A stretch of 64,000 bases of DNA. Source: Pseudomonas phage WP1. The DNA is taken from sequence record PP596839.1. The stretch is one strand, 5' to 3'. How positions within the stretch are numbered: position 1 is the stretch's first letter; each line of letters opens with the position of its first letter. Positions 1-64,000 of this stretch are shown here, in pieces. The notes under the pieces are model-generated. The model was given only the letters and a program-made list of their open reading frames with translations. It ran no database searches and had not been told where the DNA came from. A program made the position numbers and the translations under genes.

Positions 1-52
1 ATATAAAGAGGCCAAGATCACGAAGCCGAAGATGAAAAAGAGCAAATCTTAA
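1..52 (+). CDS. 3' end of an upstream gene (partial; ...YKEAKITKPKMKKSKS*)
   Basis: Open frame runs from the window start to TAA at 50-52; the early promoter follows it. Confidence 0.25.
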   Translation, partial: YKEAKITKPKMKKSKS

Positions 53-64
53 CATGTAACCTGC

Positions 65-93
65 TTTACTTCAGCTGCAACCTGCGTTATTAT
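65..93 (+). promoter_or_regulatory. Early promoter family copy (-35 TTTACT, 17-nt spacer, -10 TATTAT)
   Basis: Matches the motif repeated at 34569, 38349, 40058, 42188, 44097 and 56255; followed by RBS caaggag and ATG at 143. Confidence 0.5.
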
Positions 94-142
94 AAACCCA
101 CAGTTAGAAATAACTGAAATTCGACAAACAAGGAGCCTGAAC

Positions 143-1038
143 ATGGCTGGCAAGAAAACCGAGACTTCCAAAGCAACTGAAGAAACCAAGGCCGTTGCGA
201 TGGCCAACGGCGGCGCCGTAGCGACTACTGACGTTCCCGACTTAATGGACCTGGGCGCGCATGACGGCGCCGGTTTCGAAGGGGCTGACGCAGGTTCCAT
301 GCCATTCCCTTCATCCAGATCCTGCAAAAGATGTCGCCGCAGGTCGATGAAGACGACCCGAAGTACATCGAGGGTGCGAAGCCCGGCATATTCCTGAATA
401 CCGTCACCGGCAAGATTTACGACGGCAAAACCGGTCTACTGATCATCCCGGCCGCGTATCGTCGCGAGTTCATTCGCTGGGCTGGCCGCGACGCCGAGGG
501 CGGTTTCAAAGGGTCCATCAGCGTCGAAGACTTCAAGGAAATGATGAAAGACCCTACCAAGGTCAAGGAAGTCGAAGGGCGTCTGTACGCGCCGAATGAA
601 GACGGCTCGGTCAGCGACAAGAAATCCGATTACTTCGCCGACACCCATGGTCATTACGTCATCGTCATCGATCCGGAAACCGGCGACTTCGGCCAGGCCC
701 TGATCTCCCTGTCGTCTTCGCAGATCAAGGCCTCGAAGAAGCTTAATAACCGCCCTGTCCCAGAAGAAAGTTCAGACTCCGCAGGGCCTGCGCACGCCGC
801 CGACTTTCGCCAACCTGGTCCGCATGACCACTGTCGCCATGTCGAACGACAAGGGTACTGGTCCGGCGTCCAGTTCGAACTGGAAGGCCTGGTGAAAAAC
901 CCGGATCACTTCAAGGCGGCCGCCGACCTGTACAAGTCGTTCGTCGGCGATGAGGTGGAGGTGGACTACAGCAAGCAGGAACAGCCTCGCGGCGACGCCG
1001 ATGGCGTGGGCAATGCCACTGAAGCCGAAGAGTTCTAA
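143..1038 (+). CDS. Hypothetical early protein of roughly 295 aa, broken by frame changes near 305 and near 770
   Basis: ORFs 143-397 and 331-1038 join into one reading (..GADAGSMPF/IQILQKMSPQVDEDDPKYIEGAKPGIF..). Own promoter and RBS; no family recognised. Confidence 0.45.
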
Positions 1039-1093
1039 CGTCAACGGCCAGAGAAAGGCGCTGTAATGGCGCCTTTCTCTGAGGAATCGAACC

Positions 1094-1699
1094 ATGGACT
1101 GGAAGGACATAGGTAGTAAGATCGGCGCGGCTGCCCCGGCCCTGGGGTCGCTCCTGGGTGGGCCTGCAGGCGCCGCCGCTGGCGCTATCGTCGCGACGGC
1201 GCTAGGGTCGAAGGCCGACCCAGCCTCGGTCGCGAGCGCTCTAGACGCGAATCCGGAGGCTCTAGCGCGCCTCGCAGAACTCCAGAGCGCCGAGCGCGTT
1301 CGCCTCCAGGAGCTGGCCATCCAGGCCGAACAAAACCGTCTTCAGCCTGAGCAAAACCAGCTCCAAGCCGAACTCAGCCAGTTCGCCGCCGAGGCGGCAG
1401 ACAGGGATTCGGCGAGAAGGCCTGCCGCGCAACAAAATGACTTCGTTCGCCCGGCGATAACTTCTACTCTCCTGACCGGTTCCATTCTCATCATCATCGC
1501 GATTTTCACATTCGGCCGCGAGGCGCTGATGGACCCGACTTCTTCCGTCGCCATCGGCACCATCATCGGCTACTGGCCTGCTGGACTGAAGCCTGCCATG
1601 GCCTTTTACTTCGGCACCACTAAGGACGGATCGCGCCAGAGCACGGCGTCCATCATCAACGCAGTCAAATCCCAAATACAGAAGGAATCGAAAGAATGA
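1094..1699 (+). CDS. Holin-like membrane protein (N-terminal glycine zipper, coiled coil, one or more TM; resembles the 3TM-holin DUF3154 family)
   Basis: Intact 201-aa ORF. Starts MDWKDIGSKIGAAAPALGSLLGGPAGAAAGAIV, has a TM segment ITSTLLTGSILIIIAIFTF, RBS gagga, and its stop overlaps the next start (ATGA). Confidence 0.45.
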   Translation: MDWKDIGSKIGAAAPALGSLLGGPAGAAAGAIVATALGSKADPASVASALDANPEALARLAELQSAERVRLQELAIQAEQNRLQPEQNQLQAELSQFAAEAADRDSARRPAAQQNDFVRPAITSTLLTGSILIIIAIFTFGREALMDPTSSVAIGTIIGYWPAGLKPAMAFYFGTTKDGSRQSTASIINAVKSQIQKESKE

Positions 1700-2100
1700 T
1701 CATCGAACGAATAATGAATAGCGAACTCCATGACCTGGTGGTAAAATGGGGTTCAGACCGCACCTGATCAAAGGCTCTTCGGCCAAAGATCAGTTCCTCA
1801 CTGGTAGAAGAATTCGCAGAAGCCTGCGAAGCCTACATCCAGAATAACACCGCCGAAGTGAAAGACGGCATCGGCAATGTAATGGTCGTGGCCACCATCA
1901 TGGCCGCGCAGCTCGGCGAAAACCTGTTCGACCACATGTCAGCCTTCGTCCTGGCGGTCGAGCGCCGCCCGTCCTACGGCGAAGACCTGAAATTACTCGG
2001 CGACCTGGCCAGCTCGCTGGCTCGCGGAAATCGATGGCCTGCCATCAAGAGCCTGGTAATGGCAGTCGCATCCCTGTTCGACGCGGCAGAAGAGCCATGA
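1697..2100 (+). CDS. MazG-like nucleoside triphosphate pyrophosphohydrolase (frame change near 1765)
   Basis: EEFAEACEAY..E..DGIGNVMVVATIMAAQLGENLFD matches the MazG EExxE..D..v motif pattern. The start MIIERIMNSELHDLVVKWG lies in a neighbouring frame. Confidence 0.5.
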
Positions 2101-2107
2101 CACCACC

Positions 2108-3240
2108 ATGCTCAAATGCTACCAGGCGGCCTACGACACCATCAAGGATCGCAAAGGCGTGATGTACAACGGCGTGTTCATCAAGGAGTCGGATGAGCGC
2201 CATGCATCGATAATGGCCGAGCTGAATCACGCCAACGAAACCGGCCTGATCCGGCTTACCGCCATTCAGCCCGGTTCGCCGGGCTTCTTTCTGGAGTATC
2301 CATGGAACCCATGCTCACATCGACCATGACCCGGAACTTCTGGACAGCCAGCTGCCGATGTACTTTTCTCCGAAGATCGATGGTTTTCGCTGTTTCATAT
2401 CTGAAGGCGAAGCCTGACGCGAAGCCTAAAGCCGCAGACCAACCAGTCCATCCAGTGAATATCTCAGCAATGCAATGTTCGATGGCCTGGATGGCGAACT
2501 GGCCTGCGGCGACATCAGAGACCCGAAAGTATTCCAGAAGTCGTCCGGCGACCTTCGCCGTCGCGACGGTGAACCGGACTGGTCTTTCCACGTGCCTGAC
2601 GATTTCACCGATCCGCGCGCGCCGACCGAAGAGCGGACTCGCCAGCTGCCGAGCGCGTCAGCTTCCTGAAGAACTGCATGGGCCATGAGAGGATTCACCT
2701 AGTCGAGCAGGAACTGGTCACCTCCATCGAACAGTTCAGCGAAGTCGAACGTCGCCACACGGGACCTGGATTCGAAGGCTCGATGGGAAAGCGCGTCGAT
2801 GGAACTTACAAGTTCGGGCGCTCGACGGCCAAGGAAGGGTACTGCGTCAAAGTCAAGAGGACATGACCATGATGAAGCAGAGACTGCTGACGTCGAAGAG
2901 CTGATGCATAATAACAATGAAGCATTCACGAATGAGCTAGGTCGAACGGCCCGCTCAAGCCATTCGGAAAACCTGGCTCCATCAGGCCATGGCTGGCGCG
3001 TTCGCCTGCCGCAACGAGGGCCTGTGGCCTGGAGTGACTTTCAATGTTTCCGCATCCAGCCTCACTCACGACGAAAAGCAGCGCCGTTGGAACGACAGGG
3101 AATTTCTCGCCGGCCAGGTAATCCGATTCAAGCACTTCTCCAATGGTGCCAAGGATAAGCCGCGCAATGCCGTCTTCGACTGCTGGCTGGACGGGATGGG
3201 GCGCGAGCCACTGATTCTAGCGGACACTAGATCGAAATAA
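2108..3240 (+). CDS. ATP-dependent DNA ligase (phage-type), broken by at least 4 frame changes
   Basis: Fragments carry ligase motifs: AMFDGLDGE (motif I-like KxDG), FEGSMGKRVDGTYKFGRSTAKEGYCVKVKR (motifs IV-V EGxMxK...K.K), GVTFNVSASSLTHDEKQRRW and KDKPRNAVF (motif VI-like). Confidence 0.55.
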
Positions 3241-3241
3241 A

Positions 3242-3290
3242 CCCGGACGCCTTATCTTAAAGGCGATCCGGGTTTTCTCGTTTTAATGTC
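3242..3290 (+). terminator. Rho-independent terminator after the ligase gene
   Basis: CCCGGACGCC...GGCGATCCGGG stem with a 1-nt bulge, followed by TTTTCTCGTTTT. Confidence 0.55.
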
Positions 3291-3491
3291 GACAAATTAA
3301 GCCTTAGACCGGACTCGGGCGCCAGAGTTCCTGGCCAGAAAGAAGGCGATTTAATATCGCGGTGCGTATCGTTAAACAGTTAAGCGCGAGCATTTTCGTC
3401 GAGTTATAATAACGCCCGACCCTTCCGATTAACACAGCGCATCCCCAAGCCATTATCGGGGTGAGGAGAAGACCGCAAACAGAGGACTAAC

Positions 3492-3743
3492 ATGAAACGC
3501 AAAGAGCATCGCAAGCGCTTTCGGCCAAGAATCAGCCCCAGACTCCGGGAAGAGTTAATATCCGTCCTGACCAAGATCATAGGCGAGACAGTCAAGGACA
3601 AGGTGGTAAGAGCGCTGTTAATCGGCGTCCTGAGTTCACTAGGGAACCCTGTGGATTCGGTCACTCAGGAAGAGTCCGCCGCGCCGGCTGAAGTCAAGAT
3701 GGCTGAAGAGGCAAAGCCGGAAAGCAAAAAGGCCGCTGAATAA
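3492..3743 (+). CDS. Small basic protein (83 aa)
   Basis: Intact ORF with RBS aacagaggact 7 nt before the ATG, an upstream TATAAT-like box, and a terminator immediately downstream. Confidence 0.45.
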   Translation: MKRKEHRKRFRPRISPRLREELISVLTKIIGETVKDKVVRALLIGVLSSLGNPVDSVTQEESAAPAEVKMAEEAKPESKKAAE

Positions 3744-3758
3744 GCGGCCTTTTCTTCT
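3729..3758. terminator. Bidirectional rho-independent terminator
   Basis: AAGGCCGC-tgaataa-GCGGCCTT hairpin with T-runs on both strands, lying between the convergent 3492-3743 (+) gene and the endolysin (-). Confidence 0.55.
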
Positions 3759-3767
3759 GGGCGAATA

Positions 3768-4433
3768 TCAGGAGCCTGACTGATCGCGGCGATGGTCTTC
3801 ATATAACGGCTGATCCGGAGCTGGCAATGGTTCGCATCGTTCGGCGCGGCGCCGTTGATGGTTTTCACGACCATGGAGAAGCTGCTGGATTCCGCCATGG
3901 GGATGCAGCGACTGCGCCAGAAGAACCAGGCCGAAGACATCGACGCGCCGGCCGGAGTTTCCAGAAGCTCCGGCTTCTCCAGAACGTCCATGCCGGAGTC
4001 TTCGGCGAACAGAGAATAGTTCGACTTCCCGGTCCGCTGGATTAAGCCGCGCCCGCGATACTTCCAACCATCGCCATCCTGCTCGCATCCACTGCCCATG
4101 CGATCCGCGTACACGTTGCTGGCAATGGCAACCGGGTTTCGGGCCAGACGATTCGCCAGAGCATTCGGGACATACGGGCGGACTCGCGGGTCTACTGCGT
4201 ACCGGCGCAGCCAGGTGCTGGCCAATCCCTGGGCGCTGTCGCTGAGATTCTCCACTAGACTCACCAGTCCACCGGACTCGACGCCGATGTCTGGCTAGGT
4301 AGGCCGCAATGGCTCGCGGCAACTGGACCTGGAACCTGTCCATAGCCGCCTGGACATCATCCAGCCACCTGATCGCCCGATCCATGGTGCAACCGGTTCC
4401 GGTGATCAGAATATCCTTCATGATTTTCATCAA
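3768..4433 (-). CDS. Endolysin, glycoside hydrolase family 19 (frame changes near 4270 and near 3790)
   Basis: N-terminal MKIMKDILITGTGCTMDRAIRWLDDVQAAMDRFQVQLPRAIAAYLA, GH19 signature YRGRGLIQRTGKSNY, and C-terminal INGAAPND..RISRYMKTIAAI. RBS caggag upstream. Confidence 0.7.
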   Translation of the reverse strand: MMKIMKDILITGTGCTMDRAIRWLDDVQAAMDRFQVQLPRAIAAYLARHRRRVRWTGESSGESQRQRPGIGQHLAAPVRSRPASPPVCPECSGESSGPKPGCHCQQRVRGSHGQWMRAGWRWLEVSRARLNPADREVELFSVRRRLRHGRSGEAGASGNSGRRVDVFGLVLLAQSLHPHGGIQQLLHGRENHQRRRAERCEPLPAPDQPLYEDHRRDQSGS

Positions 4434-4436
4434 TAC

Positions 4437-4859
4437 TCCTGATTTTTAAACATCGTTTTCAGAGCCATGGGAAGTCGCGGCCGATCCCCGCTATTCCAAT
4501 CGCGAACCTCCTGCCTCCAGGAAACAAGAGCTGCTATCAGCCCAGGTCCGTCCATGGTTTCGATACCCAGCCGCACCTGCTCGTCATGACGATCCATGGG
4601 CCAGCGGGTATCGCGAAGGATAGCCCGCTTTTCCCTGCTCGTATAGCGTCCTGCAAGGCCTTCTCCCGCGTCGAATCTACCGGGGCGATAGGTCCATGCT
4701 CCCCGGACAGGATCGCAGCCGTGGATGGCCCTTCCAGTGGGCCTCCACGTAATACAGACTGGCAGTGAAAGGAACTTCCCCGATCCCCTCGAAAGTCACC
4801 ATGGCGTGGATGCCTGTTTCATCCAGCCAACGAGGGTTCCTGATCCGCGTCCATTTCAT
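4437..4859 (-). CDS. Hypothetical protein directly after the tail fiber gene (possible fiber assembly factor; frameshifted)
   Basis: MKWTRIRNPRWLDETGIHAMVTFEGIGEVPF.. starts 1 nt after the fiber stop and ends with TGA overlapping the endolysin ATG. Confidence 0.3.
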
Positions 4860-4860
4860 T

Positions 4861-7750
4861 TTACGTCACTCGCTGGAAAAGGGTCGCGGAGTCAGGAGTG
4901 CTGGCATCCCGGCTGACTACATATCCCATGCAGCGCCAAGTTCCGGCAGGCCTCTGGCCGCTACTGTAGCCTGCGGCGCAAGACGAGTAGATGAGAATGG
5001 AACCGTCCACAACCACTCCCGGCTGAACGGTCACGGCTGGAGCGGCACTGTCCAGAACCGCAAAGATGCCATAGGAACCGACTCCGCCAAGACCCACCTG
5101 AACCAGCGCCTGGCTGATGTCAGTTACTGTCGTTCCCGCCGTGGATGACCGGATAGGCGTCTGCCCCCAGGTTTCCGCCACCTACTTGAGAACGCTGTCG
5201 GTATCCAAGCCGAAGCTGACGAAGATACTGCCGCCCCGCTCGAAAATAACTGCTGCCGCTTGCCCCAATGCACCCGTTCCTGCAGGTTGATGGCGCCAAC
5301 TCGACCTGGCGAAGCCATGCCGCTACCAGTTCCAGGAAATGCGGCTGAAGGTCATGCTGCCGCTGGTAGCGTTCGCGGCGTTCAAATCCACTTTCGTTGC
5401 CGGATCAAAGTTCCCGGATCGCCAAATGGCCTGACCGTTCCAGGACGGCGCGGTCGGGCTGGCCGCCCAAAGATTAATAATGTTCCTGGAATCGGCGATT
5501 TCCCTGGAACTGTGCCGAGCGATCCGCCGCCCCATTTCAGCCTGTTGTCGGTATCAATGCCGAAGAACGCGCCCCAGCTGCCAGGACAAATGAACGCAAT
5601 GACGGCCGGTTCTGCAGACGGACCGGCTGGCACGCTGTAAACCGTCAAAGGGGCCTGAGAATAATCGGACAGCGATGCGACTGGAGCGAATGGCATAGTT
5701 CCGCTGAATCTCGCAGTGCTGCTAGTTTCTGGGTGCCGCCTTGATGGTCAGCCTGGTGTTCGGATTAAAGTTCCACGGCCCCCAGAATTCGTTTCCGCCC
5801 CAAACAGGAGATGCCAGCCATGGAATTCGCCGTGGAAACGGATGCGGATTCGTCGGTAATCACGTAGGCGTTACTGCCGAGCGACCAGCCGGCCCGCTCG
5901 CTGTCCATCCTTGTCCATCCCCAGATACCATCCTGCCTGGGAGCTGTCGAAATAAAGCGCGGCAGGCTCGCCACCACCTTTCCCGAAGATCTGAAGAGCA
6001 GCGTTTCCGCCATGAAGCCGTCATGGAACTGGAGCCCCATATGTTAATGCTGCCGGTGCTGCCGCCTGTATTCCGAATCCCGGTCGGGCCGGCGACCTGG
6101 TTCGATGGCATTCACAGTCAACCTGGTGGAGGGATCAAAGTTTCCAGAATCCCAAGGAATGTACTGACCGGCAAAGAGCGGACAACTGCTGAACATGACG
6201 TTCGATGGACGCCCAGTCCCATCGCCATGACCCTGAGCGATAGGAGCCGTCCGGACTGGTGGTACTGACTGCGATAACCGCGTTGCTGCTGGCGTCCACG
6301 CCTGTGCGAAAATGAACTTCCAGCCGGGCTGATCGGCGGTGATGTCCTGCCAAAGGGGACCAGAGTTCGCGATGTACGCGAGGTTTTTCGCAACATCCAG
6401 TCGCGGCTGGAGGAATGTAACATTCGACCTCCTGAACAGGATATCCTGGGTAGGACCAGCTGACCCTGGCGAGAGTAGAACGCCATCGACCCATCAGCTT
6501 CAGAGATAAAGCGATAGTCGAAGTCTCTGGCACGGCTGCTGCTGAAGTGGAAATCGATGAAAGGCCGAGCGTCAGACAGCTCCAGACTGGCGAACCACGG
6601 CGTAATGTACTGGATAGCGACGTTCGGCTTGCTGACGACGTCAGCCCAGTCCACTTCAGTCAGCTTCTGGGACGCGACGTAATCCTTCACCTGTTTCCAG
6701 CTGGGGGCCTGGTAATCTGATCGGCGCTGCCAACCTGGATGCGTGGCGCGCCTGCGAGGATTCTCCAGCGGTCGCCTCCTGCGTCGAATACAAGCTCAGC
6801 GATGAGTCCCTGGCCAAGTTCGCCGCCGATGAGAGGGAAGCTGGCCGCGCCGACAATGGCCCTGGCGCCGAGTCCGGAGACGTTGATGGTGGAGGCGCCG
6901 ATGTTAATGGTGCTGAACCTGACCCGAAGAATAATGCCATCCACCAGGCCGCCTGGAGCTGCGGAACTAGCGTCAACGTGTAAGCGTTCGCCGATCCGGC
7001 CGCGACTCCATAGGTGACCCGACCTGCTGAAGGGCAATGACGTTTACCGCATACATCCAGCTGGTCCACGCTCCGGCATTAAGCCCGCGCACAGCGACGT
7101 TCCCGACGCGATCGATGTAGCGCTGGACGCAGAACGTACTGGCTCCGGACACCCAAGATTTCGCCTCCAACATGCCAGCAGCGGCACCAGCGGAAGCCGG
7201 ATATACGGGGGCGTTCTGAGAAGCGATAACCACTGAATCAGAGAAGAACTCCCACGTCCCATTTAACAGGTCGCTGAAGCTGCGGCCGGTCGTGATGACT
7301 TCTCCGCCAGAAGATCGGCCTGGGCCTCCGGCCGGCATCGGGATGCTGGAGCGCATCGCCGACCATGCGGGCTGTTCTTCCCAAGTCATCCTGCTGAGAG
7401 GGTCGCTCGCACTGGCATTCACCATGGAACGATAACGCCGCGTCATGCCGTCATTTCCGACGCGCACGACTTCTGCATTCCTGTTCGTAGCCGCCAGGCA
7501 ATTCCCTGAAACCACGGCGGCGCCACCTGTCGCTGCCACGCCTATGCGTTCTGGGTCGCGATGAAGAAGAGCTGGTTCTGAATTTTCCGCTCGACCGCCC
7601 TGGCCTACGGGCTGTTCGACGCCGACTGATTTCATAGTCCGGCGTGTAGCCGTCGCGAAGGCTGGCAAAACCAATGGAAGAGGCCTGCGGGACTGGGTAT
7701 CTGTCGCCCTGCGCAGCAAACGGACTGGGTATCAGTTCGGGTGTGATCAC
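4861..7750 (-). CDS. Tail fiber protein(s), heavily frameshifted
   Basis: Starts at GTG 7750 with RBS caggag and an N-terminus MITPELIPSPFAAQGDRYPVPQASSIGFASLRDGYTPDY. Gly/Ser/Thr-rich fragments include GIDTDNRLKWGGGSLG; position follows the baseplate genes. Confidence 0.45.
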
Positions 7751-7754
7751 GTCA

Positions 7755-9319
7755 TTACTCCTGAATGACTTTTACATCGCAACCGGCGCAAGTCGGCATG
7801 ATACCGACCGCCCGGTCATTAATCAGGCTGATCAACTGCGGCGACAAATTAAGCGCCGGACCAGCCCTGTATTCTCGCTTGAACGCCCCACTAATGGGTA
7901 GGCCGATCCATGCAGGGCTGGACAGACTGAATGTATCTCTGAGTCCCATCCCCTACTGCGAACCTGGCCGGCTCGGTCGCAGACCCGCCTTTCCAGTCTC
8001 CAGTCCAATACGCTTCTACTCCGGTCGGAAGGGGCTCTCTGAACTTGACTGTTCCGGCCTCGGCGTCCTGCAAAACATAATCAGTGATGGTTACGGGCGC
8101 CCCGGTAGTCTCCAAGTATCCAGCTGGAGTATCACCCAGTTCGACCTGAGCGCCCCAGATAAGCACGTCAATCGCCGCGCTGGAATTCGAATCAATCCAG
8201 CTGAAGCTGGTTCCTGCCGGAGCGACGTAAGCAGCGCGGAACGAAGAGCTGACGGTCCTGGTCGATGAGAACGCAACGCCACCATCCATTTTCCAGACGA
8301 ATCATTCGGGCGCTTACCACGCTCCTGTCCAACATCTGATCGCTGATCACGTTCCCGGAATCCAGGTCGAAAACGGCATCGGCTCGACTGGGGAAATCGG
8401 CAGCCGACTGAACTGCAATGAAACGGGTGGAGCCGGCTTTCGCGAAGAACGAGAACGTTACAGATGCTACCGGACCCCAGCGGCCCATCTATCGGCGCGG
8501 AGACGTAAGCAGTACTCCCGGCCGGCTTAGTAAGCCTGCACACCGTAGCGGAGCCGTCCGGGGCCGTAGCGGACGCCGTTTCGACCGTTACCGGAATACC
8601 GCTCGCGGCCGGATCGACTCCCGGCCAATCGGCGTCGCTGGCAGGGGTCGATGTCGGCAGCATGGTTCGTTCCTGGGCGAACTGGACAACAGCACCATAC
8701 CTTCCCAATCTTTCCGATATATCGCCAAGTTCTCCACAGGGCCATTCTCACCGGCTGGTCCATGAGATAGAAGTACAGACCGGTCGCCTCGTCCAATGGC
8801 TCATCATCACTGAACATGTAACGAACCATGCGACTGACACATGCAATCGAGCCGTTAGAAATCAGCGCTACATATCTTCACTGAAGCACTTTCCTGATTT
8901 CGTCCAAGCTGAGAATTTCGGCACTGCCGCCACCGTAAAAGCTGCCGCCAGGCAATGCGTCTGCCGATGGCGGAACCGTGTACCGCTATCAATGAAGTTC
9001 TGGCGTAGCCGACCGAATGCCCAACTGTTTCTGGATAAAGGCCGAACCCTTTCGAAGGCGTGCCGAGGATGATGCACCAAACCATAAGGCCGAACGGGCT
9101 GGCGGTTTTTCAACTGGAAAACGTCGCGCTCCCGGCTGGCCCAGAACTGGCAGCTGAACCTGTCATACCACTGCGCCTTTACCTGGATCAGGCCGGTGAT
9201 TCCAGCGCCCTGGTCATGGAGCCATTTCAGAGCTGCTGGATGTCCGAACTGTACGCAGGCAGAGTCATACGAAAGTCACCCGAACGTTACCAACGGAAAT
9301 GGTAGCCTGGCCGAATGCG
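7755..9319 (-). CDS. Baseplate or tail-fiber-associated structural protein (frameshifted)
   Basis: Fragments such as ..VLIWGAQVELGDTPAGYLETTGAPV.. lie between the J-like gene and the fiber gene. Boundaries are approximate. Confidence 0.3.
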
Positions 9320-10571
9320 CTAATGACGTATTCCGAAGTGAAATCGCCCGGAGCCGGAGCCGGCGAGCCAGCCGCGACGCACGCGACCTGGCAGAGGCCT
9401 GATGTAGATGCCGGGAATTTCGCGAGCAATGGCGCCGGCGACTTCGAATGCCGACAGGCTCGCGCCCACCACCAGCCCCTCTTCCCCTTCCACTTTCCCC
9501 TGGGCGTAACTGACCACTGCGTCCTGAATGGCTTCCGGAGCTACAGAGGAGGAACCTTCCTGGACTGTTACGTTAACATATCCATCGTACATAACTGGAG
9601 TGGTCCACTTCACGACATACTTTCGACCGGACGCCGGATCGCGCACAGGAACGCCATTCGGACCGTCCACCGGGACGCCGTTGTTCGTCGCACCATAGTC
9701 CAATGGAGTTCCGCCGGTTATGGGCGGCCCACAACGCATCGGCGACTGCTGTTTATCCGGGTTTCCGGCGACGCAGACCCAAACAGCATACGGAAGGGTA
9801 AACGAGACTCCATTCACCACTGAACGGCGCCGGTGCTGTTCTCGATTACGTTCACCGACATGACGTCTGGAACGGCGCTCACATACGCCCTGATGGCCAT
9901 AGTCGAGCTGCGGCCCTGGATGGCCAATCGATTAACGCGGGCATTCTTCGACTCCTGCATCGCTCACCTGGCGGCTGCCCGGATCGACGCGAGTGGAGGC
10001 GATGGCTTCTGCTCCGGACCATCCAACTGTTCCGTCGATGATGATGAGATTCCCGACCGGCAGAGGAAATGTTGCCATACTCCTGCGACCTGATATCAAT
10101 GGTCGCGACACCACCAGCAGGGATCGATGACATCGCTCATCACTGTGAAGATCGCGCCGGCCGGGGCCTGGACCCTAGACCCGGTGGAAATGCGGGCCTC
10201 GCTGCGGCCGGTGACTTGAACTCCATAGCCAAAAGGCTGACAGATCAGAACCGCGCTCGATCCCCATCAAGGCACAGATCGCGTCCAGGAACGTTCCGAA
10301 TGAAACGTTCGGGTTAATGGTACTGGCAATTCGCGCTTCATTCCGCCATGACACTGGAACGGGCGATGGCCTCGGCCGCGACAAGCGATCCCTGCGGAGT
10401 GCTCGCGGCCAGGCTGATACTGGCACCGAGGGCGGCGCGGAACTCGGCCTCAACGTCGCTCAGAACGTCGGCGGTACCTGCGACTATCACACCAGTATCG
10501 ACGATGTAGTCATAATTAGCCATTACAACCCCCCCCCCCGCTGTTAAATCAGAAAAATCAAAATTAGCCAT
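9320..10571 (-). CDS. Baseplate J-like protein (frameshifted; contains a poly-G tract near the 5' end)
   Basis: N-terminus MANFDFSDLTAGGGVVMANYDYIVDTGVIVAGTADVLSDVEAEFRAALGASISLAASTPQGSLVAAEAIAR and later VSYAQGKVEGEEGLVVGASLSAFEVAGAIA resemble P2 gpJ / Mu gp47. RBS AAGGAG upstream. Confidence 0.45.
10529..10539. repeat. Homopolymer C11 (G11 on the coding strand) inside the 5' end of the baseplate J-like gene
   Basis: Counted directly. It lies between two in-frame copies of ATGGCTAATT. Confidence 0.8.
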
Positions 10572-10599
10572 GAAATTCTCCTTAAGCAATCATGCCGCC

Positions 10600-11022
10600 T
10601 TTGGTCCTGGCATCAGGCGGGCTGTTTTCGAGGTGGCCATGGCTGTTCACGCTGACGCCGTTTACAACCAGGGTGCTGGCGATAGTCACACTTCCAGATG
10701 AAATTCGCCTGCGGAGTATCTACCTGACATTCGACGGCGCAATGATCTTGATACTGTCGCCGCGAATGGAAATCCGGGTCGCTCCACTAGTCGACTGGAT
10801 GACCATCGCGGCCGAGTCTTCAGAACTGATGGTGTATCGGCGGAATACATCCGGGATGAACATTCCAATGTTCAACCCTGGATGCGGCCGGTGTTCGGCT
10901 TCGACATCGATAGCGACTCTAAGAACTGGGAAATGTCGCGGTCGGCCGCGTAAATCCAGCCGATATCCCCCTGCCTGGATCGGGAAACTCACGTGGAAGC
11001 CGCCAGCGCCCATGGAAATCAC
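10600..11022 (-). CDS. Baseplate-module protein (frameshifted)
   Basis: ORF fragments 10720-11022 and 10686-10868; assigned by position upstream of the J-like gene. Confidence 0.25.
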
Positions 11023-11068
11023 CGGAATGTCAACCCACTGATGTCGCTGGACGGCATCGTGTTCAGTA

Positions 11069-11659
11069 TCAACCCAGGTGATAGAGAGGCTGGGCTCTGG
11101 CTATATTTTCGGCCCGATCATATTGAACGACCTGGGCGGGAATAATGACTTCAAAGTCGAGCGCGTCCCGCCGCGACCGAGCGTCAAGAGCGGCGATCAG
11201 TCGCGTTCCTGTCGGTAAATTCTCCCTAATGTTAAAGGAATACTGGACATGGGAAAGCACCTGACTGGCCGGTCTAGTATAGCCTTCCCAGGCTCGCTTA
11301 GGAATTATCCCTTTCTGATTCCTGTTCTGTGATGCTTCGGACGCTAGAGCCTCATTCACGCTCTTCGCCGTAATGATGTCAATCATCTTAAAGGCATCTT
11401 GAGTCGAATAATACTCTTCCAGCTCGCGCATAGAAGCTGACCCATTCGCCACCAAACCTGCGACCACAGAAGGTGAATGGGCTGTCTTCACACTTCTGAT
11501 ATCTTCAACAAACCTGGCTGGAATTTCTGACCCTGTCCAATCTCTGAGGAAGCCAAAATTCCGATCAATGACCAGTTCAGACAAAAGTGCAAGCACTTGT
11601 ACGGGGGCTATTACGTTCGCCCGGTCAATGACATAAAGATTAATGTTCGCAGCGGTCAA
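11069..11659 (-). CDS. Hypothetical structural protein (196 aa, intact ORF)
   Basis: Intact ORF within the baseplate module. Confidence 0.35.
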   Translation of the reverse strand: MTAANINLYVIDRANVIAPVQVLALLSELVIDRNFGFLRDWTGSEIPARFVEDIRSVKTAHSPSVVAGLVANGSASMRELEEYYSTQDAFKMIDIITAKSVNEALASEASQNRNQKGIIPKRAWEGYTRPASQVLSHVQYSFNIRENLPTGTRLIAALDARSRRDALDFEVIIPAQVVQYDRAENIARAQPLYHLG

Positions 11660-12403
11660 GGGAAGCCAGACGCCTTCCGGCTGTTCCCTCCATGGGCCAG
11701 CACGTCGGTCCCTTTGAGCAATTCTTCCGGCGGAACATCATGAATTCCAGACATCGCCCTGAGTCCATCGACCGCAGAGAACTGCCGCGAGTGTAGATGC
11801 ACGCCGAACATACTGAACGACCTGATTTCCCTGGCCATTACGCTGCTGGGCTCCCCATGACCCTGATATAGAAAGGCCGATCCCGACTGGCCAAATCATA
11901 CTCTAGAGCGGTGATTACATCACTGCCGCTAACGCCTGGATTAATGAGAGATTCGACCGCGACACCGCCAGCCACGCGAATCGACGGTTCAAACAGGCAC
12001 TGAAATTCCACGCCCCATTCCGACCATGAAGGGATTCCGACGAATGAGCTAAATGCTGGCGACTTCATCCGGACGAATGCCCCTGTCCCGATCCTTCACG
12101 ACCAAAATGTCATCATCGACGAACGCGGCCACATCCGGCAATATACATATCCTGAACTGACGCCAGGACTGCCGACGCGACGATGATCGAACGGCCCGGA
12201 TTCTTCAAAACCTGATCACTGTCACTGGTATCGCAGATGAAGTTCAACCCCATTTCACCTGCGCCCCATTCGACGAACTTCACAAACGTCATACTGGCTG
12301 GCGGCATATTTCGAATTGTCTTCGTCCTATCGACCTGCCCTGTGTAGCACTGGATGCGAATTCCAATATCCGGTGGCGGCGAAATGATATCAACAATGGC
12401 CAC
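11656..12403 (-). CDS. Two or three small baseplate/tail-module genes (frameshifted, boundaries unresolved)
   Basis: ORF fragments 11656-11838, 11838-12068 and 12113-12403. Confidence 0.25.
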
Positions 12404-12487
12404 TTCGCCGACAAATACCCTGGAAACCTGTTCTCGGCCCTGATCGGAATAGCCGGCCTCAACCGATACCTGATCATCAGTTCGTCT

Positions 12488-13053
12488 TCAATGCCTCTGA
12501 CACTGCCGGTGCTTCCACGCTGTGAACTGCGACAGAAGAGACTCGCGCAACTGCGTGATGAGTCCAAAGATTTCCAGGGTAGCTCGGTTCTGAATTCGCA
12601 ATGCAGCCTTCATAATCCGGACCCGAACATCCAGGTCTTCACGAATGATTTCGGGTCCATCGGGCATACTGGACCTGACTCGCAAAATTCTCTTTTTCAT
12701 CAGTAGAGTATCTTCACTGCGGAATCGCTCTGGGCATCTGGACTGCCGTAGTCGCACTGGCCTGCGGCCTCCTTCCTGAATATCTCGCGAGCCTCTTCCG
12801 GAGAATTCGCGCCGGTAACGCTGACCAACATATCGATTCGACCGATGGTCAGCTCCTGGCCGCGCCCTGGAGCGCTCTTCAGAAGCTGCTCGCCGTACGT
12901 CCTGAGAATATCCATTTCTCGCGATGCGGCGTTCACCTGGCAATGGCTTCGGCGAGCCTGGCTGGAGACAGGAATACGCTGCTGGCTTCGGTCGCGGCGG
13001 CACTGATCTCCTGCCTCCCTGCCCAGGATGGCCTGGCTGTATCCGAATAGCAA
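12488..13053 (-). CDS. Tail/baseplate-module protein (frameshifted)
   Basis: Overlapping ORF fragments 12488-13003 and 12700-13053, immediately downstream of the tape measure gene. Confidence 0.25.
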
Positions 13054-13054
13054 G

Positions 13055-15700
13055 TCAGAACGGCTGATTTCGCGGCGCCATGACCTGGCTGGGGTTAACG
13101 CCGATCACCTGCGCAATGGCTCCGGCAATCGGCTGGGCCTGGATGCCCTGCTGGTCTCGCCGCGAACCTGATTCGGGAACTTCCGGAATCCAGAGCCTGC
13201 CCGGTCGGCCTCCTGACGCCTGAGACATCTGAGGATTTCGCCGTCGCTGCGGCCTGGCCATACGGTCGATGATGCGAATTTCCGGTCGCACAACCCTGTC
13301 GTCATATCGACGGGCTTCGCGGCGCTCATCTTCCTTCTGCCCTGGCCTGGGGTTTCCAGTCGCCCGCCATCATAGGGACGAATGTCCATGTCGCCGCCTT
13401 CCGGGGCGAACGTCTCGCTGGCGACGGTAATGGCCGCAGCCTCCTGCTGCGCTGAGCCTCTTCCATCAGCTCGACTGGAGCGCTCATTACCAAACCCGGA
13501 CATGCGCGAGTCACTGGGCCCCAGTTCTTCGGATCGAGTCCGCCATGATACCATGTCAAGGCCAACCGCAATATCACCATCTGCTCGATCTAGGTTTTCA
13601 CGCAGTAGGCGCGTTCCGCCGAGGATGTCCTGGCGAGGGTCATATACGTCAGATGATACCATACGCCCTGGCGATTTCCGGCATCGGCTGCATGAGGCCT
13701 TTCGCTGCCGGCTTCGCTGGTGGCCCTGGCGCTGAATCGGCTTTCGGTGTAATGAGTTACTGATGTCCAGCTCAGGAATGCTGTACATCTTCGAAGCATC
13801 TTTGATGATATCGCTGATGTACGATGGAACGGTGACCGGCCCTGCCTTGCGCTGCGGCGAGCATGCGACTGCAAAGAGCTGGGCACCGACTGGCTGGCCG
13901 AAGACCTGTCCGGCCGCGCCACTCTTCGACTGATCATAGATCGCCGTGCGGATAGACGCCGGTGGCCCGCGAAGTCGGCGCGATGCTTCCAATGCCGACC
14001 GCCCGACCAATTTCCCCCGCCCAGGCTGCCCAAGCCTGGCGCTCGTCAACGGCATTCGCGAACGACGATACCGCGCCACTGAACATGCTGATCGCCACCG
14101 CAAAATCACTGGTAGACTTAATCGGCCTGGTCAGCCAGCTTCTCTAGCTCTTTAATGGACTTAGTCGCCCTGTCCTGGTCTTATTGTTTCTGGCCAGGTC
14201 TTCGCTGGCCTGAGCGCCGGGAACCTTGTCCCTGTCGATGGCCCTGATTCTCCAATGCCGCGACGAGTCCCCCACGCTGCCAGGCGACCGAGCAGGGCGC
14301 CGGGGCTGAGGAGGGATAGGATATCACTGCCAACGGTCGCCTTCCCGAGCACTCCATCTTCCCAACGGGACCTGGTGTCCTTCGCGAAGCTTTCCACTTC
14401 ACTGGGAATCGCCTGGACTATACCTGTCAATGATTTCGATCGCCTGGTGAACGCAGGCGCGAGCTTTTCGCCGACTCGGTTTTCCAGGGTAATGAACGCC
14501 TGGCTGAGATTCGCCAGGGCATCGCTGAATTTCCTGGATACTGGACTCGCCCTGGACCTGGACTGGAGTTCCGCAGTCGTCATCTCGATGACTTTTCCAA
14601 TGGCCGGGCCGATCTTCGCCAGGGTGCTCAGGTAATCTCGCGAGACGCCAAGGGCATCAGCGTAGGCAGAAATTTCGTCCGGCTTCAGCCTGGCCATTTT
14701 GATGGCCAGATCGGTGATGATGTCGCTGAGCGGCCGCATGCCCTGCTGGAAGCTCCCGACATCGACGCCGGCCATACGCAGAATTCGCGCTTCCGGGCCG
14801 ACTCGCCCGATATCGCGATAAGCACGCCGGAAAATGCCTGCCAGATTTCTGGTCATCTCCGCGCCCTGCTCGCGGCTGATGGTTCCACCGGACTGGCGAA
14901 CGAATTTACCTGGTACTCTTCCAAGCGTGCCGGGGCGATGCCGATGTCCATCGCCTGGATGCGCTGCTGACTGTCCTGGTCCTGGTGTTAATGAACGCCC
15001 TGACGCCGGCCGCGACCAGGGCCACGCCGATGGCGCCTACTGCCAGCTGCGCGTTCATTCCGCGAACTGCGCTCGTCACAGAATCAACCTGCGGAACGAC
15101 CCTGCCGAGTTCGGTGGCCGCGCCGCCTGCGAATGGCGCAAATCCTGAAGGCCACTCGTCAATGCGCTGTTCACGCGCCTGACCTGGTCCTGGAGGCGCT
15201 CCAGATTGCGCTCGGCCTCTGGCAGTATCAGCCTCATACCGAAGCATGAATTCATCCAAATCACTGACCATGAATCACTCCGGCTGCTGGCGAGTCCTTC
15301 GGCGATCTTCACTCCTCGACCAATGCGCCTGGACGCCTCGGCCAGAAATGCAATGGCCAGCCTGCGATCCGACCTGTTCCCAATAGTCCGGCCGGTCGGC
15401 CGTGCCGTGGCCGGGTCGATGCCACCTGCTGAGAACAGAGCTGAAAACCAGTTCCACGTTCTTCCAGATGGCCGAGATGGCTACTGATGACTGCCGCGGT
15501 GGTCAGCGGAATGCCGGCGTCATCGTCGCCAAGCAGCACTTTCGCATAGCCCAGGATTTCCATGGTGAAAGAGCGGCGGAAGTCTGAATCTGGCTGACAG
15601 CGAATTCGACGAAACGGCGCTGGAGGTCCCAGCCATCCAATGCCGACCACGCCTCGACCTGTACACGAGCTGACGGCCATCGGGAAAGACTGATTTCAAC
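13055..15700 (-). CDS. Tail length tape measure protein (frameshifted)
   Basis: Fragments such as GVDVGSFQQGMRPLSDIITDLAIKMARLKPDEISAYADALGVSRDYLSTLAKIGPAIGKV and AQLAVGAIGVALVAAG are typical of tape-measure helical regions. The span of about 2.6 kb fits. Confidence 0.5.
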
Positions 15701-15719
15701 CATGATACATCCTCAGAAG

Positions 15720-16980
15720 TCGCTGGTCACGCGATTATATAGCGATTCTGCGGCCGAAGATATCGAATCGCCGATGGCGCCCAAATCCAGCAAATTAGCA
15801 TCAGAAAGAGACTGAACCTGTACCCCATAAGTCGGACTATCTGAGGGAACGCAGGATCGAATTCATTCAATACTGGAGGCTCAACCTGCTCGAATTCCAT
15901 ACTGATCTCAGCCGCGTTCGAACATGCCTGGAGACTGATCTACATCGAGCGCCATGATGGCCATTTTATCGGCCAATATCGACTTAGAAGATGATAGCGA
16001 AAGTCGAGGTGTTATCACTGAAAGCGTTAATGATACTTTCAACGATGGACAGGTCCGGACGGATCGCACTGATGCGGAGTCGCACCGGCTGGATGATCTT
16101 TCCATTCTTCACATCAATGTCCAGAGCTTCGGATGTACACTGAGCTTCCGGCCTGGTCTTTCGTCGCCAGAGGTTTCGACACTACGGAAGCCGGCGAGTA
16201 AATTTCCACTTTCTGACCTGAAGACTCTTCCAGACAGGAAGCCTTGGTAACATCACTGCGCAGTGGTAGAGAGTAGGCGTGCTAGAATAGGCCTGAGGAA
16301 AGAGTTCAACTGGCACCTCAGAACAAGCCTGCGGCGTTCATGGACGCCGTTTACTGCGTAGTCGAACAGATCGCCGGCCGAGCCAACCACGTCTTCAGCT
16401 AGGGCCAGCCCTCGGTCGATCATAGAAGAGTCCCCTGCATTCCTCGAACATTATACGCCTGGGATCCTGGACAGAACCTGGGAGAATGTCAGCCGCGCAG
16501 GAGTCGCCGATATCATATCCGGAGCCTGACTGAGCACTTCGCTGGTACACATCATCCGTTCGAATACCAATGCCGCGAGTGATGACCCTGTACAGACCTG
16601 TCGCGATCCAGGAGCAACTGACTGACCTGATCGACGACATCAACTGAAGGGCAAAATACTTCGACAATGATTTCCATAGGATAGATCGTCCTGGAATCCA
16701 TCTGGTCGTACCATCTTCCAGCATCCTGGCGCTGCCCTACAGAAGAAAACCGGGTGCTGACCCGGCTTATCCTCAAATCCGCAGCAACTCACTGGCTGTG
16801 CCCTGGTCCACAATCGAAAAAGATCGCGAACTTAGGAGGCTGGTGAAAATCCCCAACATCAGACCACCTCCAGCACCGACTGGATAACGTTCAAATGGCC
16901 TGACGCGCAGCCTGGGCGCCAAGATAGCTACCGAAAACAAAAATGTACATGCTGCCTGCGTCATCCGGATGCCCTCCATG
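15720..16980 (-). CDS. Tail assembly / tail structural genes (several, unresolved, frameshifted)
   Basis: Several short ORFs between the tape measure and the tube-like gene. A chaperone pair with a programmed frameshift may be here but cannot be separated from the indel noise. Confidence 0.2.
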
Positions 16981-17063
16981 GTGTCGATGGCCGGACCCTT
17001 GATGATAGTCCCACTGGACAGAACGGTGCGGCCGCCATCAGGAAGAGATGGCCACGAGAGTCG

Positions 17064-17327
17064 TCATATCCGGGATGCTGCCCGGAAGAAACCTGAATGA
17101 TCCCTTTCTGGAACTGAGAAGGATGCGAAGGTTAATATCATCCTCGCTCCTGCGATGACGGATACAGATACTTCCAGAGGAGCAGCCCTGTCAAAGGCGA
17201 ATAGGCCGCCGTCATAAAGCATCTCATACCCGAACGGCTCAAGCTCTTCTGAGGATATCGGACTCTCATCATCAGCAAACTTCGACAAGGAAAACCCCAT
17301 CGGGAACGACGAGGCTGAAACTATCAC
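17064..17327 (-). CDS. Small structural protein with an FADDxxPI motif, paralog A (tail tube-like by position)
   Basis: ..SLSKFADDESPISSEELEPFGYEMLYDGGLFAFDRAAPLEVSVSVIAGARM is paralogous to 18568-18885. Confidence 0.35.
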   Translation of the reverse strand: MIVSASSFPMGFSLSKFADDESPISSEELEPFGYEMLYDGGLFAFDRAAPLEVSVSVIAGARMILTFASFSVPERDHSGFFRAASRI

Positions 17328-17404
17328 AATTCCAGTGCCGAAGCCGCTGACGCTGATGATGTCGAGTCCTTACTTCCTGGTGGTTCTGCGAACCATGGGC
17401 CTGG

Positions 17405-17797
17405 TCATGGCGGAAGCCTCTTTAGCGGCCGTAGAGGCACCTGCCTCGGTCTTTTCTTCACTGGCAGTAGTCGGGGGCGTCTCGGCCCCTTTCTCGTCGC
17501 CTCGCCCGCTGCAGGGGCTTCCTGGGCGCTTTCCGGGGTCGATCCGGCCGCAGGGTTGCCGGTCGATTCCGGAGCGGGGCTGGAAGCCCCGTTGTCGACA
17601 TTCGGATCGACGTTTACCGGGGGAACGGGAATACCGGCCGACGAAGAGTCGCCCTTGCCAGTGTTCTTTTCGCGGTCCAGCCCTTCCAGGTCTTCGACCA
17701 ACGGGCTGAAAGAAGGAAGCGGGTCCAGGAGCGGCGGGTTCCTGCCGTCCAAGAACGGCTGGGTGCCGCTGGCGTACTGGATGCGAATGGTACTCAT
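17405..17797 (-). CDS. Hypothetical Pro/Ala-rich protein (130 aa)
   Basis: RBS caggag upstream; start overlaps the upstream gene's stop (ATGA). Confidence 0.3.
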   Translation of the reverse strand: MSTIRIQYASGTQPFLDGRNPPLLDPLPSFSPLVEDLEGLDREKNTGKGDSSSAGIPVPPVNVDPNVDNGASSPAPESTGNPAAGSTPESAQEAPAAGEATRKGPRRPRLLPVKKRPRQVPLRPLKRLPP

Positions 17798-18471
17798 TTC
17801 AAACTCCTGCAGTTACAGGTCCAATGGATAGTGATGACTTTCGCATCGACGCCGAAGACTTCACCGGTGATGTCGATGTCAAGCTGCTCGATGCCGGTCA
17901 CGTCCGGCGATGACAAAATCGCATCAGCGATGGATTTTCGAGCGTCATCATAACTCTCCTGCGGCGAGAAGATGTATTCAAAATATCCCACGCCGGCGTT
18001 CACATCGAAAATGTTTTCGCCGATGCGCCATGAGCATCGCCGCCCGAACGTCCTGGGCACACGCTTCTACATCCTGAGAATGGCAATGTTTCCACTGTCG
18101 TCCAAAAGGATATCACTGTTCGCCCCGGTTCTGATCGCTGGATCTGCTCATTCTTTCCTCATGGCCAGCGCTTGATCTCCTGCGAACTCGACACCGTCCA
18201 GATAAAACGGTTAATGCCGTCGCCGAACAACGTCCAATCGGCGTCACGATCGAAAACGAAACTGCCATAGTCGGGTCGATACTGGTGACTATCCTGGAGA
18301 AGCGGAATTCCGCCGAAGCAGCGGACCCCATGGCAAACGATCACACCGTCGCGGCTGATATCGGCATTCATCATATCCAGATTCCTGGTACAGACGAATT
18401 TTCCAATCACTGCTGCCGGCGTTCAATGAAATCACCTGATTCGGGACTGCTGTCAGCGGAATCTTCTTCAT
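17794..18471 (-). CDS. Hypothetical virion protein (frameshifted)
   Basis: Fragments MKKIPLTAVPNQVISLNAG..DWKIRLYQ, LDMMNADISRDGVIVC and NSDILLDDSGNIAIL. Confidence 0.3.
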
Positions 18472-18567
18472 CAGCTAGTACCGGCTCTGACCACTTTCTC
18501 GAAACGGAATCGATACGGCTTCGTCTTCAGGCGGCCAACGCTCGCCACCGCACTGATCAGAACGCCG

Positions 18568-18885
18568 TCAATGGGAGTGCCGCTGGTACAGGTGATTCTG
18601 CTGCCGGCCTGGCATCGCCACGACCAGGCCGATGACATCGCGAGCACCCGACCTGTCTTTTCCGGTGCGGCTGGCATCCAGCAGGACGGCCAAGCTGCGC
18701 TCACCCTCGGTGTTCGGGATGACGCTGACGACGACTTCCAGAATACTGGCCCGGTTCCAAACTACCATATCGCCATTCAGGCCGACGCCGGTATCGGCCG
18801 CAATGAACAGCGGGCTGTCGATGGGGTCCGCATCATCAGCGAACTCGGTCACGGTGAATCCGTTCGGGAAGGTTCTCCCTGCCAA
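18568..18885 (-). CDS. Small structural protein with an FADDxxPI motif, paralog B (tail tube-like by position)
   Basis: FTVTEFADDADPIDSPLFIAADTGVGLNGDMVVWNRASILEVVVSVIP. Lies directly downstream of the sheath gene. Confidence 0.4.
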   Translation of the reverse strand: MAGRTFPNGFTVTEFADDADPIDSPLFIAADTGVGLNGDMVVWNRASILEVVVSVIPNTEGERSLAVLLDASRTGKDRSGARDVIGLVVAMPGRQQNHLYQRHSH

Positions 18886-19046
18886 TCAACTGGGCAATCG
18901 AGCCGAACGCAGAAATGCTGATCACTGCTTATTCCTCACTCCATTAATGGAAGGCTGCGGCGGTCGAGTCCGCCGCAAACCGTTAGATCATTACATCCGA
19001 TCCTTCGACGAAGCGGACTGCGTCGCCCTTCGAATAGATCAGGGTG

Positions 19047-20520
19047 TCAGCTGGCCTTCCACTCGGTCAAGCCGATACTACTGCGTATGACTGGAGAAGG
19101 TGATGCTGATCCAATAACCCAAGGCCTGGACCTGACGCCAGGCGCGACGATCACCGATGATTCTGGGTAATGTACTACCTGCTGAACGGCGCTGATGTCC
19201 CTGCCATAGATGAAAGTGCCGCTGGAAGTCGCCCTGTCCAGAACCGGCTGGAGGACGGCCAGAGTCATCGCTTCGCCTACCATCCTGGCCGGAACGGCAT
19301 TCACATTCAGGAAAAGATCCAGAAGAGCCTGGGCGATGGCGGACTTCAGCCAGATTTCGCTGGCGTAGACGTTGATGTCCACCGCATCGGTCGGACCGCC
19401 ACACAGAATGCCGCGCTGGTAGAACGCGAGCTGCTGGCCGCTGGCCTGGGTGACGCCGATGTCGTTGCCACGGCTCCTGTCGACGGTGTTCGCAACGGTA
19501 TCGTCGGACACGGTAATGCTGCGGCCAGGGAACTGATAGTCCATGTTAGTCCTGCGAAGCGCCCGGCTCGTCATCACTGGTAGCAGCCAGGATTTCGCTG
19601 GGGCACTGCTCAACGAAGTCGCTGGAGGCAGTAGCAGACAGAACGTTCAACGCGGTTCCGGAGTTACCCTTCACCAAGTCGAAAAGAGCGCCGAGATTCG
19701 CCAGAGAGGTCGCAACCGTATAGATGAACTGGCTGTCCTCAGCCGCGTTCCAGGTCGACACTGCACCTGACCTGATCGCTGTCGAGGGTCGCCCCGGCGA
19801 ACAGGAACGAGCCGAAGCTACTGCTAGCACTGGTACTTCTGGCCACTGCCGCGTCGGGGAGGTCGGCCGCCTGGCCGGCGACGTTCACGACGCTGGAGGT
19901 GGACCAGCCGAGGGCGATGGGCCATGTCGCTGCGGATCGGCCGATTTCGCCACGGCCAGAACGCCGGTGCCGATGGTAGCGCCGACCAAGGTGAACTGGC
20001 TGGTGTTCGGATTCCAGGTGACGATGGCCTGGGCCAACTGCGGATCGGTGTTTCTGCGGATTTCGGCCTGGATGATCGACGCCACGCTGTCGATGGAAGT
20101 CGCGGCGGACGTATCAATGGCGGCGATGTTTTTCTCAGCCGCGCCGACCATGATGGTCAGAACGCCTGCGGAAAAGCCGGCGAAATCGGCAATGGTTTTC
20201 GGCAGGTTGTCGCCAACTACCATCGGCGCGATGGCGGTGTTTACCCAGCGAGCGAAGCTGATCCTGGACGGGGAACTGACGCTCTTGCTGATCGAACCTG
20301 AAATAGGCCGCAGCGCGCTGGTATTCTTCGGACTGGGCGCCGAAGTAAGACAGCACCGCGCTGGCACTGTCGAACTCAATGACGATTCCAGGCGGAATGA
20401 CGCTACTGGTCGGTAATGACGCGCAGAATCAGCTTTCGGCCTGCGACCGGAGCGCCTGCGCCTACGCCGGAAATGATCCGGATATAACGGCCCTGACTGA
20501 TCACTGGATGATCTCCTGGT
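19047..20520 (-). CDS. Tail sheath protein (frameshifted, about 490 aa)
   Basis: N-terminus [65 protein letters not shown], later ..[65 protein letters not shown], and a C-terminal fragment 19047-19613. Confidence 0.5.
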
Positions 20521-20898
20521 TCATGTTACCTCCTGCTAATCGACTGAAGCCGCCCTGAGCCGTATCGACCAGCGGCCTGCTGAAACCCTTTCTCCTGACC
20601 GTAGATGCCTGAGTTAGCCACCAATGGCCCGGTCCTTATGCTCCTGGCCATGTCTCCTTCCAACGCCAGGCCGACCTGGGCAAGCGCTTGATCCGGCATG
20701 ACCTGTCCCTGGCCAGCCTAATGGCTATTCGATCCTCAACTACTGCGCGACCTGCGGAAAATAAGTTCCAAGCATATCGCATAAACGGTCGAGCCGGACT
20801 GTAATCACCTGAGGTCCTGTTACCTCGGTTTCTCCCGGAAAATCGTTCCTGACGAACCGAACGCCAACAAACCGACCCCGAACAATGGCGTCCCTGAT

Positions 20899-22991
20899 CT
20901 ACCTGGTCCCGCCCGGATGGTCGATAGTTCCGCCGTACTCACTGAGGCGCGCGATTCTCGCGACCTGTATTCCGACCGATCCGCCCGCCTTATCAGGATA
21001 TCGAGCGGCTGAATACCATCCGGCAGAAACGGACCTGCCGCGCACTGCTCTTAACACCTGCAAGTGCGCGGCGATCAGTCCTGAATCGCGTCTCAGGCTC
21101 ACATGCCTATCAACGCCCCATCGGCCGACATCCTGCGTTTTGGTGCAGACGAATATACTGATTGTAAGTTACAACCAATGTCAAAAGCTGGGTGGAATTC
21201 GAACTGATGACTGTCGTTTTCAAATGCCTCGCTGGATAGTGAGACACGCGAAGGATGAGGAAGTCCAGTTCCTGACTCACTGAATGGTGGACCCGCCTGG
21301 AAATAAGCTCTCACATAACTGGCGATATCGGCTGCCGTTACTCCATGATCCAGCTCGGGTTCCTGCCAATGAAGGGAACTTACCTGAAAAGTCGTCTCGG
21401 CAGATCCTGTCGAGTAATTTCTACATATTTCCTGGCGGCGCTGTCCAGATACCAATCGGCTGCCGGCCAGCCGCGAGGGATGTCAAACAGCTTCCTGGAA
21501 GAAGACTGCAGGCTGGCTCACATGCCCTGCTGGGTCGGCTGGGCTTCCTGCACGACCTCAAAATCAGGAAACTGCAAAGTTTACTGGCTAACGTAATGGC
21601 GGAAGTAAGCTCGACCACCAATTTTTCTATCAGTTCGCCGTCGAACATAAGCCACCTAGAAAGTCAGGGTTCCGTCTTCAGCTGACCTGCTGTACCGATA
21701 TCCACGGCTAAGCAGACTCCCCAGCCGTCCTGATAAAACCAAGAGCACTGAGACTCTCGCTGAAAAACTCTTCCGGTCCAGATCAACTGGTCGCCGGCCA
21801 AATCTCGATCCAAGTCAACCATCTCAAAGCTGGCGAAGATCATGACGTAATTTCGCTGAAACTCCAGCTGAACTGGACGTACTGATCGCGACGAACCCCT
21901 GGATGGAAGCAGCCAACTGGAATGGCTCGCCAAACACAGAAACGTACTGCGCACTGGCTATTCTTCGTCCTGCTCGAACCTGCGATACTGGAACGAGCTG
22001 CGTTCCATGACGCTAAATGCCATACGCAGCAGATTCGCTCCAGGGATCACCAGAACGTCCCTCCAACCTTCCGGAACCCTCGGCGTCCTGGAAGGCCGCC
22101 GATGTAGAATCCGCCAACGGCACTGACACTCAGAAGCGCCCACAGTTCCTGACCGTAAGGCGTCCCGGAAAGCCACCACTGCCAACCATTCTGGCAGGGG
22201 GCGCGAGCCTGGCAACGCTAACCTCGCCGACCGTAGCGCTAGTGATGAAACCGCCCTGGGTCCCGCCTGCCCTGACCCCGCCACCGGCCACGCCCTGAAC
22301 CTGCATCGTCGACAGCGAAAGGAGGTGGGCCGTCAGAAGATACAGACAGGCCTCCAAAGCTCCTGCCACTGAGAATTCGGCATGGAGAATCTCGATCAGA
22401 AATGAATTCGCACGCAATGTCGAAATAAAGCTGCAGGCGCACAGCCGGATAGGACCCTGGGTCAGCAAACTCCGGAAACAGCCGTGCGAAACTCCTGCTC
22501 GTCGAAAATTACCATACCGAAACCCTCGGTTAAACCCGGAACTACTGTTCCTGGGAAGCGCTGGCAGTAGTCACTTTAATCTTCCTGCTTCAGGCGAGCA
22601 GAATCCAAGGGCTGAAAACCATCGCGCTCCATGGTGCGAGTCTCTTTCGCAATCCGCTGGTGGTCACTGGTGATGTCGGTTTTCACGACTCGCAGATAAC
22701 CTTTCTCCAGTATGCCGCCATGAAGATACTCTGGCCTGGAGCAGTTCGAAATCGGAATCGCTCACCGCCGATGCAATCGCCCTGCGGCGTCCAGATCGGG
22801 CGCCCGGATGCGTCGGAAATCATGTCGCCGAAGCCGGATGTTTCGGATGCAATGCCAGCGCGGCCGCGAATCAGCACCTTTACCTGGAGACGAGGGCTGG
22901 ACGGATCAGAGATGTCATACGCACTGTAAGACACGGACTGAGTCACTGCGGAAACAATGTAAACAGTCACTGGCGTAGTCCTATTAATCAT
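20899..22991 (-). CDS. Head-tail joining / head completion genes (about 4, unresolved, frameshifted)
   Basis: ORF fragments 20899-21102, 21099-21455, 21664-21954 and 22683-22991 lie between the capsid and sheath genes. Confidence 0.25.
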
Positions 22992-23070
22992 GCCCTAACC
23001 GGCCCCTACAACCGAGTCAGAGTCAAGTGAACAAAGGCCGGAAGCCCGGCACCTGGTGAGTCAGCATCGG

Positions 23071-24214
23071 TTAGATGCCGAGGTAGCGCACCACAGCCCA
23101 AGGGCGTCTGCAAAGAGCGCCGGCAGTGCCGCTGGAGAAATCCTCCACATACGACTTCGCCCGCTTTTCGACGCCAAGGGTGATGAAGCTGCCCTGAACC
23201 GGCTGGCTGAACACGCTGCCGCCATCGGTGCTGCCATCGACGGACGCGTCCACTTCTTCGACGAAGAGGACCAGGGCGTCTTCCGGCGTCTGGCCCTGCA
23301 CCTGGACGCCGGACAGCTCCGGAGCCGACACGATCCGCATCTTCGGATAGGCCTGTTCGATCCAGTCAGAAACCGAAATGCCGTAAGGCGTGGTCACCGA
23401 CAGGTAGTCCACCTTCCTGGTGGCCAGGGCCATGGTGATCTTCTCGGCCTTCGGGTCGACCTGGTCCTGGCCATGGATGCGCAGCTGGCGGACGGCCTCA
23501 CGGATATCCCCAATGATACCCGCCCAATCGGCAATGGCCCGGCCCTGGCTCGGCGAGGGCCTGGAACAGCGGCAGGCTGGGGTCATTCAGGAAACCATGG
23601 GTGCGGCTGCCCAGGCCGCCTGCCAGCCGTAAAAACCGATGGCGCTGCGGAAGATTTCCAGACCGATAGCCGCCTCCTGACGCTGGTTCCTGCGCTGTTC
23701 AGTCGAATGGCCGAAGCGCGGCCCTCTTCCAGAGTACCCACGAGCAGACCCAGCTCACCACGAACAATGGTGCGGCGCTGGAAGCTGGCGTTCCAACTGG
23801 TCAGCGGGATGCTGGTGTGGTCACCGTATTCCACCGCAATGCCGGCCGGCTCAACGATACCCTGAACGATTTCCTGGTCTTCCCAGGAGCCAACGGTGTC
23901 GATGCCGATGATCTCATCGATTTTCCGCGCGGCGGTAATGACCTTCACGAACCCAGGCAACCAGGCCTGAAGGAACTGGATGGGGGTCAGGAATCGACGG
24001 CGTGGTCACCGGGGCGGTGAAGGCCTGTCCAATGGCCGAGCCGGAACGGAATGCGCCGGCCTTCGCCAAGGCCCTGACCTGGTTAGTGGACAACGGCATG
24101 ATCGAATACCAGGCCGATGCGACCCAGGGCGGCCACGGCTTGATGGGTGACGTTCTTCAGGTCAAATGGCCGTGCCGTAACGGCCTGCGAGGCGCGAATG
24201 GGTCTTACTGGCAT
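23071..24214 (-). CDS. Major capsid protein (frameshifted)
   Basis: Strong RBS TAAGGAGG before ATG 24214. Fragments include [30 protein letters not shown], ..[18 protein letters not shown].. and ..[60 protein letters not shown]. Position follows the scaffold. Confidence 0.5.
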
Positions 24215-24230
24215 GGCTAATGACGCCTCC

Positions 24231-24825
24231 TTACTCCGTCGGCTGGACGATGGTAACGCCAGCTACCAGATTCCCTGCCGACTGGGCAGGCAGGCTGATG
24301 GCACTGACGATACGCGCTGGGGGCCTGAACCAGCCGCTCGCCATGGAGCCAGCCCTGAAACCGACCAGGGCGCCGGCCGGCAGGCCCAGGGCATTGTCGG
24401 CGGTAGGCAGGCTGTTCGGTACGCATGCCACCGGATCGCCGTAACTCAAATCCAGGGCGGTGGCGGCGCCGCTGAAGATTTCGACGACCAGGCCGGTGGC
24501 CATGTCGAAGAACTCGCCTTCGGAGCCATCGGGCAGGTCATCGCTGGGGGCCAGGGAATCGCCGGCCGACCCGTACAGAGCGTAATGCTTCGGGTGGCCG
24601 AGGATGCCGAAAAAGGCTGCGCCGCCGACCACGACTTCAGAAGCGCGCGCGGCAACGGTCTTCGGCTGGCCTTCACCGAGGGAGCCGACATCACCTGCGT
24701 AACCGAACGCGCCGACTGATGCGGCTGGGGCCGGTGGCAGTCGCGGCCGGAGTGACCAATGCCAACGCCATGATCCGACCCGGCCGCGCACGCTTCGGGC
24801 CGTCCTCGATCAGATCACCAGGAAA
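24231..24825 (-). CDS. Head protein (decoration-like or second capsid component; frameshifted)
   Basis: RBS GGGGGAG precedes ATG 24825. ..[53 protein letters not shown].. has a loose lambda gpD-like pattern. Confidence 0.35.
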
Positions 24826-24827
24826 AC

Positions 24828-25397
24828 CAGGAGTGTACTGGCAATCAGCCTGCTCCTGGACCATGGGTTACTCCCCCTTCAGGTAACTGTCCAGCTCGGC
24901 GCACTGCGGAGCAGAACTGGCCGAATCCTGGGCTTTCAACTGACGGCTGGCCGCGCCACGAGCAGCTTCGACGCCTTTCGGGTCCATGTCGAGCGCCAGA
25001 ACTTCCTGGCCCTTCTCACGCTGATCGCCAGCTTCTTCACGCCGTAAACAGCGACTTCAGCCGAGTCCATAGCTCGGTGATCGAACGCACCAACCACGGA
25101 ACTAAGACGCCTGTAGAGGCGATCTTTAGCAGCAATGTCGCGATAGAGACCACGAACTGCAGCATCCTGCGCGTTCTTCTGCCATTTCAGGAAGTTCCTC
25201 GCTGTTATCCTTGCCCTCACCACCATCGTCGCTGGCGGCCTGCGCGCCGCTGAGGATGCCCTGTTCTTCCAAGCCCTCGACGACATCTGACCTCTGTAAT
25301 GCTCTTCGTCCGCCTCTTCGGCTACCGTGCCCTCCAGTCGAGCCAGAATGGCCCTGACCTGGGAGATCAGTTCGGCGACTTCGCCTTCACCGGACAT
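24828..25397 (-). CDS. Scaffolding-like acidic helical protein (frameshifted)
   Basis: MSGEGEVAELISQVRAILARLEGTVAEEADEEHY.., acidic; located before the capsid genes. Confidence 0.4.
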
Positions 25398-25399
25398 TT

Positions 25400-25770
25400 C
25401 GGATGCGGCACCTTACTGATGCTCCGGATCGACGGCGGCCACGGCCGGATCGACAACGGACGGCGCTTCTTCATGCTCTCGTCGTCTTCCTCGAGCGCCT
25501 TCCAGAGTCGGATGCTCGGTGACTATGCTCGCTGTCGGTCGGTTCGGCCGGAGCAGCTGCGCCTTCCTGGTGCTCCGGCTCCTGCGCCTCTTCGCCCAGG
25601 AACTCCTGGACAGATGCAGAGAGCTTCGGCCACAGGGCGCGCAACTCTTCGACCGCCGAATCAGCAGCCTGTCCTGCGCGCTGGACAGGAGTCTCCTGCT
25701 GGCTTTCTGAGACCCATTTCATTACCCTCATCGGATGGCCTGAAATCAAAACTGAGATGGTCAAAGCACA
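25400..25770 (-). CDS. Acidic hypothetical head-module protein
   Basis: MRVMKWVSESQQETPVQRAGQAADSAVEELRALWPKLSASVQEFLGEEAQEPEHQEG... Confidence 0.3.
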
Positions 25771-25885
25771 GACCATCCAATTACCTGGCCCCCGGCACAC
25801 GACCCTCTTTTACCAGGGCGATATGGCTGCCGCGCATCTGTCCTGGACGACTTCATAAGGCGTTCCATTCCAGATGCCGGGCTAC

Positions 25886-26258
25886 TCAGATGTAGCGGCA
25901 ACTATAGCCTAGGGACAGATCTTCCTGCCCCTTTCCACTGATCCTGCAATTGCTGCGGGAATAGATACGGATATCGCCGCGAGCCCATGGAGCTTCGTAG
26001 TAGGCGCTGGCTATGATGATGCCTTCCACACCTGTCTTCGGGAGCCACGCCGTCGTCATCGCCGTCGAATCCCGACAGCATTTCATGCTCGTCGATCAGC
26101 GGGAGATTCTTCAGAGATTCGATATACTCAGGATCACTAACAGCAGACTCCGGACGATACACGCTGACAATCCGCATCGGATCGCCCGGAAGACCGAGCT
26201 GACCGGCAGAATACTGGAAAATGCCATAAGAGCTGACTGGACAGCCCTCAATGGTCAT
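25886..26258 (-). CDS. Hypothetical protein, first gene of the late leftward operon (frame change near 26050)
   Basis: MTIEGCPVSSYGIFQYSAGQLGLPGDPMRIVSVYRPESAVSDPEYIESLKNLPLIDEHEMLSGFDGDDDG.., immediately downstream of the AT-rich region. Confidence 0.35.
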
Positions 26259-26379
26259 ATATCCATTTTCGTCAATTTTTCTTTTCGACTTCTGCCATCG
26301 TTAATTCGAAGAGTCATGGACCATGGCTGTATTATATACGCAGGACATCCAAGGGTAAATAAGCGGAACAATAATTAGA

Positions 26380-26860
26380 TGTAGCCGCGACTGTTAATTT
26401 ACACTAGAACCTGTACTGTGATCTAATTACCGGATTTCCTCAGCCGCGAAAACTGGTAACTTGGTTTCGGAAACCTGACGGGACCTGTCTAAGCCTACTG
26501 CCGCAAGACTTTCAATCTTTAAACTAATCCAAATTACCAATTTACCAATTAAAAACTGAATTTCAATACGTATAGAGCATATCGATTCACGTTATATTAT
26601 AACGTTACTTATAATGAATTCTATTAGAACGTTATTCCTAATTTCCAATGCTATTACTGCCTGCACCATGCGGCGAAGACTGGAAATTAGGAATTTCACC
26701 ATGTTAAAGCCTGCGGCAGTAGGCTTTCCAAATAACCGCTATTTCCCAGAAACGGTAACCTGCGGCTATCCGGACCCGAATTTCTGTTCAGAATCCGGAT
26801 TTTCGCGGCATCATCAACCGAAAGCAATCAGGACTGAGACGCCGATGATGGCCAGATCAA
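26380..26860. promoter_or_regulatory. AT-rich noncoding control region with repeat element copy A and an inverted repeat
   Basis: About 35% GC. Iterons CCAAATTACCAATTTACCAATT, and an inverted repeat AGCCTACTGCCGCAAG (26488) / CCTGCGGCAGTAGGCT (26709). It separates two leftward operons. Confidence 0.5.
26468..26550 (+). repeat. Direct repeat element copy A (about 75% identical to 45988-46069)
   Basis: cggaaacctgacggg...ctttcaatctttaaactaatccaaattaccaatttaccaatt aligns with cggaaacttgccggg...ctttcaaagactaaactattccaaattcccaaattcccatt. Confidence 0.7.
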
Positions 26861-28100
26861 CTGCGGCAAACTTCAGGCTGAAGAATCCGCCGTTAATACT
26901 GGACCTGATCACATCGGTCGCGAGTCGGCGCAGTCCATGTCTTTCGGTTCATTTCACGAGCCTCGACAGCGAGTCTACCAGGGCGCGAAGATCGGCGACG
27001 AGTTCAGGCGAACAATCTTTCGCCTTCTTCCCTTTCTCGCTGCGCTGGACGGAATGGGCCATGGCGACTGCCTGTTTCGGGTCTTTCCCTGCTTCAATCT
27101 CCCCGCTGATGTTTTCAGAACGGGCTTCACTGGAAGTTCCAATGGACTAACGGCATATCGCACTCCTATCGACAACTAAATGGCTGCGATTTCCTGCACC
27201 GGCAGTTAATCGCCCGACCTGGCGGTCACTGGTCGGCCTCTGGACCTTCCCAAAGTCTAGGGTCATTCAGCCTGAATCTTTTCCCGTCCTTTTCCAGATG
27301 GGCCATGGCGAGGCATCTTTCCTGCCAAAGAGTGCATCCATTCAAACTCTTCGACTCCATTACCTGCCATTCTCTCATCACTCAACGAACTGTAAAGTTT
27401 ACTGGCCTGATCTTCTGCGATGAGTTCGATTCGGTTTTCAGAAAACTTTCCGACTTCTCTAGAGTGCAACTGTTATCCCGGAAGTTCACTGTTCCTGCGG
27501 CCTGGAGAAGTCAGAGACAACATCACGGACCGTGTAAATTTTCTGATGGACTTCCTTCTGAATGCTGGTGATAAGGGCCATGGCTGTAAGTAGTCGCGGC
27601 TTCCAGGGTGTTCCTGACGCTTTCGTCCATGAAGCTCACGGGCTGATCGACACCGGCCACCGACAGGCCATGTAGAGTCGCAGCGGTCGCGGCTTCGTCG
27701 GCCCGACTGACGAACTCCGGGGCGATCTCTGCCGCGAAACCTTCAAAGATGCGATTCCACCGCTCCTGAAGGCTTCGCAGAGTCATCTTGAACAGGACGT
27801 TCACCGATTCATCTTTCGCGAAAAACCGTTCGGCCGCACTGGGCAATGGCCTTCTCTATTTCACTTCGATAATCGGCGATAATCGGCCTGGCCATATCCT
27901 TCAACTGCTTTCGATACCAGGCTTCGATTCCAGCAGAAGGAATCATGGGCCTGCCTCTTCCGACTGGAAGAGGCGCCCGGCGTTCGCGTTTCTGGAGGCT
28001 TATGAACGCCATCACCTGCCTCCAAATGGCTTCGTCATGTCGCCGACCTGCCAGCCAACGACGGAAGGCGGGCAGATCAACTTAATGGATGGAGCCGAGT
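26860..28100 (-). CDS. Minor head morphogenesis protein (Mu F / SPP1 gp7-like by position; frameshifted)
   Basis: Fragments ..[33 protein letters not shown].. and ..[82 protein letters not shown]... Confidence 0.3.
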
Positions 28101-28399
28101 CCATCCCAGCCCGGACGGAAGCAAGACAGATATCCAGACCTGGCGTCGTTAATGCTGCTGAAGCCGGCCGTGCCGCCTGCTCGTCGAACTGCCCATCTAT
28201 TCACCTGGCTGACGACGAAGACCCGTTTCGAACCAAGGTTCGGGCCGACGAAGCAATCTACCTCATCACCATCAGCCCCCTTCGTACCTTGATGAATCCA
28301 TCATGGTGCTTCACCTGTACTCGCCAGCTCCCATCCTTCCCTGACGGATGCTACCGCGCGGATTCTCAATCAGGGTGGTGATTCCATTAACCTTGATTA

Positions 28400-30303
28400 C
28401 TGGAGTTCCGAATGGTCGCGAGGGCCGACAATGCGGCTGGACGAAAACACCGAAGGTTCAATGCCCGATACGCTCGGCCTGGACGTTCGCTTCAGGCCTG
28501 GCGCATCATCATGCTCTATATCCACGCCGTTCGGAGCCTGCGCGTCGTCCAGGGCTTCGAGTTTCGACAGTAGGTCGGACAGCAAGTTCCGAAGCTCGGC
28601 CCTGGGGTCCGGCCGCGACGGCGGTACGGCGGCCTCGGCGGCCCCTTCCTCGGCCGCTTTCGCGAGGGGCTTAGTACCGCGTGGCGCGGCCGGAACTGGG
28701 TCGCCTGCGCCTTCTACGGCGCCCGCTGGGCTTCGGCTCGTTCGGCCTCGCCTTTCGCCTTCGCCGACTGCGCACCGGCCTTTTCGAGTTCGGCCAGGTT
28801 TTCCGGAGCCATGCCCGGCTCGGTTTCGGCCTGATCGTCGGTGAGTCGACTGTAGCCGGAGCGCGGATCGTCACGCAGGCGCTCGCGGACTTCATCCGGA
28901 GAGACGACGCCTGAGCTGATGTAAATTTCATCAGTAGCGGCTTTACTGTTATTAAGCTCGGCCTGTTACCTCGCTGGCCGTGGAATCCACAGGGTTCCAG
29001 ACGATTTCCAGCTGTGCATCGACTGCTTCCGATTCTTGCCAGCAGCAAATAATGACGCTCAAGCAGCGGGTCGAATCCATGCTCTGAATCGATTCCAACT
29101 CTTCATGATAAGAAATCGTTTCATGCTCACCAGTCGCGCTGAATACGCCTGGGAGAAATGCCGAGTAGCTTCGTCGCAGGAGTCCTGGCGATGGCCGCAA
29201 CCGGCTGATTCTGGTTCATGATGACGCTGTCGAAATCGGACAGGTTCGTATCGAACTGCTGATGGTTTCATCAGTACCAATAACTTTCACGCCAATGGCT
29301 GTCTCGACTGGCGATCCAGAACGCCAGCCGGGCGCTGAAGGCATCCTCATTCGCGATGGCCTTTTCCACGTCAACATAAATGGTCCTGGTTCGCTTCGAC
29401 ATCGCCAGCAACGGCGCTTCGTTCGCAGTTCGCTCGGCAGCATACACGCGCTCGTAAATGCGCTGGGTGAGCGGGATGCCTCCGAAATCCATGTCGGCTT
29501 CAAGATACCTGGAGGCTGCGGCCCACGAACGACCACCGGATGGCTGCGATGATACTTCTTCCCGCTGATGATCCAAAAATCGGGCTCATCAAGAATGTTC
29601 GGCAGACGGGCCTGCCCTGGACCCTGCAGTGCAGCTGAGGCACTGCCCGACATCGATCGACCTGGGAAATTCCACTGTACGAGCCGGGAGCTATTCCGCC
29701 TGGGCTGAATGGCTTCTCATAGTAGTCCGGATCGTCAGACTCAACGACGAACAGAGCGATTCGAACGCCGAAGACGTTTCTGAATCGGTTCAATTCGACA
29801 AGGCTGTACCTGACGCGAAACTCCATGTCGCGCCGAGCGATTAGCGCGCCTGCTCATCAGACAGCTTCCGGCCATCCGACTGAGTTCCCATCCGTTCCGC
29901 GCTGCGTCTTCGCCTGACCATGGAGCAAGCCTGTCGACCAACCAAGTGCTGAGAAATGATGGCGCAAGCTGGTATCCGATGAATCCTGGGAGTTATACCA
30001 GTCCTCCGCCATGGTCGGTACTACATAGGGATCCTGGCCGCCAGCGGCAGCTTTCGCGGCTGGGGTGGGTCCGTCACCATACGCACTGTCCACTGCGACG
30101 GATAGGCCCGGCTCCAGAAAATCCTTCACGCTACGGATGACCGGGGCTTTCTCCGGCTCGACATTCCAGCCGCGAATCTTCCCCAGCTTAATCATAGGGT
30201 CGAGCGGATCATGCTGAGGGATTGATGCGACTTTCTCCGGCGCCGATTCAGAACAGGCAGCATTATCCTTTCTGCGCCCGAATATCCAGGAAAGTTTAAA
30301 CAT
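28400..30303 (-). CDS. Portal-like protein (frameshifted, about 630 aa)
   Basis: Size and position fit a portal. A C-terminal-like motif ..[32 protein letters not shown].. is followed by an acidic tail. N-terminus [14 protein letters not shown]... Identity is uncertain. Confidence 0.35.
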
Positions 30304-30480
30304 TTTAATTCCAATGCGGCTACTGGCCTGTGCACTTATTATAGGGGAAACATCAAACGTTCAAAAGAGATTCAAACAGATACATCACATTAACAGTCGC
30401 AACTAATCAGTCCATGAGAAAATAATTCTTTACGGGAACTTTTCGGCAGATTAGACTCTAATTATCAACCAATGGAGATT
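30304..30480. promoter_or_regulatory. AT-rich divergent promoter region
   Basis: About 33% GC. TTTACG-17nt-TAGACT on the plus strand before the ATG at 30486. On the opposite strand the gene MFKLSW starts at 30303. Confidence 0.4.
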
Positions 30481-30485
30481 AACAA

Positions 30486-30623
30486 TGAATCCTCTTCTTC
30501 CTATCGTACATATCATGCTGAAGGACGGCGAAGTTCCTGGGCCATATTCGACTGCAACAAACCTGCGAAATGGTACAGCGAATCTGAAAGACGCAGCTAT
30601 GGGTTCCTGGGTGATGGAATAGC
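30486..30623 (+). CDS. Small hypothetical protein (45 aa)
   Basis: RBS ggag 9 nt upstream of the ATG; the surrounding region is otherwise unresolved. Confidence 0.2.
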
Positions 30624-30861
30624 CGAACAGCTCGCGCTCGCGCCTGTCAGAAAAGGGTGCCATGAAGTCGGAGATCACGTAATGTATCGCGATGAGCACG
30701 GCGAAGGGCACGGCCGCATACTGGCTGTCGAACCTCGCGGTGAATCGGCGCATGACGAAGAAGGGCTACCACCTGTATCAGATCAATAGCGACGATCCGT
30801 CCAATGAACATCTGGATGCTCGACGCAGACATCATCGGCATTTATCCCGACGAAAAGCGCT

Positions 30862-30897
30862 TTACTTCCTGAAGAGCAGGAATGGAATAAAACCTGC
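30862..30897 (+). promoter_or_regulatory. Early promoter family copy (TTTACT...GGAATAA)
   Basis: gcgcTTTACTtcctgaagagcaggaatGGAATAAaacc resembles the 34569 copy (TTTACT...AGAATAG). Confidence 0.35.
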
Positions 30898-30921
30898 TCA
30901 TCTACCAAAGAGGGTGACGAA

Positions 30922-31462
30922 ATGGCAAGCATCACGGCATGGATCGCCACTGCTTTACCTGTACCTGGCAATGGCCATGTCCAGATGCCGGATCATACCA
31001 GCAGACGGTTCGACAGCAAAGCTAGATGCGAAGACATAATGCTAAGAGCAACTGATAAGACTGTGGGAGCGACATCGACTGGCTGTTCGGGCCGCCTGCA
31101 CGCCTTATTTCCTCAGCAGTACAGAAGTTCCCGGCTTTTACAGTCCGCCGCCCCAGCCGCCCACTGGCCTAGAACCGCCAGCCTCGGAACAGCTGGATTC
31201 GCGGCGGCAGCATCCCGTCGCCATGAGCCGGGAAAGGGCTGGAGCGAATGAAGCCGCGCCGACCGGAAGTGCGGGTCGGCCTGGAAACTGCCGCCCTGGA
31301 TGTCGACATCCGCTGCGCTGCTCGCGGCGATAATCTCTAGCGCGGTTTTCCCGCCCTCGACGATTCAATGTCCGGAAGAAAACCGCCTGCGGCCGAGCGT
31401 TTCCACCATCCGGAAAACAGCAAATTCTTTCCTCACACACAAAAAGGATAATGAGCCATGAA
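30922..31462 (+). CDS. Hypothetical protein with an in-frame TGA at 31249-31251
   Basis: The same frame continues after the stop through to a TGA that overlaps the ATG of the next gene (ccATGA at 31459), which suggests coupling. Confidence 0.3.
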
Positions 31463-31755
31463 AGATGTAGTGATGAAGATGACGGTCCGGGGAATGTCTA
31501 ATGAAGTTCCCGTAATCTTCCCCGACTTAATCAGTCACGTCGACCATGGCCGCGAGTGCGCTGGTGGCCCTCGACGCCGAATGCGAAGGCTTCAAGAAGG
31601 CTGGCGATAAAGCTGACATCACAGTGGTGTCGGCAGGCTTCCTGTCTTCCATGGATATTAATGGAAACTGCAACGGCCAGTCGGATTCGCTGAACGGCCT
31701 GAAGTCGAGAGAATCGATGGATGACGAACTCATTCGCCATGATCGACTACACTGA
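31459..31755 (+). CDS. Small hypothetical protein (about 95 aa, frame change near 31540)
   Basis: RBS aaaaaggataa. MKDVVMKMTVRGMSNEVPVIFPDLISHV then MAASALVALDAECEGFKKAGDKADITVVSAGFLSSMDINGNCNGQSDSL.. Confidence 0.35.
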
Positions 31756-31870
31756 TGGTTACGTCGGTTAAGGCTCGCTGCCTTTCCTGCGACAGACGAG
31801 CCGTCCTGGACGAACGAAAACTGAAGTCGAAGCGCCCACCGGCCATAGTAGATGATTATGGAGGATCGAC

Positions 31871-32099
31871 CATGGCGAATCGTCAAAGAAGTTACCTGTT
31901 ACGGTTCATGCAGGCATTATCCCCATAGGGCAGGATCGGTCGGATGCATACTCGACCGCTCAGGCTCAACAACAATCGTCGAGCTTCATGGAGCCTCAGA
32001 CGATTTCCCTTCCTGAGGTGAACATGGCTACTAAGGCCGAACCTGGAACTGGAAGTTCAGCAGCTTCGACGAGTAGTCAAGTCTCGCGAATTCGAAACT
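31871..32099 (+). CDS. Small hypothetical protein (frameshifted)
   Basis: RBS tatggagga before ATG 31871 (MANRQRSYLLRFMQA..), then ..IIPIGQDRSDAYSTAQAQQQSSSFMEPQTISLPEVNMATKAEPGTGSS.. Confidence 0.25.
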
Positions 32100-32405
32100 G
32101 AAAGAGCTGCAGAGCCGACTGAGGCGCCATGATGAATGATTCGCCGGGTCCGACTCTATCTTGGAGCCGACCTGCTGATCCATCGCCGGACCGCCGAAAC
32201 CCTGGAAGTCGGCGACAGCACTGCCAAGACCATCGCGACGAAGCGTCACAGAGTCGCTAACGACGTTCTGGAATCATCCAGCATCTTAATGACTACTGCG
32301 ACAGCCATGCTGAGTACGACTACAACGACGGCGCTGGCATGGATTCAAGATCAGCAGCGACATTTACTGATCGTCAGCAACCCGACGAACGGTAATGCGA
32401 AAGTG

Positions 32406-32451
32406 CTACCGCGTTTCCATTCATGGAGTATAGTCAACCCATCGAAACGAA
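32406..32451 (+). promoter_or_regulatory. Early promoter/leader family copy (variant: -10 TATAGT, leader CATCGAAACGAAC)
   Basis: gtgctaccgcgtttccattcatggagTATAGTcaacccATCGAAACGaactttccaaacaggagaatcgacaATG. Confidence 0.45.
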
Positions 32452-32474
32452 CTTTCCAAACAGGAGAATCGACA

Positions 32475-32804
32475 ATGAACGCAGCAGCCACCTTCAGCGG
32501 TTTCGACGACCTGGAATCCGAAACTGGATCCATCGAAATCTCGTCCGAAAAGCCCGCCACCTGGAAGATGCGTCGATCGGATGCCAAAGAGAATCCATTC
32601 AAAGCGGTCAAGATGTACCGCGAAAAAATCCATAAAAATGCGCAGGCACTGGAATATATCGCGGACCTTCCTCGCCATGGGCACCAATGCTTCGCCTGCG
32701 GCGGCGTCGGCTACAAAGAGTACAAAACCAGCCCCGAAGCACGCGCCAAGAGCCGGTCGAAGGCGGCTGAGAAGCGCCAGCAGAAACGCCATGTCGGCCT
32801 CTGA
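32475..32804 (+). CDS. Hypothetical early protein (about 109 aa)
   Basis: Conserved leader and RBS acaggaga. MNAAATFSGFDDLESETGSIEISSEKPATWKMRRSD.. Cys/His pairs ..HGHQCFACGG... Confidence 0.4.
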   Translation: MNAAATFSGFDDLESETGSIEISSEKPATWKMRRSDAKENPFKAVKMYREKIHKNAQALEYIADLPRHGHQCFACGGVGYKEYKTSPEARAKSRSKAAEKRQQKRHVGL

Positions 32805-33404
32805 GGCAAAACAAGCCAGCATCGCCAAGTTCGAGCAGGATCACCCGGACATCATCAAATGGTGGAGCGACAACAATTTCAGTTTCGCCTGCAGCCTTCG
32901 CGATTCGCTGTATCGATGGGGTCGCCTGTCCGACAACCAGATTGCCGCCGCGAAACGCGCCATCGAGGCCTGGCTAAGCACCGCGAAGAGCAAAAGGCGA
33001 AAGTCGAGGCTCTTCCGACCCTGGACACTTCCGGCATCGAAGAGGCTTTCGATAAGGCCAAAAATTCCGGCATCAAAAGCCCGAAGCTGCGCCTGGCCGG
33101 CGAAGGCGAAGACCCGTTGCCTGGTGATCAAAGAAGCTAGCGTAAACAGCCGCAACTACGGAAGCCTGTACGTCATCGGCGATGTGTCCCTGGGCAAGAT
33201 CACTGGCGGCAAGTTCATCAAAAGCCGCGACTGCACCGACACTGAGAACGAAGAGATCCTGAAGATGTTCGAAAGGCCAATGGAATCGGCAGTCGCCTAC
33301 GGTCGGAAGAGCTGGTCAATGCTCATCCTGCGGTCGCGAGCTGACCAACCACGCATCCATCGAAATGGGAATCGGCCCTACCTGCGCCGGAAAGTTCTTC
33401 GGAT
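32781..33404 (+). CDS. Hypothetical protein with a C-terminal zinc-ribbon-like motif CxxCG..LT...SIEMGIGPTC (2 or more frame changes)
   Basis: MSASEAKQASIAKFEQDHPDIIKWWSDNNFSFACSLRDSLYRWGRLSDNQIAAAKRAIEAWL.. ..VIGDVSLGKITGGKFIKSRDCTDTENEEILKMFERPMESAVAYGRKSGQCSSCGRELTNHASIEMGIGPTCAGKFFG*. Confidence 0.35.
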
Positions 33405-33507
33405 GATCCATCTTACAATCAAAGTCACGGCCTGGTTCGCCCTTCCATGGGCAACCGGCTGGCCCTCATAACACTCTGCCATCCACTCCTGCTACTGAGG
33501 ATTATCC

Positions 33508-34099
33508 ATGGATACCGTCGCTGATCCGATGAAGGACAAAATCACGCTGCACGGGCCTGGGCTTCATCCAGGTCCAGCTTCCGGCAGGCCGCCTCCAGAT
33601 CCATGGCATCCGGAGCTGCCGCGCCGGACCTGCTTCCATCACTCTTCCATCCACGATCATCGATTCGATTTCGAGTCCCTGGTCCTGGCTGGGTCCATGG
33701 AGAACATAAACTATTACGCTGACCGTTCGGCGCGCCTATGAACTGACTAATGAAGGGCCATGAGCACTCTTCGGCTCGCCAGGGCCCTGGCGGTCGCGGC
33801 TGGGAGCCTGCTGGGCCTGCCATCCCTGCGCCAGAGGCAAGAATTCATCATCGGCGCCGGACAGCAATACTCGATGTCGGCTCATGTCCCTCACAGGACG
33901 AATCCGCTCGGTGACGGTCGCGTGGCCACTCTCATTCGAAAGGGCGCCGTTCACAAATGGCCGGCCACTTCCGACTCTGACCCTGGGAGTCGATCCTGAA
34001 ACCGACTTCGACCGTTATCGATGGTCGGCTCCGACGCCCTGGGAAGTCGTCACTGATGTCCTCGGCGGCGCCGAGTTCCAAATCCCATCCATTCCTTGA
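33508..34099 (+). CDS. Hypothetical protein(s), frameshifted
   Basis: ORF fragments 33508-33741, 33760-33999 and 33884-34099; RBS gagga before 33508. Confidence 0.2.
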
Positions 34100-34115
34100 C
34101 CGAAGGAACCAAAAA

Positions 34116-34555
34116 ATGAAGAAATTCCTGCATCGACATCACCAATGGCCTGGCCGGCTTCATCACCTGGGGCGGCGCCATCGTCCTGGCGGCTTCCGTC
34201 TTAATCATCGGTCCGCTGGCCATCCTTCCTGACCGGAGCCTGGGTCGCCTGCACGGCCATAATGTTCGCGCCCTGGTTCGCCGTCGCCGGCATCCACGAA
34301 GAGTCGCAAAAGCAGACCGAATACCTGAAATCCATGGCGTCCCTCCAGGCTCGCGAGCGCGGCACCGGCTTTCACCCAGAAGACGCCGGGCCAAGCGCCA
34401 GCACTCCGGCGAATCCGGTAGAGCCAAAACTCAGCCACCCCAGCTGAAGGCCTGGCGCACAACTGGCCTCTGCAGCCGTGTTCTTCGCAGTTATCGTCGT
34501 TGTCCTGGCCGCGGGCGACTGGACCTGGAACTATTTCCAGGCTCTTCCGAAATAA
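34116..34555 (+). CDS. Small membrane protein(s) (frameshifted)
   Basis: RBS aaggaacc. Hydrophobic segments ..ITNGLAGFITWGGAIVLAASVLIIGPLAILP.. and ..AAVFFAVIVVVLAAGDWTWNYFQALPK*. Confidence 0.3.
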
Positions 34556-34568
34556 TGGAAGAAAATGC

Positions 34569-34617
34569 TTTACTTCCACCTGGATGAAGGCAGAATAGCT
34601 CCATCGAAACGCGAAAC
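34569..34617 (+). promoter_or_regulatory. Early promoter and conserved leader CATCGAAACGCGAAAC
   Basis: TTTACT-18nt-GAATAG, then catcgaaacgcgaaac at 34602-34617 and RBS aaaaggaa. Confidence 0.5.
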
Positions 34618-34639
34618 CTTCAAACAAAAGGAACCGACA

Positions 34640-35420
34640 ATGACCGACCAGAACGAATTCACTCCTGAAGCCATCGAGAAGGCGAAAGATCGCATTCGCA
34701 AGCTGACCGCAATGGCGGCCGACTCGTCCAGTCCGCACGAAGCGGCCATCGCGGCCGAGCGGGTGAAGAAGTTAAAGGACAAACATGATCTTCACGACTT
34801 CGAAGCGACCGGCGAGATTCGCGAAGAATTCGACGAGCAAACTGCTACTCGTTACTATTCCGCAATCCCGAACTGGATGAAGTTCTTCTCGGTGGCCATG
34901 GCGACGTACAATGACTGCATCATGGATTTCGTCGGCGGCATCAACAATCACCGAGCATCGGCTAAGGCGTCCAGGAGCGCTCGCGACGGCAGCACCACCA
35001 AGCGCTGGGTAATGCCGTTCGATTTAAAGGCTACAAACCTGACGTTGAGCTGGCGGTAAACATGTTCAACTCCCTGGTCAATGCAGTAGACCGGCACCTG
35101 CCGGGAATATCAGAAGGCTCAAGGTTTCGAGCGGTTCAACGTCAAGGTCGCCGCGCAATTTAAGCTCGCTGCGACCCAGGAAATCAGCTATCGCCTCCAA
35201 TCCATTACCCGGAAACGCATGGAGCTGGTTTCTTCGGCCGGAACGTACCTGGTGGTGGTTAAGGAAGCTGCGGTCCACGAACATTTCGGCGATCCGGGTT
35301 ACAAGAAGTCGAATGTTACCAAACTAATGCGCCTGGACGACAGTGACGGTCGGCGCGCCTACACTGCCGGGACCAATGCTGGTCGCGACCATGGAAATCG
35401 TTCGGTCGGTGGAGGATTAA
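34640..35420 (+). CDS. DUF2786-like protein (N-terminal helical KAKDRIRKLTAMAADSSSPHEAAIAAERVKKL motif), frameshifted near 34990
   Basis: The N-terminal pattern is typical of DUF2786. The C-terminal part ..YKPDVELAVNMFNSLVNAVDRHLPGISEGSRFERFNVKVAAQFKLAATQEISYRLQS.. lies in another frame. Confidence 0.4.
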
Positions 35421-35422
35421 CC

Positions 35423-35824
35423 ATGAGTCTTCCTAGCGACAAAGTGATGCTGCGAATCGTCCAGTCCATCCTCGCGATCCTCATCGGGATCGCTTGGGCC
35501 TGCGCCGACCATGGAGTCGTGGCCGCCGAACTTCCGCCATCGTTGCAGGCCCATCCCGCGAGGCCAGGGCACAGCGAAGTCTCGGCCCGCGACCCTAGGT
35601 TGGTCGAGGCCGAAAAAGCGCGGGAAGAGGCCTTAGAACATGTCCTTTCGCTGCGCCCGGAAGTTATCGAGGCGAAAGCCCGCTTCGCGGCCGAGGCGGC
35701 GCAGCAAGGAATGTCCACTAAGAAGTATGCTGAGGTGCAGAGCCAAGCCAGAATTCTCACAGGAATGCTACTGGCGTCTGCAGCATTTCTGTTCATTTTC
35801 AGCACCATGCTACCCAGGCCCTGA
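35423..35824 (+). CDS. Membrane protein (N- and C-terminal TM segments, central coiled coil)
   Basis: RBS ggtggagga. MSLPSDKVMLRIVQSILAILIGIAWACADHG.. ..ILTGMLLASAAFLFIFSTMLPRP*. Confidence 0.35.
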   Translation: MSLPSDKVMLRIVQSILAILIGIAWACADHGVVAAELPPSLQAHPARPGHSEVSARDPRLVEAEKAREEALEHVLSLRPEVIEAKARFAAEAAQQGMSTKKYAEVQSQARILTGMLLASAAFLFIFSTMLPRP

Positions 35825-35868
35825 ATAGGCCTGGGTAGACCACAAACCCCAGCCAAAAGAGAATCACC

Positions 35869-36219
35869 ATGAAGAAAGAACCGATTCACCTCAGCTCCAT
35901 GGCCTCGGCCCGCGCTATCGATGCGGAATTCGCATTCCGGATGGACGAGTTAATGGCGCGTGTAGCGAAAGAGCACGAAGCGCTCGCCGCTCGCCTGAAT
36001 GCCGAGAATGAAGCGCCCTGGGGCGAAATCCGCGCTGTCGCCGGCCTGAGCGCCATCGACTTCCCGAACATCGCCATGGCGCACGACAATTCCGATGGGA
36101 AGCTCCATGTAATGGACGCCGACGAGCTGGAGCGCGTCCGCCAGTCCTGCCCGTGCCCGGACTGCGCATCCGCTCGCGCAGAAAGAATGCCGTCGCAAGC
36201 CAGTGGAGGGATTCACTAA
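35869..36219 (+). CDS. Hypothetical protein (116 aa, intact)
   Basis: RBS aaagagaa. Contains CPCPDC. Confidence 0.45.
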   Translation: MKKEPIHLSSMASARAIDAEFAFRMDELMARVAKEHEALAARLNAENEAPWGEIRAVAGLSAIDFPNIAMAHDNSDGKLHVMDADELERVRQSCPCPDCASARAERMPSQASGGIH

Positions 36220-36365
36220 TGGCCCTGAAGCTATCTTCCGTTCACGTTCGAATCGACGGACCTGACGGAAAAGTTCTGTCGGAAGGCCGCGCAGAGTTCT
36301 CCGGGACGGCCTCCTGGATCGCCGCGCAACGCGAAATGCAGCTCAGGCACCTCGTCGGAACTTGA
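36219..36365 (+). CDS. Small hypothetical protein (48 aa)
   Basis: TAATG overlap with the upstream gene. MALKLSSVHVRIDGPDGKVLSEGRAEFSGTASWIAAQREMQLRHLVGT. Confidence 0.3.
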   Translation: MALKLSSVHVRIDGPDGKVLSEGRAEFSGTASWIAAQREMQLRHLVGT

Positions 36366-36433
36366 TCTGAAGGTGCCCTTACCTATCTGGCCGACAACGG
36401 CTATAACGTAACATTCAGCAAAGGTGAAAAGCA

Positions 36434-36819
36434 ATGATCGAAAGACACATCCTGGATGCGGAAGTCGTCGAGCGGATTCGTTCTCTTCGCCATGCGACTC
36501 AACGTCCTGGACGAAACCCTGCAACGGGCCGTCGACAATGGCAATGCTCAGTCACCAGAAATCCCTGCAAGACCTTCGAACCCATGAAGCTCAACCCTGG
36601 GATGCGCTCAACGCCCGTTACGGCCTGTCCGTCGAGAAGACTTATGACCTGCGTTTCGAGGGCGAAGAAGCCGTGCTGGTCGAGGTGCCGCCCGGCGACG
36701 GACAAGGCGATGACTTCATCGTCGAGTCGGAAACCGAAGCGCTCGCAGCAGGCCAGAAAGACCTGGAAGTCGGCGAGGCCGTTGCGTCGACACTCAGCGC
36801 CAGGAACCGCAACGAGTAA
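36434..36819 (+). CDS. Hypothetical acidic protein (frame change near 36480)
   Basis: RBS aaaggtgaaaag. The C-terminal part ..[75 protein letters not shown] is followed by a terminator. Confidence 0.35.
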
Positions 36820-36826
36820 TACCAGA

Positions 36827-36857
36827 AGCCCGGATCGCTCCGGGCTTTTCTCTGTTT
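36827..36857. terminator. Bidirectional rho-independent terminator between convergent genes
   Basis: AGCCCGGA-tcgc-TCCGGGCT then TTTCTCTGTTT. It terminates both the 36434-36819 (+) gene and the large terminase (-). Confidence 0.6.
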
Positions 36858-38246
36858 AGAAGTCGAAGAAACCTTTGGGCTTCCTGATCGGCAGGAATGG
36901 CCGACATCGATCACCGAATCAGCGATGTTCGGCGACCTGATCTTGCGCTTCTCGCGCATATCCTTCTTGGACTCGACTTTGAATCGGCCGTTCATATCCA
37001 GGTCTTTGCGCGGCGAGGAAAGTTCGATACACCAGCTGATTTAGCTTGTCCGGGTGAATCGTTTCAGGGTTGATCGAAATCAATTCGTCGAATGGATAGA
37101 CCTTTAGATGGACAACCGCCTCGTAAGTCTTCCGGAACCTTGTCGCGACTTCTTCCCACTTCTGCGCCTTGATACTGCTAAAGTGATCTTTGTTCTTGAT
37201 CGTAGTGTGCGGCAGCTTCATGTAAATATCATCAGGCTTATCTACAGCGCCGCCTGCGTTGAATGGATCATAGGTCAGCCTGAAGCCTGGGCTGGAGTCA
37301 TTCAATTCTGCGAACTTCGACCCGACGTGAGCGCCGACGCCGACTGAGTCATAAGTGACCGAGGCGCCTTTCACCTTCGCCAGGTTGTAAACGCGACTGG
37401 ACGACTTGAGCAACTCATCTTCCAGACCATCCCATTCGTCGACTTCCATGATGACGCTGCCGTGCATTAGAGTCGTGGCGTTCGCATCCTCGCCGTCATC
37501 CGCAACGTCGAAGCCGATGCGCTTCGACCCGGCCGGCTCCCAGCCGAGTTTTTTGTGGGCATCAATGGCAGCGAGGATGAACTTGAGGTTGATGACGGAC
37601 CTGTCGCCGCCCGTCTTCGGAATCCCTCCATGGACGTGCTCAGCCTGGTCCTTGTCGCGCTCATAAGCTTCGTGGATGACCTTGAGCATCGTCTCATCTG
37701 AGAAACGGATTTTCGTTCCAGCTGATCATCCTGACGAAGGCGTCTTTTGGTGGCTTCACCACGAAGTTCTGATAAACGAAGCCTGTTACTTCGTTCGGGC
37801 TGAAGATGATCCAGATTTCCTGAGTTCTCTTTCCGAATGGTCGGCTCAGTGACTTCCCACTGTTCCTGGGTAAGGTAGTGCGCTTCCTCAAGCCAGAGAA
37901 TGTCAGTGCCTTCGGTGGACTTGATTTCCGACAGGTTACGGGCGATCCCATAGAATAAGAATTCTGATCCTGTCCTCTTGTGCTTGATCGAGTTCTTCGT
38001 GAAAATGAACTCGCCGTTGTACTCAGGAATTCTCAATCTTGTCCTTGATCAACGTGTAGACCGATTCGCTGATGCGGTTCTGAAACTGGCGAGCACAGAG
38101 GAACTTGAGTCTATCAGCTGGCCGCGAGGTAAACGGCGATACCGCCTGCGTCGTGTGACTTCGAAGACGCCCGGCCGCCATAAATGACCCTGTAACGGGC
38201 GCGAGTTCGCCAGACCGCTCGCAATCGCAGCGTTGAGCTTGTACAT
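36856..38246 (-). CDS. terL: Terminase large subunit (T4 gp17-type, Terminase_6 family), broken by at least 5 frame changes
   Basis: Walker [27 protein letters not shown]; ..[17 protein letters not shown].. (Walker B / coupling); nuclease-domain [15 protein letters not shown] and [13 protein letters not shown]; C-terminal ..[34 protein letters not shown]... It sits inverted inside a block of plus-strand early genes. Confidence 0.7.
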
Positions 38247-38348
38247 TCTAATCAATCCGGTGTCAGCAATAGGTCGAGTATATCGACGCCGCAACAGACG
38301 GTCGAGCACAGCCGTTCGTCGGTGAACATAATTTTACTGTTAATACAC

Positions 38349-38399
38349 TTTACTTCCATTCTGAATAGCGTCATAATCTCTTCATCGAAACGCGAAACA
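38349..38399 (+). promoter_or_regulatory. Early promoter and conserved leader (TTTACT-17-CATAAT; CATCGAAACGCGAAAC)
   Basis: Best-formed copy. RBS aacagaggaacgcagaa before ATG 38423. Confidence 0.55.
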
Positions 38400-38422
38400 C
38401 TCCAAAACAGAGGAACGCAGAA

Positions 38423-38569
38423 ATGACCAAATCCCAGATCAACGATCAAATCCGCTCCGCCAAGATCGCCATCAGCGAGGCAGAAATGGAAGGCCTGCGC
38501 GGCCAGGCCATGATCGCCCTGAAAGCTAAGCTGACCACCCTCAAAGCTCAGTACAAACTCGCCAAATAA
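38423..38569 (+). CDS. Small helical protein (48 aa)
   Basis: MTKSQINDQIRSAKIAISEAEMEGLRGQAMIALKAKLTTLKAQYKLAK. Confidence 0.45.
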   Translation: MTKSQINDQIRSAKIAISEAEMEGLRGQAMIALKAKLTTLKAQYKLAK

Positions 38570-38580
38570 GGGGCCAGAAA

Positions 38581-38832
38581 ATGACTAAGCAGATCAATAT
38601 CGGCGTCAGCAACTTCGACGAAGTTTTCATCCAGCACATAATCGGCGGCGGTTTCCTCTTCGATGTCGACGACCATGAAGTCACAGACCGCATCCTCCTG
38701 AATGTGGATGGCGAACCGGCTATCCAGTTCGAACTGAATGCCGAACTGTGGAACGAAGAGACTCTGGGCATTCCGATGGACATCGACAGTGACGAGTTCG
38801 CCGATGAGCTTCAGAGACTGGGTCGAGTCTAA
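38581..38832 (+). CDS. Hypothetical acidic protein (83 aa, intact)
   Basis: RBS taaggggccagaaa. Confidence 0.45.
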   Translation: MTKQINIGVSNFDEVFIQHIIGGGFLFDVDDHEVTDRILLNVDGEPAIQFELNAELWNEETLGIPMDIDSDEFADELQRLGRV

Positions 38833-38931
38833 GGTTAATTTCGCCTTCGAAGAGTGGCTGAGCGCGGACGAAGGCGAAGAGTAATCATCAGGCGCGGCCG
38901 GCTGGTCGCGCCATTCACAGGAGAATTGTCG

Positions 38932-39850
38932 ATGTCCAAGCTAATCCCTTTCAACAGCATCGACGGTGAAGTCAAATTCGAACTGGAAGTCGCTGACGGG
39001 ACGAAAATCGTCCTCACTGACGTAAGCGTCAGCGCCTCCCAGTTTCGGAAGTTCTGGCCTCTAGCAGACAGCCCCTGCTGGCACGAAGAGAATGCAGAGT
39101 TCGTTCCTCGATACAAGTCTTCTTACTTGCAGGGCGCGACTGAGCTGTCCAACAGGGCAATCTTAGCGTTCGCCGCTGGGCAGTATTACCTGCGGGCCGA
39201 TCAGGGACGTAAAGACGAATCCGAAGGTGTGACTTCTGACGAAAGCCTGATGGCCATGGAGCTTGATCGGGAGAACTCGCGCCTGGACGAATGCCTGCAA
39301 AACTCCATCGCTCGCGAAGACAAGACGGCCGAGGTGAATCGCCAGCTTCAACTCAGAATCAGAGTATCTGGAGGCTGAAGTCGAAACGAAGAACTCCTGC
39401 CATAAAGGGTCACCAAAGAAGAATCGACGAACTGCTGAAGCACTCGCAGAACCTGTCCGCGCAGAACGTCGAATTTTCGCTGGAGCTGGAGTCCAAGAAG
39501 ACTCTCCTGGAAGCACTCGACAAGAGCCTGGAAACCCTAATGGCCGACAAAGACAGGCTCGAAACAGCAGCGAAATCGGCCATCGACCTGGAAAACAAAG
39601 CTGTCGAAACGAATAGCCAGCTCGCCCTTCGAATCCGCGACCTGGAGGCCGAGCTGGCGTCCCAAAAGGCGCTCCGGGAAGAGCCTGACAGAAGCCTGGA
39701 CGGAAGCATCGCCAATGCCAACAACCAGTACAGCTGGCTGCGAAGCGCGCGAAGCACTGTCGCAGGCGCGCGAGGATGCCGAGTTCTATCGCATCGGCAT
39801 GCAAAGGATCGCGGAAACTGCGAACCGCAGACCTTTCGAGGACTGCTGAT
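38932..39850 (+). CDS. Coiled-coil protein (frame changes near 39360 and near 39740)
   Basis: RBS cacaggaga. MSKLIPFNSIDGEVKFELEVADGTKIVLTDVSVS.., then a long heptad-like segment ..IDELLKHSQNLSAQNVEFSLELESKKTLLEALDKSLETLMADKDRLETAAKSAIDLENKAVETNSQLALRIRDLEAELASQKALRE.. Confidence 0.35.
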
Positions 39851-40057
39851 CGTGCAGGAATATTGCCTGTACCATATCCCTCGGCCCGGAACGCTCCAGT
39901 TCGAATTCGAACGGACTGCCAGTTCCAAACTCGGCATCAATGACGGCTGCCTGTCTCTGTCATCCGATGGCGAGCGCTACCTGAACGATCACGCTGACTG
40001 GCTCTGGCGACAGTTCCTGGCTTCCAGAAATTTCAGATAATTCTCTCAAAAAGTGCT

Positions 40058-40106
40058 TTACTCGATGAGGTGGCTGAGGTATAGTCACCTCATCGAAACG
40101 CGAAAC
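40058..40106 (+). promoter_or_regulatory. Early promoter and conserved leader (TTTACT-16-TATAGT; CATCGAAACGCGAAAC)
   Basis: RBS aaaaagaggactgcgaa before ATG 40128. Confidence 0.5.
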
Positions 40107-40127
40107 GCTCAAAAAGAGGACTGCGAA

Positions 40128-40379
40128 ATGACCAGCTCCAAATGGAACATCGGCAGAAACGACACCATTGCAGTCGAGGCCGTAAACAGCCGCGAAGATT
40201 TCCGCTGGAATGGCAAGATTCGCGTTATTCACTACAGCGCCGGCCAAATCGTCAACATCATCGAGTTCTATCACCACGACCTGGACTGGGCGATCAAGAA
40301 TTTCGGCATCAAGCTGAAGGCTATCTCCAAAGGCCTGGAAATACTCCACACCTGCTACTTCGGGAAGTATGTCAGATGA
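40128..40379 (+). CDS. Hypothetical protein (83 aa, intact)
   Basis: MTSSKWNIGRNDTIAVEAVNSREDFRWNGKIRVIHYSAGQIVNIIEFYHHDLDWAIKNFGIKLKAISKGLEILHTCYFGKYVR. Confidence 0.5.
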   Translation: MTSSKWNIGRNDTIAVEAVNSREDFRWNGKIRVIHYSAGQIVNIIEFYHHDLDWAIKNFGIKLKAISKGLEILHTCYFGKYVR

Positions 40380-40984
40380 TCGTCCAACTCGATTCCCAAG
40401 AAGAGAAAATCATCAGCCTGAGAACTCTGTCCAAGTATCGTCGCGCCGGTGGCAGGTTCGCGCCGGTGGACGGGACTCAGACCGGTCCTGGGGTCCAGTC
40501 GACAACGCGCTCTGGGCGAAGTTCGAAGCCGAAGCCAGGGCAGAATACATCCGCAAACAGGAGCGTAAAGCATGATCAAGCAAGACCTGTACAAGCAGAT
40601 CGCCTTCGAGGCGACTGGCTCCGGCATCAGATGTTCGTCAAGCTTTACTGCAACGACACCATCCTGGAAGTCATCGGCGTCGAGGAGGCCCATACTGATG
40701 GGACGACTCGGCTGCGTTACACCGGCCACGCCGATGGTGTCGATATCCATTTCTTCATCAATGAAATCGACATTGGTGATGGCATGAGTGGCCATTCGAT
40801 GTTCGACTTTGAAGTCGATTTCAATAGCGCCACCAATAGCGCCACCATGGAGATCGATCCCGGCTCATTCCATGTAGGCTTCGGGTTTGGTGCGACTGCC
40901 CTGTCAGTCCTGATTCATGTAGATGGAGTATGGGTGAGCGAACGGACGGCATGGATTCCAGATCCAAAAGAGATATCGCCATGA
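40376..40984 (+). CDS. Two small hypothetical genes (about 40376-40575 and 40572-40984), both frameshifted
   Basis: ATGA overlaps; the second has a C-terminal ..ILEVIGVEEAHTDGTTRLRYTGHADGVDIHFFINEIDIGDGMSGHSMFDFEVDFNSATNSATMEIDPGSFHVGFGFGATALSVLIHVDGVWVSERTAWIPDPKEISP*. Confidence 0.3.
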   Translation: MIVQLDSQEEKIISLRTLSKYRRAGGRFAPVDGTQTGPGVQSTTRSGRSSKPKPGQNTSANRSVKHDQARPVQADRLRGDWLRHQMFVKLYCNDTILEVIGVEEAHTDGTTRLRYTGHADGVDIHFFINEIDIGDGMSGHSMFDFEVDFNSATNSATMEIDPGSFHVGFGFGATALSVLIHVDGVWVSERTAWIPDPKEISP

Positions 40985-41193
40985 GCAAGCGCAAAAACGA
41001 TCAAGGCGGCTGGGCGCAGCCCGGCAATGCTCGCAAAGCCCACTTCTTCGCGGCGGACGGCCGCAGCCTGTGCAAGCGCTGGCTGTATCTCGGCAAGACT
41101 TACAGCGAGCTGCCCGACCTGGAAATCACCTGCGCGACATGCGAGAAGAAGCGCCAGAGTCCTTTCGAGAAATACTGCGACACCATTCTCTAA
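40981..41193 (+). CDS. Small Cys4 zinc-finger-like protein (70 aa, intact)
   Basis: ..CKRW..14..CATCEKKRQSPFEKYC..; ATGA overlap with the upstream gene. Confidence 0.45.
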   Translation: MSKRKNDQGGWAQPGNARKAHFFAADGRSLCKRWLYLGKTYSELPDLEITCATCEKKRQSPFEKYCDTIL

Positions 41194-41224
41194 CGTTCAA
41201 GCCTTCAAAAACCGAGGAACCGCC

Positions 41225-41869
41225 ATGAAACTCTACCATGCAAAAGTCAGCCCTCCATCCTTCTATCGCCACAACCAGACCGACGAAGAGCGGAAAGCCT
41301 TGGAGGCGGAATATGTCAGCAAGCTCCACGTTCTCCTGGGGAACCTGGAAGGCGTAACAATCGGGAATCCTGGTGAGCGGAACTGGGAGCCGTCCAACTG
41401 GAGCAACGACGTTCCCGTGATGTGTAATGAAATCGGCCTGGGCCGTCTGACCGCTTCAGCCTGGGATCTGAACAAGGACTATCCGTATACCATCATCAGC
41501 CTGGTCCTTCCCTGGGACGACACTGACCCGGAAGCTGCTCTGCGACCCATGCTTGAGCGCCTGGAGCTGGCCGCAAGCCGGTTGGCTGGCAGGTCCGAAG
41601 GCTACATCAACCAACCGGAGATTGTGAGCGGAATCGAGGGCTGGAACTCGCACACCAGCTCGGCCATCCCTGGTCCGAATCTCCAGAGCGTCAGCCGACC
41701 TGCTGCTCAAGGAAGACTGCTGCACGGACGAACTCCAGTACGCCCTGGACGCAGGATGGCGCCTTCTCGCCGTGTGTCCTCAGGAAGCGCGCCGGCCCGA
41801 CTATATCCTGGGGCGGTTCGATCCCGTCCCGCCGAACGGACCGCGTGGCGCGTCCAGGAGCATCGATTA
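41225..41869 (+). CDS. Hypothetical protein (frame change near 41700)
   Basis: RBS aaaccgaggaacc. MKLYHAKVSPPSFYRHNQTDEERKALEAEYVSKLHVLLGNLEGVTIGNPGERNWEPSNWSNDVPVMCNEIGLGRLTASAWDLNKDYPYTIISLVLPWDDTDPEAALRPMLERLELAASRLAGRSEGY.. ..LLKEDCCTDELQYALDAGWRLLAVCPQEARRPDYILGRFDPVPPNGP.. Confidence 0.4.
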
Positions 41870-42133
41870 AATGACCAGATGGTAGGCCCGGCTGGTAAGC
41901 GCTACTGGCTCCGACCATGAGACCAGGTACTGGGAGTGTCCTGACGGACAAACCATACGCCTGGTCTTCGTCATCAACGGCCGCCGATACGAGATCAGTC
42001 GACGAGTGAATGTCGACATGCTGGCCAGTCGGCGCAGGCCTGAATCTTTCGGCCGAGTCCTGGCAAGGATGGAAATAAGCCTGTGGTTCGCAGACTGTGC
42101 GAGCAAGAAGGTCAATGGCGCGGTAGCGTAGCC
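41870..42133 (+). CDS. Small hypothetical protein (frameshifted at the start)
   Basis: ..TRYWECPDGQTIRLVFVINGRRYEISRRVNVDMLASRRRPESFGRVLARMEISLWFADCASKKVNGAVA*. Confidence 0.25.
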
Positions 42134-42187
42134 ATAAGCGATACCGCGCTTTGGTTCCACCTGACGGGAGAACTGATACATAAATGC

Positions 42188-42240
42188 TTTACTCGGCGGT
42201 GAGAATCAGGGCATAATCTCTTCACCGGCTGAGAAGCCGG
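42188..42240 (+). promoter_or_regulatory. Early promoter (TTTACT-18-CATAATCTCTTCA) with a leader hairpin CCGGCTgagaAGCCGG
   Basis: A variant leader lacking CGAAACGCGAAAC; RBS aaaaaggaa before ATG 42268. Confidence 0.45.
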
Positions 42241-42267
42241 GCCCAAAGTCCAAAAAGGAATCTCGAA

Positions 42268-42680
42268 ATGTACAGAACTCCCTCGTCCAAGTTCACGTTC
42301 ACCTGCAACGGACTCGCCCAGAGTACTGAAGTGACGGTCCTGCTCCGGACGCAGAAACCGGAAGACGCTATGGGTGGTGGACGAAGCTCCATCCGCTGAC
42401 CTGATTCGTATTCACGAACGCAGCAACAAACGCCGTCGCCGTACCATCAAAATCATCGACGTGGACTCCGTGTCCATCCTTCACAAACGTTAACCCATCG
42501 GCGCGGTCGGAATCGTCCTGGCCGCGCCTTCCGCAGGAGGTTATTATGGCCAAGGTTAATGTTGGCTTGTGAACTGACCGTAGGCGACGAAATACTCACC
42601 CAGTCGTGGACGACAGTGACCCCATTCGGCGTCGAGCCATCGTCCTGCGCACCAGTCCTGCTCCGAACAACAAAATAAGC
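42268..42680 (+). pseudogene. Degenerate tandem paralog(s) of the 42786-43007 gene
   Basis: 42545 MAKVNVGL*..ELTVGDEILTQSWTTVTPF is similar to 42786 MAKVVRVDELKTGDEILIKLRP; the reading is broken by frame changes and stops. Confidence 0.3.
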
Positions 42681-42785
42681 GTCGGACTGTCAGCACTTAT
42701 CGGCGGTGAGTGGAAGGACTTCGGGATTAAACTCAGGAGTGACTACCCAGCCATCACCTGGAACTCAATCGAATAGGAGAACGAC

Positions 42786-43007
42786 ATGGCAAAAGTAGTA
42801 AGGGTGGACGAACTCAAAACGGGCGACGAGATTCTGATCAAGCTCAGGCCCGACAGCGCAGCAAGGAACAGGGCCATCGTCCTGTCGGTCGAACTCTGGC
42901 GTGGTGAAGTAACTCTGGAGTTGACCTGCCCGGTCGGCGACTACTGGGAAGACTGGCGCGGGAAATATGTCGAGTACACCAAAGTCGTCCTGATGAAGCG
43001 CGACTAA
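42786..43007 (+). CDS. Small hypothetical protein (73 aa, intact)
   Basis: RBS ataggagaacgac. MAKVVRVDELKTGDEILIKLRPDSAARNRAIVLSVELWRGEVTLELTCPVGDYWEDWRGKYVEYTKVVLMKRD. Confidence 0.5.
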   Translation: MAKVVRVDELKTGDEILIKLRPDSAARNRAIVLSVELWRGEVTLELTCPVGDYWEDWRGKYVEYTKVVLMKRD

Positions 43008-43095
43008 CGACTAGCCTCTGCCATTCGGTAGAGGCTTCACCATGGGAGATCATTGATCCCCTGACAAAGAACAAACAGCAAATGCTCATTACTGG

Positions 43096-43374
43096 GTGAC
43101 GGTCAGTCCGACCGACCTGTCAAGCGCGTCGGCCGCGCAGCGACTCTGCGAAACGATCAACCTGAACATGACGCGAGGCGTCGCAGCCTACATCAAGTTC
43201 TACGGCTCGAAAGGCGAAGCATTGGTGACGCGAGTCATTCCGCACCAGTGCGAACTCTTCGTGAATGACGAGTCCGGAACGAATCGTCGCCGGACTGCGA
43301 TGATGATCGAGTACATGCGCTTCAAAGTTCCGGCCGGAATGTCCCTGGTCGAGCATACCAAGCAACCTTACTGA
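43096..43374 (+). CDS. Hypothetical protein (92 aa, GTG start)
   Basis: Intact ORF; weak RBS. Confidence 0.4.
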   Translation: MTVSPTDLSSASAAQRLCETINLNMTRGVAAYIKFYGSKGEALVTRVIPHQCELFVNDESGTNRRRTAMMIEYMRFKVPAGMSLVEHTKQPY

Positions 43375-43383
43375 GGGCGCATA

Positions 43384-43996
43384 ATGCTATACACCTGGGA
43401 AGATCAAGATATCCATAATGGCACTGAAACTGTCGCCTTCGTCGGCGAGGCCAGGTCCAGCTGATCTGATCATCGGATTCAAACTCGGTGATTTGTTCGC
43501 CGTTGCCGAAGAGGCCACTGGCCAGGTCGTGGTAAGCCAGCCTGTCTCGGCAAGGGGCGGCGGAGATGGCTGAACCTCAACGGCCAGATCCCTGCCGAGA
43601 TCATCAGCCACGGCCCTGGTAATCACAAGAACCCGCATGTCATGGGCAGATTCCATCGCCCTGAAAAGGCTGCCGAACCATCCGACCATGCGCTGCGTCA
43701 CAACCCCGTTCATGGGCGTCGATCCCGCAGAACCGGGCAACGACACGACGGTTCACTACGAGCCGAAAGAACCGAGCCTTCCCGACCTCCCAGAAGGGCC
43801 GATGTCTCCACCAGCTCCGCCCGCGCCTCCAGTGCCGAAAGCGCCAAAAGCACCGCCCGCGCCTCCGGCACCGCAGGTAAGCAGGCGGCCTGAACCGCTG
43901 GGGCTTCGGTCCGGGGCCATCCCGTCCAGTCCGTCGCCCGCGTCGGACAACGATAAGCCCGGCGACCTGCCTGTCGAGCCGATCCCGACTTTCTGA
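43384..43996 (+). CDS. Proline-rich hypothetical protein (frameshifted)
   Basis: C-terminal ..PSLPDLPEGPMSPPAPPAPPVPKAPKAPPAPPAPQVSRRPEPLGLRSGAIPSSPSPASDNDKPGDLPVEPIPTF*. Confidence 0.3.
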
Positions 43997-44014
43997 CCAT
44001 CGCAGCATCGTCCA

Positions 44015-44047
44015 GAAAACACCGCAGGATAGGCTGCGGTGTTTTCA
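44015..44047 (+). terminator. Rho-independent terminator
   Basis: AACACCGCAGG-atagg-CTGCGGTGTTTTCAC. Confidence 0.55.
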
Positions 44048-44096
44048 CATCCGACAACCGTTCGTCGGGTTCGTCATCATTATGCTGAAATAAATG

Positions 44097-44125
44097 TAGA
44101 CACGCAGCATCGACCTAGGCATAAT
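44097..44125 (+). promoter_or_regulatory. Early promoter variant (TAGACA-17-CATAATCTCTTTCA)
   Basis: Degenerate leader cccgaacgaaatc; RBS aaaacagaggatcgcaaa before ATG 44188. Confidence 0.5.
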
Positions 44126-44187
44126 CTCTTTCAACGGGGCGACAAACTGAAGCCCGAACGAAATCTTCCAAAACAGAGGATCGCAAA

Positions 44188-44800
44188 ATGACCAACTCCA
44201 TCAAGACCTTCGGCGACATCCAGAACGCAGAAATGAAAGAACTGGTCGCCTTCTACAACGCTCACAACGCCGATGCGACTGTCAAGCGCTTCTCTGATCG
44301 CAAGACCGCCGAGCGTCGCTGCCTCGCCATCCTGAACGCTCTGCCGGCCGAGGAAGAAGCTTTCCAGGAAGAGGAAGCCCCGGCCAAGGTTTACAAAACC
44401 CGCACTTCCAAGAAGAAGGAAGAAGAGAAGGCCGAAGAAGAAAATCTGAAGCCGGAGGAAGAGGTCACCGAAGAGGAAGCGCTGGAAGAAATCCGGAAGA
44501 TGCGCGAAGAGGCGAAGAAAGCTCCAGGGAAGGTCAAGTAGTCCAGAGACCTGTCCGCAGCCATCGCCAACTCCTGGAAAGACCCGGAAGTCTCCAAGAA
44601 GCGCACCCAGCGTAATGGCGTGGCGGTGACCGTCAAAGGGAAGCGCGGTGAGTTCCGGTCCACCAGCGCAGCATTCATCGAGTTCGGCCTGCCCTCTTCG
44701 AAGCACATCCGCTTCCGCATGGCAGCTGAAGGAGGCCGGCAAGTTGACTTTCGAGCACGAAGGCGTCAAATACAACTTCGAAATCATCGAAGCTGGAGAA
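44188..44800 (+). CDS. Hypothetical protein with a K/E-rich linker, an in-frame TAG at 44539-44541 and a frame change near 44730
   Basis: MTNSIKTFGDIQNAEMKELVAFYNAHNADATVKRFSDRKTAERRCLAILNALP..(EEKAEEE linker)..KAPGKVK*SRDLSAAIANSWKDPEVSKKRTQRNGVAVTVKGKRGEFRSTSAAFIEFGLP.. ..KLKEAGKLTFEHEGVKYNFEIIEAGE*. A terminator follows. Confidence 0.45.
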
Positions 44801-44822
44801 TAAGAAGCCCCAGAAGAAAGCC

Positions 44823-44857
44823 CCGGATTCTGAACTAGAGTCCGGGGCTTTGTCGCT
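44823..44857 (+). terminator. Rho-independent terminator
   Basis: AAAGCCCCGGA-ttctgaactagag-TCCGGGGCTTTGTCGCTT. Confidence 0.6.
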
Positions 44858-44972
44858 TCTGATCGTTATTGGTCGGCTTCCTAGAACAGCCCTAGAATCG
44901 TTTTTCGCCCCCTACCCGCTACCGTCGCCTTAGATCGGTCCGATTCAGGCCTAGAACGATGTTATTTTATGT

Positions 44973-45500
44973 CTAAATGGGGTTGGCGCGGTCTTCCTCG
45001 GTCGGTTCCGGCGTCGGGGACGGGAAATCGCCCTCTTTACCGTCCTGTACATGGCCATTGGCTTCGGCCGCAGCAGCGACGGTGGCGGTCTGAGCCTCGG
45101 CTTCCGATGCGTAGAAGCCTGCCAGTCCGCGACCGACCCTGGTTCTGCCAGGCTCGTCAACGAACGTGATTTCGGCCAGAACGTTCAGTTCCTTGATGGC
45201 AGGTAGACGGCTAGAGTCCTTGACAGTGGGATCGCGAACCACCTGGAGAAGTTCGATGAAGCGCCGTCTTTGGATTCCACAGATCGGACGTTCTGGTCGC
45301 ATTCAGCTGGCTTTGAACTGCTTGCGATAGTACGGGTTGGACTCCATCGCGAAGATGCGAGCCTGGGCCGGCCCGTCCATTGTGCTCTTCGCCCCAGGTC
45401 GCCCGGAAGACCCGCCAGGAGCTGTAGCCTTGAACGCGCAGGTCGATGTACAGGTCGAAACGCTTCTGGTTGATCGCCGCGAACTGCGGATCAGCGAATT
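44973..45500 (-). CDS. Hypothetical protein (109-aa intact C-terminal ORF plus frameshifted N-terminal extension)
   Basis: MRPERPICGIQRRRFIELLQVVRDPTVKDSSRLPAIKELNVLAEITFVDEPGRTRVGRGLAGFYASEAEAQTATVAAAAEANG..; upstream fragment ..QFAAINQKRFDLYIDLRVQGYSSWRVFRATWGEEHN... Confidence 0.3.
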
Positions 45501-45669
45501 CGTGGCGTGACTAAATCGTCGGGTCTGTAGGATCTGGCGGTCATTTGTTGCTGCGTCCCTGGAGTTCGATTCTTGGACCGTCGCGGTTGCCTGGCTGTTG
45601 ATGGGACCTAGTGCTTTGCCGCGACATCTGAGTATGGCGCGATTGTACCATGGGGCCAGGGAGCATGCT

Positions 45670-45850
45670 CGATGGGCTGCTGGTGGGTGGCCTGTAGGTA
45701 TGGGTGGGTTGGATGGTGAATGAGTGTTAGGTGGTGTTATAGGATGTTATATGGGCGGCCTGCTGGCGGGTGAGGATCGGATTGGTGGGTGGCGGATGAG
45801 CGTTTGGATAAAATGTTAAATCGAATGTTAGGAATGTGTCCAGGTGAGCG
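45670..45850. repeat. GT-rich degenerate repeat zone (GGTGGGTGG, GGATG, GTTAGG/GTTATA motifs)
   Basis: The plus strand is almost free of C over about 180 bp and contains G2-3 tracts such as GGTGGGTGG...GGGTGGGTTGGATGG. Confidence 0.6.
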
Positions 45851-45987
45851 ATTCTGCCTTGTGGCTTAATTCCTGGTTCCGCTCGTCGAGTTTTGGTCCC
45901 TGCCGCTTAGTCCGCCGTGGTGTTGCCGCTGCCCATGGTTTGGAAGGACGGAAGTTTCCGGCGACCCTGCCGCGAGTTGAGCGGAAT

Positions 45988-46069
45988 CGGAAACTTGCCG
46001 GGTAATGTACAAGCTTAGCGCCGCGAGGCTTTCAAAGACTAAACTATTCCAAATTCCCAAATTCCCATT
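45988..46069 (+). repeat. Direct repeat element copy B (iterons TTCCAAATTCCCAAATTCCCATT)
   Basis: See copy A at 26468-26550. Embedded in AT-rich noncoding DNA (45950-46450), with GCGCGGCAGTAGGCC at 46204 echoing CCTGCGGCAGTAGGCT at 26710. Confidence 0.7.
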
Positions 46070-46454
46070 AATTTTATTAATTTTAAAGATAGGTAACGTC
46101 CGTGATAGATTTTTTCTATTAGGATTGTGCAGTCGATTTTCGCTGTAGAATAGTTTTAACCCATGCTCGGAAAACCGGGAATTCGGGAAAACGGCCGCAG
46201 GCCCGCGCGGCAGTAGGCCTCCCATCTTCCCAGTCAGAATCGCAGTCCAGGAATTTGCGGCTATTTCCACACAAAAATCCACCTCAAGCCCACAATTTCT
46301 CAGCATTTCACGGAGGATCCAGTCACCATCCATGCCATACCAACGCCGAAAATCTATCAGCTTCCCATAATACGCCATCGCCACGCCACCCTAATTCCCA
46401 CATGGCTTTCAAGCCTCACCCGTTCACAAGCTAAATTAATGTTCTCCGCACCAG

Positions 46455-46485
46455 AAAAAGACCGCCCGAAGGCGGCCTAATCCAG
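46455..46485 (-). terminator. Rho-independent terminator of the leftward replication operon
   Basis: On the minus strand: GGCCGCC-UUCG-GGCGGUC then UUUUUCUGGUG. Confidence 0.5.
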
Positions 46486-46503
46486 TCCATCTGCATCAGT
46501 ACA

Positions 46504-48227
46504 CTAAAAATCCTCGCCCAGTATCTTGGCTCGCTCTGCCCGTACTGCTCGAATTTTTGCCATGGCAGCCTCATCGGTCATGTCCGGATCGCCCTTTCTC
46601 AGCAGGTACACCAGCGCATCATTGAATGGCGGCAGCGTCGTCTGCATGCTTCTTCGACCAGTCAGGCGCGACCTTATCCACGGCGGCAGGCACCATCCAT
46701 TCAGGCCGTTCTTATTCGGAATGAATCCCAGCGCTTTCAGGTGTGGAGTTAAATGGCGAGAAATCGGCTTCTTCCTGGCGAGAATATCGAACCACTTCAG
46801 AATGGAAACGGTGTCTGCCCTCCACCCAGGAAGTCTTGGAATTCTTGCCAGGCTTAACCTCTTCGAACTCACGACTGATCAGGACATTGATCAGGTACAT
46901 GTCAGTCGTATCGTCGCGAACCATGCCATCGCGCATTCTCCATTTCCGAAATAGAGAAGTTCTGGACTTCGCGGTTTGCTTCCGACACCATATTCCAGGT
47001 AGCCGTCGACGCCATGCTCTTCGATCCACGGCGCGGCATCTCGGCCATCGCTTGCCAGGATTTGCGACCGAAGTCGGTGAAGTCCACCTTGAACGGTTCA
47101 TTGCCATCGCCCGGCTTGACCCAGTCTGGTTTTCCATCCTCATCGGGCAGTTGAGCAGCGAACATCGGGTAGAAACGTCGGTTCCCAGAGTCGTCCCGCT
47201 GGAGTCCATCGTAGCCGTTGCCGTCCATTATGGTGATCCATTGTCGCTTGATCGTCTCGCCCGGTTCAGGCTTCCTGGTCGAATGTATCAGAAGACCGCA
47301 CCAGAGAACTCCTTGATGCGTTCCATGTCGCCCTTTTTGAATCCTGACATTTCCCCGACGTTCGCAGTAACCGAGTTGCCGGTGATGTTGCGCAGGAATG
47401 GCGTCTGGTCATGCCGGCTCAGGTCGAGCTGGACTGGAGCCAGGTCGCGACCGCCCGACAGTTCCTTGCATGTCAGCAAGCCGAAATAGGATTTACCCGC
47501 ATCTTGCCCACCAGTCAAAGCCAGAGTAAATCGGGGCCGAAATTCCCGGATAATTGATGCGACAGTACAGGCTCAGCCAGAAATACTTGCTCACCATCCG
47601 GTTCAGTTCGGTGTCGAATGGCTTAAAAAGATCGATCAGGCAGCGTGCCAGTTCGCTCTTCGCCGTCCCACTCCGGAATCTTCTTCTCAAACGTCTCGAT
47701 CAGCGAGTTGCGGCGATATCGACGCGCCCAAACGCAGCAAGTCTCAGTCGTCTTCTTGATCGAGGGATCGTCCAGGGCCGCAGCCGCGAGGGCGCCCATC
47801 AGGTCAGTCGGATCGAGGGTCTTGTTGTTGAACGCCACGCCGCGATGGTCCACCAGCCGGCCGCGAAACTCATCGAAGTGCGGATGCGGGACGGTTCCAT
47901 CACCCTTGCAGAACAGGTGTCGTACACCGCTAGATAGTTGCTGTCGGAAGTCGAGCTGTATTTCGTGATGAAGTCGTCGAACGGCCCTTTCACCACCCGG
48001 CTGACCGGAAGATCGAACGCCTGGTCGAGCATCAGCAATCGCGCTCGCTTTCTCAGGCCTGGTTCCGCATGCGCCTCGGCGTATCTTGCCGCCTTTTGCG
48101 CGCGATGCGTTTCGTTCCTCGCAATCGCATCATCGGCCGCCTTGCTCGCGGCGGTCATCAAAGGGTCCATTCCAGCATCTTCTATCTGCGTGAGATCAAG
48201 CTCATCTGGACCCTGATTCGCCATCAT
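46504..48227 (-). CDS. SF3-type primase-associated helicase (D5 / P4 alpha-like NTPase), broken by at least 5 frame changes
   Basis: Walker A LTGGQDAGKSYFGLL; ..PVQLDLSRHDQTPFLRNITGNSVTANVGEMSGFKKGDMERIKEFSG..; C-terminal ..LRKGDPDMTDEAAMAKIRAVRAERAKILGEDF*. Confidence 0.5.
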
Positions 48228-48413
48228 CAGAAATATTATCTTCGTCGATAATCATGTTAGGTTTGCCGCCTTCTGCTTTACATGATCGGATTCAGCATTG
48301 CCTCTACATGCTCGAGGCGAAAGGGACGGCTATTATCTCCTACCTAAACCGGCATGGCTAATAAGTTCCGCCCCCATCCGAAAATTTCTGTACCGTTCGT
48401 CGATTAAAATACG

Positions 48414-48590
48414 TCAGACGCCACGACGAACCAGAACGTCAAAGCAGGAAAGGCCGAAGAAGAAGCACAGAAGCGACGCGAGGAAGTTTGCGACTTGTAT
48501 TTTCCATCCCTTTAGGCCTTCGAAGAAGATGATAAGGCCGAGGAACAGCAGGCCGATGGCGGTAATCAGGATTCCAGGATCGTTTTGCAT
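48414..48590 (-). CDS. Small membrane protein (58 aa)
   Basis: RBS ggagtagacaac before the ATG. MQNDPGILITAIGLLFLGLIIFFEGLKGWKIQVANFLASLLCFFFGLSCFDVLVRRGV*. Confidence 0.4.
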   Translation of the reverse strand: MQNDPGILITAIGLLFLGLIIFFEGLKGWKIQVANFLASLLCFFFGLSCFDVLVRRGV

Positions 48591-48595
48591 GTTGT

Positions 48596-49671
48596 CTACT
48601 CCTCACCGATATGACGGCGGTTGATTCTTTCCAGTTGTTCGACGATATAGGGTAGCACGACTTCATCCGTGAAGGCCGCCCAAGTCCGGCGATGCTCTTT
48701 GCGGCAGGTATCGTGGCCGCAGCCGAACACGTGTTCGTGCTCGGCTCCAGGGATCGGTCCGCGAAAGTAGGCGCCGAATGGATCGCCATTTGCGTGCTCG
48801 TCTCCCCACGGGCAGCGGATGCGGTATTTGCCGGACATGGTCCTGTTGGACCTGGCCGCCTGCTGCTTCGCCCATCTGTATTTCGTGCAGGTGTGCTCGG
48901 CATACTTCAGCCATCCTGGTCATACACCCAGTCGTCTCGGTTTATCTCCACCTTCTTCATCTGTGGCATTATGATGCGGACGCCAAAGGCCTGGGCAATC
49001 TCTTCCGGCGAGTAGCGCTTGGAATAGTCGGCGCTGTACAGGCGCACGAGTTCGGGCTTGCCGTTTTCGTCGGCATGTTTGAACTTGCCGTCTTTCCCGC
49101 GCTTGTTGTTGAAGCCGAAGGGCATCCGGCCGTAACGGCTGACGTCCTTGACTGTGTTGTCGCCGCCTTTCTTTAGCACCTGGTCCACAAACGAATAGAG
49201 CAGCGCCTTGAACTGGAGCATGTGGGACATCGGCTCTTTGAAGAAATACCAGAACTGGTAGTTGTTCGGCGAAGTCTCTACAATCGCGGTCGGCTCTAGT
49301 CGCTCGCGGAACTCGTCGCGGTCGAAGTCGCCCTTGGACCCTTTGCCTGAGCCGATGTCATCGACCATCAACGCCAGGCCGTGGCCGAAAGAGGCTTCGC
49401 CGCGCCAGTATCGCATCTGGCCGGTCTTCGGGTTGGGCGTCTTGATGGATGACGAGATGCAGGCGTAGGCGTTGGATCGGGAGTTTATGTATTTCCCTTC
49501 CTTCCAGGGCACAGGCCACCAGCCGGCGTTGAGCTTGCGGCCGTTCTCGTCGGTTTGGACTGTGGCCTCTTCAGCGTAGCCGACCATCACCCGTTCGTCG
49601 TCTGGAATCCCTCGGCCGAGTTCGCGCAGGAACTCTTCGGCCTGGGCCAGTCTTATTTCGTGAGGCTTCAT
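48596..49671 (-). CDS. Bifunctional primase-polymerase (PrimPol N-terminal domain) with a C-terminal zinc ribbon (frame change near 48900)
   Basis: ..GHGLALMVDDIGSGKGSKGDFD..PTAIVETSPNNYQFWYFFKEP.. is PrimPol-like. The C-terminus has ..KYRIRCPWGDEHANGDPFGAYFRGPIPGAEHEHVFGCGHDTC... RBS ggag upstream. Confidence 0.55.
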
Positions 49672-50097
49672 GCAAGTCGCTCCGGGCGCCCCTTGCGTCG
49701 AGGCACTTCCACAGACTGTCGCGCAGCACTCGCCTTTCTGGCGGAGTTTAGGCCATCTTCGTGGACCCGGCTCCAGGCTTCCATTATCTTGTGCTGCCGC
49801 GCCTTTTCGAGCGCCGGGGGAATCTTCGCATCATCGATGCCGCGCACCCACAATCGAGCATCAGGAACGTCGCCAGGTCCAGGAGGTTGTTCTCATTTCC
49901 CTTCAGCGCATGTTCGGCGAATCCGTTGATCAGAACATCTTCGTCGCAGTCGATCCAGCCGCCTCGGCCCTTATCGCGGGATCGCTGCAGCTTCTGGCGG
50001 ATCGCCGTTGCGAACATTGGACAGGGCATACTCGTCCTGAGCTTCGGGTTTTGCCTTCCTGAGAACGTCGAGGCTGGTCATGACGACTCCATCTACT
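49668..50097 (-). CDS. Hypothetical protein (frameshifted)
   Basis: RBS ggag. MEPKKPSPVDGVVMTSLDVLRKAKPEAQDEYALSN.. ..RGGWIDCDEDVLINGFAEHALKGNENNLLDLATF.. Confidence 0.3.
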
Positions 50098-50119
50098 GGT
50101 GAAGGTTTCTTCGGTTCCA

Positions 50120-50835
50120 TTACACAGGCTCCTTGCTAGTCGCGGCGTTGATGTACGCATCCAGCAGCTTCTGCGTATCAGCTCGGGCGACGCCATTGTA
50201 CAGTAGCGCCATTACGGCATAATGCATCGCTTCCGTCTCGCGAACCGGGATCAGGGCATAACCCTCTGGCGCGCCGTACCGAGACTTGGCGACCGCCAGC
50301 GCTTCGTTGAGCCGGAATCCTTCGCGTACCCAGTCCGTCAGCTTCCCTTCCAGCTCAGCGACCCTGGCCAGAGCAGCATCGCGCTCCAGGACGATCTTCT
50401 GGGCGGCCTTGATGCTGGCATTGTCGCCGATGAACTAACAGCTTGCCGTCGCCGTCGCCTACGCCCATGGTACATTCGTAGGTCGGCCGCTCCGCCTCTG
50501 CCTGCGCCGGTGAGGGTTGCGCCAGGGCATCGCGTTCCGCCTTATAACGGCAATAAGCATGGCCGTATTCATCGCCGACCACGCCGTCACAATAGCTCGC
50601 GGCCAGTTCGCTCCCGCGCTTTTCTGATTCGCCGAGTTTTTTCTCCAGCTCGATCGACCCTGGCCAGAGCAGCATCGCGCTCTTTGCGCATTCCATCCCA
50701 GGCCGCGAGGTGCTGCCGGGCCTGCTCTGCCAAGTAATCGCGATCAGCCCGCAGCTCCCCGACGATGCTGTCGCACTCGGCGACCGTTGTAAGAGCTTCG
50801 GGGTCTTTCAATCCATGGTCCTGCTCATAGACCAT
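50120..50835 (-). CDS. Hypothetical coiled-coil protein (frameshifted), paralogous in part to 50808-51293
   Basis: ..SIELEKKLGESEKRGSELAASYCDGVVGDEYGHAYCRYKAERDA.. versus ..SIRLEKELEESEKRWSEPEASQAENAEKKRLSEAYEWGHEDG..; C-terminal ..EGYALIPVRETEAMHYAVMALLYNGVARADTQKLLDAYINAATSKEP. Confidence 0.3.
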
Positions 50836-51293
50836 TCCCGACTCCCCCGCTGCGATACCCAGCCACTGCCGGCCTCTTCACAGTCTGCCTTCGCAAGGTC
50901 TGGTCGCTTCAGCAGCTCGTTAACGCAGGCGTCGCGCTCTTCCTTGCTGCTGCACCCAGGCGGGTTGTTCTGCCCGTCTTCATGGCCCCATTCGTAAGCT
51001 TCGCTCAGCCTCTTCTTCTCTGCATTCTCGGCCTGCGACGCTTCCGGTTCGCTCCAGCGCTTTTCCGATTCTTCAAGTTCCTTTTCAAGCCGGATGCTGG
51101 TTTCAGTAACTTCGGCGAGCCGATTCACATCGGTCTTTTCGAACTTGGGAGCGCATTGAGGGCAGTCCTCAAGGTGTCGCTGCGGCTCGTCGCTGATCCA
51201 CACCTGGCCGCTACCATTACAAATGGTGCATTTTCCATCGAAGTAAAGTTTGACCGATGCCAGTGCAGGCGGCGCACTTCCGAAGAATCTCAT
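50808..51293 (-). CDS. Zinc-ribbon (CxxC...CxxC) plus coiled-coil protein (161 aa)
   Basis: ..GKCTICNGSGQVWISDEPQRHLEDCPQCAPKF... Confidence 0.4.
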   Translation of the reverse strand: MRFFGSAPPALASVKLYFDGKCTICNGSGQVWISDEPQRHLEDCPQCAPKFEKTDVNRLAEVTETSIRLEKELEESEKRWSEPEASQAENAEKKRLSEAYEWGHEDGQNNPPGCSSKEERDACVNELLKRPDLAKADCEEAGSGWVSQRGSREWSMSRTMD

Positions 51294-51522
51294 TTTCAGC
51301 GAAATCGATTCCCGCCTTGGTTAGCATCCATTCAGCCCTGATGCGGCCGGTCCCTGCCCAGTTTTCGAACTCTTGCGCCTTTACATGGCCCACTGTCGAA
51401 GTTCATTTAGCGCCTTATTATTGGGACCGGTGAATGGCGGTTGGTTGGGATTGTTGTACAAATACAACAATGCAGTTTTATGGTGGTGATTCAGAGTCGG
51501 TTTATTGTTCATGCCAATCACC

Positions 51523-52309
51523 TCAGTTACAAATGGCGATATTGATCACTTTATCATGGCCGGCCGCGAACCTCTCCAGGAAGTCCACCAGGTCATTCAA
51601 GATGGTGCCAGCTCGGCCTAGTTTGTGATCGATCAGGAGTTGCGCAGCCCGGTGGCCGACGAATGTTCCTGCAGGAACCTGCGGCCACGCTTCGCCGATG
51701 CTTTTGAGCACCGCATCAGTATAGATTTTGTCTGCACCGACTTTGTGGTGGTCGAGGATCGTGCGGTCGCGAACATATCGATTGATGATCCGCCGCAGGA
51801 ACTCGTCTTCAGTCCCGGCCAGGGCGCCGCATTCATGAAGCTGACGCAGGAGGCGCCACCCCAGGTTACGCTTCCATTTCTCGGCGAATTCTTCGGCCTC
51901 TGCGAATGACGCACGCATAACGCTCTCGACCGGGATGGTGATCGCGCCGCCTTCTTTCGTCCCAGTTTCCAGGACTGCCCATTCACCGTGCTTGCGGTGC
52001 TCGATGAAGCCGATGAGCATTCCGACGTTCGTTTCAGATTCCGCCATCCCAGTCACGCGAACGACGGAATGGCGCGGGAACGCTTTCGATCCATGGAGGC
52101 TGGACTGGGAGTTGACCCACCCAGCGATGGCCAGGTCGGAGGCTTCGAGCATGGATCAGCTCGCGACGAATGCGAACGGCCAGAGCCGGGTCCAGCTCGC
52201 GACTGCGACGCAGGTAGCCGGGCTTTAGGTTCGGGTCGCGAGTCTTATCGACATTGGGATTCGGATTGCCGACCGGGAGTTGGTCGCGGTAAATCTTGCA
52301 TTCTTGCAT
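51523..52309 (-). CDS. Hypothetical protein, first gene of the leftward replication operon (frame change near 52150)
   Basis: An early-family promoter and RBS acagagga lie upstream. MQECKIYRDQLPVGNPNPNVDKTRDPNLKPGYLR.. then an intact 209-aa body. Confidence 0.45.
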
Positions 52310-52351
52310 TTAATGTATCCTCTGTTCTGGAGGGCAGTACAGGCGGCGGCG

Positions 52352-52381
52352 CTAGTATCGGCCACTTTCCTGCCGAAGTAA
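52352..52381 (-). promoter_or_regulatory. Early promoter family copy on the minus strand (TTTACT-17-GATACT)
   Basis: Minus strand reads tTTTACTtcggcaggaaagtggccGATACTagc ... ccagaacagaggatacattaaATG. Confidence 0.45.
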
Positions 52382-52403
52382 AGTTGGATTAAATTCGCTC
52401 GCT

Positions 52404-52477
52404 TTGACGAGTCAGCTGATAGTATACTCTTCTTGCGCAGAGGTAAAGCAGGAACTGTACGTTATAAGGAACATTCA
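52404..52477 (+). promoter_or_regulatory. Rightward replication-operon control region (TTGACG...TATACTCTTC box plus conserved CTGTACGTTATAAGGAAC before the start codon)
   Basis: TATACTCTTC recurs at 59634. CTGTACnnTnATAAGGAAC recurs at 55212 immediately before another ATG. Confidence 0.4.
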
Positions 52478-52900
52478 ATGGCGGAACATATTTTTACTCA
52501 CGAAGGTACTGTGGTGTTTGAGGGCCGATCCCGGACGGTGAAGCTTCGGCGCGGCAACCACCACTGGGTGGACCCCGATAGACATCGCTATAGCCCACAG
52601 GACGGCCGCGCCGCTTCCCAGGCTATTAAGGGTGCGGTCTTGGTCCTTTCGACCGTCCGCTGGCTCCCTGGTGCGAAGAAGGCCGCAGGCCAGGTGAAGG
52701 CCTTCCCTTATAAAGGAAGGGTCCACGCACTCGGCGCCGCTTGGCATTATGTTCTGTTGCGGCGCACGAAAAACTTCCATGTCGATCCGCACGGCCGCAG
52801 GTATCGTCGTGATACTGGTTGGTCTGTGGACGGCTTGCTTAAACTGAGCCTCAGTTCAATTAAACCTAGCGTTGGAGAACGCAAATATGTCAGCATCTAA
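52478..52900 (+). CDS. Basic protein with an internal tandem repeat (140 aa, intact)
   Basis: RRGNHHWVDPDRHRYSPQDGRAASQAIKGAVLVLS versus RRTKNFHVDPHGRRYRRDTGWSVDGLLKLSLSS. Confidence 0.5.
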   Translation: MAEHIFTHEGTVVFEGRSRTVKLRRGNHHWVDPDRHRYSPQDGRAASQAIKGAVLVLSTVRWLPGAKKAAGQVKAFPYKGRVHALGAAWHYVLLRRTKNFHVDPHGRRYRRDTGWSVDGLLKLSLSSIKPSVGERKYVSI

Positions 52901-54078
52901 CTTCACCGTCGATCAGGTCGAAGAGCGATTCGGATTCCGACCCAATGGCCAGCAGGTCGACGCTATTAATTCCGTCGTTAACTGGTATCGTGGTTGGTGT
53001 GATCGAGCGCACCGCCGCCAGGTCTATCGACTCGCCGGTTTTGCCGGAACTGGTAAGACTTCCATTGCGAAGATCATCGCTGAGCTTTGCTGCTCGATGG
53101 ACTGGACAGTCTTCATCGCACCGACCGGAAAAGCAGCAGCGCGTCTTCGTGAGAAAGGCTGCACCAGTGCCCGGACTCTTCACAGCTTTATCTATCGACC
53201 CATCGGTGAAGATGAAGACGGCGAAATCATGCCTGCCAACAAAGACTCGCTCGACGAGAAACCGAAGTTGGTAGTGCTCGACGAGTCGTCTATGATCGGC
53301 GAGTGGGATGAAGAGCGCCTGTTGTCGCATCGAATTCCGGTTCTGGAGATTGGTGACTTTGGCCAAGTTCCTCCTGTGCGCGGCGTCCAGATCTTCCATC
53401 GAGAACAGTTGTGATACCATCATGACCGAAATCGAGCGCAACGCCGGCAACATCGTTCGGGCGTCGATGCTTGTTCGCCAGGGCAAGCGCTTGCCATGCC
53501 GCGAGTATGATGACATGTTGGTCCGGGCCGGCTTCGATATGTCGGATGATGAAATGCGGACGTTCCTGGACAACGATGGTGTGATTCTTTGCGCTTACAA
53601 CAATACTCGCCGCCGCTTGAACGCACGGCGCTCGGCGAATCCTCGGCTACAGAGGTGCGCAGCCGGGAATCGGCGAGAAGCTGGTCTGCATCTGGGAACC
53701 AGGACGAACATGGAATCATGAATGGCGAACAGGCCATTCTGCTAGACTTCAAGCCAGTTCCTGAAGGGCAAGAGGATGACGACGAGCCTGATGAAATGTT
53801 GTTCGCCAAAGTTCGCATTATCGGCACGAACTATGAACGCTGGGTGAAGTTCAATCCCCTGAGTTTTTCGGCCGAGGAAGACGTGCGGCTGGAGGCGCAG
53901 AAGGCTATTGGCGGATTCGACTTCGGATGGGCGATGACGTTCCACAAGTCGCAGGGATCAGGAATGGAAACGGGTTGCTATGTTAGAAGAAAACTTGCCG
54001 TCCATCCCTTATAGTCAGTTGATGTATACTGGAATCACTCGCGCAACTGAATACTTACTGTTCTTGCGTAAAAGCTAG
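52887..54078 (+). CDS. Dda/RecD-like SF1 DNA helicase (3 or more frame changes)
   Basis: Walker A GFAGTGKTS; LVVLDESSM; ..VLEIGDFGQVPPV..; motif VI WAMTFHKSQGS; C-terminal ..YSQLMYTGITRATEYLLFLRKS*. Confidence 0.65.
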
Positions 54079-54240
54079 GAAATTCTCGAACATAAATAAG
54101 TTCCCTAGAGTCTGGACTTTCCCGAAAGAAAATATTTAGGAAAGTTCAGGCTAAGGGTATTCCCTTCTTCAATTAGTTTAGAGATAATTCCCCTCACAGG
54201 CCAATAAGCCATCCCTTTAAACATTCCCGGAGTAAGAACC
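54079..54240. promoter_or_regulatory. Intergenic region with five (A/T)TTCCC repeats
   Basis: aagTTCCCtagag, ctTTCCCgaaag, gtATTCCCttc, taATTCCCctc, acATTCCCggag. Confidence 0.3.
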
Positions 54241-55134
54241 ATGGAACAGAAGGACCAGAACGAACAGACCCAAGGCGAAGAGCTGACCAAGGAACAGGCC
54301 GCTGCCCTGCGCAAGGCCGAGAAGGCCGCTGAGCGCCAACGTAAAGAGCGCGAGCGCGCCGAGAAGGCCGAAGCCAAGGCCAAGGAAGCCGAGCAGAAGA
54401 AAGCCGAGCGCGAAGAGAAGCGCAAGGCCGAGCGCGAGAAGAAGGAAGCCGAGCGCGCCGAGAAGGCGAAGGAAAAGGCCGCCGCCAAGGAAGCCGAGCG
54501 CGCTGAAAAGGCCAAGGCGAAGGAAGCCGAGCAGGCCGAGAAGGCGAAGGCCAAAGAAGCCGAGCGCGAGCAGAAGAAGGCCGAGAAGGAAGCCGAGCGC
54601 GCCAAGAAGGCCGAAGAGAAGAAGGCCGCGCAGGAAGCCCAGAAAGTCGCTCGCGAAGAAGAGCGCAAGCGCCTGGCCGAAGAGAAGAAGGCAGAGCGCG
54701 AAGCCGAGAAGAAGCGTCGCAAGGAAGAGCAGGAAGAGCGCCGCGCGAAGGCCGAAGCCCGCCGCGAAGACCTGAAGTCCAGTGGTTCGCGCCGTCCGCG
54801 TGCCACCCACTTCATCCCGACCGGCGACGGCCACGGTACTCCGCAGGCCTTCTCGACTCGCGGCAGGGTGTCTGCTTACATCAACGAGCACTGCACCGTT
54901 GGTGAGCCGGTCGAAATCGAATCCTTCGGCGAGCAGGTGGCCCACCTGCTGTACGGCACCTCGGTTCGCAGCTACCTGAGCAGGCTGGAAATAATGGGCT
55001 GGGTCGATCTGGTTGCCATCGCTTCGAAGGAAGACGAAGCTGGCCAGGGCGATGACGAGAAGGCCGGTGACGAAGGCCAGGAGCACGACGGTGATGATCA
55101 GGGCGCCGACGGTTCCGATGGTGAAGAAGAGTAA
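54241..55134 (+). CDS. ER/K-rich single-alpha-helix (TolA-like) protein with a C-terminal globular domain and acidic tail (297 aa, intact)
   Basis: About 170 aa of AEKAKAKEAE / EREKKEAERAEKAKEKAA repeats, then ..HFIPTGDGHGTPQAFSTRGRVSAYINEHCTVGEPVEIESFGEQVAHLLYGTSVRSYLSRLEIMGWVDLVAIAS.. and DEGQEHDGDDQGADGSDGEEE. Confidence 0.6.
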   Translation: MEQKDQNEQTQGEELTKEQAAALRKAEKAAERQRKERERAEKAEAKAKEAEQKKAEREEKRKAEREKKEAERAEKAKEKAAAKEAERAEKAKAKEAEQAEKAKAKEAEREQKKAEKEAERAKKAEEKKAAQEAQKVAREEERKRLAEEKKAEREAEKKRRKEEQEERRAKAEARREDLKSSGSRRPRATHFIPTGDGHGTPQAFSTRGRVSAYINEHCTVGEPVEIESFGEQVAHLLYGTSVRSYLSRLEIMGWVDLVAIASKEDEAGQGDDEKAGDEGQEHDGDDQGADGSDGEEE

Positions 55135-55172
55135 GCCGCCGCTCTTCTGAGACTGAATCGTCTAGCTCTTCA

Positions 55173-55200
55173 AGGGACTAATGAAATGGGTCCCTTTTTT
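55173..55200 (+). terminator. Weak rho-independent terminator (GGGAC-loop-GTCCC then TTTTTT)
   Basis: agGGACtaatgaaatgGGTCCCttttttat. Confidence 0.4.
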
Positions 55201-55237
55201 ATCCTCTCAAGTTCTGTACACTCATAAGGAACAGATC

Positions 55238-56101
55238 ATGATTCCTGATCATAAAGTCATCATTGTAGGCGCCGGACTCGCCGGACTTATCGCCGCGCAT
55301 CGCTTCCCTCAAGCTCAAATCATCGACGCGGCGACGCCGGAGAACAAAGAGCGTCACAACGCGCTCTTGCGATTCCGCTCACCAGTCATCGGCCAGCTCA
55401 CCGGCATCCCATTCCGCGAAGTCACCGTACACAAGGCCATCTACATTGACGGCGGGTTCGCTCCCCAGCCGCGCATCGACTACTGCAGCATGTACTCCAG
55501 GAAAGTAACGGGCGGCCTGTCGGATCGGTCCACCTGGAATATGGCGACCGAAAAGCGTTGGATCGCTCCGGCCGACTACCATGAGCAGCTGGTCGCTAAG
55601 CTGGCGAATCGCATCAGCTGGGGAAGGCCTTTCGACGCCTCTTTCTTCCAGTTCCTTCGCCGGCAAGATGATCACGTTAATATCATCAGCACAGCACCAT
55701 TCCGCGCCAACCTGGCTGCGGCAGGACTGGACCTGGGTATCGACCCGTCATTCGGCGAAGGCACTGCCATCGTCGTGAGTCGGTACAGGCTTTCCATTCC
55801 TTGTGATGTCTTCCAGGCGGTGTATTTCCCTGGTCCCGAAGTGGGAACGTTTCGAGCGTCCATCACCGGAGACACCCTTATCGTCGAATCCGTTACTAAG
55901 GGCGTCGTGGAGACTGCCGATGGTGAAATCGAAACCATCGAATGGGACAGCAACTGGGACCTGGATGAAGTTTGCTCGGCCTTCGGCATCAGGAAGAAGA
56001 ATCTCATTCCGGACGGCGAGCCGACCGTCCAGACCAAGGGTAAAATCATTCCGCTCGGTCGCGACGAGCGCGAATCCGATGACCTGGAATCTCACCCATG
56101 A
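55238..56101 (+). CDS. FAD/NAD(P)-binding Rossmann-fold oxidoreductase, specificity unknown (287 aa, intact)
   Basis: N-terminal MIPDHKVIIVGAGLAGLIAAHRF..IIDAA (GxGxxG dinucleotide fold). Conserved upstream motif CTGTACACTCATAAGGAAC. Confidence 0.5.
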   Translation: MIPDHKVIIVGAGLAGLIAAHRFPQAQIIDAATPENKERHNALLRFRSPVIGQLTGIPFREVTVHKAIYIDGGFAPQPRIDYCSMYSRKVTGGLSDRSTWNMATEKRWIAPADYHEQLVAKLANRISWGRPFDASFFQFLRRQDDHVNIISTAPFRANLAAAGLDLGIDPSFGEGTAIVVSRYRLSIPCDVFQAVYFPGPEVGTFRASITGDTLIVESVTKGVVETADGEIETIEWDSNWDLDEVCSAFGIRKKNLIPDGEPTVQTKGKIIPLGRDERESDDLESHP

Positions 56102-56254
56102 AGCCGGCATCTTCTCGCTCGGTCGGTTCGCGACTTGGCGAAACGTCCTCCTGGACGATCTGGTTTCGGACATGGACGTCATCGAGCGCCTGATGACTTC
56201 TTCGTCTTATCAGAAGGCCAAGAAGATGTTCGTGAAATAATTTACACAAAGTGC

Positions 56255-56304
56255 TTTACTTCTTAGCCAGGTGAGAGTAGTATTCCCTCATCGAAACGCG
56301 AAAC
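56255..56304 (+). promoter_or_regulatory. Early promoter and conserved leader (TTTACT-17-TAGTAT; CATCGAAACGCGAAAC)
   Basis: RBS caaaaggaatcgacaaa before ATG 56330. Confidence 0.5.
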
Positions 56305-56329
56305 CCTTCAACCAAAAGGAATCGACAAA

Positions 56330-56560
56330 ATGGCCCGCGAAGTAACCTTCTCCACCGACAAAAACACCACCAAGACCTACGCCACCAAGGCCAATCTCGA
56401 ACGCGCCATCGCCAAGGCCGAATGGCTCGGTGAAAGTGCACGCTACTTCATCCACCTGACCGAGGATGGCCGCCTGACGCCCGTGTTCCTTCTTAACAGT
56501 CTTCCTGCGGGAACTGGCGCGGTGTGGTGCGCCCAGCACGGCTGGAATGTGATAGGTTAA
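56330..56560 (+). CDS. Hypothetical protein (76 aa, intact)
   Basis: MAREVTFSTDKNTTKTYATKANLERAIAKAEWLGESARYFIHLTEDGRLTPVFLLNSLPAGTGAVWCAQHGWNVIG. Confidence 0.5.
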   Translation: MAREVTFSTDKNTTKTYATKANLERAIAKAEWLGESARYFIHLTEDGRLTPVFLLNSLPAGTGAVWCAQHGWNVIG

Positions 56561-56981
56561 TGGCAGTCGATCCTCGCGAGGCAGCGCTCAAGCGGGCGCT
56601 GCTGGCTTTCTTCCGTGACACGCAGGCCCTTGGCGGCGGGAGTCTCACAATAACGGCCCGGATCGTCGGGCCAGAAGGCGACAGGAAGCTTCGCGCCAGT
56701 TATTTCCTGAATGGCGCGAAGCTGAGCCTGTCCGATATCATCGCTAAAGTGGAGGCCGAAGATGGGCCGGATCGTTAACATCAAAGTAGTCATTTCTCGC
56801 ACGACCGAGCGCGACTCCATGGGTTCGCCGTACATCCATTGAGTCTTATCGCACTTTCACCTTCGGCGCCGCCACAACGCTGGTTGCGGCCCTCGACTGG
56901 GTGAAAAGCCAGTGCCCGGAAATCGTTGATATGATCATCTACGAACCGGAAACAGTGGCCGCTCAGCAGGAGCGCTATTAA
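56560..56981 (+). CDS. Two small hypothetical genes (56560-56778 intact, 72 aa; 56765-56981 frameshifted)
   Basis: Overlapping starts and stops (TAATG). Confidence 0.35.
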
Positions 56982-57247
56982 TGTACTCGCCAGACCATCC
57001 TGAAGAGGTTCCCATGTCTTTCCTCGAAATGCAAGTCGACCCGCCGCAAACGCGACAGACAGCGCCGTCTTTCGTTCTGGTAGGCATCCTGTACCTGATT
57101 GGCGATGGGCGCCTGGACGATAAGCCTTTCACTTCGTTCAACCTGTCGTTCGGCAGTCGCGAAGAGGCCGAGCGCGCCCGCGACAAGATTACTGAGCATT
57201 ACCTGGACCGCCGCGATATTCGCGCCGAAATCATCCGCTGCTACTGA
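56981..57247 (+). CDS. Hypothetical protein (88 aa, intact)
   Basis: TAATG overlap with the upstream gene. Confidence 0.45.
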   Translation: MYSPDHPEEVPMSFLEMQVDPPQTRQTAPSFVLVGILYLIGDGRLDDKPFTSFNLSFGSREEAERARDKITEHYLDRRDIRAEIIRCY

Positions 57248-57258
57248 GGATTGCAGTA

Positions 57259-57468
57259 ATGTCCATTGAACTGGTGTACCGGACCTCTGATGGCACTATC
57301 TTCTCGTCCATTGTGCCACGCCGAAGAGCCATGAAGACCGACCTGGAGGCGTGCAGGTTGCTGGCCGAAGAGATCGACAGATACGGTCTACACAAGGAAG
57401 ATGCACAAGCGCTGGCCATTGCGCTGACGGAGAAATTCACTTTCACGCCAATTCCGGAAGATTTCTGA
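57259..57468 (+). CDS. Hypothetical protein (69 aa, intact)
   Basis: MSIELVYRTSDGTIFSSIVPRRRAMKTDLEACRLLAEEIDRYGLHKEDAQALAIALTEKFTFTPIPEDF. Confidence 0.45.
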   Translation: MSIELVYRTSDGTIFSSIVPRRRAMKTDLEACRLLAEEIDRYGLHKEDAQALAIALTEKFTFTPIPEDF

Positions 57469-58183
57469 TGAAAATTTCTCTGATCAGTTACACCCAGAAC
57501 GCCTGGGAACTTCTCCTGGGTACGAAATCAGCCCGCCATGCGCGGCCAAGACCCGGCGACCATGACCGAAGCCGAAAAGCTCGACCACTGGAAGTACATG
57601 GCCTGGATACCATCCGCTCGCCATTCGAATTCGTGGACTTCATTTTCCAGGTCGAGGGCGTGAGCAAGTAACTTCACCCATCAACTCGTTCGGACGCGGA
57701 CCGGGGCTTACCAGCAGGAAACAGGTCGCGCCCTGGAGGTTAGCGCCGTTGTTCAGCCGGAAGCATTCCGCTGGGATTTCGATGAGCAGGCTACGGCCAA
57801 TGGCGAGCCGGACCCGACCTATCACGCCCGCGAAGAGCTGAACCGCCTGTGGCATTATGCCATCGCCGACGCGCAGACCAGTTACCAGAAGCTCTCTGGA
57901 GGCAGGCGCATCGCTCCAGGATGCTCGTGCCATCATCCCTTCCAGCATGGAAACGAAGATTGCGGCCAAGTTCAACCTGCGGACTCTCAGCGACATGGCG
58001 AAAGTTCGCCTGTGCGTTCGTACGCAAGGGGAGTATCAGGAAGCCTTCCGCGAAATGCGCCGACTGGTTCTGGAAGTCTATCCGATGTTCGATAGCATGC
58101 TCCAGCCGCACTGCGTCGCTACTGGCTCCTGTGCCTTCCCGCGCTATGGATCGAAGGTTCTGAATGAAGATGAGATTCATTGA
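57468..58183 (+). CDS. thyX: Flavin-dependent thymidylate synthase ThyX-like (frameshifted; signature reads RTR instead of RHR)
   Basis: ..MKISLISYTQNAWELLLGT.. ..FEFVDFIFQVEGVSK(frame change)SNFTHQLVRTRTGAYQQET.. ..AIIPSSMETKIAAKFNLRTLSDMAKVRLCVRTQGEYQEAFREMRRLVLEVYPMF... Confidence 0.55.
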
Positions 58184-58584
58184 GCAATCCCATGACCGCT
58201 TCATGTCCGCTCTGGAGACGAAGCCCGGCCAGGTTCCTGTGGTTGAGTTGCCGGTGAAACCGATCTATCAGTGCAAGTTCTATCGTCCATGGATGGATCG
58301 CTCGGCCGAGCAGGAAGAGCTGCGCCGCGAGTTCTGGGGATCGGAGAAACAAGAGGCCAATCCTGTAGCGGTCAGTGGGAAGTCAGTGCAGCATGAAGAT
58401 CATCATCGAGAAGGTTGGTGATGTCGCACAAGTAGAAGTCACCAACGGCGGCGAATCAATTCGCATCACGATGAACGTGAAATCGTTCGACCTGGTACAG
58501 AACGGTGAGCTGTTCCGCCTGACCTCCGATGGCGCGTTCATCGAGAAAACCATCACCCAGAAAGCAGAAAGCGAGGAAATCTGA
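58164..58584 (+). CDS. Two small hypothetical genes (58164-58421 and 58393-58584)
   Basis: Overlapping ORFs. The second reads MKIIIEKVGDVAQVEVTNGGESIRITMNVKSFDLVQNGELFRLTSDGAFIEKTITQKAESEEI. Confidence 0.35.
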
Positions 58585-58614
58585 ATATGGCATCGAAAAC
58601 CAAGGAATGGCATC

Positions 58615-59541
58615 ATGATCTTCGATCTTGACGGATGCGTCTTCGACGATAGCCACCGTAAAAGCTTCGCACTGGAAAAGCAATGGGACGAGTACCACTC
58701 CCGCCTCGACAAGGACAAGCTCAATCCGCATGCAGTAGCACGAATCCGTAACGCCATCGACGCCGACCTGATGATTTTCTTCATCACCGGCCGAACCGAC
58801 AACAACTATTTCCAGACCAGGGCGAAAATCCATCGCGACCTGGGTATCGCCGAACATCGCGAATATGAGCTCATCATGCGGGAGTATGGAAACACCCAGC
58901 CGGCGCCGGAGTTCAAGCGCTCAGTCGCGCTAGATATTCTGAAGAAGATCGACGGCGTGACAAAGATCGTCGCGGCATTCGATGACCGACAGGATATCAT
59001 CGACGCCTACAAGGGCCTGGGAATCGATGCCTATATCCTGAACCTGGAAGGCTGCGATGCGCCGTTCTTCGCCGTCGCGGCCGATAGCGATCCCGGTAGC
59101 GCGCCCAACAACATGGCAGGCGAGCCGTTCTCGGTCGCCCCGGACTCCGCCCCTACCCTCGACGAGGCGTTTGCGCAGGCCCCTTCTCCGCTCTACGAAG
59201 AGCCGAACGAAGACGCAGCCGAAGACGCGGCCGAAGAGGCAACGGCGCCGTTCGCCATGGCATCCAGCTGGCCCGGTGACGGCGCTGCCGATCCCGATGA
59301 TTTCGTGGAGGACGTTCTCAGCAACCTGTCCGCCGCAGCAGGCATTTTCCGCGACCGCCAGGGCGCTTATGGCCGAAATGACCTGATGTATGGCAGGATC
59401 ATGGAAATCCTCTTCCCGAATGGCATGGTGGTGAAGACCGCTGATGATCATCGACTCGCCCTGTTCGTGATGCATATCGTTGGCAAACTCACTCGCCTGG
59501 CGAACAGTGGGTTTGAGGATGATGATTCGGTCTTGGACTGA
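58615..59541 (+). CDS. HAD-superfamily phosphatase (PNKP / 5'-nucleotidase-like) fused by an acidic linker to a C-terminal domain of unknown function (308 aa, intact)
   Basis: Motif I MIFDLDGCVFD, motif II FFITGRT, motif IV AAFDDRQDII. Acidic/Ala/Pro linker. C-terminal ..GRNDLMYGRIMEILFPNGMVVKTADDHRLALFVMHIVGKLTRLANSG... Confidence 0.55.
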   Translation: MIFDLDGCVFDDSHRKSFALEKQWDEYHSRLDKDKLNPHAVARIRNAIDADLMIFFITGRTDNNYFQTRAKIHRDLGIAEHREYELIMREYGNTQPAPEFKRSVALDILKKIDGVTKIVAAFDDRQDIIDAYKGLGIDAYILNLEGCDAPFFAVAADSDPGSAPNNMAGEPFSVAPDSAPTLDEAFAQAPSPLYEEPNEDAAEDAAEEATAPFAMASSWPGDGAADPDDFVEDVLSNLSAAAGIFRDRQGAYGRNDLMYGRIMEILFPNGMVVKTADDHRLALFVMHIVGKLTRLANSGFEDDDSVLD

Positions 59542-59642
59542 TCAGCTATTCAGCGTTTGTCCAATGCCACCATGTATTCCGGCCGCATCACGCCGAAAGA
59601 CGGACAGGAGGCATAAACCCTGCGCCGTTGCAGTATACTCTT

Positions 59643-59671
59643 CAGGCCGGTCGCGAAAGCAGCCGGCCTTT
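59643..59671 (+). terminator. Possible attenuator or weak terminator hairpin
   Basis: GGCCGGtcgcgaaagcagCCGGCCtttcg. Preceded by a TATACTCTTC box at 59634. Confidence 0.25.
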
Positions 59672-59691
59672 CGACATAAGAGGGAACAGGA

Positions 59692-60249
59692 CATGAGATT
59701 CGCCGTATGGGATACTGAGACCACAGGACTCCCGTTCCACCAGAGGGTAAGTCTGCGGAAGCAGCCAGAATCACTGAATTCGCCGGAGTCATCACCGATG
59801 GCGAGACGATTCTGGATGAAGTCGAGTTCACCTGCAACCCTGGGATTGTGATCGAAGAAATCATTACAAAGATCACAGGCCTGAAGAATGAAGACTTAAT
59901 CAAACACCCATCGTTCCTCGATCAACGCCAGAAAGTTCGCGATTTCTTTTCGAAGGCCGACGCAGGTATTGCCCACAACCTTCCGTTCGATAAATTCATG
60001 CTTACCTGCGATCTGGCTCGCGGAAAGCTCGGCCTGGAAGAAGTCAACTTCCCATCGCTCGATATCTGTACTGTAGAAGAGTCGGCGCCATTGTTCGGCC
60101 ACCGCATGCGGCTGCAGGCATCCTGCATGAGCATTACTGCGGACCTTATGTCCAGAAGCACCGGGCATTGGACGACGTGCGGCTGCTCCATCGAAGCCTG
60201 CAAGCACATGGGAGTGTATCGGGCGTATCAAGCAATGGAGGCCGCATAA
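59692..60249 (+). CDS. DnaQ-like 3'-5' proofreading exonuclease (3 or more frame changes)
   Basis: Exo I FAVWDTETTGLP; Exo II AHNLPFDKFML; Exo III ..HRALDDVRLL... Its TAA overlaps the DnaE start (TAATG). Confidence 0.6.
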
Positions 60250-63200
60250 TGTCTTTTCCTCAACTACGCGTTCGTTCCGGCTACTCACATGGCGCCGCAT
60301 GGCGGCAGGTTCCCGGAAATCATTGAGCGTGCCAGAGAAATCGAATCGCCCTTTGTCGCCATCGTCGATGATGGGACCTGGGGCCACGTCCGCTGGGAGC
60401 AGGCAGCTACCAGAGCAGGAATTGCCTCGCGGATTCGGCATGGAAATCCCGATCAAATGCGCCGATGATGGCGAAAAAGAACTGAAGCTGAAGGCCTGGG
60501 CGCTAGCCAAAGATACCAGAAGATTCTATCGCCTTACTTCGAAGACTGTCCAGAATCAAGGCTTGTCGCCCAAAGAATTCCAGGACGCTGACGGCATCAT
60601 CAAGTTCGCCGGCGAGGCCTATGCCTACTTGGACTTGGCCGGGATCGACTACACTGACATCAATCCTGCGTCGATGGTAGCCGCGCACGGCGCTATGGAG
60701 ACGGCCAGGGCGTTCGGCAGGCCTGTGGTGATTACCTCTTACAACGACATGCCGTCCATCGGCCATGTAGATTTTGCTTCGGCCTGGAAGGTTCGGGAAT
60801 CGGTCGGACTTCGCCACATCGCGACTGAGGAAGAGTTGTGGACCCGTCTTCGCCATGTCATGACCCGCGAAGAGTTCGACGAGGCCATGGCCAGTACGCA
60901 ATGCGGTGGCTGAGCAGCTGGCCGATGTAAAACTGGCAAAAGCGCCAATGATCCACCTAGATGGTGATATCGTCGCCCTGGCTCGCGAGGGCCAAGCCTA
61001 CCGTCTCAGTCGCGGCCACATCAAGGAATGGACCCAGGTTTACGAAGATCGGTTCCAGGAAGAAATCAAGCAAATTCAGCTGAAAGACTTCGACAGCTAC
61101 TTCCTGGTGGTAGCCGATCTGGTTGCGTTCGCCAAGAAGCACATGTTGGTCGGCCCGGCTCGCGGCTCTTCGGCCGGCTCTTTGGCCTGCTACCTGCTGG
61201 GTATTACCGAGGCTGATCCGCTCCCGCATCGCCTTCTCTTCCAGCGCTTTATCGACATTTCCCGTTCCGATCTTCCCGATATAGATATCGACTTCGCCGA
61301 TACCCATCGCTATCTAGTGTTCGAATATCTCCAGCAGAAATACGGCACTTGGAACGTGGTGAAGCTCGGGAACATCAACGCGCTGAAGGCCGCGTCGGTT
61401 ATCGCTCACGTCGGGAAGCGCTTCGGCATTCCATTCCATGATACCGACAACATCAAAAACTCGATCACTGAATATACTTCGGCGGACGAACGACATGGAA
61501 AAGGATTGGAGGACACTTTCGAAAAAACTCAACCCGGCCGCGACTTCCGAGAAAAGTATGAGATTGCGTCCGCCTGCATGGGCGACCTCGAAATTCACCC
61601 ATCCCACTCCGGCGTCCACGCGGCAGGAATCCTGGCGTGCAACGATGAAGTAACCGATTTCTGTACGGTTACTCCTGAAGGCATCGCGCAGCTCGACAGC
61701 CTGATTCGGAATATTTGAATCTTCTCAAGATTGACGCGCTAGGCCTTCGAACGCTGGGCGTAATCCAAGATGCGAATTGCGTGACGGCGCAGGAGCTGCA
61801 TGACTTACCGCTGAACGACAAGGCGGTTTTGGACGTTCTCAATGAAGACAGATGTCAGGCATCTTCCAGTTCGAAGGTCAGGCCGTCCGCTCGGTCGCCA
61901 GTGCGATCAACATCACCGCGTTCGAAAACATCGACCACATCACTGGCGCTCGCTCGTCCGGGTCCGTCTGTCTTCGGGCATGGCCACGAAATACATCGAG
62001 CGCGTAGCCGGTCGCGAGCCTGTGACCTATACCATTCCGCAGGTCGAGCAGTATCTTGTCGGGGACGTATGGTGTGTTCCTGTACCAGAACAGGTCATGT
62101 CAGTTGTTAAGGACATTGGTCAGTTCGACTGGGAACAAACGTCGGCGATCCGGAAAGCGATGTCGGCGCGGAAGGGCGAAGAGTTCTTCAACAAGCGCCG
62201 AGAATTGTTCATCGAGGGCGCCAGGACCATAGGCGTCGCCCCGGAAGACGCTCACCGAGTTTGGCAGGAAATGGTGACATTCGGAGCCTGGGGATTCAGC
62301 CGCTCCCACTCGGTAAGCTATGCCGTGGTGACGTACTGGACTTGCTACATGAAGCGGTATCATCGCCTGGAATACGCGGCCGCGTGCCTTCGGGCGGCGA
62401 AGGACGACCAGCAGACTGTGTCTATCCTTCGCGAATTGGCCAAAGAAGGCGTAGAATATACGGCCCTGGACCCGGAGCATTCCGAACTCAACTGGGTGGT
62501 AGCGGACGGACGCCTGATCGGCGGCATAATGAACGCCAAGGGCTTCGGCCCGGCGAAGGCCGAGCGGTTCCTGCGTCTTCGCGAGGAAGTCAGGGCCGCG
62601 AGGATTGCCCTGGCAAATTGCCCGATTTCGGCGCAGGATGTAGAGGATAAGGCCGATGACGTTGCCGCGCTGGAAGCCCAGATTCTTCCTGCGAAAGTCA
62701 GTCGAGACAAAGAACTGGAGAAGCTACTCAAAGCTGATCTAAAGGAGTTGAAGGCTGAGCTGAAGGAGTTGAAGGCGCAATATAAAGAGCTGGCCGGCTC
62801 CCACCTTAAAACACTTCAGGATTGGGAGAAAGTTGCCGCGAGTTTGTCAAATTCCGAGGTTCAGTTCGCGGATCTGAACGAATCTCATGCGCTCTGGGGC
62901 CATGCGCCATGACAATCCGAGGCTGGTTGGAGTAACTTCCGGAAATCCAATTCAGAACATTCGTGATATCCGCGATGGCGACGATGGGCTGGTTATCGTC
63001 AAGCTGGTGAAGAAAGTTCTGTCGGATGAGAATGAACCGATCCGCCAGAAGAAGAGGGCTGACCAAGGGAAGAATCCAGTGTACAAAGGCCAGTCGCAGT
63101 TCCTCGACTTGATGTGCGCTGATGACTCGGTTGACCAGCCGATTCGTTTCAGGATTCGCCCTGAAAAATATCTTCAGTACGGGAAGAATATCGCCGAAGG

Positions 63201-63360
63201 TACGCCGACCGGCTCTTGGTTCCTCATCAAAGGATGGAAGCTCAGCGGAATCGATATGTTCATCGTGAAGGCCGTCAAGCGGATATTGACCGAACGCGAG
63301 AAGGCGAAGCTGGCAGCGCAAGCAGAGAAAGATTCCGAAGAGGGGAATGGTGATGAATGA
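60249..63360 (+). CDS. dnaE: DNA polymerase III alpha subunit (DnaE-type replicative polymerase), broken by at least 5 frame changes
   Basis: PHP N-terminus MSFPQLRVRSGYSHG; ..FLVVADLVAFAKKHMLVGPARGSSAGSLACYLLGITEADPL..LLFQRFIDISRSDLPDIDIDF..; HSGVHAAGILAC; LLKIDALGLRTL; ..FGAWGFSRSHSVSYAVVTYWTCYMKRYH..; C-terminal OB-like domain. Confidence 0.75.
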
Positions 63361-63763
63361 TCGCGAAACGAAAGCAGCGAATGCGTTTAAGCAACGCTCC
63401 CTCGGCCGAATCCTGATCGACTTCCTGGAGACGCGCCGGTCCGGCATGTCCGATTCGATCTGTCTTAATCGTCGCGGCGTCCAGTTCTGGGTTGAGTTCA
63501 AGGCCCTGGAAGCTTGGCCGAAACGCACCTCGACCTGCCCAGTGGCTCGTTGTTTCGAGCCTGGACAGGTCCCTTTCCTTCGGGAGCGGATCGGCTGGGG
63601 TGGTCGAGGCTTCGTCCTGGCAAAAATCGGGACCGATTGGCTGCTTTTGAATCCCATGCTCGATCTGTTCGATCTCAACAGCCGCGACCTGGTGGAAGTC
63701 GCGAGTAATGCAGAAGGACTGGACAACATCATCCAATTCCTCGCCGATCTGGAGAATAAATGA
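63347..63763 (+). CDS. PD-(D/E)xK-type nuclease (VRR-NUC-like), 138 aa intact
   Basis: ..GRILIDFLETRRSGMSDSICLNRRGVQFWVEFKA.. matches the D...E.K pattern. ATGA overlap with dnaE. Confidence 0.4.
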   Translation: MVMNDRETKAANAFKQRSLGRILIDFLETRRSGMSDSICLNRRGVQFWVEFKALEAWPKRTSTCPVARCFEPGQVPFLRERIGWGGRGFVLAKIGTDWLLLNPMLDLFDLNSRDLVEVASNAEGLDNIIQFLADLENK

Positions 63764-64000
63764 AAGCCAAAACGTTTCCGGTCAAGGGCATGAAGACCGA
63801 GGCCATGCAGCACCAGTTCAATGCCCTGGCAGCTTCCCTAAACAAAAGAAATTTCGCCTACCTGATGGAACAGGGCACCGGGAAGACATGGACTACTTTG
63901 GCAGGCTCAGTTAGACTCTTCCTGCAAGGAAGGGTTGACGCTCTGCTCATCGTCGCCCCCAATGGCGTGCATACGAACTGGATTCTGCGCGAAATTCCTA
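63760..64000 (+). CDS. SNF2-family ATPase/helicase, N-terminal part (runs off the window end)
   Basis: ..LMEQGTGKTWTTLAGS..ALLIVAPNGVHTNWILREIP..; ATGA overlap with the upstream gene. Confidence 0.5.
   Translation, partial: MKAKTFPVKGMKTEAMQHQFNALAASLNKRNFAYLMEQGTGKTWTTLAGSVRLFLQGRVDALLIVAPNGVHTNWILREIP

What the first reader, a model, noticed from the sequence alone, without database searches (positions are those of the whole stretch)
26380..26860. Two AT-rich noncoding regions about 19.5 kb apart share a direct repeat of about 80 bp with CCAAATT iterons
26468-26550 and 45988-46069 align at about 75% identity (cggaaacYtgNcggg ... ctttcaaNNNctaaactaNtccaaattNccaaatttNcca(a)tt). Both lie in noncoding islands of 33-38% GC. 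Both are followed within about 200 bp by a GCGGCAGTAGGC motif, which in copy A forms an inverted repeat with AGCCTACTGCCGC at 26488. Copy A separates two leftward late operons. Copy B lies downstream of the leftward replication operon and next to a GT-rich repeat zone. Tandem CCAAATT(A/C)CC iterons next to inverted repeats are typical of replication origins, partition sites (parS-like), packaging sites or regulator-binding sites. The duplication suggests two copies of one cis element, for example bidirectional origins or sites for one DNA-binding protein.
Basis: seen in the sequence. Interest (0 to 1): 0.6.

Follow-up and report, generated by a model that had tools for sequence, protein, structure and literature searches.

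The report
Duplicated packaging-site (pac) module in PB1-like phage
The two AT-rich gaps are real sister copies of one DNA control module; one copy is where this phage family starts cutting and packaging its DNA, just upstream of the small-terminase gene, and the other is an undescribed look-alike in front of the head-assembly genes.

Summary
Window 26467-26552 and 45987-46071 are 75.6% identical over 86 nt (E 2e-10), and the similarity extends over about 350 bp. The window is a noisy copy of a Pbunavirus (PB1-like Pseudomonas myophage). Nearly all of 298 relatives carry both copies.

Each region has an AT-rich core of 28-29% GC. The core is flanked by short iterons (GGNAATT here) and by inverted GC boxes (TGCCGCG ... 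CGCGGCA). The same layout, with different lineage-specific iterons shared by both copies, recurs in Bcepfunavirus, Wifcevirus and uncultured relatives.

Region B lies immediately upstream of terS (14-1 gp76 is the E217 TerS, PDB 7UXE). Published fixed read ends (Ab27/28/29) and the putative JG024 pac site map to one nucleotide in B's core, window 46135/46136, 66 nt from repeat B. Mansfield's PhageTerm terminus falls in the equivalent core.

Published TSS mapping in 14-1 shows a promoter only in copy B, so the repeat is not a shared promoter or leader.

Best reading: B is the pac region. A is an uncut, pac-like paralogue upstream of the prohead protease operon, probably bound by the same protein, most likely TerS. 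A replication origin is not excluded.

The parts
26467..26552 (.). Repeat copy A. In the minus-strand sense it reads: tandem iterons, then a GC-box hairpin, then the conserved CCCGTCA(A/G)GTTTCCGA box.
   Evidence: 75.6% identical to 45987-46071, E 1.8e-10. Orthologous to 14-1 13036-13114.
45987..46071 (.). Repeat copy B, with the same order of sub-elements. It contains the position homologous to the 14-1 P040 transcription start (about 46032, minus strand).
   Evidence: TSS 59399 in 14-1 from the supplement of 10.1101/2023.10.13.562163, mapped to the window.
26529..26550 (.). Tandem 8-nt iterons of copy A (ccAAATTACCaATTTACCaatt, which is GGTAATT/GGTAAAT on the minus strand).
   Evidence: The motif is enriched 8 vs 0.22 expected in 14-1 A+B.
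46049..46069 (.). Tandem 8-nt iterons of copy B (AATTCCC x2, which is GGGAATT on the minus strand). In 14-1 they sit at -34 to -20 of promoter P040.
26553..26660 (.). AT-rich core of region A (27.8% GC).
   Evidence: No TSS is reported in the orthologous 14-1 stretch.
46072..46160 (.). AT-rich core of region B (29.2% GC). It is essentially invariant across 8 diverse Pbunavirus sequences.
46135..46136 (-). Inferred packaging-initiation (pac) cut. The first packaged base is 46135, reading leftward towards terS.
   Evidence: Records Ab27, Ab28 and Ab29 all start at CGATTGCACAATCC, which is 14-1 59296 and window 46135. Their start was set from reads with a single fixed end (PMC4482731). The JG024 putative pac site at 59,376 is the same nucleotide.
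26491..26505 (.). GC-box arm of region A, inside repeat A (TAAGCCTACTGCCGC).
   Evidence: Perfect 15-nt inverted repeat with 26712-26726.
26712..26726 (.). Distal GC-box arm of region A (GCGGCAGTAGGCTTA).
   Evidence: The core TGCCGCG/CGCGGCA is conserved across lineages.
46013..46025 (.). GC-box arm of region B, inside repeat B (GCTTAGCGCCGCG).
46206..46219 (.). Distal GC-box arm of region B (CGCGGCAGTAGGCC). In this lineage it matches the proximal arm at only 9 of 12 positions.
26425..26431 (.). Additional iteron in region A (AATTACC).
26640..26688 (.). Inverted iteron pair in region A (AATTTCC at 26640-26646, GGAAATT at 26682-26688). It lies within the 14-nt inverted repeat 26634-26647/26681-26694.
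46177..46183 (.). Inverted iteron (GGGAATT) on the far side of the B core.
44975..45544 (-). Small terminase gene (terS, orthologue of 14-1 gp76). It is broken by indels in this window, and its 3' limit is approximate.
   Evidence: 14-1 gp76 matches E217 TerS (PDB 7UXE) at E 2.5e-125. The ATG is mapped to 45544.
45560..45830 (-). C/A-rich, G-poor tract (GT-rich on the plus strand) between repeat B and terS. It contains the position homologous to the proximal terS promoter P041 TSS (about 45635).
   Evidence: GC skew +0.31.. The same compositional tract is present in L078.
46459..46478 (-). Intrinsic terminator after the VapE-like helicase/primase gene (gp75 orthologue; its stop codon is at about 46504).
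26324..26359 (-). Proximal sigma-70 promoter of the protease operon (TTTACC-17-TATAAT). The position homologous to the 14-1 P014 TSS is about 26324.

Best explanation
What it is. Regions A and B are paralogous copies of one DNA-level cis module. The module has three parts. First, an AT-rich core. Second, arrays of a short lineage-specific iteron flanking the core (GG[T/G/A]AATT in this phage; tandem 8-nt copies inside the 80-bp repeat, more copies in both orientations). Third, a pair of inverted GC boxes (..TGCCGCG.. / ..CGCGGCA..) conserved across the whole PB1-like supergroup.

Copy B. This is the packaging-initiation (pac) region. It lies directly upstream of the small-terminase gene. Terminase makes the series-initiating cut inside its AT core, at window 46135/46136. 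The packaged end therefore begins with the iterons and the 80-bp repeat.

Inferred mechanism. As in P1 pac or SPP1 pacL-pacC-pacR, an oligomeric DNA-binding protein, most likely the TerS ring through its N-terminal helix-turn-helix domains, binds the iterons on both sides of the core. It bends or wraps the DNA and presents the core to TerL for cutting. Because the tandem iterons overlap the -35 region of the distal terS promoter (P040), the same binding would also autoregulate terS.

Copy A. It lies upstream of the prohead protease-scaffold-capsid operon and is a pac-like site with the same iterons and GC boxes. There is no evidence that it is cut and no TSS in it. I infer that it is a second docking site for the same protein. 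Its purpose is not established. It could be a synapsis partner for pac or could couple head-gene expression to terminase.

Shown versus inferred.
- Shown: the paralogy, its conservation, the motif enrichment, the terS adjacency, the mapping of published ends to B, and the TSS positions.
- Inferred: that TerS is the binder, and any role for A.
For: - The repeat is real and conserved.
- Motif clustering. 8 of 10 genomic GGTAATT copies lie in 14-1 A+B, against 0.22 expected from composition-preserving shuffles (0 of 20000 reach the observed count).
- The same architecture recurs with a different iteron in each lineage, shared by both copies within a genome. In BcepF1, all 11 TAACTAAG copies lie in the A- and B-equivalents. 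In Wifcevirus/Mansfield and loci L087-L089, ATCCGTATC arrays lie in both regions, and A vs B is 77% identical over 102 nt, E 8e-18. Other lineages are covered.
- The gene downstream of B is TerS (PDB 7UXE, E 2.5e-125). B-terS synteny holds in Pbunavirus, BcepF1 and Mansfield, and terS homologues sit at the matching position in L069, L075, L078, L081, L084, L087 and L088.
- Independent packaging evidence converges on one nucleotide in B's core. Ab27/28/29 fixed read ends come from PMC4482731. The JG024 putative pac site at 59,376, with a pac restriction fragment and a circularly permuted genome, comes from PMC10913387. Mansfield's PhageTerm terminus lies in the equivalent AT core between inverted iteron arrays.
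- ONT-cappable-seq TSS in 14-1. P040 (59399) lies inside repeat B with the iterons at -34 to -20. No TSS lies in repeat A or its core, only the proximal P014 (13257). No antisense TSS-defined RNAs are listed for 14-1.
- No Rfam family matches, and there is no convincing covariation for an RNA fold.
Against: - E217 TerS showed no appreciable DNA binding in vitro (review PMC9611059), so TerS-iteron binding is unproven.
- Banzai PhageTerm analysis saw no significant terminus peak. JG024 PhageTerm output was considered unreliable by its authors, who call the pac site putative.
- No data show any cut or packaging role at copy A. A conserved second pac-like site has no established precedent.
- In this window's lineage the iterons on the far side of the B core are poorly conserved.
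- The architecture, iterons on both sides of an AT-rich region next to a Rep-like helicase gene, equally fits an origin.
Confidence: 0.5

Rival explanations
1. A and B are replication origins of the SaPI Rep / IncQ type. An initiator helicase (gp75, VapE/Rep1-like) binds the iterons on both sides of the AT-rich unwinding element. The RepB'-type primase (gp73) then primes at the inverted GC-box hairpins on opposite strands.
For: - gp73 matches Pfam RepB_primase at E 1e-59 and RSF1010 RepB' (3H25) at E 7e-4.
- gp75 matches VapE-like at E 3e-22 and SaPI1 Rep1 (7PDS) at E 7e-13.
- The SaPI ori consists of iterons in opposite orientations on each side of an AT-rich region immediately 3' of rep (PMC9371898). 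B lies immediately 3' of gp75.
- The module has dyad symmetry although the flanking genes are co-directional.
- RSF1010 uses inverted ssi sites on complementary strands (PMC8567376).
Against: - The linkage to the rep-like gene is not conserved. In Mansfield there is no gp75 homologue within 3.6 kb upstream of the B-equivalent, whereas terS always follows it.
- The mapped DNA ends in B's core are a packaging signature, not a replication one.
- The GC boxes show no sequence similarity to ssiA. The ssiA sequence was recalled from memory and checked only against positional facts in PMC8567376.
- Published GC-skew minima lie elsewhere. This is weak evidence.
- Ori and pac functions could coexist, so this rival is weakened rather than excluded.
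Confidence: 0.17
2. The shared sequence is a transcription-control module. It would be operator arrays for a phage-encoded regulator that co-ordinates two morphogenesis and packaging transcription units (terS and the head operon). On this view the pac cut in B is a coincidental neighbour.
For: - Both regions precede late or morphogenetic genes.
- Sigma-70-like promoters are predicted or annotated in both cores in LBL3 and DP1.
- In B the tandem iterons overlap the -35 region of the mapped promoter P040.
Against: - TSS mapping finds no start in copy A's core or repeat. The -10 equivalent there is TAGAAG, and the head operon uses the separate proximal promoter P014 about 190 nt downstream.
- Six to eleven iterons in both orientations spread over 300-500 bp around an AT core is unusual for a simple activator or repressor.
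- This model does not explain why the terminase cut sits at the centre of the module in two genera.
Confidence: 0.2
3. The 80-nt block acts as RNA, for example a conserved 5' leader, an antiterminator of the HK022 put type, an RNase III stem formed by the long-range inverted repeat, or a small RNA.
For: - The block is on the sense strand of both flanking transcription units.
- In B a transcript starts inside it.
- The inverted arms in 14-1 A and B show two apparently compensatory differences.
Against: - No Rfam hit.
- RNAalifold gives -8 kcal/mol with one compensatory pair.
- The arm complementarity is not maintained in this window's lineage, at 9/12.
- Copy A has no TSS.
- The motifs occur in both orientations with dyad symmetry, which a single transcribed strand does not explain.
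- No antisense RNAs are reported for 14-1.
Confidence: 0.05
4. The similarity is a neutral leftover of an old duplication or recombination and has no function.
For: Intergenic regions in phages tolerate insertions, and B's left half exists in two divergent haplotypes.
Against: - The two-copy arrangement is kept in at least three genera, while the iteron sequence itself has been replaced in concert in both copies.
- Region A is 88-100% identical across 298 genomes.
- B's core is essentially invariant.
Confidence: 0.02

Closest known systems
Phage P1 pac site (short hexamer repeats on both sides of a central cleavage region, bound by the PacA small-terminase subunit, with IHF). This description is from my own knowledge of the P1 literature.
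   Same: Arrays of a short motif flank a central region where the series-initiating cut is made, in a headful, circularly permuted packaging system.
   Different: P1 pac lies inside pacA, is regulated by Dam methylation and is single-copy. Here the site is intergenic, upstream of terS, has an AT-rich core and inverted GC boxes, and has a conserved second copy 19.5 kb away.
SPP1 pac (pacL-pacC-pacR). [quoted passage not shown]
   Same: The site sits at the 5' side of terS. Repeated boxes lie on both sides of the cut. It overlaps a terS promoter (P040 here), which allows autoregulation.
   Different: SPP1 has one pac. TerS-DNA binding is documented for SPP1, although disputed, and is unproven here. 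E217 TerS showed no appreciable binding in vitro.
T4 'twin ring pac synapsis' model, in which TerS double rings recognise two apposed pac-like sequences (mentioned in PMC9611059; further detail from my own knowledge).
   Same: It is the only known scheme in which two homologous terminase-recognition sequences kilobases apart are proposed to act together.
   Different: The T4 sequences are short stretches inside coding genes, without iteron arrays. T4 has no unique pac cut. Nothing shows synapsis here.
SaPI replication origin next to the Rep self-loading helicase (PMC9371898).
   Same: Six to twelve short iterons lie on both sides of an AT-rich region, with opposite orientations, immediately 3' of a Rep-family helicase gene, and with element-specific iteron sequences. 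14-1 gp75 is a sequence homologue of the Rep1 ATPase domain.
   Different: The conserved neighbour across genera is terS, not rep. DNA ends map to the core. There are two copies per genome. The iterons are 7-9 nt rather than 5-6 nt.
IncQ (RSF1010) oriV, with iterons, an AT-rich stretch and inverted ssiA/ssiB sites for the RepB' primase (PMC8567376).
   Same: A RepB'-family primase is encoded (gp73). The module combines iterons, an AT-rich segment and an inverted repeat whose arms lie on complementary strands.
   Different: There is no sequence similarity to ssiA, no RepC-like initiator was found, and the arms flank the AT region instead of lying beside it.

Membership tests
pac site of headful-packaging phages (P1/SPP1 type) | Located within or next to the small-terminase gene. 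| tested here: met
   Copy B ends about 440 nt upstream of the terS ATG (window 45544). 14-1 gp76 is the E217 TerS (7UXE; mapping). The synteny is conserved in BcepF1 and Mansfield. Copy A does not meet this feature, because it precedes the prohead protease gene.
pac site of headful-packaging phages (P1/SPP1 type) | A specific initiation cut gives one fixed DNA end in a subset of molecules. | tested here: met
   Published ends were mapped here to one nucleotide in B's core: the Ab27/28/29 record starts and JG024 position 59,376. Mansfield's terminus lies in the equivalent core. The underlying experiments come from the literature and one is called 'putative'. There is no such evidence for copy A.
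pac site of headful-packaging phages (P1/SPP1 type) | Repeated short motifs lie on both sides of the cut. | tested here: met
   In 14-1, GGTAATT sites lie at 59040, 59180 and 59196 upstream of the cut (59296) and at 59365, 59373 and 59557 downstream of it. In this window's lineage the upstream sites are degenerate.
pac site of headful-packaging phages (P1/SPP1 type) | The small terminase binds the repeats. | not testable with these tools
   The literature reports no appreciable in-vitro DNA binding by E217 TerS (PMC9611059). The DNA used in that work is not known to me.
pac site of headful-packaging phages (P1/SPP1 type) | Circularly permuted, terminally redundant virion DNA. | not testable with these tools
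   This is reported for JG024 and Banzai. Older work claimed fixed ends. The window itself is permuted relative to 14-1.
Iteron-type replication origin (SaPI Rep ori) | Iterons on both sides of an AT-rich region, with at least two on each side in opposite orientation. | tested here: met
   The definition is taken from PMC9371898.
Iteron-type replication origin (SaPI Rep ori) | Lies immediately 3' of the cognate rep (initiator helicase) gene. | tested here: not met
   The feature is met for B in Pbunavirus and, with one small ORF between, in BcepF1. It is not met in Mansfield, which has no gp75 homologue within 3.6 kb upstream. It is never met for A.
Iteron-type replication origin (SaPI Rep ori) | A Rep with a C-terminal winged-helix iteron-binding domain. 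| not tested
   Only the ATPase core of gp75 (residues 194-365) aligns with Rep1 7PDS. The C-terminal domain was not modelled.
IncQ oriV | ssiA/ssiB-type 40-nt hairpin sites recognised by the RepB' primase. | tested here: inconclusive
   A RepB'-family primase is present. The inverted GC-box arms can form short hairpins but have no sequence similarity to ssiA. The ssiA sequence was recalled from memory and is consistent with the positional facts in PMC8567376.
Known RNA families (Rfam 15) | A covariance-model match. | tested here: not met
   No match in A or B at E <= 1.
Sigma-70 promoter with shared 5' leader | A mapped transcription start at the same place in both copies. | tested here: not met
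   In 14-1, TSS P040 at 59399 lies inside copy B. No TSS lies in copy A, only the proximal P014 at 13257.

The most novel reading that the evidence does not exclude
PB1-like myophages (Pbunavirus, Bcepfunavirus, Wifcevirus and uncultured relatives) may use a two-site packaging signal. On this reading the terminase, or TerS rings, must engage both the true pac site upstream of terS and a distant sequence-matched partner site in front of the prohead protease-capsid operon. This would be a sequence-specific version of the T4 'pac synapsis' idea. It could license packaging only on concatemers, or couple capsid-gene expression to terminase availability. The concerted replacement of iterons in both sites in every lineage would be the evolutionary footprint of that requirement.
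Probability: 0.15. Interest if true: 0.75.

Novelty: new variant of a known kind. Interest (0 to 1): 0.55.

Why it matters
Pbunaviruses are among the most widely used therapeutic Pseudomonas phages, yet their packaging signal is still called 'putative' and their TerS has no known DNA target.

This analysis gives the pac region a concrete anatomy:
- a cut site in an invariant AT core;
- flanking iterons;
- inverted GC boxes;
- overlap with a mapped terS promoter.

It also supplies candidate TerS-binding sequences that can be tested directly with the already purified E217 TerS.

It further shows that a second, pac-like copy in front of the head genes is conserved across several genera and evolves in concert with the first. 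No current packaging model predicts this.

The result is practically relevant for three tasks: designing synthetic or rebooted genomes (where to open and where not to insert), predicting transduction, and engineering packaging specificity.

Tried and rejected
1. Stop-codon reassignment as the reason for the lack of long ORFs. The longest stop-to-stop ORF is 365 aa. This was rejected, because the window differs from relatives by hundreds of single-base indels that break the genes.

2. An exact-pattern scan of IMG/VR with CCCGTCAAGTTTCCGA gave mostly chance hits.

3. I first favoured a promoter plus 5'-leader reading, from the LBL3/DP1 predicted promoters. I then favoured an IncQ/SaPI-like origin, from gp73 as a RepB' homologue and gp75 as a Rep1 homologue. 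Both were downgraded once gp76 proved to be TerS, the published ends mapped into B's core, and the TSS table showed no start in copy A.

4. I inferred that the BcepF1 B-equivalent lay between convergent genes, so could not be a promoter region. This was wrong. tblastn found an unannotated terS homologue on the minus strand just downstream.

5. I read the long-range inverted repeat as an RNA stem with compensatory changes, based on 14-1. It is not maintained in this window's lineage, and RNAalifold is weak.

6. RSF1010 could not be fetched from the plasmid collection. tblastn of gp73 against plasmids found only two distant hits.

7. Searching for intermediate relatives of gp75 and gp76 in IMG/VR by peptide patterns found only Pbunaviruses or very remote hits. 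The terminase-anchored search was what delivered the divergent lineages.

8. A structure prediction of gp76 was prepared (alignment A2) but dropped, because a solved structure exists.
Full report
**Identity of the window.** BLASTN of 26000-27500 and 45500-46500 against phage genomes hits about 300 Pbunavirus (PB1-like Pseudomonas aeruginosa myophage) records at up to 94.5% identity. Relative to phage 14-1 (NC_011703) the window is reverse-complemented and circularly permuted.
- Region A (the finding, 26380-26860) is the 551-bp gap between gp21 and the head maturation protease gp22 (14-1 12771-13321).
- Region B (about 45545-46503) is the 963-bp gap between gp75 ('DNA primase') and gp76 (14-1 58934-59896).
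- All flanking genes are on the window's minus strand.

The window itself is a poor copy. There are 82 gap openings in 7.5 kb against phage steven and 693 across the genome against 14-1. There is also a strand-specific excess of TTG>CTG changes. As a result almost every long gene is broken, and the longest ORF is 365 aa. I therefore used clean relatives for base-level arguments.

**The observation.** Segments 26467-26552 and 45987-46071 are 75.6% identical over 86 nt (E 1.8e-10 against the whole window). The local score is 42 against 11.1 +/- 1.2 in shuffles. The similarity continues patchily for about 350 nt. The GCGGCAGTAGGC motif and the 15-nt perfect inverted repeat 26491-26505/26712-26726 are there. 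The cores are 28-29% GC in a 57% GC genome. In 14-1 the same pair is 80% identical over 79 nt. Nearly all of the listed Pbunavirus records show two matching places, and region A is 88-100% conserved across the genus.

**Anatomy.** In 14-1 the 7-mer GGTAATT occurs 10 times in 66 kb. Eight of these lie in A and B, which make up 2.3% of the genome. Composition-preserving shuffles of A and B give 0.22 copies, and none of 20000 shuffles reaches 8. The consensus is ccGGTAATT(t/a)gg. Two tandem copies 8 nt apart open the 80-bp repeat, and others lie on both sides of the AT core in both orientations. This window's B copy uses GGGAATT.

A second motif is independent of lineage. A GC box reads ..TGCCGCG.. 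on one side of the core and ..CGCGGCA.. on the other, often inside a short hairpin. Its consensus on the terS/protease side is AAGNCTTGCGGC.

An alignment of eight diverse Pbunavirus B regions shows an essentially invariant 95-nt AT core. The iterons and repeat are well conserved. The upstream flank is highly variable and comes in two haplotypes.

**Comparative evidence.** I anchored on the large terminase, portal and protease and recovered PB1-like relatives with 59-79% TerL identity. Each has a large gap upstream of the protease gene with the same layout: inverted iterons, a GC box, an AT core of about 100 nt, tandem iterons, and a GC-box hairpin. The iteron differs in each lineage:

| Lineage / locus | Iteron |
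|---|---|
| L029 | TTATCSGATAA |
| L072 | TTGCGG / CCGCAAC |
| L087-L089 and Mansfield | ATCCGTATC |
| BcepF1 | TAACTAAG |
| L100 | GGAAAGTA |
| L076 | AAAAGTA |

These are shown. More distant 43-kb relatives lack the gap.

The lineage-specific iteron is shared by the A- and B-equivalents of the same genome.
- In BcepF1 all 11 TAACTAAG copies lie in the two regions, against 0.03 expected.
- In Mansfield, A and B are 77% identical over 102 nt (E 8e-18).

So the two copies evolve in concert. This is what one expects if both must fit one fast-evolving DNA-binding protein.

**What sits next to B.** gp76 is the small terminase. It is essentially identical to E217 TerS, whose cryo-EM structure is PDB 7UXE (E 2.5e-125). 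The literature notes that terS lies about 58 kb from terL. terS follows the B-equivalent in BcepF1, where it is unannotated, and in Mansfield. terS homologues also sit at the matching end of seven other loci.

Upstream of B are gp73, a RepB'-family primase (Pfam E 1e-59; RSF1010 RepB' 3H25 E 7e-4), and gp75, a VapE-like helicase whose ATPase core matches SaPI1 Rep1 (7PDS, E 7e-13). That upstream linkage is not kept in Mansfield.

**Packaging evidence.** Essoh et al. [quoted passage not shown] All three records start with CGATTGCACAATCCTAATAG, which is 14-1 59296 and window 46135.

Ipoutcha et al. 2024 showed that JG024 is circularly permuted. They reported a putative pac site at 59,376, supported by a pac restriction fragment. 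That position is the same nucleotide (GCGAAAAT|CGATTGCC).

In Mansfield the PhageTerm left terminus lies in the AT core of the B-equivalent, between inverted iteron arrays and 360 nt upstream of terS. An IMG/VR genome of the same lineage starts at the same base.

The cut lies roughly midway between the two inverted GC boxes. In this window it is 66 nt from repeat B. B is therefore, with good probability, the pac region. Its layout is closest to P1 pac and SPP1 pacL-pacC-pacR.

**Transcription.** The ONT-cappable-seq TSS table for 14-1 lists three relevant starts:

| Promoter | TSS in 14-1 | Where it lies |
|---|---|---|
| P014 | 13257 | Conserved proximal TTTACC-17-TATAAT promoter of the protease operon |
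| P040 | 59399 | Inside repeat B, with the tandem iterons at -34 to -20 |
| P041 | 59807 | Proximal terS promoter |

There is no start in A's core or repeat, where the -10 equivalent reads TAGAAG. No antisense TSS-defined RNAs are listed for 14-1. The shared block is therefore neither a shared promoter nor a shared 5' leader. Rfam finds nothing and RNAalifold gives a weak fold with one compensatory pair. The apparent arm-arm compensation seen in 14-1 is not kept in this window's lineage. In B, a protein on the iterons would occlude P040, which would provide terS autoregulation.

**Interpretation.** The best-supported model is a DNA-level nucleoprotein site present in two copies. B is the pac region. 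The iterons are probably the TerS recognition elements. The universal GC boxes may serve a conserved partner such as TerL or a conserved part of TerS; this last point is inference. A is a pac-like paralogue with no evidence of cutting, and its role is open.

Points against:
- E217 TerS did not bind DNA appreciably in vitro.
- Banzai showed no PhageTerm peak.
- The pac assignment is still 'putative' in the literature.

The origin model keeps real but lesser weight. The architecture fits SaPI/IncQ origins and Rep/RepB' homologues are encoded. However, the conserved neighbour is terS, and the only direct data are DNA ends. Published GC-skew minima lie elsewhere.

**Novelty.** The position of a putative pac site in Pbunavirus is already published. 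I did not find the following described in the searchable literature: the module's anatomy, the overlap with P040, the lineage-specific iterons, and above all the conserved, concertedly evolving second copy upstream of the head operon in several genera. I rate the finding a new variant of a known kind of element, of moderate interest.

Noticed in passing
whole window (examples 23006-30491): The window is about 6% diverged from its closest relatives in an unnatural way. There are 693 gap openings against 14-1. TTG is depleted to 0.37x and CTG enriched to 1.45x on the plus strand only. T>C in the context T-TG is the dominant change, and indels cluster next to TG/ATG. Nearly every long gene is broken, and the longest ORF is 365 aa. 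This looks like systematic sequencing, base-calling or processing error rather than biology.
   Followed up: partly
window 34580-34624, 38361-38405, 40069-40113, 56267-56311: There are four direct copies of a 45-nt element sharing (T/C)CATCGAAACGCGAAAC on the plus strand, in the early-gene regions (repeat finder family D4). It may be a shared early promoter or 5' leader. The upstream sequence of 14-1 promoter P006 ends ...AAAATAGCTCCA, which resembles the 34580 copy.
   Followed up: no
window 45560-45830 (minus-strand sense); also L078 850-1140: A C/A-rich, almost G-free tract of about 300 nt lies between the pac module and terS. It contains short direct repeats, and one relative (L042) has a 36-nt duplication there. 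The same compositional feature is present in a distant lineage. It forms the long 5' UTR of the P040 terS transcript and the first few hundred bases of the packaged end.
   Followed up: partly
BcepF1 NC_009015 20088-20498 (minus strand; loci L143/L144): The RefSeq annotation of BcepF1 lacks the small terminase. tblastn with 14-1 gp76 finds a homologue (35% identity, E 2e-23) on the minus strand, where three small plus-strand ORFs (BcepF1.059-.061) are annotated instead.
   Followed up: partly
window about 26324-26359; loci L029, L070-L100 just upstream of the protease gene: A -10-like box (G/A)TATAATAC about 50-70 nt upstream of the prohead protease start is conserved in essentially all PB1-like lineages examined. 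It coincides with the mapped 14-1 promoter P014.
   Followed up: partly
window 46160-46460 and the alignment: The part of region B between the gp75 terminator and the AT core exists in two strongly divergent haplotypes among Pbunaviruses (14-1/LBL3/DP1 type against window/L042/L044/L046 type). The adjacent AT core is essentially invariant. This suggests recombination with a breakpoint at the pac core.
   Followed up: no
window 54351-54730: A 33-nt-periodic, purine-rich tandem repeat lies on the plus strand. Translated in frame it would give a Lys/Glu/Ala-rich repeat. Several internal TSS are reported in the matching 14-1 region (P031-P033).
   Followed up: no
locus L088 position 1 (IMGVR_UViG_2974651032_000001) and Mansfield MK903282 position 1: Two independent Wifcevirus-type genome records begin at the same base inside the AT core of the B-equivalent (ATTTTAAAA(A/T)CATTTA...). 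This is consistent with a defined terminase cut there.
   Followed up: partly

What the first reader, a model, noticed from the sequence alone, without database searches (positions are those of the whole stretch)
34569..34642. Family of at least 9 near-identical early promoters with a conserved 5' leader CATCGAAACGCGAAAC and RBS AACAGAGGA
Copies at 65-93, 30862-30897, 32406-32451, 34569-34617, 38349-38399, 40058-40106, 42188-42240, 44097-44125 and 56255-56304, plus a minus-strand copy at 52352-52381. All share a -35 TTTACT (TAGACA in one copy), a 16-18 nt spacer and a -10 CATAAT/TATAGT/TAGTAT. In six copies this is followed by (C)TCTTCA-TCGAAACGCGAAAC-(N)CTCCAAAACAGAGGA-N7-ATGACC (two of them degenerate). 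Conserving a leader 25-40 nt past the -10 box goes beyond what a sigma70 promoter needs. The tandem CGAAAC-G-CGAAAC could be a binding site for a phage RNA-binding translational regulator, a processing site, or part of an expanded promoter recognised by a modified host RNA polymerase. Each copy drives a small gene that mostly begins MT(K/S/N/D).
Basis: seen in the sequence. Interest (0 to 1): 0.6.

Follow-up and report, generated by a model that had tools for sequence, protein, structure and literature searches.

The report
Shared start-site box of phage promoters
The repeated "leader" is the first 15 bases of the messenger RNAs made from a family of host-type early promoters in a PB1-like Pseudomonas phage; its first eight bases (ATCGAAAC) are a start-site motif shared by strong promoters of more than a hundred unrelated phages, and its function is not yet known.

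Summary
The window is a Pbunavirus (PB1-like P. aeruginosa phage). Ten are orthologous to transcription starts mapped by ONT-cappable-seq in phage 14-1.

The mapped +1 is the A directly before TCGAAAC, so the "leader" is the extreme 5' end of the mRNA. It is exact in 4 copies and truncated in a fifth, not present in six. A published promoter fragment ending at +1 is fully active without the leader or any phage protein. An "expanded promoter for modified RNA polymerase" is therefore not supported.

Unexpectedly, A(+1)TCGAAAC, always 6 nt after the -10 box, recurs at 124 or more non-redundant strong promoters. These come from about 109 distinct phage lineages, including the T4-like phages Aeh1, KVP40 and phiAS5. 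A composition-matched control 8-mer gives none. Beyond +8 only an A-rich, T-poor tract is shared, so the tandem CGAAAC repeat is Pbunavirus-specific detail. PAK_P3 lacks the motif.

The best guess (about 0.35) is a start-site / initial-transcribed-sequence element acting during initiation by host RNA polymerase. A role of the 5'-terminal RNA and a role as a recombination cassette remain open. Within Pbunaviruses the cassettes are exchanged between paralogues.

The parts
65..145 (+). Family promoter: -35 TTTACT 65-70, -10 TATTAT 88-93, TSS A100. The leader begins with the hairpin CAGTTA-GAAA-TAACTG (101-116). ATG at 143. No ATCGAAAC.
   Evidence: Orthologue of 14-1 P024 (TSS 39481). RNAfold puts the hairpin at +2 (-5.3 kcal/mol in 14-1).
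30429..30487 (+).
   Evidence: Orthologue of 14-1 P012 (TSS 9116).
30861..30924 (+). Family promoter: -35 TTTACT 30861-30866, degenerate -10 TAAAAC 30888-30893 (21-nt spacer in this phage), TSS A30900 (ATCTACC...), ATG 30922.
   Evidence: Orthologue of 14-1 P010 (TSS 8684).
32405..32477 (+). Promoter with diverged -35 (GTGCTACC), -10 TATAGT 32429-32434, TSS A32441. Truncated leader ATCGAAACGAAC 32441-32452. ATG 32475 (homologue of 14-1 gp12 / DUF6011).
   Evidence: Orthologue of 14-1 P009 (TSS 6637 = A before TCGAAAC).
34569..34642 (+). The copy named in the finding: -35 TTTACT 34569-34574, -10 CAGAAT 34591-34596, TSS A34603, leader ATCGAAACGCGAAAC 34603-34617, SD AAAGGAA, ATG 34640 (DUF2786 protein).
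   Evidence: Orthologue of 14-1 P006 (TSS 4479 = A).
38349..38425 (+). -35 TTTACT 38349-38354, -10 CATAAT 38372-38377, TSS A38384, leader 38384-38398, SD AACAGAGGA 38406-38414, ATG 38423 (48-aa protein).
   Evidence: Orthologue of 14-1 P001 (TSS 707 = A; promoter validated in vivo).
40057..40130 (+). -35 TTTACT 40057-40062, -10 TATAGT 40080-40085, TSS A40092, leader 40092-40106, ATG 40128 (83-aa protein).
   Evidence: Orthologue of 14-1 P049 (TSS 65240).
42188..42270 (+). -35 TTTACT, -10 CATAAT 42212-42217, predicted TSS A42224. The leader starts with the hairpin CCGGCT-GAGA-AGCCGG (42225-42240). ATG 42268. No ATCGAAAC.
   Evidence: 14-1 P048 was called 8 nt further downstream, inside the hairpin.
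44097..44190 (+). -35 TAGACA 44097-44102, -10 CATAAT 44120-44125, TSS A44133. Leader with a GGGGC...GCCC hairpin. SD AACAGAGGA 44172-44180, ATG 44188.
   Evidence: Orthologue of 14-1 P043 (TSS 61300).
56255..56332 (+). -35 TTTACT 56255-56260, -10 TAGTAT 56278-56283, TSS A56290, leader 56290-56304, ATG 56330.
   Evidence: Orthologue of 14-1 P028 (TSS 49234).
52307..52382 (-). Minus-strand member: -35 TTTACT 52382-52377, -10 GATACT 52359-52354, TSS about 52346, SD AACAGAGGA 52326-52318, ATG 52309. No ATCGAAAC.
   Evidence: Orthologue of 14-1 P038 (TSS 53163; validated in vivo).
52398..52447 (-).
   Evidence: Orthologue of 14-1 P037 (TSS 53097). RNAfold gives -6.8 kcal/mol with 1 unpaired 5' nt in 14-1.

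Best explanation
SHOWN: The sites are a family of 12 host-RNA-polymerase (sigma70-type) promoters of a Pbunavirus. Transcription starts at the A immediately 5' of TCGAAAC, so ATCGAAACGCGAAAC is the initial transcribed sequence and the 5' end of a 36-40 nt 5'-UTR. The first eight bases, A(+1)TCGAAAC, always 6 nt after the -10 box and preceded by C or T at -1, are a motif shared by strong sigma70-like promoters of more than 100 unrelated phage lineages. Downstream of it only an A-rich, T-poor tract is shared. INFERRED mechanism (my best guess): the 8-mer is a start-site / initial-transcribed-sequence element that acts while host RNA polymerase initiates. It fixes the start at an optimally placed A. 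It also provides a template without T's or pause-prone TG steps at +3..+8, which would favour fast, productive promoter escape from tightly bound early promoters. The A-rich, T-poor continuation gives a short unstructured leader in front of the SD. The extra identity of +9..+15 and of the rest of the UTR among Pbunavirus paralogues is best explained by exchange (gene conversion) between cassettes, not by a second binding site.
For: TSS position: ONT-cappable-seq Table S3 for 14-1, read against the 14-1 sequence, and orthology to the window. Leader dispensable for promoter activity: P001 and P038 fragments ending at +1 are active in E. coli and P. aeruginosa. Generality: TANNNT-N6-ATCGAAAC-NNN-AAAC gave at least 120 IMG/VR loci. 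Of 116 unique sites, 37 had a promoter score of 10 or more and 22 had 11 or more. The permuted control ATAACGAC gave 51 unique sites, with 2 at 10 or more and 0 at 11 or more. Scans unconstrained for a promoter: 8 of 91 ATCGAAACGCAAAAC hits scored 9 or more, against 0.5% at random positions and 1 of 120 in bacterial genomes. There are 124 non-redundant TTGAC/-10/ATCGAAAC promoters in 109 nucleotide-level clusters, GC 0.28-0.66, including Aeh1, KVP40 and phiAS5. Anchoring to the TSS rather than the RBS: the discriminator is 6 nt (once 7), while UTR length runs from about 16 to 75 nt. Tail: T is 10% at +9..+20 against 23% at +40..+70, and information content is below 0.7 bit per position. Published ITS library: T's and TG near +5/+6 slow escape (PMC5961368). 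T7 A1 starts ATCGAGAG and T7 A3 starts ATGAAACG. Cassette exchange: L025 combines the 40092-type promoter (40/45) with the 38384-type UTR (27/27).
Against: No kinetic or expression data exist for this sequence. Published ITS rules are loose and do not predict one exact 8-mer. Known sequence-specific RNAP contacts downstream of the -10 box reach only to about +2 (my knowledge). PAK_P3 infects the same host and has 58 sigma70-like promoters, yet has no ATCGAAAC at +1, so the motif is not a universal optimum. P001 is very strong without it.
Confidence: 0.35

Rival explanations
1. 5'-terminal RNA element. The sequence pppAUCGAAAC plus its A-rich tail acts on the transcript. It could protect the 5' end (a poor RppH / RNase E substrate, or a marginal U2-C3-G4 / C10-G11-A12 hairpin leaving one unpaired nucleotide). 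Alternatively it could serve as an unstructured standby or enhancer region for the 30S subunit, raising the stability or translation of early mRNAs.
For: The motif lies exactly at the RNA 5' end. Other family members start with clear hairpins at +2 (TSS 100, 42224, 52412), a geometry known to stabilise mRNAs (ompA-type; my knowledge). RNAfold places .(((.....))) on the leader. Most UTRs are short (median 28 nt) and T-poor. In L247/L233 the ATG follows 1-3 nt after the 15-mer without an SD.
Against: The 3-bp hairpin is thermodynamically marginal. The C3:G11 pair is not maintained: ATCGAAACGCAAAAC (C.A) is the commonest promoter-associated variant outside Pbunavirus, and positions 9-11 are free. 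There is no complementarity to 16S, 23S or 5S rRNA beyond shuffled controls. There is no Rfam match. UTR length varies from 16 to 75 nt, so the geometry relative to the RBS is not fixed. No promoter-less intergenic copies in front of internal genes were evident.
Confidence: 0.25
2. Modular-shuffling cassette. The promoter+leader (and the ATGAC start) are conserved mainly because they are repeated homology blocks. Recombination and gene conversion between these blocks move and replace small early genes, as proposed for PeSL cassettes of T4-type phages. The leader would have little or no role in expression.
For: Mosaics are directly visible. L025 has the 40092-type promoter, the 38384-type UTR and the 40128 gene. 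Other Pbunaviruses carry different UTRs and genes (MTKQ..., MNATYQ...) behind the same promoter and ATCGAAACGCGAAAC. The copies sit in regions of small ORFs of unknown function. Some ATCGAAAC promoters in T4-like phages have the PeSL-type stem-loop over the -35 box.
Against: This does not explain why the same 8-mer at exactly +1 is shared by about 109 lineages whose -35, spacer, -10 and discriminator sequences are unrelated. Neutral hitch-hiking would not keep 8 nt exact while the spacers randomise. Recombination is an added property, not an alternative.
Confidence: 0.2
3. Operator for a Pbunavirus-encoded (or host) regulator, essentially the first reader's idea. A protein binds the tandem CGAAAC-G-CGAAAC on DNA (+2..+15, blocking initiation) or on RNA, to shut off or tune early genes.
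For: All 15 of 15 nt are identical in four paralogues and well conserved in 13 Pbunavirus genomes, which is more than the generic motif requires. The position at +1..+15 is a classical repressor roadblock site (my knowledge). 14-1 encodes early proteins that target RNA polymerase (gp12; cited in PMC10914365).
Against: The second repeat is not conserved in the wider family. Natural variants hit different positions of the two units (ATTGAAACGCAAAAC). A 7-nt direct-repeat spacing is unusual for dimeric DNA binders. The extra conservation is explained by cassette exchange. No candidate binding protein was identified.
Confidence: 0.12
4. Chance or compositional artefact: A-rich starts after 'CAT' are simply common at promoters.
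For: Across the whole window ATCGAAAC is not significantly over-represented (7 against 3.35 expected). A-rich leaders are common.
Against: Five of the 7 window copies sit exactly at +1 of mapped-type promoters. The composition-matched control 8-mer gives no strong promoters. Bacterial-genome occurrences are not promoter-associated.
Confidence: 0.03

Closest known systems
Sigma70-like promoters of Pseudomonas phage 14-1 mapped by ONT-cappable-seq (Putzeys et al. 2024, PMC10914365; P001, P006, P009, P010, P012, P024, P028, P037, P038, P043, P048, P049)
   Same: Orthologous sites with the same -35/-10 boxes and the same start nucleotide. P001 and P038 were shown to be active with host polymerase alone.
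   Different: That study analysed -50..+1 only. The conserved transcribed leader and its occurrence outside the genus are not described there.
Initial transcribed sequence / 'downstream sequence region' of strong phage promoters (T5 N25, T7 A1; Hsu lab PMC12464699; Heyduk and Heyduk 2018 PMC5961368; Bujard-lab work from memory)
   Same: An element at +1..+20 that is not needed for polymerase binding but can change productive output by orders of magnitude. T7 A1 starts ATCGAGAG and T7 A3 starts ATGAAACG.
   Different: Those studies find loose rules (T's and TG slow escape) and no exact motif. Here one exact 8-mer is shared by about 109 lineages, and its effect on escape is untested.
PeSL (promoter-early stem-loop) mobile regulatory cassettes of T4-type phages (Arbiol 2010 PMC2839356; Comeau 2014 PMC4122927)
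   Same: Repeated sigma70-type early promoters lie between small ORFans. They sit at junctions of gene replacement between close relatives. Some ATCGAAAC promoters in KVP40-like contigs have a stem-loop over the -35 box.
   Different: PeSLs are defined by promoter plus stem-loop. No +1 motif is reported for them. Most Pbunavirus copies lack an adjacent terminator-like stem-loop. Mini-circle formation was not tested.
5'-terminal stem-loop mRNA stabilisers (ompA 5'-UTR type; my knowledge)
   Same: Family members at TSS 100, 42224 and 52412 start with a stable hairpin after a single unpaired nucleotide.
   Different: The ATCGAAAC leader has at best a 3-bp stem, without covariation support.
T4 RegA / RegB post-transcriptional control of early mRNAs (review PMC3014915 listed; details from memory)
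   Same: A phage-wide cis element on many early mRNAs.
   Different: RegA and RegB sites overlap the SD/AUG. This motif is at the 5' end at a variable distance from the AUG, and no cognate protein is known.

Membership tests
Host sigma70-dependent phage early promoter | -35 and -10 hexamers separated by 16-18 bp | tested here: met
   Eleven of the 12 copies meet this. The copy at 30900 has a 21-bp spacer in this phage.
Host sigma70-dependent phage early promoter | Primary transcript 5' end 6-8 nt downstream of the -10 box | tested here: met
   Met through orthologues: the 14-1 ONT-cappable-seq TSSs fall on the A 6-7 nt after the -10 box. Not measured in this phage itself.
Host sigma70-dependent phage early promoter | Activity with host polymerase and no phage factor | not testable with these tools
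   Published for orthologues P001 and P038 (GFP reporters in E. coli and P. aeruginosa).
Host sigma70-dependent phage early promoter | Early timing during infection | not tested
   Inferred from factor-independence and from location in small-ORF regions. The cappable-seq samples were pooled over time points.
Initial-transcribed-sequence (ITS) element modulating promoter escape | Located within +1..+20 and dispensable for polymerase binding | tested here: met
   The motif spans +1..+8(+15). The P001 fragment ending at +1 is active.
Initial-transcribed-sequence (ITS) element modulating promoter escape | Changes abortive/productive ratio or escape rate | not testable with these tools
   Only indirect evidence: no T after +2 and no TG at +5/+6, features linked to slow escape.
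PeSL mobile early-promoter cassette | Repeated early promoter at junctions of gene insertion or replacement between close relatives | tested here: met
   Promoter/UTR/gene mosaics are seen among Pbunaviruses.
PeSL mobile early-promoter cassette | Conserved stem-loop (terminator) attached to the promoter | tested here: inconclusive
   No consistent stem-loop upstream of or across the Pbunavirus promoters. It is present in some T4-like ATCGAAAC promoters.
5'-terminal stem-loop stabiliser | Stable hairpin starting within 1-2 nt of the 5' end, supported by covariation | tested here: not met
   For the ATCGAAAC leader the stem is 3 bp, the C.A variant is common and positions 9-11 are free. The feature is met for the non-ATCGAAAC copies at 100, 42224 and 52412.
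Translational operator (RegA-like) / RNA-binding regulator site | Site overlaps or lies at fixed distance from SD/AUG | tested here: not met
   The motif is fixed to +1, and its distance to the AUG varies from about 2 to 60 nt after the 15-mer.
Any curated RNA family (Rfam 15) | Covariance-model match | tested here: not met
   Only a spurious lncRNA hit at E = 0.57 in 30000-58000.

The most novel reading that the evidence does not exclude
ATCGAAAC at +1 is a previously unrecognised, sequence-specific 'early start box'. A conserved host component would read it: RNA polymerase during initial transcription, or a factor that recognises the triphosphorylated 5' end. Many unrelated virulent phages (Pbunavirus, T4-like Aeh1/KVP40/phiAS5, many 35-48 kb phages) would have acquired it to secure immediate, high-level expression of their first genes. 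It would be a portable part for promoter design and a marker for finding phage early genes in metagenomes.
Probability: 0.3. Interest if true: 0.8.

Novelty: new variant of a known kind. Interest (0 to 1): 0.55.

Why it matters
The Pbunavirus promoters are already mapped, so that part is ordinary. Two things appear to be undescribed in the literature I could search. One is that the conserved leader is the initial transcribed sequence. The other is that its first 8 nt form an exact motif shared by strong promoters of more than 100 unrelated phages.

If the motif affects initiation or the fate of the 5' end, it would show that bacterial promoters can carry a discrete, conserved element downstream of +1. 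It would also give a simple handle for annotating early transcription units in uncultured phages. And it would supply a compact part (promoter + 8-mer + A-rich leader) for synthetic biology.

The idea is directly testable with standard in vitro transcription and reporter assays, and partly with an existing public ITS-library data set.

Tried and rejected
1. Mini-hairpin with covariation (U2-C3-G4 / C10-G11-A12). The Pbunavirus variant ATTGAAACGCAAAAC and L019 copy 2 suggested it, and RNAfold draws it. I rejected it as a requirement because the C.A variant is the commonest promoter-associated form elsewhere and positions 9-11 are free.

2. Base-pairing with rRNA. Duplex energies with E. coli 16S, 23S and 5S are no better than for shuffled leaders.

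3. Known RNA family. Rfam gave nothing.

4. Motif drives non-coding RNAs. The apparent 'no SD' cases are protein-coding with weak SDs or roughly 75-nt UTRs. The tRNA and tmRNA genes in those loci are not directly downstream.

5. Universal feature of P. aeruginosa phages. PAK_P3 has none.

6. Host-genome use. It is useful only as a negative control.

7. Distant relative L204 (59% TerL identity). The 11-kb locus does not cover the early region, so it is uninformative.

8. Literature text searches for TCGAAACGC and ATCGAAAC found only primers and eukaryotic sites.

9. Ideas from memory that I did not pursue for lack of support: resemblance of AUUGAAAC to the 8-nt crRNA 5' handle (AUUG is the minority variant); LacI-family half-sites (GAAAC-G; the motif here is not palindromic); tRNA T-loop similarity; leaderless AUC initiation (not in frame in most copies).

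10. My first Pfam query for the 40128 gene used the wrong frame. It was redone.
Full report
**Identity of the window.** The 15-kb stretch 30000-45000 matches 302 phage records, 293 of them Pseudomonas phages of the PB1-like genus Pbunavirus. The best match is 94.9% identity to phage Pa-A. The window runs opposite to the reference phage 14-1 (NC_011703), so the 14-1 '-' strand is the window '+' strand.

**Check of the observation.**
- TCGAAACGCGAAAC occurs exactly four times, all on the + strand (34604, 38385, 40093, 56291). With 2 mismatches allowed there are 6 matches against 0.76 expected.
- Each of the ten listed sites has a -35/-10 pair.
- I found two further members: TSS 30464 (+) and TSS 52412 (-).
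- The full leader is in four copies, with a shortened version (ATCGAAACGAAC) at 32441.
- The copies at 42224 and 44133 share only the discriminator CTCTT(T)CA and have different leaders.
- AACAGAGGA is exact in three family members.
- The spacers between the hexamers are unrelated between paralogues. The conservation is therefore in discrete blocks (GCTTTACT, the -10 box, a pyrimidine-rich discriminator, the leader, the SD region, ATGAC) and not over the whole promoter.

**Where transcription starts.**
- Putzeys et al. 2024 (PMC10914365; preprint supplement Table S3) mapped 50 primary 5' ends in 14-1 by ONT-cappable-seq.
- Twelve of these are orthologues of the window's family.
- I read the reported coordinates against the 14-1 sequence. 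P001 (707), P006 (4479) and P009 (6637) all start at the A of CA|TCGAAAC. P028 and P049 do the same.
- So the leader is +1..+15 of the mRNA, which begins 5'-pppAUCGAAACGCGAAAC.
- The published GFP constructs for P001 and P038 end at +1 and use a heterologous RBS. [quoted passage not shown]
- The leader is therefore not part of what host polymerase needs to recognise the promoter, and no phage factor is needed.

**Conservation within the genus.**
- In 13 Pbunavirus genomes or contigs the orthologous leaders are kept with a few variants: ATTGAAACGCGAAAC, ATTGAAACGCAAAAC, ATCGAAACGCAAAAC, and small loop indels in one contig.
- The cassettes are mosaic. Contig L025 joins the 40092-type promoter (40/45 identical) to the 38384-type UTR (27/27) and the 40128 gene. 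Other genomes place different UTRs and genes behind the same promoter and 15-mer.
- This resembles the modular shuffling proposed for PeSL early-promoter cassettes in T4-type phages. It also explains why Pbunavirus paralogues are identical well beyond the core motif.

**The unexpected result: the motif is not genus-specific.**
- A scan of IMG/VR with the exact 15-mer found Pbunavirus contigs and also three unrelated contigs. In these the 15-mer sits exactly 6 nt after a near-consensus -10 box: L019; L031; and L038, which is the T4-like Aeromonas phage phiAS5.
- I scored -35 + -10 + spacer. Such scores occur at 0.5% of random positions and at 1 of 120 occurrences of the 15-mer in bacterial genomes.
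- The variant ATCGAAACGCAAAAC is promoter-associated in 8 of 91 hits.
Of 116 unique sites, 22 score 11 or more and 37 score 10 or more, many with a perfect TTGACA. Positions 9-11 take almost any sequence: ACA 11, GCG 7, GCA 6, AGC 5, AAG 5 and so on.
- The composition-matched control (ATAACGAC in place of ATCGAAAC) gave 74 loci and 51 unique sites. None scores 11 or more and 2 score 10 or more, and among the ten best-scoring sites I examined none is followed by an SD and start codon.
It gave 124 non-redundant promoters from 141 loci, which fall into 109 megablast clusters with GC 0.28-0.66. They include three sites in Aeromonas phage Aeh1 and one in Vibrio phage KVP40.

**Anatomy of the general element.**
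- Position -1 is C (70%) or T (23%) and never G.
- +1..+8 is ATCGAAAC.
- +9 is a purine, +10..+14 are A-rich and +15 is weakly C.
- T makes up 10% of +9..+20, against 23% of +40..+70.
- An SD and start codon usually follow quickly (UTR median 28 nt, interquartile range 24-32). UTRs of about 16 nt (L247) and about 75 nt (L031, L743, L759) also occur.
- The motif is thus anchored to the transcription start and not to the ribosome-binding site.
- In the window, 5 of the 7 ATCGAAAC copies lie at +1 of family promoters.
- The motif is lineage-restricted. PAK_P3 infects the same host and has 58 sigma70-like promoters, but has none at +1.
- T7 A1 (ATCGAGAG) and T7 A3 (ATGAAACG) are partial matches.

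**What it does.** Nothing here measures function. I excluded the following:
- rRNA complementarity;
- any Rfam family;
- a covarying 5' hairpin;
- a fixed relation to the RBS;
- a requirement for promoter activity.

What remains must be read at the transcription start.

My best guess (0.35) is a start-site / initial-transcribed-sequence element. It would act during initiation by sigma70 holoenzyme: an optimally placed A start, with no T's or TG steps in +3..+8. Such steps slow promoter escape in a 262,144-variant ITS library (PMC5961368). ITS sequence is known to modulate the output of escape-limited phage promoters strongly (PMC12464699).

The weaknesses are that such rules do not predict one exact 8-mer, and that PAK_P3 does without it.

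The rivals are:
- a 5'-terminal RNA function in stability or translation (0.25);
- conservation mainly as a recombination cassette (0.2; not exclusive);
- a Pbunavirus-specific operator using the second CGAAAC (0.12).

**Comparison with what is known, and novelty.** The promoters themselves are published. The ITS concept, PeSL cassettes and 5' stabiliser hairpins are all known kinds. I found no description of a conserved +1 motif ATCGAAAC, or of the Pbunavirus leader, in the searchable literature. That search is limited to open-access text. I therefore rate this as a new variant of a known kind, with moderate interest.

**Caveats.**
- The TSS evidence is from an orthologous phage, not this one.
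- The promoter score is a crude hexamer count.
- Three collection scans were truncated at 120 rows, so the counts are lower bounds.
- Lineage independence was judged by nucleotide clustering only.
- The hosts of most contigs are unknown.

Noticed in passing
window 100-116 (+), 42224-42240 (+), 52412-52398 (-), 44133-44160 (+): Family promoters that lack ATCGAAAC begin with a stable hairpin directly at +2 (A-CAGUUA-GAAA-UAACUG; A-CCGGCU-GAGA-AGCCGG; A-CUCGU-CAAA-GCGAG; AAC-GGGGC...GCCC). Only one nucleotide is left unpaired, the geometry of 5'-terminal mRNA stabilisers. Orthologues keep the stems, with G.U and loop changes.
   Followed up: partly
window 34618-34636, 38399-38415, 40107-40121, 32453-32470, 44155-44181, 56305-56323, 52330-52317 (-): In the Pbunavirus UTRs a CU-rich tract (CCUU, CUCC, UUUCC, CCUC) lies 5-8 nt upstream of the SD and is complementary to it (AAGG, GAGG, GGAGA). 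This gives a weak SD-sequestering hairpin with an A-rich loop, and the pairing partners differ between paralogues in a matching way. It is not seen in the wider ATCGAAAC family.
   Followed up: partly
window 32475-33471, 34640-35059, 36919-38036 (-), 44188-44541, 52034-52309 (-): Many conserved genes are split or truncated compared with 14-1 and with PHROG profile lengths. Examples: TerL is in two ORFs; the gp12/DUF6011 homologue hits three frames; the gp08, gp77 and gp70 homologues are about half length. This suggests indel errors in the assembly, or pseudogenisation, in this genome.
   Followed up: partly
window 30861-30900: This copy has a 3-nt insertion in the spacer (21 nt) and a -10 box of TAAAAC, where relatives have 18 nt and TAGACT or TAAAAT. 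It is probably a weakened promoter or another sequence error.
   Followed up: partly
window 52346-52447 (-) and the facing + strand: There is a compact divergent promoter cluster. Two minus-strand family promoters 65 nt apart (TSS 52412 and about 52346) face a plus-strand promoter orthologous to 14-1 P036.
   Followed up: no
14-1 (L001-L003); orthologous window positions, e.g. about 35010, 30610, 42510, 43095: Eleven 14-1 TSSs carry a different published motif (CTGGG about 5 nt before the start). It is inactive in E. coli and is probably the phage-factor-dependent middle or late class. The sites are conserved in the window but I did not examine them.
   Followed up: no
L743:3360-3753 (-), L759:3689-4081 (+): ARAGORN calls permuted tmRNA genes (tag peptides ANRMAMAA / ANQLAMAA), with several tRNAs, in uncultured phage contigs that also use ATCGAAAC promoters.
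   Followed up: no
L247 (- strand, index 760) and L233 (- strand, index 588): TATAAT/TACAAT-N6-ATTGAAACGCAAAAC is followed after 1-3 nt by ATG (MIQLRPHQQ..., helicase-like N-terminus) with no SD. This gives a 16-18 nt near-leaderless UTR preceded by a terminator hairpin.
   Followed up: no
L019:5474 and L019:6028 (+): Two paralogous cassettes lie in one 44-kb uncultured phage: ATCGAAACGCGAAAC and ATTGAAACGGCAAAAC. They have almost identical spacers, so the multi-copy arrangement seen in Pbunavirus recurs elsewhere. L440, L675, L678, L698, L707 and Aeh1 also have 2-3 copies.
   Followed up: partly
window -35 regions, e.g. 40052-40062, 56250-56260: The extended -35 block (A)AAGTGCTTTACT contains TGCTTTA, which equals the T4 MotA-box consensus as I remember it. 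Here, however, it sits at the -35 distance (17-bp spacer), and the promoters work without phage factors.
   Followed up: no
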